Virus record (IMG/VR): IMGVR_UViG_2671180921_000016
DNA length: 10,202 bases
Strand: one strand, 5' to 3'
From: a virus
Taxonomy: Duplodnaviria > Heunggongvirae > Uroviricota > Caudoviricetes
In this document: positions 1 through 10,202 of the stretch, one piece after another
Layout: the number at the start of each line of letters is the position of its first letter
How positions within the stretch are numbered: the first letter of the stretch is position 1
The notes under the pieces: generated by a model
What the model saw: only the letters and a program-made list of their open reading frames with translations
What the model was told of the DNA's origin: nothing
The model's database searches: none
Position numbers and translations under genes: made by a program

Positions 1-6491: not shown

Positions 6492-6632
6492 GCCTGTTAT
6501 CCGGCAATAGTGGCGCTTCGCTACATGGTTGATATAATCCCCCTGCACAGATTCATTTTTTGCGCAGTAGGTTAATTGTTCGCAAGGGCGCTCCGGCAAC
6601 GAGGCGCTTTTTGTTATGTGCATCGCTCCCCC

Positions 6633-6842
6633 TTACACTGTCTGCGTTCTGCGAGTGGATGCAAGATAAGCATCGAGATCAGTGCGCATATACAGCACTT
6701 TGCGCCCCAGCTTATGGAAAGGGATTTTTACCTTGCCAGTACAGGCCCAGTTCGCCAGCGTTTGATTGTTAACGCCAAGGTAGGCAGCAGCTTCAGCACG
6801 TGTAAGGCGGTCAGTTGATAAATCAGATTTCTTTAAATTCAT
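6633..6842 (-). CDS. Excisionase-family / AlpA-like HTH DNA-binding protein (putative Xis or island regulator)
   Basis: LTRAEAAAYLGVNNQTLANWACTGKVKIPFHKLGRKVLYMRTDLDAYLA matches the excisionase-type HTH pattern (LT.eEAA.yLGVs..TvyrW...G.lp..k.Grk..y...dLdayL). ATG 6842 has a GGTGA Shine-Dalgarno; the track start at 6851 is GTG. Confidence 0.75.
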   Translation of the reverse strand: MNLKKSDLSTDRLTRAEAAAYLGVNNQTLANWACTGKVKIPFHKLGRKVLYMRTDLDAYLASTRRTQTV

Positions 6843-6912
6843 ATCTATCACCGTGTACTTCTAAGTAACAACGGTGATAAATATCAATCAATGGGTATTT
6901 TGTTTTTAGCCC

Positions 6913-7000
6913 AATAGCCAGTTGCTGTGGGGAGGTTACCAGTTATTTAGCCTTAATAGCCAGCTATTAAGATACACTAGCCAGCTATTGGGGGTGAACA
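6913..7000. repeat. Direct repeats TAGCCAGCTATT at 6957-6968 and 6978-6989, degenerate copy AATAGCCAGTT at 6913-6923, and an iteron-like GGTGAACA at 6993-7000, in the upstream region of the Xis/AlpA-like gene
   Basis: Read directly from the sequence. The repeats span the stop codon of the 241-aa gene and the promoter region of the 6633-6842 gene. Confidence 0.5.
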
Positions 7001-7710
7001 AGTTCAAACGAAGAATATTTATCAGGTCTTGGTGGTTGTGCTCCTGATTCTTTAATCCATTTATCCAGAGTGTTTTTACTTACTTTCCCATGATAGTAAA
7101 CAGAAAGCTCGTTCAATAAACCTGTTTTACTGGCTTTAGGGTACTTTTCCCATGTTAGTTTAATTACGTGCATAACTTCATTGTAATAATGATTTCTTGG
7201 TTTGCACGCTTTTTCTTTCTGTGATAAGGATAAAGCATCTTTTATTTTTTTATCTTTTTCATGGTTCGATATAATTTCTTCAAAAAAGTCATTAAGCAAT
7301 AACTCAACACCAACCCTAGTAAGTTTGTCTGCGTGATTACGCATTCCGACATGGTACAATGCAACTGCTGAATTTAAAGTATCGACAACCTGACAAGATA
7401 GTTTACTATCAAATATTAAAAAACCACATGAATCCATTCTTATAGCTAATTCAATAGGATATTGCTCGATTTCTCTTAATTCTAAACCATAACACAAAAG
7501 AAATTCTCTTGTTGGATACTTTGATTTATAAAAATAATCTCTTATATCATCAATCAAGCGTTTTATAGCCTCTATGGTGGAGTTTTTCGGGGATAAAGAT
7601 ACAGGAACGTTTAAAACTGAAGAGTCTCGCCCACCAGTAATTAAATCATTCATAACCGAATAAATAATATATTGTTTTACCGATATATTGTTATCACCCA
7701 TATATGTCAT
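6985..7710 (-). CDS. Hypothetical 241-aa protein encoded by a strongly AT-rich gene whose start overlaps the integrase stop; no recognisable domain
   Basis: Track ORF. The start (ATG 7710 or 7701) overlaps the integrase TGA at 7694-7696. Base composition is visibly AT-rich (roughly one-third GC) against about 50% in flanking genes. Lys/Asn/Ile/Tyr-rich protein. Confidence 0.7.
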   Translation of the reverse strand: MTYMGDNNISVKQYIIYSVMNDLITGGRDSSVLNVPVSLSPKNSTIEAIKRLIDDIRDYFYKSKYPTREFLLCYGLELREIEQYPIELAIRMDSCGFLIFDSKLSCQVVDTLNSAVALYHVGMRNHADKLTRVGVELLLNDFFEEIISNHEKDKKIKDALSLSQKEKACKPRNHYYNEVMHVIKLTWEKYPKASKTGLLNELSVYYHGKVSKNTLDKWIKESGAQPPRPDKYSSFELVHPQ

Positions 7711-9124
7711 TCTTTTCTTGTACTATAGCAAATAGTAAACGACGTTTTTCATCATCACTCATGCCCTCCAGTGCGGAAAGTAATTGCGCATCGATAGATT
7801 TTTTACTCTCCACCAGCCCAGCATGTTCCAGAATTGCCCGTTCTATCCGTGATGCTGGCTCCAGCAGTTCATCAGCACCGAAATGTAAATACCCCTGCGT
7901 TACGTCGGCACTTCGCATAGTGCGGTGATTCATCAGGCGCTTGAGGATGTAATTACCCACGCCCACCAGCTCAGCAATCGTTCCGAACGTCCGGCGTGCG
8001 TCGTGCCACTTAAACGGGACAGGGAAGAGCATTTCATCGTTCGCCTCAGGAATGGTAGCCGCGCTTATCCGGTCTATGATGTGCCGTGTCTCCTGAATCA
8101 CTCCCTTCACGCCAGGAAACACCAGCACATCATCAGCAGCTTTGTTTTTTAGCCTGCGAAGAAACATTTTCCGCAACGTATCAGTGATCGGCAGTTCAAG
8201 CGGATCCCCGTTTTTCGTGGTGTCTATCCAGAAAAAGCGACCGCCCATATTCACGCGATCCCACGTAAGGCCAAAAACTTCTGATTTCCTCAGTCCGGTA
8301 AACAGTGCCATTTCCACGGCATCACATACCGTAACAGCTATATCATCCCTTTCCTGTTCGCCCTGGTCGCGCACAGCAGCTACAGCAGCTACAGCAGCAA
8401 ACCAGCGGGGAAAATCATGCAGGCGGATACGTTCCGTTTTTCTTACTGTTCCGTGCCACTGGCGCTTGGTGCTCAGTACCAGAGTCGGCGGATCCGGTAA
8501 AAGAGTATTACCCGCATCATCACGGTAATGATCATGCGCAAACCGACACACAGCACGTAGCGCACGCGCCCATAAATCGGCCTGTGCCTTGCTTCCTGTA
8601 CCAACCCCAGCCCGTAACGTGGTTTTATCAGCACCGAACCATACAGCCCCATCAGTGATGGCCTTATGCCGTTGTTCCACCCGTTCGCGGGAAATACTGG
8701 CGAGGGAATGGGCCATCCAGTCACCGGAATAATTCTGTAATATGCTGCGGTACTGTTTTTCTGTGGAGGGTTTCAGGCGGTGGCCACGATTTTTTACGTA
8801 GGCGTCAATCGCCTCACTCAGCGTTATCATGGCCTTGTTGTTAGTGCGCTTTGCTATGTTCGGATTTATCCCCGTTGTGGCGACTTCGCCAAGGAGTTCC
8901 ATAGCTTTAGCCCTGGCATTATCCACGCTCAGATCAGGAAAACGCCCCAGCGTTGCACGAATAAATTTTCCGTTACGCTTACGGGAAATGCAGAAACTTT
9001 TCACACCAGACGAACCTACACGGACACGCAGCCCGTTAACCTCCGTATCACCATATTCGACCTGTCCATGTTCCGGCGTTGGCAGTTCTGCAATTTTTAC
9101 TTTAGAGAATCTGAATAATTTCAC
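7694..9124 (-). CDS. int: Tyrosine site-specific integrase, P4-like family (476 aa, GTG start)
   Basis: N-terminal arm-binding-type domain (GLRVRVGSSGVKSFCISRKRNGKFIRATLGRFP). Catalytic signature residues: R in FTGLRKSEVFGLTWDRV, HxxR in WHDARRTFGT, R/H/Y in LMNHRTMRSADVTQGYLH. Adjacent to the tRNA remnant. Confidence 0.92.
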   Translation of the reverse strand: MKLFRFSKVKIAELPTPEHGQVEYGDTEVNGLRVRVGSSGVKSFCISRKRNGKFIRATLGRFPDLSVDNARAKAMELLGEVATTGINPNIAKRTNNKAMITLSEAIDAYVKNRGHRLKPSTEKQYRSILQNYSGDWMAHSLASISRERVEQRHKAITDGAVWFGADKTTLRAGVGTGSKAQADLWARALRAVCRFAHDHYRDDAGNTLLPDPPTLVLSTKRQWHGTVRKTERIRLHDFPRWFAAVAAVAAVRDQGEQERDDIAVTVCDAVEMALFTGLRKSEVFGLTWDRVNMGGRFFWIDTTKNGDPLELPITDTLRKMFLRRLKNKAADDVLVFPGVKGVIQETRHIIDRISAATIPEANDEMLFPVPFKWHDARRTFGTIAELVGVGNYILKRLMNHRTMRSADVTQGYLHFGADELLEPASRIERAILEHAGLVESKKSIDAQLLSALEGMSDDEKRRLLFAIVQEKNDIYG

Positions 9125-9138
9125 TCATACACCCCACC

Positions 9139-9300
9139 AAGCGATCTGGTATCCTGGAAAATCGCTTGTTCTGCTCCAGGATACCTATAGGATACCGTAA
9201 AGAAGTATTTTGGGGTATATACAGGTATTTATACAGTAGTTTTAAAAAATGCTAAGGTATTGAAAAGTATCGCTAAGTATCTGTAAGTAAAGGGTTATCA
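9139..9300. promoter_or_regulatory. Integrase promoter / arm-type site region: dyads AAGCGAT...ATCGCTT and GGTATCCTGG (9148-9157) / CCAGGATACC (9178-9187), second AGGATACC at 9190-9197, TATACAG x2 (about 9218-9236), CTAAG(G)TAT repeats (9251-9280)
   Basis: Repeats read directly. Located between the integrase start and the tRNA-derived core, where arm-type recombinase binding sites and the int promoter are expected. Confidence 0.45.
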
Positions 9301-9304
9301 ACCA

Positions 9305-9350
9305 ACTCATAATCGCTTGGTCGCTGGTTCAAGTCCAGCAGGGGCCACCA
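9305..9350 (+). repeat. tRNA 3'-end remnant (anticodon loop CUCAUAA with anticodon CAU, T-arm GCTGG-TTCAAGT-CCAGC, acceptor 3' strand AGGGGCC, then ACCA): attR-type island junction, most consistent with tRNA-Ile2 (ileX)
   Basis: The sequence ends in GGGGCCACCA with a canonical T-arm, but the complementary 5' acceptor strand (GGCCCCT) and D-arm are absent upstream, so this is a partial copy. Identity to ileX is from memory, supported by the adjacent yqjH-like gene (order mug-ileX-yqjH in E. coli K-12). Confidence 0.75.
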
Positions 9351-9360
9351 GATATAGCAA

Positions 9361-9395
9361 AGGCTGACGAGAAATCGTCAGCCTTTTTCTTTTTA
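9361..9395 (+). terminator. Rho-independent terminator (AGGCTGACG-AGAAAT-CGTCAGCCT then TTTTCTTTTT) downstream of the tRNA remnant, between it and the yqjH-like gene
   Basis: 9-bp perfect stem followed by a T-rich tract. Likely the native tRNA terminator. Confidence 0.7.
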
Positions 9396-9403
9396 TATAT
9401 CAG

Positions 9404-10168
9404 TTACTTTGCGTGCCAGTAAGCCGCTGCACGTACCCGCTGTGGGTCATACTGTTCCGCTTCAAAGCGGCGGCTTAAATTCTTAACGACTTTACCTTCG
9501 CCGGTTATCCAGATGAAGTAATCATCGGCAGGGATTTGCATCTGCGCCAGACGCGCATCTACCGCCTGCTCATCATGTGCCAGCCATTCGATATTAAAAC
9601 CATCAAGGTGCGCGAGATAATCCTGACAGGCGTTATCCCGCACGCTAACCAGCGCACTAACTTGCGGTTTAACGGCAAGTTTGCTCAACGTTTCCAGGCG
9701 GCGGCGCAGTGCGGGCATTCCGGATTCATCGCAGACATACAGCTGATACGCGTAATCTTCCGGCACCACCAGCGAACCGCGCGGACCTGCCACCGTAAGT
9801 TTATCGCCCGGTTGCGCCTGCATCGCCCAGCCGCTGGCGACCCCACCGTCGTGAATAAAGAAATCGATCGCCAGTTCATGGCGTAGTTCGTCATACAGCG
9901 GCGTATAGTCACGCGACGGTGGGCGTGGTCCTTCCGGCCAGACGATGCCCTCTTCCGTTACCGTTGGCGGCACAAAGTGAGCGTCAGGTTGAGGAAAGAA
10001 GAGTTTGCTGTGATCGTCAAAGCCGCGCGATGTAAAACCGTCCAGCGCCTCGCCGCCGAGGACAATGCGCTGAAAACCGGCGCTGATGCGCTCAACGCGT
10101 AACACAGTCAGTTCACGGAAGCGCAGATCATTGCGAACGCGCTGCGGGTAGCGGGGGGAGTTATTCAT
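9404..10168 (-). CDS. yqjH: Siderophore-interacting protein family NADPH-dependent ferric-chelate reductase (YqjH/NfeF-like), host gene
   Basis: Protein from MNNSPRYPQRVRNDLRFRELTVLRVERISAGFQRIVLGGEALDGF... matches my recollection of E. coli YqjH and the expected position next to ileX. Start taken as ATG 10168; the track ORF begins at an upstream TTG. Confidence 0.88.
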   Translation of the reverse strand: MNNSPRYPQRVRNDLRFRELTVLRVERISAGFQRIVLGGEALDGFTSRGFDDHSKLFFPQPDAHFVPPTVTEEGIVWPEGPRPPSRDYTPLYDELRHELAIDFFIHDGGVASGWAMQAQPGDKLTVAGPRGSLVVPEDYAYQLYVCDESGMPALRRRLETLSKLAVKPQVSALVSVRDNACQDYLAHLDGFNIEWLAHDEQAVDARLAQMQIPADDYFIWITGEGKVVKNLSRRFEAEQYDPQRVRAAAYWHAK

Positions 10169-10202
10169 TGTTATCGCCGGTGATGCTGCCAACTTACTGA
10201 TT

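What the first reader, a model, noticed from the sequence alone, without database searches (positions are those of the whole stretch)
6985..7710. AT-rich orphan gene overlapping the integrase stop, in the variable slot next to int
The 241-aa ORF has a base composition sharply different from the rest of the island (roughly one-third GC against about half), which suggests recent acquisition from an AT-rich source. Its start overlaps the integrase stop, so it is co-expressed with int. I recognise no domain in the protein. In P4-like satellites and related islands, the locus next to the integrase is a known hotspot for variable anti-phage cargo, often single-gene abortive-infection proteins, so this is the best candidate in the window for an undescribed defence or accessory function.
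Basis: partly seen in the sequence, partly recalled or inferred. Interest (0 to 1): 0.78.

Follow-up and report, generated by a model that had tools for sequence, protein, structure and literature searches.

The report
Integrase-coupled regulator gene of phage satellite
The AT-rich gene after the integrase is not an orphan defence gene but belongs to an undescribed family found in a subset of enterobacterial phage satellites, and it probably binds four repeated DNA sites in front of the satellite's master switch gene alpA, so it may be how the satellite senses its helper phage.

Summary
A real 238/241-aa gene lies at 6985-7701/7710 (-). It has 32% GC against 51% for int and overlaps the int stop codon. 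The gene is not an orphan and the slot does not take unrelated cargo. Every related island inspected (E. coli, Salmonella, Klebsiella, Hafnia, Acerihabitans, metagenomes; 12/12 context look-ups) has a homologue there, always int -> X -> alpA and always AT-rich. The family has 139 clusters, and every named member sampled is from Enterobacterales and called "hypothetical". It combines one conserved C-terminal ~80-aa helix-turn-helix-like domain with an N-terminal part in at least 55 unrelated forms. Right after the stop codon lie four palindromic sites spaced exactly 21 bp apart, ending about 77 bp before the alpA start. Their sequence changes with the X C-terminal domain, not with Int or AlpA. 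Best reading (inferred, confidence 0.5): X is made together with Int and binds these operators to gate alpA, with the variable N-domain as input. The closest precedent is "iolg" of Vibrio PICMI satellites, which is needed for excision and has no known mechanism. A defence role is neither supported nor excluded.

The parts
6985..7701 (-). Gene X, 238 aa (241 aa if translation starts at 7710). It is an integrase-overlapping gene from an uncharacterised family of Enterobacterales satellites.
   Evidence: ORF; RefSeq CDS; homologues; dN/dS 0.23; AF2 pLDDT 91.8.
7402..7701 (-). Hypervariable N-terminal region of X (about aa 1-100), helical. Proposed input/sensor domain.
   Evidence: Identity is 7-31% between islands even when the C-domain is 93% identical. 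There are 55 BLAST clusters among 127 representatives. dN/dS is about 1.0 on 8 non-synonymous and 2 synonymous changes. In the B2 allele only the 3' 273 nt are shared with B1, which indicates a domain swap.
7207..7401 (-). Central region of X (about aa 101-165), containing the conserved LNSA..L..G..N.A..L motif and a 45-residue helix (aa 121-166). Possible dimerisation element.
   Evidence: Alignments A1 and A3; secondary structure of the model; 0 non-synonymous changes between the two alleles. Dimerisation itself is an inference.
6988..7206 (-). Conserved C-terminal domain of X (about aa 166-238): a basic arm (KPRN), three helices with an HTH-like pattern (…GLLNELSVYYHGKVSKNTLDKWIKES), and a conserved Pro-rich tail (PPxPxKYxxFxLV).
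6974..6991 (-). Operator O1 (CCAATAGC-TG-GCTAGTGT). It overlaps the X stop codon TAG at 6987-6985.
6952..6971 (-). Operator O2 (CTTAATAGC-TG-GCTATTAAG), a perfect 9+2+9 palindrome.
   Evidence: Inverted repeat I7.
6932..6949 (-). Operator O3 (AAATAAC-TG-GTAACC), a degenerate copy in exact 21-bp register.
   Evidence: offsets 18/39/60/81 in all type-A loci.
6910..6928 (-). Operator O4 (GCAAC-TG-GCTATTGGG). Its centre is about 77 bp upstream of the alpA ATG.
   Evidence: (I6).
6836..6891 (-). alpA control region. It has a weak promoter-like pair (TTGATT 6891-6886, 16-nt spacer, GTTACT 6869-6864; read by eye, speculative) and a strong hairpin that pairs the alpA Shine-Dalgarno sequence (GGUGAU) and the AUG.
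   Evidence: Fold -23.3 kcal/mol, z -6.9. Analogous hairpins with different arm sequences occur in other island types. The promoter scan found no strong promoter here.
6633..6842 (-). alpA-like gene (HTH_17), the presumed target of control and the master activator/excisionase of Gram-negative PICIs.
   Evidence: Pfam HTH_17, E 1.4e-11; RefSeq CDS. The role of AlpA is taken from PMC6092414, PMC11773190 and PMC10803314.
7694..9124 (-). Tyrosine integrase (Arm-DNA-bind_3 + Phage_integrase). Its stop codon is overlapped by the start of X.

Best explanation
Gene X is a backbone gene of a subfamily of enterobacterial phage satellites (PICI/cfPICI type), not cargo. It is transcribed, and probably translationally coupled, with the integrase. 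Its product has two parts. The conserved C-terminal domain is a helix-turn-helix-like module. It recognises four palindromic operators (AATAGC-TG-GCTATT in this island) that start at the X stop codon, are spaced 21 bp centre to centre, and end about 77 bp before the alpA start. The N-terminal ~100 residues are hypervariable and act as the input domain, most plausibly contacting a helper-phage protein. By occupying these operators X gates expression of alpA, the master activator/excisionase, and so links helper-phage presence to excision and induction.

The direction of control is unresolved. Activation is mildly favoured for two reasons. The operators lie upstream of the putative -35, with the proximal one at about -62. 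In Vibrio PICMI satellites, loss of the analogous gene iolg abolishes excision rather than causing it.

Shown here: the family, the synteny, the domain pattern, the operators, and their co-variation with the X C-domain. Inferred: DNA binding itself, dimerisation, the effect on alpA, and sensing of a helper.
For: (1) Synteny is strict. int -> X (overlap -3 to +19 nt) -> 108-166 bp -> HTH_17/AlpA in all 12 context look-ups and in all inspected E. coli islands.
(2) There is one C-terminal domain and many N-termini: 1 against 55 BLAST clusters among 127 representatives. L002 and L004 are 93% identical in the C-domain but 31% in the N-part.
(4) The operators are not chance. CTGGCTAKT occurs 3 times in the window, all at 6913-6984, against 0.16 expected, and 0 of 200 shuffles reach 3. 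The 21-bp register is exact in all type-A loci, and sites are conserved while spacers drift. Phased repeats are significant (p <= 0.017) in 10 of 14 loci. O2 is a perfect 9+2+9 palindrome.
(5) The operator sequence follows the X C-domain, not Int or AlpA. L002 vs L006: Int 96%, AlpA 92% with an identical HTH stretch, X C-domain 27%, and different operators. Window vs Klebsiella L010: Int 58%, AlpA 65%, X C-domain 65%, and the same operator. L002 vs L030: Int 58%, AlpA 63%, X C-domain 64%, and the same operator.
(6) The geometry is conserved. The proximal operator centre lies 77 +/- 4 bp from the alpA ATG in both type A and type B.
(7) Precedent: PICMI iolg overlaps int, lies before alpA, and is needed for helper-induced excision (PMC10803314). 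How helpers switch on alpA is stated to be unknown (PMC6092414, PMC10803314).
Confidence: 0.5

Rival explanations
1. X is an excision cofactor and not a transcription factor. As proposed for PICMI IOLG, it joins Int and AlpA in the excisive complex, and the downstream repeats serve another protein or another purpose.
For: The coupling with int is conserved. In PICMI115, int, iolg and alpA are all needed for excision, and the authors propose a three-protein excision complex (PMC10803314).
Against: The repeats that co-vary with X lie about 2.2 kb from the att junction upstream of int, so they are not in an intasome arm. No copy of the motif occurs near 9125-9400. The sites keep a fixed distance from the alpA start. 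A protein that activates alpA would give the same excision-negative phenotype.
Confidence: 0.2
2. X is a single-gene anti-phage (abortive-infection type) protein carried in a 5' cargo hotspot.
For: PICIs are reported to carry immune systems at their 5' or 3' ends (PMC11364771). The N-terminal region is hypervariable, as in many phage sensors. No housekeeping or known regulatory family matches.
Against: No PADLOC match. No enzymatic, toxin-like or membrane domain is seen in a confident all-helical model. The slot never holds an unrelated gene. The family is tied to int and alpA across genera (12/12 look-ups). Recognisable defence cargo in a relative sits after the primase instead (GAPS4 in L010). 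The family is absent from phage and plasmid collections.
Confidence: 0.12
3. The phased palindromes are bound by AlpA (autoactivation sites) or by a host or helper protein, and the conserved C-terminal domain of X does something else, for example contacting Int.
For: AlpA activates its own promoter in other PICIs (PMC6092414, PMC11773190). Xis/AlpA-type proteins often bind arrays of repeats (my own knowledge). The conserved Pro-rich tail of X could be a protein-docking motif.
Against: Islands whose AlpA HTH stretch is identical (L002 and L006) have unrelated operators, and islands with 65%-identical AlpA (window and L010) share operators. Islands with 95-96% identical Int also differ in operators.
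Confidence: 0.15
4. The ORF is a chance or decaying reading frame in AT-rich foreign DNA.
For: Atypical composition and no library domain.
Against: dN/dS is 0.23, falling to 0-0.10 in the conserved two-thirds. There are 139 homologous clusters. The fold prediction is confident. Length and position are conserved across the family.
Confidence: 0.01

Closest known systems
IOLG/ICG (integrase-overlapping or integrase-contiguous genes) of PICMI satellites in Vibrionaceae (PMC10803314)
   Same: The gene overlaps the int stop by a few nucleotides, lies between int and alpA on the same strand, has no known domain, and is very diverse (13 unrelated families in PICMIs). It is proposed to be constitutively co-expressed with int. 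It is genetically required for helper-induced excision.
   Different: The host clade is different (every named member sampled is from Enterobacterales), and the satellites are larger PICI/cfPICI types. Sequence or fold homology to Vibrio IOLG was not tested. Here a single conserved HTH-like C-domain and matching operator arrays are identified, neither of which is described for IOLG. No phenotype is known for X.
Stl/Rpr master repressors of SaPIs and other Gram-positive PICIs (as summarised in PMC6092414)
   Same: A satellite-encoded protein co-transcribed with int. A DNA-binding module is fused to a highly divergent partner-binding part. It sits next to the control region of the induction genes. 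Diversity is thought to track different helper-phage inducers.
   Different: Stl has its HTH at the N-terminus and is transcribed divergently from the genes it represses. X has its HTH-like domain at the C-terminus and points the same way as alpA. There is no sequence similarity. Repression and phage-protein binding are not shown for X, and the geometry together with the PICMI genetics leans towards activation.
Lambdoid CI-type immunity regions (tandem 17-bp palindromic operators; my own knowledge)
   Same: Three to four palindromic operators of 14-20 bp, regularly spaced, between a regulator gene and the early gene it controls. This suggests cooperative binding of dimers.
   Different: X has no HTH_3 or Peptidase_S24 domains. 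The operators appear to lie upstream of the target promoter and not over it. The gene order is co-directional.
Defence hotspot next to int in P4-like satellites (Rousset et al. 2022, cited in PMC11364771)
   Same: The position is next to the integrase of a phage satellite, and the locus is highly variable in sequence.
   Different: The island is not P4-like (no psu/delta/sid genes). The slot always holds the same family, and no defence family matches.

Membership tests
Integrase-overlapping gene (iolg) class of satellites (PICMI paper, PMC10803314) | The start of the gene overlaps or abuts the int stop codon on the same strand. | tested here: met
   The overlap is 8 nt (ATGGGTGA) in the window. 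It ranges from -3 to +19 nt in 11 family loci.
Integrase-overlapping gene (iolg) class of satellites (PICMI paper, PMC10803314) | The gene lies between int and alpA in a satellite that has int, alpA and a primase. | tested here: met
   and 12/12 context look-ups.
Integrase-overlapping gene (iolg) class of satellites (PICMI paper, PMC10803314) | The gene is required for helper-induced excision. | not testable with these tools
   This needs a non-polar deletion and a helper phage.
Integrase-overlapping gene (iolg) class of satellites (PICMI paper, PMC10803314) | Sequence or fold homology to PICMI115 IOLG. | not tested
Every named family member sampled is from Enterobacterales. The PICMI authors themselves list 13 unrelated iolg/icg families, so homology does not define the class.
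Gram-negative PICI / cfPICI satellites | int, alpA and primase are co-oriented, with an ori after the primase and no tail or lysis genes. | tested here: met
   int, HTH_17, D5-type primase and SSB are present. Iterons follow the primase. Close relatives carry a ClpP-capsid fusion gene. No tail or lysis genes are annotated.
Gram-negative PICI / cfPICI satellites | Induction and mobilisation by a helper phage. | not testable with these tools
   Requires experiment.
P4-like satellite defence-hotspot cargo | The element carries the P4 core genes (psu, delta, sid, epsilon, alpha). | tested here: not met
   None is annotated in the 28.7-kb EC12 locus. The layout is int-alpA-primase.
P4-like satellite defence-hotspot cargo | The slot holds unrelated genes in otherwise related islands. 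| tested here: not met
   All islands inspected with this integrase hold a family member.
P4-like satellite defence-hotspot cargo | A match to a known or candidate defence family. | tested here: not met
   PADLOC returns 0 families at E <= 1.
P4-like satellite defence-hotspot cargo | An anti-phage phenotype. | not testable with these tools
   Requires plaque assays.
Helix-turn-helix / winged-helix DNA-binding domains | A three-helix bundle with a recognition helix that is recognisable by profile or fold. | tested here: inconclusive
Helix-turn-helix / winged-helix DNA-binding domains | Specific cognate DNA sites. | tested here: inconclusive
   Phased palindromes co-vary with the domain. Binding itself was not measured.
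SaPI Stl / PICI Rpr master repressors | An N-terminal HTH and divergent transcription from the repressed operon. | tested here: not met
   The HTH-like module is C-terminal, and the gene is co-directional with alpA.
SaPI Stl / PICI Rpr master repressors | Derepression by binding a helper-phage protein. | not testable with these tools
   Requires interaction assays.

The most novel reading that the evidence does not exclude
X is the missing helper-phage sensor of a large subfamily of Gram-negative PICIs. In this reading it is a constitutively made, Int-coupled protein whose hypervariable N-domain binds a specific helper-phage protein, and whose conserved C-terminal HTH then switches alpA on or off through the four phased operators. 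The 55 or more N-domain forms would then record which helper each satellite recognises. This would be functionally parallel to Stl in Gram-positive bacteria but with an independent origin.
Probability: 0.25. Interest if true: 0.85.

Novelty: new variant of a known kind. Interest (0 to 1): 0.6.

Why it matters
Papers on Gram-negative PICIs and on PICMIs state that it is unknown how a helper phage switches on alpA, the gene that is necessary and sufficient for satellite induction (PMC6092414, PMC10803314). They also state that the integrase-overlapping gene needed for excision has no known function. This analysis offers a concrete, testable candidate for a subset of enterobacterial satellites. 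It identifies a protein family with a fixed DNA-binding module, defined operators at a fixed distance from alpA, and an input domain that is swapped between otherwise near-identical islands. If the model is right, it would explain helper specificity and allow helper range to be predicted from the N-domain type. It would also provide matched regulator/operator pairs (at least five specificities) for engineered PICI tools. It corrects the easy assumption that an AT-rich unknown gene next to an integrase must be defence cargo.

Tried and rejected
- Library searches of X found nothing usable. Pfam, NCBIfam, PADLOC and PHROGs gave only sub-threshold noise; the best was PHROG 'transcriptional regulator', E 0.047, on the C-domain.
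- PDB sequence searches found nothing, with the full-family profile or the C-domain profile.
- tblastn found nothing in phages and one weak hit in plasmids.
- The search for related loci on GTDB representative genomes failed with the diverse alignments and found no relative with A1.
- Rfam found no family in the window.
- Integrase arm sites were considered for the repeats and rejected. The repeats are 2.2 kb from att, and they differ between islands whose Int is 95-96% identical.
- AlpA sites were considered and rejected because of the discordant pairs.
- ori iterons were considered and rejected, because the iterons lie after the primase.
- A packaging (TerS/cos) role was considered and rejected on domain order and position.
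- I checked whether studied PICIs carry X. EcCIMP1 has only a 427-bp gap with tiny ORFs. In EcCICFT073 alpA appears to follow int directly (PMC6092414).
- The Cell 2022 paper on PICI immune systems could not be read.

Full report
**Observation.** RefSeq annotates the same frame from the second ATG (7701, 238 aa, 'hypothetical protein', WP_062898229.1) in E. coli EC12, whose chromosome matches the window at 99.1-99.5%. The N-termini of the homologues align with that start. The integrase (7694..9124, Arm-DNA-bind_3 + Phage_integrase) ends with TGA at 7696-7694, so the two genes overlap by 8 nt, or 17 nt from the upstream ATG. GC is 0.31-0.33 through the gene against about 0.5 on both sides. GC3 is 24% against 49% for int. 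No Pfam, NCBIfam or PADLOC model matches, and PHROGs gives only noise. The gene is under purifying selection (dN/dS 0.23 against a 96.8%-identical allele).

**Setting.** The window holds no tRNA. The island sits beside nfeF (yqjH) and reads int - X - alpA-like HTH_17 - small genes - Icd-like - DUF4222 - D5-type primase - SSB - ProQ/FinO - PerC. This is the int/alpA 'integration zone' followed by a replication zone, as described for Gram-negative PICIs (PMC10111431, PMC6092414), and not the P4 layout. Near relatives at the same site carry a ClpP-capsid fusion gene, the mark of capsid-forming PICIs.

**X is not an orphan and the slot does not take cargo.**
- The integrase occurs in 85 of 5426 complete E. 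coli genomes.
- 24 of these carry this X allele.
- 54 carry a second type, B1, and 4 carry a third type that shares only the last 273 nt with B1.
- At least one inspected island carries a fourth type.
- In every island inspected, a 206-266-aa 'hypothetical' gene overlaps the int stop and is followed by alpA.
- These genes are homologous to X. They share a C-terminal motif, S..KPR(N/H)..Y.E...I..TW.KYP.AS…VS..T...WIK.SG..PP.P.KY..F.LV, behind N-termini that look unrelated.

A profile search of 1.84 billion representative proteins found 139 clusters, 79 of them below 1e-10, mostly 190-280 aa. All twelve context look-ups gave int -> X -> HTH_17/Phage_AlpA. They covered Salmonella, Klebsiella, Acerihabitans, Hafnia and metagenomic contigs, with several integrase and primase types. 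Every named member sampled is from Enterobacterales and is called hypothetical. The family is absent from the phage collection and practically absent from plasmids. All eleven members measured are AT-rich (32-40% GC beside int genes of 46-51%). Low GC is therefore an old property of the family, not evidence of a recent import. Its cause remains unexplained.

**Operators.** Four related sites lie directly after the stop codon, with the first overlapping it. Their central TG dinucleotides are at 6983/82, 6962/61, 6941/40 and 6920/19, exactly 21 bp apart. O2 is a perfect 9+2+9 palindrome, CTTAATAGC-TG-GCTATTAAG (inverted repeat I7). The core CTGGCTAKT occurs three times in the 10.2-kb window, all here, against 0.16 expected, and none of 200 shuffles reaches three. 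In an alignment with five other type-A loci, including a Salmonella and a Klebsiella locus, the sites are conserved while the spacers drift. Other islands have equivalent arrays with different sequences:
- type B: AAATC-CA-GATTT, four copies at 20 bp;
- type C: TTTCCC-CT-GGGAAA;
- type D: CATARC-YG-GYTRTG;
- type E: ATAGC-G-GTTAT.

A simple statistic (copies of an 8-mer with 19-22-bp or 40-43-bp spacing, 300 shuffles) gives p <= 0.017 in 10 of 14 loci. Three loci are marginal and one is not significant.

**Who binds the operators?** Operator class follows the X C-domain:
- L002 vs L006: Int 96% and AlpA 92% identical, with an identical AlpA HTH stretch, but X C-domains only 27% identical. Their operators are unrelated.
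- Window vs Klebsiella L010: Int 58%, AlpA 65%, X C-domain 65%. They share the operator.
- L002 vs L030: Int 58%, AlpA 63%, X C-domain 64%. They share the operator.

This argues against Int arm sites and against AlpA sites, and for the X C-domain as the specificity determinant. One caveat is that X, the intergenic region and the 5' end of alpA tend to move as one block. The sample is also modest.

**Geometry and direction of control.** In types A and B the centre of the alpA-proximal operator lies 77 +/- 4 bp upstream of the alpA start codon. No strong promoter is detected. By eye, a weak pair (TTGATT 6891-6886, 16 nt, GTTACT 6869-6864) would place the start near 6857 and the operators at about -62, -83, -104 and -125. 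That is upstream of the core promoter, where activators usually sit. This step is speculative.

The alpA leader folds into a strong hairpin (-23.3 kcal/mol, z -6.9) that pairs the Shine-Dalgarno sequence and the AUG. Other island types have analogous hairpins with different arm sequences. Transcripts reading through from int-X would contain both arms and be poorly translated. Transcripts starting at the putative alpA promoter would lack the 5' arm. This resembles the fold-back inhibition known from IS10 (my own knowledge). It suggests that alpA is insulated from the int-X transcript.

**Comparison with what is known.** The closest precedent is 'iolg' of Vibrio PICMI satellites (PMC10803314). 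That gene overlaps int by 1-13 nt, lies before alpA, has unknown function and falls into 13 unrelated families. It was found necessary for helper-induced excision and transfer. The authors propose that int and iolg are constitutive and alpA is phage-induced, and they ask how the helper activates the early genes. X meets the positional criteria of that class. Its phenotype and its homology to Vibrio IOLG could not be tested.

Conceptually X resembles SaPI Stl, which is co-transcribed with int and pairs a DNA-binding module with a divergent partner-binding module (PMC6092414). The domain order and gene orientation differ, however, and there is no sequence similarity. The excision-negative iolg phenotype fits an activator or cofactor better than a repressor.

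X is not universal. EcCIMP1 has only a 427-bp gap between int and alpA. EcCICFT073 appears to have alpA directly after int (PMC6092414). Both are still induced through alpA.

It is partly supported: the composition break, the coupling to int, the lack of a library domain and the high variability all hold. 'Orphan', 'recently acquired', 'P4-like' and 'slot for unrelated cargo' do not hold. PICIs can carry immune genes at their 5' end (PMC11364771), so a defence function is not excluded. There is no defence-family match, no effector-like domain, and a conserved link to the alpA control region. A relative carries recognisable defence genes (GAPS4) after the primase instead.

**Verdict.** X is a real, uncharacterised backbone gene of a subfamily of enterobacterial phage satellites. 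It is most likely an Int-coupled, operator-binding regulator of alpA with a swappable input domain (confidence 0.5). The direction of control and any helper sensing remain unresolved. I class it as a new variant of a known kind (integrase-overlapping satellite genes) and rate its interest at 0.6.

Noticed in passing
window 6836-6889 (-): The alpA leader forms a strong hairpin (-23.3 kcal/mol, z -6.9) that pairs the Shine-Dalgarno GGUGAU and the AUG. Other island types keep a hairpin there with different arm sequences. It may keep read-through transcripts from int-X from being translated into AlpA.
   Followed up: partly
window 2770-3000: An AT-rich stretch (GC 0.34) just after the primase gene holds about ten copies of GGTGAACAGT in both orientations. 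This is probably the satellite's replication origin (iterons).
   Followed up: partly
window 8373-8398: A perfect 9-nt tandem repeat (ACAGCAGCT x2.9) lies inside int and encodes AAVAAVAAV. The window has one more copy than strain EC12 (1414 vs 1405 nt aligned), so the integrase carries an in-frame repeat-length polymorphism.
   Followed up: partly
window 5481-5501 (EC12 locus L001 12086-12517): The window lacks about 411 bp that EC12 has between the Icd-like gene and the plus-strand small genes. The 394-aa ORF 5439..6623 (-) is probably spurious except for its last ~62 codons, which are the Icd-like gene.
   Followed up: partly
window 5782-5976 (+): A small plus-strand ORF opposite to the island's main direction gives a weak Arc-like repressor PHROG hit (phrog_228, E 3.4e-5) and a sub-threshold HicB hit. 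It is a possible second regulator between alpA and the replication genes.
   Followed up: no
window 7667-7705: A 16-nt direct repeat (GGGTGATAACAATATAT / CGGTAAAACAATATAT on the coding strand) spans the int stop and the first codons of X. A promoter-like match lies on the same strand (7694-7666). Its significance is unknown.
   Followed up: no
window 6985-7701 and 10 homologues in other loci: Every member of the family measured is AT-rich at all codon positions (GC3 24% here), including the conserved domain, across several genera. The reason is not explained; silencing by H-NS-type proteins or a shared recombining gene pool are possibilities.
   Followed up: partly
L010 13265-14618 (Klebsiella relative): GAPS4 defence genes (PDDEXK_GAPS4, GAPS4b_N) lie just after the primase. 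This matches the published PICI cargo hotspot next to pri and shows where recognisable defence cargo sits in these islands.
   Followed up: no
window 1452-1976 (-) and 1183-1497 (-): The island also encodes a ProQ/FinO-domain protein and a PerC-family regulator. These are accessory regulators that could act on host RNA or on virulence genes.
   Followed up: no

What the first reader, a model, noticed from the sequence alone, without database searches (positions are those of the whole stretch)
9139..9395. Island boundary: tRNA 3'-end remnant with arm-type repeats, implying the intact tRNA lies at the far (left) end outside the window
The 46-nt tRNA 3' segment lacks its 5' half, so it is the displaced att copy and not a functional gene. 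The integrase 5' end and multiple short repeats and dyads (GGTATCCTGG / CCAGGATACC, TATACAG, CTAAGTAT) lie just inside it. The island therefore extends beyond the left edge of the window (over 9.3 kb), with the functional tRNA expected at the other junction. If this is ileX, the only partner gene in K-12 is ileY, and this tRNA reads AUA codons, so its integrity at the other junction matters.
Basis: partly seen in the sequence, partly recalled or inferred. Interest (0 to 1): 0.45.

Follow-up and report, generated by a model that had tools for sequence, protein, structure and literature searches.

The report
ileX island junction with integrase sites
This is the ordinary right-hand junction of a roughly 16.6-kb phage-satellite island inserted in the E. 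coli tRNA gene ileX: the displaced 3' piece of the tRNA next to the integrase gene and its probable binding repeats. In near-identical islands the working tRNA is rebuilt at the other end.

Summary
Window 9305-9350 is an exact copy of the last 46 nt (A31-A76) of E. coli ileX (tRNA-Ile2, anticodon CAU), with no 5' half. ARAGORN and Rfam find no tRNA anywhere in the window.

- 5,424 of 5,426 complete E. coli genomes match the window only from 9305 rightwards. That is the empty-site boundary.
- An island 99.98% identical to the window's (L047), and E. coli EC12, have the layout mug, intact tRNA(CAU), island of 16.6-17.2 kb, integrase, 46-nt remnant, nfeF.
- The same layout holds for this integrase family in 25 of 27 loci from other Enterobacterales.

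The intact tRNA is a hybrid. Its T arm and terminator come from the island. attL and attR are identical only over 9305-9323, so strand exchange lies in the anticodon-loop to variable-loop segment.

The GGATACC repeats are well-supported arm-type sites. A doublet occurs on both arms of every element where both ends are visible, and its sequence variants co-vary between the arms. Of the other repeats, one TATACAG copy is conserved, and CTAAGTAT occurs exactly only once.

This is a known kind of feature, of low interest. The far end lies outside the window, so it is inferred for this particular genome.

The parts
7694..9124 (-). Tyrosine integrase gene (476 aa, GTG start). It has an N-terminal arm-DNA-binding domain and a C-terminal catalytic domain. 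The residues assigned by me to the catalytic set (R279, H374, R377, H400, Y412) are present.
   Evidence: Pfam PF13356 (residues 9-94) and PF00589 (269-406). PHROG integrase. Those residues are invariant in alignment A2. The family is about 471-482 aa across Enterobacterales.
9125..9304 (.). Island-side arm of the attachment site (the P arm of attP), lying between the integrase start codon and the core. It also contains the integrase leader and promoter region.
   Evidence: The homology with empty-site genomes ends at 9305. The conserved blocks were found in a 21-sequence alignment of 20 family loci plus the window.
9136..9168 (.). Conserved composite element just upstream of the integrase ribosome-binding site. 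ACCAAGCGAT (9136-9145) is an inverted copy of the core segment ATCGCTTGGT. GGTATCC (9148-9154) is an inverted arm-type motif. AATCGCTTG (9160-9168) is a direct copy of the core's right half.
   Evidence: all three ATCGCTTG copies in the window are these two plus the core; of 26 sequences, 21 have a direct copy, 20 of them at a fixed 144-146 nt from the core; 17 have the inverted copy; 19 have GGTATCC. Changes in the two arms are not compensatory.
9178..9196 (+). Arm-type site doublet AGGATACC-TAT-AGGATACC.
   Evidence: The same doublet lies about 45-50 nt beyond the intact tRNA at the far end in all 11 full-length loci with a far-end tRNA that were scanned (L002, L047 and 9 loci from other Enterobacterales). 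It is almost absent elsewhere in 618 kb. Its variants co-vary between the two arms.
9204..9237 (+). Three RGTAT motifs spaced 10 bp apart (9204, 9214, 9224), followed by the conserved ATTTATACAGT block.
   Evidence: One search gives the positions. One search shows that AGTATTTT, AGAGTATTT and TTATTTATACAGT are conserved. The far arm repeats AGTAT-N5-GGTAT after its doublet.
9256..9290 (+). Four A(A/G)GTA motifs spaced 10 bp apart (9256, 9266, 9276, 9286). These are candidate sites for an accessory protein (excisionase or a bending protein) or further Int sites.
   Evidence: TGAAAAnTAT, ATAAGTAT and TAGGTAA are semi-conserved.
9305..9323 (+). Core: the 19 nt identical at both junctions (tRNA positions A31-G49), which must contain the strand-exchange site. 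The block shared across the whole family is 9306-9322, CTCATAATCGCTTGGTC.
   Evidence: Alignment of K-12 attB, EC12 attL and the window's attR. Family comparison.
9305..9350 (+). Displaced host 3' fragment of ileX (tRNA-Ile2, CAU), positions 31-76. It is not a functional gene.
9359..9395 (+). The native ileX terminator (12-bp stem, 4-nt loop, then a T run), left stranded with the fragment.
   Evidence: It is identical in K-12 downstream of intact ileX.
9404..10168 (-). nfeF (yqjH), the first chromosomal gene outside the island.
   Evidence: Annotation of the matching loci.
6633..6851 (-). Small helix-turn-helix protein of the excisionase/AlpA kind, a candidate directionality factor and island activator.
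   Evidence: Pfam HTH_17. PHROG excisionase families. NCBIfam TIGR01764 'excise', 38.6 bits against a cut-off of 28.8.

Best explanation
Window 9125-9395 is the integrase-proximal junction (attR, by the lambda convention with the tRNA read left to right) of a phage-satellite island of about 16.6 kb, of the PICI type with a P4-type replicon. The island integrated site-specifically into ileX, the gene for the AUA-reading tRNA-Ile2.

How it works:
- The island's tyrosine integrase recombined a circular attP with the tRNA gene. Exchange occurred inside the 17-19-nt segment that runs from the anticodon loop into the variable loop (9305-9323).
- The island carries its own copy of the tRNA's last 45 nt and its own terminator. 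An intact hybrid tRNA gene is therefore rebuilt at the far junction, predicted about 7.3 kb left of window position 1, next to mug.
- The host's original 3' piece and terminator are left behind here as a dead fragment beside nfeF.
- The GGATACC motifs, a direct doublet on each arm plus one inverted copy near the integrase start, are the arm-type sites for the integrase's N-terminal domain.
- The RGTAT runs spaced 10 bp apart probably bind Int or accessory proteins.
- The small HTH protein at 6633-6851 is the likely excisionase.

Shown: the fragment, the exact boundary, the architecture in near-identical and distant relatives, and the conservation and co-variation of the motifs.
Inferred: protein binding, the exact cleavage positions, present-day mobility, and the state of the far end in this genome.
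For: - Fragment and boundary.
- Far-end intact tRNA in near-identical islands. EC12: tRNA at L002 7407-7482 (Rfam tRNA 72 bits) and the remnant at 24708-24753. L047: tRNA at 18739-18814 and the remnant near 2160; its island differs from the window's by 1 SNP plus a 9-nt indel.
- Population: 87 complete E. coli genomes carry this arm. 60 carry the matching attL, lying under an annotated tRNA-Ile. Coordinate differences between the two junctions give island sizes of about 9-20 kb.
- Family-wide layout: in 25 of 27 loci from other Enterobacterales the ileX 3' piece lies about 180 nt upstream of, and divergent from, the integrase start. None of these has a tRNA next to the integrase. Nine have an intact tRNA(CAU) 8.7-11 kb beyond the integrase gene, in the orientation of the remnant.
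- Hybrid tRNA: the T arm carries a compensatory C50U/G64A change, and the island supplies its own terminator.
- Arm sites: Pfam Arm-DNA-bind_3 domain in Int; the doublet at both arms and almost nowhere else; variants co-vary between arms; clustering in the window.
- Island type: integrase, excisionase-like HTH, DUF4222, P4-family primase, SSB, ProQ/FinO, PerC; TerS-like ORFs in the left part. This matches the gene set described for Gram-negative PICIs (PMC11773190).
- General principle: a regenerated target plus a displaced fragment mark the ends of an island (PMC4383910).
- ileX is a reported integrative-element site in E. coli (PMC7067040).
Against: - The far junction of this genome is outside the window and was not retrieved. 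The 100%-identical draft contig (L036) could be read only 2.3 kb past the window.
- An IS1 end at 10179 shows IS activity in this strain, so rearrangement of the unseen part cannot be excluded.
- No excised (attP) junction was found in viral or metagenome contigs, although the family is present there in the integrated state.
- The window's integrase has a 3-residue duplication not seen in relatives. Its effect is unknown.
- Binding of Int to the motifs is untested.
- The left core half-site of attP is not conserved.
Confidence: 0.9

Rival explanations
1. The junction is real, but in this genome the island is a fixed, decayed remnant. Its left part or the far junction has been deleted or rearranged, for example by IS1, so no intact ileX is rebuilt and the cell relies on ileY alone.
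For: - An IS1 end abuts nfeF at 10179.
- Draft contigs of the same lineage (L031-L034) break about 13-14 kb from the integrase start.
- One E. coli genome has its two junctions 436 kb apart on opposite strands.
Against: - The island part of the window is almost identical to the complete L047 island, which has both junctions.
- The next 2.3 kb to the left in the 100%-identical contig L036 is also identical to L047.
- The integrase ORF is intact.
Confidence: 0.07
2. Some or all of the short repeats are not integrase arm sites. They would instead be operators for other proteins (the AlpA/Xis-like HTH protein, IHF or Fis) or parts of the integrase promoter and leader. In particular, the CAAGCGAT...ATCGCTTG dyad could be an RNA hairpin in the integrase leader.
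For: - The dyad and one GGTATCC motif lie 12-60 nt upstream of the integrase start codon.
- The A(A/G)GTA runs spaced 10 bp apart resemble tandem excisionase sites (inference).
- No binding data exist.
Against: - The GGATACC doublet is also present on the far arm, away from any integrase promoter. Its variants co-vary between the arms of each element, as expected for sites read by the element's own Int.
- Substitutions in the two dyad arms are not compensatory (L013, L015, L020). This argues against a selected hairpin.
- No match to the IHF consensus was found in 9125-9330.
Confidence: 0.2
3. The 46-nt piece is a tRNA pseudogene made by an unrelated deletion or duplication, and the integrase lies beside it by coincidence.
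For: None beyond the absence of the 5' half.
Against: - The breakpoint is identical in 87 E. coli genomes and in 25 loci from other genera.
- It always lies about 180 nt from this integrase family's start codon.
- The complementary junction is found at the far end.
Confidence: 0.01

Closest known systems
Genomic islands integrated in tRNA or tmRNA genes, as mapped by Islander (PMC4383910)
   Same: A tyrosine integrase splits the target gene. The island restores the gene. The regenerated gene and the displaced 3' fragment mark the two ends. Empty-site alleles exist.
   Different: Nothing essential. Here the integrase lies next to the displaced fragment and diverges from it. In the more familiar layout it lies next to the intact tRNA (the comparison rests on my own knowledge).
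Gram-negative phage-inducible chromosomal islands (PICIs), such as EcCICFT073, EcCIEDL933 and EcCIMP1 (PMC11773190)
   Same: The gene set: integrase, AlpA/Xis-like HTH, primase, PerC-family regulator, and small-terminase-like ORFs. No capsid, tail or lysis genes were found in the ORFs examined, though the whole island was not scanned. Size is 10-20 kb. The modules recur with different integrases at other sites.
   Different: The integration site is ileX, with a 17-19-nt core. EcCIMP1 sits in tRNA-Thr with a 10-bp repeat. Helper phage and inducibility are unknown. The integrase is only about 30% identical to any integrase in phage records.
Satellite phage P4 and P4-like elements (PMC8628076)
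   Same: An integrase with an Arm-DNA-bind_3 (DUF4102) domain that targets a tRNA gene. A P4-family primase/helicase (TIGR01613-type, D5_N). TGTTCACC octamers clustered beside the primase gene; that these are the P4 alpha-protein iterons rests on my memory.
   Different: No hits to sid, psu or delta in the ORFs scanned. P4 itself uses leuX (from memory). The packaging module looks TerS-like, not P4-like.
Bacteriophage lambda attP (a heterobivalent integrase with arm-type and core-type sites)
   Same: Motifs repeated on both arms, distinct from the core sequence, together with an integrase that has a separate N-terminal arm-binding domain. An excisionase-type HTH protein is encoded nearby.
   Different: The motif, spacing and target are unrelated to lambda's. 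A copy of the core's right half is conserved inside the P arm about 150 bp from the true core. Lambda does not have this, to my knowledge.

Membership tests
tRNA-integrated genomic island (Islander criteria) | A displaced 3' fragment of a tRNA gene at one end | tested here: met
   9305-9350 is an exact copy of ileX positions 31-76, and no tRNA is called.
tRNA-integrated genomic island (Islander criteria) | An intact, regenerated tRNA gene at the other end, in the same orientation and sharing the core | not testable with these tools
   It lies outside the window. It is met in L047 (1 SNP and a 9-nt indel from the window's island), in EC12 and in 9 loci from other Enterobacterales. In 60 E. coli genomes the matching attL junction lies under an annotated tRNA-Ile.
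tRNA-integrated genomic island (Islander criteria) | A tyrosine integrase gene inside the island | tested here: met
   7694-9124(-), PF13356 plus PF00589.
tRNA-integrated genomic island (Islander criteria) | Uninterrupted target gene in related genomes, with the same breakpoint | tested here: met
   5,424 of 5,426 E. coli genomes match from 9305 rightwards. K-12 has the order mug, tRNA-Ile, nfeF.
Heterobivalent (lambda-type) integrase att site | An N-terminal arm-binding domain in the integrase | tested here: met
   Pfam Arm-DNA-bind_3, residues 9-94, E=2.8e-13.
Heterobivalent (lambda-type) integrase att site | An arm-type motif repeated on both arms and distinct from the core | tested here: met
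   The GGATACC doublet is present at both arms in 11 of 11 full-length loci with a far-end tRNA that were scanned. There are 3 stray hits in 618 kb, against about 0.6 expected from shuffles. Variants co-vary between arms.
Heterobivalent (lambda-type) integrase att site | Inverted core-type sites flanking a 6-8-bp overlap | tested here: inconclusive
   In attB the anticodon stem provides symmetry around CTCATAA. In attP the left side is not conserved across the family. Cleavage sites are unknown.
Heterobivalent (lambda-type) integrase att site | Demonstrated binding of Int to arm and core sites | not testable with these tools
   This needs EMSA or footprinting.
Gram-negative PICI | Integrase, AlpA-type regulator and primase/replication genes in one orientation, size about 10-20 kb, no structural or lysis genes | tested here: met
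   The island is 16.6 kb in L047. No capsid, tail or lysis hits were found in the ORFs scanned.
Gram-negative PICI | A packaging-redirection module (TerS-like or Rpp) | tested here: inconclusive
   Two adjacent ORFs in L047, outside the window, hit phrog_57 'terminase small subunit' at E=3.5e-7 and 1.6e-14. Their function is untested.
Gram-negative PICI | Induction, excision and packaging by a helper phage | not testable with these tools
   No attP junction was found in public contigs.
P4-like satellite | The capsid-size and late-control genes sid, psu and delta | tested here: not met
   No Pfam or PHROG hit of these kinds in the window ORFs or in the left part of L047. Several ORFs there have no family at all.
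P4-like satellite | An alpha-type primase/helicase with its iterons | tested here: met
   D5_N, DUF5906, Pox_D5 and TIGR01613 (95.1 bits, below the 108.7 cut-off). Nine exact TGTTCACC copies lie in 2771-2991. The link between this octamer and P4 iterons is from memory.

The most novel reading that the evidence does not exclude
The P arm of this integrase family contains a conserved second copy of the core's right half-site (AATCGCTTG, extended to AATCGCTTGGTCGCT in some members), held 144-146 nt from the true core. In most members it is paired with an inverted copy, and the two flank an inverted arm-type motif directly over the integrase ribosome-binding site. This could be a combined core-type and arm-type Int operator that lets Int repress its own gene. 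Alternatively it could be a 'pseudo-core' that takes part in assembling the recombination complex. I am not aware of such an arrangement for lambda-type att sites.
Probability: 0.3. Interest if true: 0.4.

Novelty: new member of a known kind. Interest (0 to 1): 0.17.

Why it matters
The main value is for annotation.
- It fixes the right boundary of the island at 9304/9305.
- It identifies the 46-nt piece as a non-functional fragment that should not be called a tRNA gene.
- It predicts where and in what form the functional AUA-decoding tRNA sits: a hybrid with an island-supplied T arm and terminator.
- It gives a testable site map (core, arm-type doublets, accessory repeats) for an integrase family that is widespread in Enterobacterales. 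I found no experimental study of this family in the papers I searched.

Carriers of the island express an altered ileX allele, which is harmless if the compensatory T-arm change keeps the fold. Nothing here challenges current understanding.

Tried and rejected
- Tracing the source genome to see the far end. Exact-protein look-ups found the lineage: L036 is 100% identical and its contig ends where the window's IS1 begins; L031-L034 are 99.96-99.99% identical. The retrievable flank stopped 2.3 kb left of the window. Look-ups with the 57-aa and PerC proteins mostly returned other satellites that share those modules, but they did yield the complete sister island L047.
- Searching for an excised or packaged form through the predicted attP junction. 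There were no hits for the exact junction in viral contigs. There were none for a degenerate pattern in viral or metagenome contigs. My first degenerate pattern did not match the window's own lineage, which I found by testing it on a reconstructed attP, so I repeated the scans. As a positive control, the P arm plus core occurs in 28 IMG/VR contigs.
- Whole-island nucleotide search against phage records: only a 78% match to the primase of a 16.5-kb 'induced prophage'.
- A sigma-70 promoter scan of 8900-9500 found nothing. The integrase promoter remains unplaced.
- An IHF consensus scan of the arm found nothing.
- RNA-hairpin reading of the CAAGCGAT/ATCGCTTG dyad: rejected, because the substitutions in relatives are not compensatory.
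- The Rfam microRNA hits are chance matches to a hairpin of iterons and to the terminator.
- Use of ileY by this family: the two E. coli genomes I spot-checked were both at ileX/nfeF. The question was not pursued further.
- A literature search for the TGTTCACC iteron returned only unrelated primer sequences.

Full report
**What is in the sequence**

Window 9305-9350 (+) reads ACTCATAATCGCTTGGTCGCTGGTTCAAGTCCAGCAGGGGCCACCA. It occurs once in the window and never in shuffles. ARAGORN calls no tRNA or tmRNA anywhere in the window, and Rfam at E<=1 gives no tRNA match. Aligned with the K-12 locus, the 46 nt are identical to positions 31-76 of the tRNA-Ile gene that lies between mug and nfeF. They are followed by the same terminator hairpin (9359-9386) and by nfeF on the minus strand. 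The 30 nt to the left of 9305 do not resemble the tRNA 5' half. As RNA, the stretch forms only a T arm and the terminator. The tRNA has a CAU anticodon, which ARAGORN reports as 'Met' in relatives. By established knowledge it is tRNA-Ile2, read as AUA after lysidine modification, and it is encoded in K-12 by ileX and ileY. The fragment is therefore real and is not a gene.

**The boundary**

A megablast of 8900-10202 against 5,426 complete E. coli genomes matched 5,424 of them. In all but 75, the match starts at query position 406, which is window 9305. Everything to the left is accessory DNA. Everything from 9305 rightwards is the conserved chromosome. In 87 genomes the 205 nt to the left of 9305 are present at 94% identity or more.

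**The other end**

E. coli EC12 matches the whole window at 99.4%. Its order is mug, tRNA-Ile (L002 7407-7482, +), about 17.2 kb of island, integrase, the 46-nt fragment (24708-24753), then nfeF. The tRNA there scores 72 bits on Rfam's tRNA model.

Exact-protein look-ups then found two closer relatives.
- The window's own lineage: L036 is 100% identical over 1-10174, and its contig ends just short of the window's IS1 end at 10179.
- A complete sister island, L047. Over 1-9304 it differs from the window by one SNP and a 9-nt in-frame indel in the integrase gene. The nfeF flank differs at 22 positions.

In L047 the intact tRNA(CAU) lies at 18739-18814 next to mug, and the remnant lies about 180 nt before the integrase start. 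This gives an island of about 16.6 kb. It places the intact tRNA about 7.3 kb left of window position 1. The 2.3 kb of L036 beyond the window's left edge are identical to L047. In sixty complete E. coli genomes the matching far junction lies under an annotated tRNA-Ile. Pairing those coordinates gives island lengths of about 9-20 kb. The far end of this particular genome was not seen.

**Only part of the 46 nt is the repeated core**

The rebuilt tRNA is a hybrid. From position 50 onwards it reads GTTGGTTCAAACCCAAC, where the host has GCTGGTTCAAGTCCAGC. Positions 50 and 64 change together and keep the T-stem pair, and two T-loop bases also differ. The tRNA is followed by the island's own terminator hairpin. 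The two junctions are identical only over ACTCATAATCGCTTGGTCG (9305-9323). Across the family the shared block narrows to CTCATAATCGCTTGGTC (9306-9322). Strand exchange must lie in this anticodon-loop to variable-loop segment. This corresponds to the anticodon-loop sublocation described for tRNA-targeting integrases (discussed in bioRxiv 10.1101/2020.11.02.365908). The exact cleavage positions are inferred, not shown.

**The layout is a property of the integrase family**

The 476-aa ORF at 7694-9124 (-) has an N-terminal Arm-DNA-bind_3 domain and a C-terminal phage-integrase domain. Homologues of 471-482 aa occur throughout Enterobacterales. I scanned one genome per species with an alignment of 14 members, which gave 27 loci.
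- In 25 of them the ileX 3' piece lies about 180 nt upstream of the integrase start and diverges from it.
- None has a tRNA beside the integrase.
- Nine have an intact tRNA(CAU) 8.7-11 kb beyond the integrase gene, in the orientation of the remnant.

**The repeats**

An alignment of the integrase-proximal arm from 20 family loci plus the window shows sharply conserved blocks separated by variable sequence.

1. The doublet AGGATACC-TAT-AGGATACC (window 9178-9196).
   - It lies beside the integrase in 24 of 27 family loci.
   - It recurs 45-50 nt beyond the intact tRNA in all 11 full-length loci with a far-end tRNA that I scanned.
   - There are only three other hits in 618 kb, against about 0.6 per shuffle.
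   - Where the motif differs (GGGGATAC in L007, TGGGATAC in L018 and L024, GGGGATAC/GGGGATTCC in L023), it differs in the same way on both arms of that element.
   - Together with the arm-binding domain, this is good comparative evidence for arm-type sites.
2. An inverted GGTATCC (9148-9154).
3. RGTAT motifs at 9204, 9214 and 9224, followed by the conserved ATTTATACAGT. The far arm also has AGTAT-N5-GGTAT after its doublet.
4. Four A(A/G)GTA motifs spaced 10 bp apart at 9256-9290. These are semi-conserved.
5. AATCGCTTG (9160-9168), a direct copy of the core's right half.
   - Of 26 sequences, 21 have a direct copy, 20 of them held 144-146 nt from the core.
   - It is usually paired with an inverted copy, ACCAAGCGAT (9136-9145).
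   - Changes in the two copies are not compensatory, which argues against a hairpin and for protein recognition.
   - Its role is unknown. Int autoregulation is my inference.

CTAAGTAT is not an exact repeat.

**What the island is**

The window encodes, all on the minus strand:
- the integrase;
- a 241-aa protein with no family;
- an excisionase/AlpA-type HTH protein (TIGR01764, above its cut-off);
- a DUF4222 protein;
- a P4-family primase/helicase;
- SSB;
- a ProQ/FinO protein;
- a PerC-family protein.

In L047 the unseen left part adds two small-terminase-like ORFs and a KilA-N fragment. No capsid, tail, lysis, sid, psu or delta hits were found in the ORFs scanned. This is the gene set described for Gram-negative PICIs (PMC11773190), combined with a P4-type replicon. 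The same left-hand modules occur with three other integrases at other chromosomal sites. The integrase is only about 30% identical to any integrase in deposited phage genomes. ileX has been reported before as an integrative-element site in E. coli (PMC7067040, PMC7545054).

**Mobility**

Several observations point to recent site-specific movement.
- Only 87 of 5,426 complete genomes carry the island.
- The breakpoint is identical in every carrier.
- A near-identical island sits in chromosomal backgrounds whose nfeF flank differs at 22 positions.

I found no excised junction in viral or metagenome contigs, although the family is present there in integrated form. Current excision is therefore untested.

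**Verdict**

The feature is a textbook island junction (PMC4383910) for an integrase family that is common, though I found no experimental study of it. Interest is low. The conserved copy of the core inside the arm is the only mildly unusual detail.

Noticed in passing
window 10179-10202: The last 24 nt are the end of a multicopy element, with a median of 10 copies per E. coli genome, on chromosomes and plasmids. On a plasmid the matching stretch lies about 30 nt before an 'IS1 family transposase' CDS. So an IS1 is inserted 10 nt upstream of the nfeF start codon (10168). This probably separates nfeF from its normal promoter and regulatory region. E. coli relatives lack this insertion, and the 100%-identical draft contig breaks here.
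   Followed up: partly
window 2771-2991: Nine exact copies of the octamer TGTTCACC, in both orientations, are packed just 3' of the primase/helicase gene. The window has 11 exact copies in all; with up to one mismatch there are 23 matches, a count that no shuffle reaches. From memory, this is the iteron bound by the P4 alpha protein, so this is probably the island's replication origin. Rfam's 'MIR395' hit at 2823-2930 is this hairpin of iterons.
   Followed up: partly
window 8373-8381: The integrase gene has an in-frame 9-nt tandem duplication (an extra Ala-Val-Ala) compared with the sister island L047. This makes it 476 aa, against 473 aa in L047 and EC12. It lies in a variable linker, and its effect is unknown.
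   Followed up: no
window 1-9304 versus 9305-10178, compared with L047: The island part differs from L047 by 1 SNP plus the indel above. The 870-nt chromosomal flank differs at 22 sites. The same island is therefore present in different host backgrounds, which points to recent horizontal spread.
   Followed up: partly
L002 7455-7471; L004, L010 and L014 remnants: The island-borne T arm (GTTGG...AAACCCAAC) matches the host-type ileX of Kluyvera and Kosakonia. E. coli carriers therefore express a 'foreign' T-arm allele of tRNA-Ile2. This may record an earlier host of the att module.
   Followed up: no
L037-L054 (loci found through the window's 57-aa and PerC proteins): The same SSB/ProQ/PerC/57-aa module recurs in islands of similar size that carry three unrelated integrases (409-413 aa) at other chromosomal sites. 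It is combined with alternative replication proteins (AAA_25 or DUF927). This shows modular shuffling among E. coli satellites.
   Followed up: no
window 5439-6623 (-): The 394-aa ORF is probably over-called. Only its last 86 residues or so match a phage repressor/Icd-like family. EC12 has a different segment about 400 bp longer here, with several small ORFs.
   Followed up: no
window 6985-7710 (-): A 241-aa ORF overlaps the integrase stop codon and is conserved beside this integrase in relatives. It has no Pfam, PHROG or NCBIfam match.
   Followed up: no
E. coli CFSAN064036 (NZ_CP028166.1) 2007269 and 2443695: The integrase-side and tRNA-side junctions are 436 kb apart and on opposite strands. 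This suggests a large inversion with one end in the island.
   Followed up: no
L001 (E. coli 90-9280) and L009 9727: At ileX, strain 90-9280 has about 20.6 kb holding two different integrases and capsid-protease fusion genes, which suggests tandem or nested satellites. L009 has an extra degenerate GGATAT doublet beyond the remnant, possibly a trace of another element.
   Followed up: no
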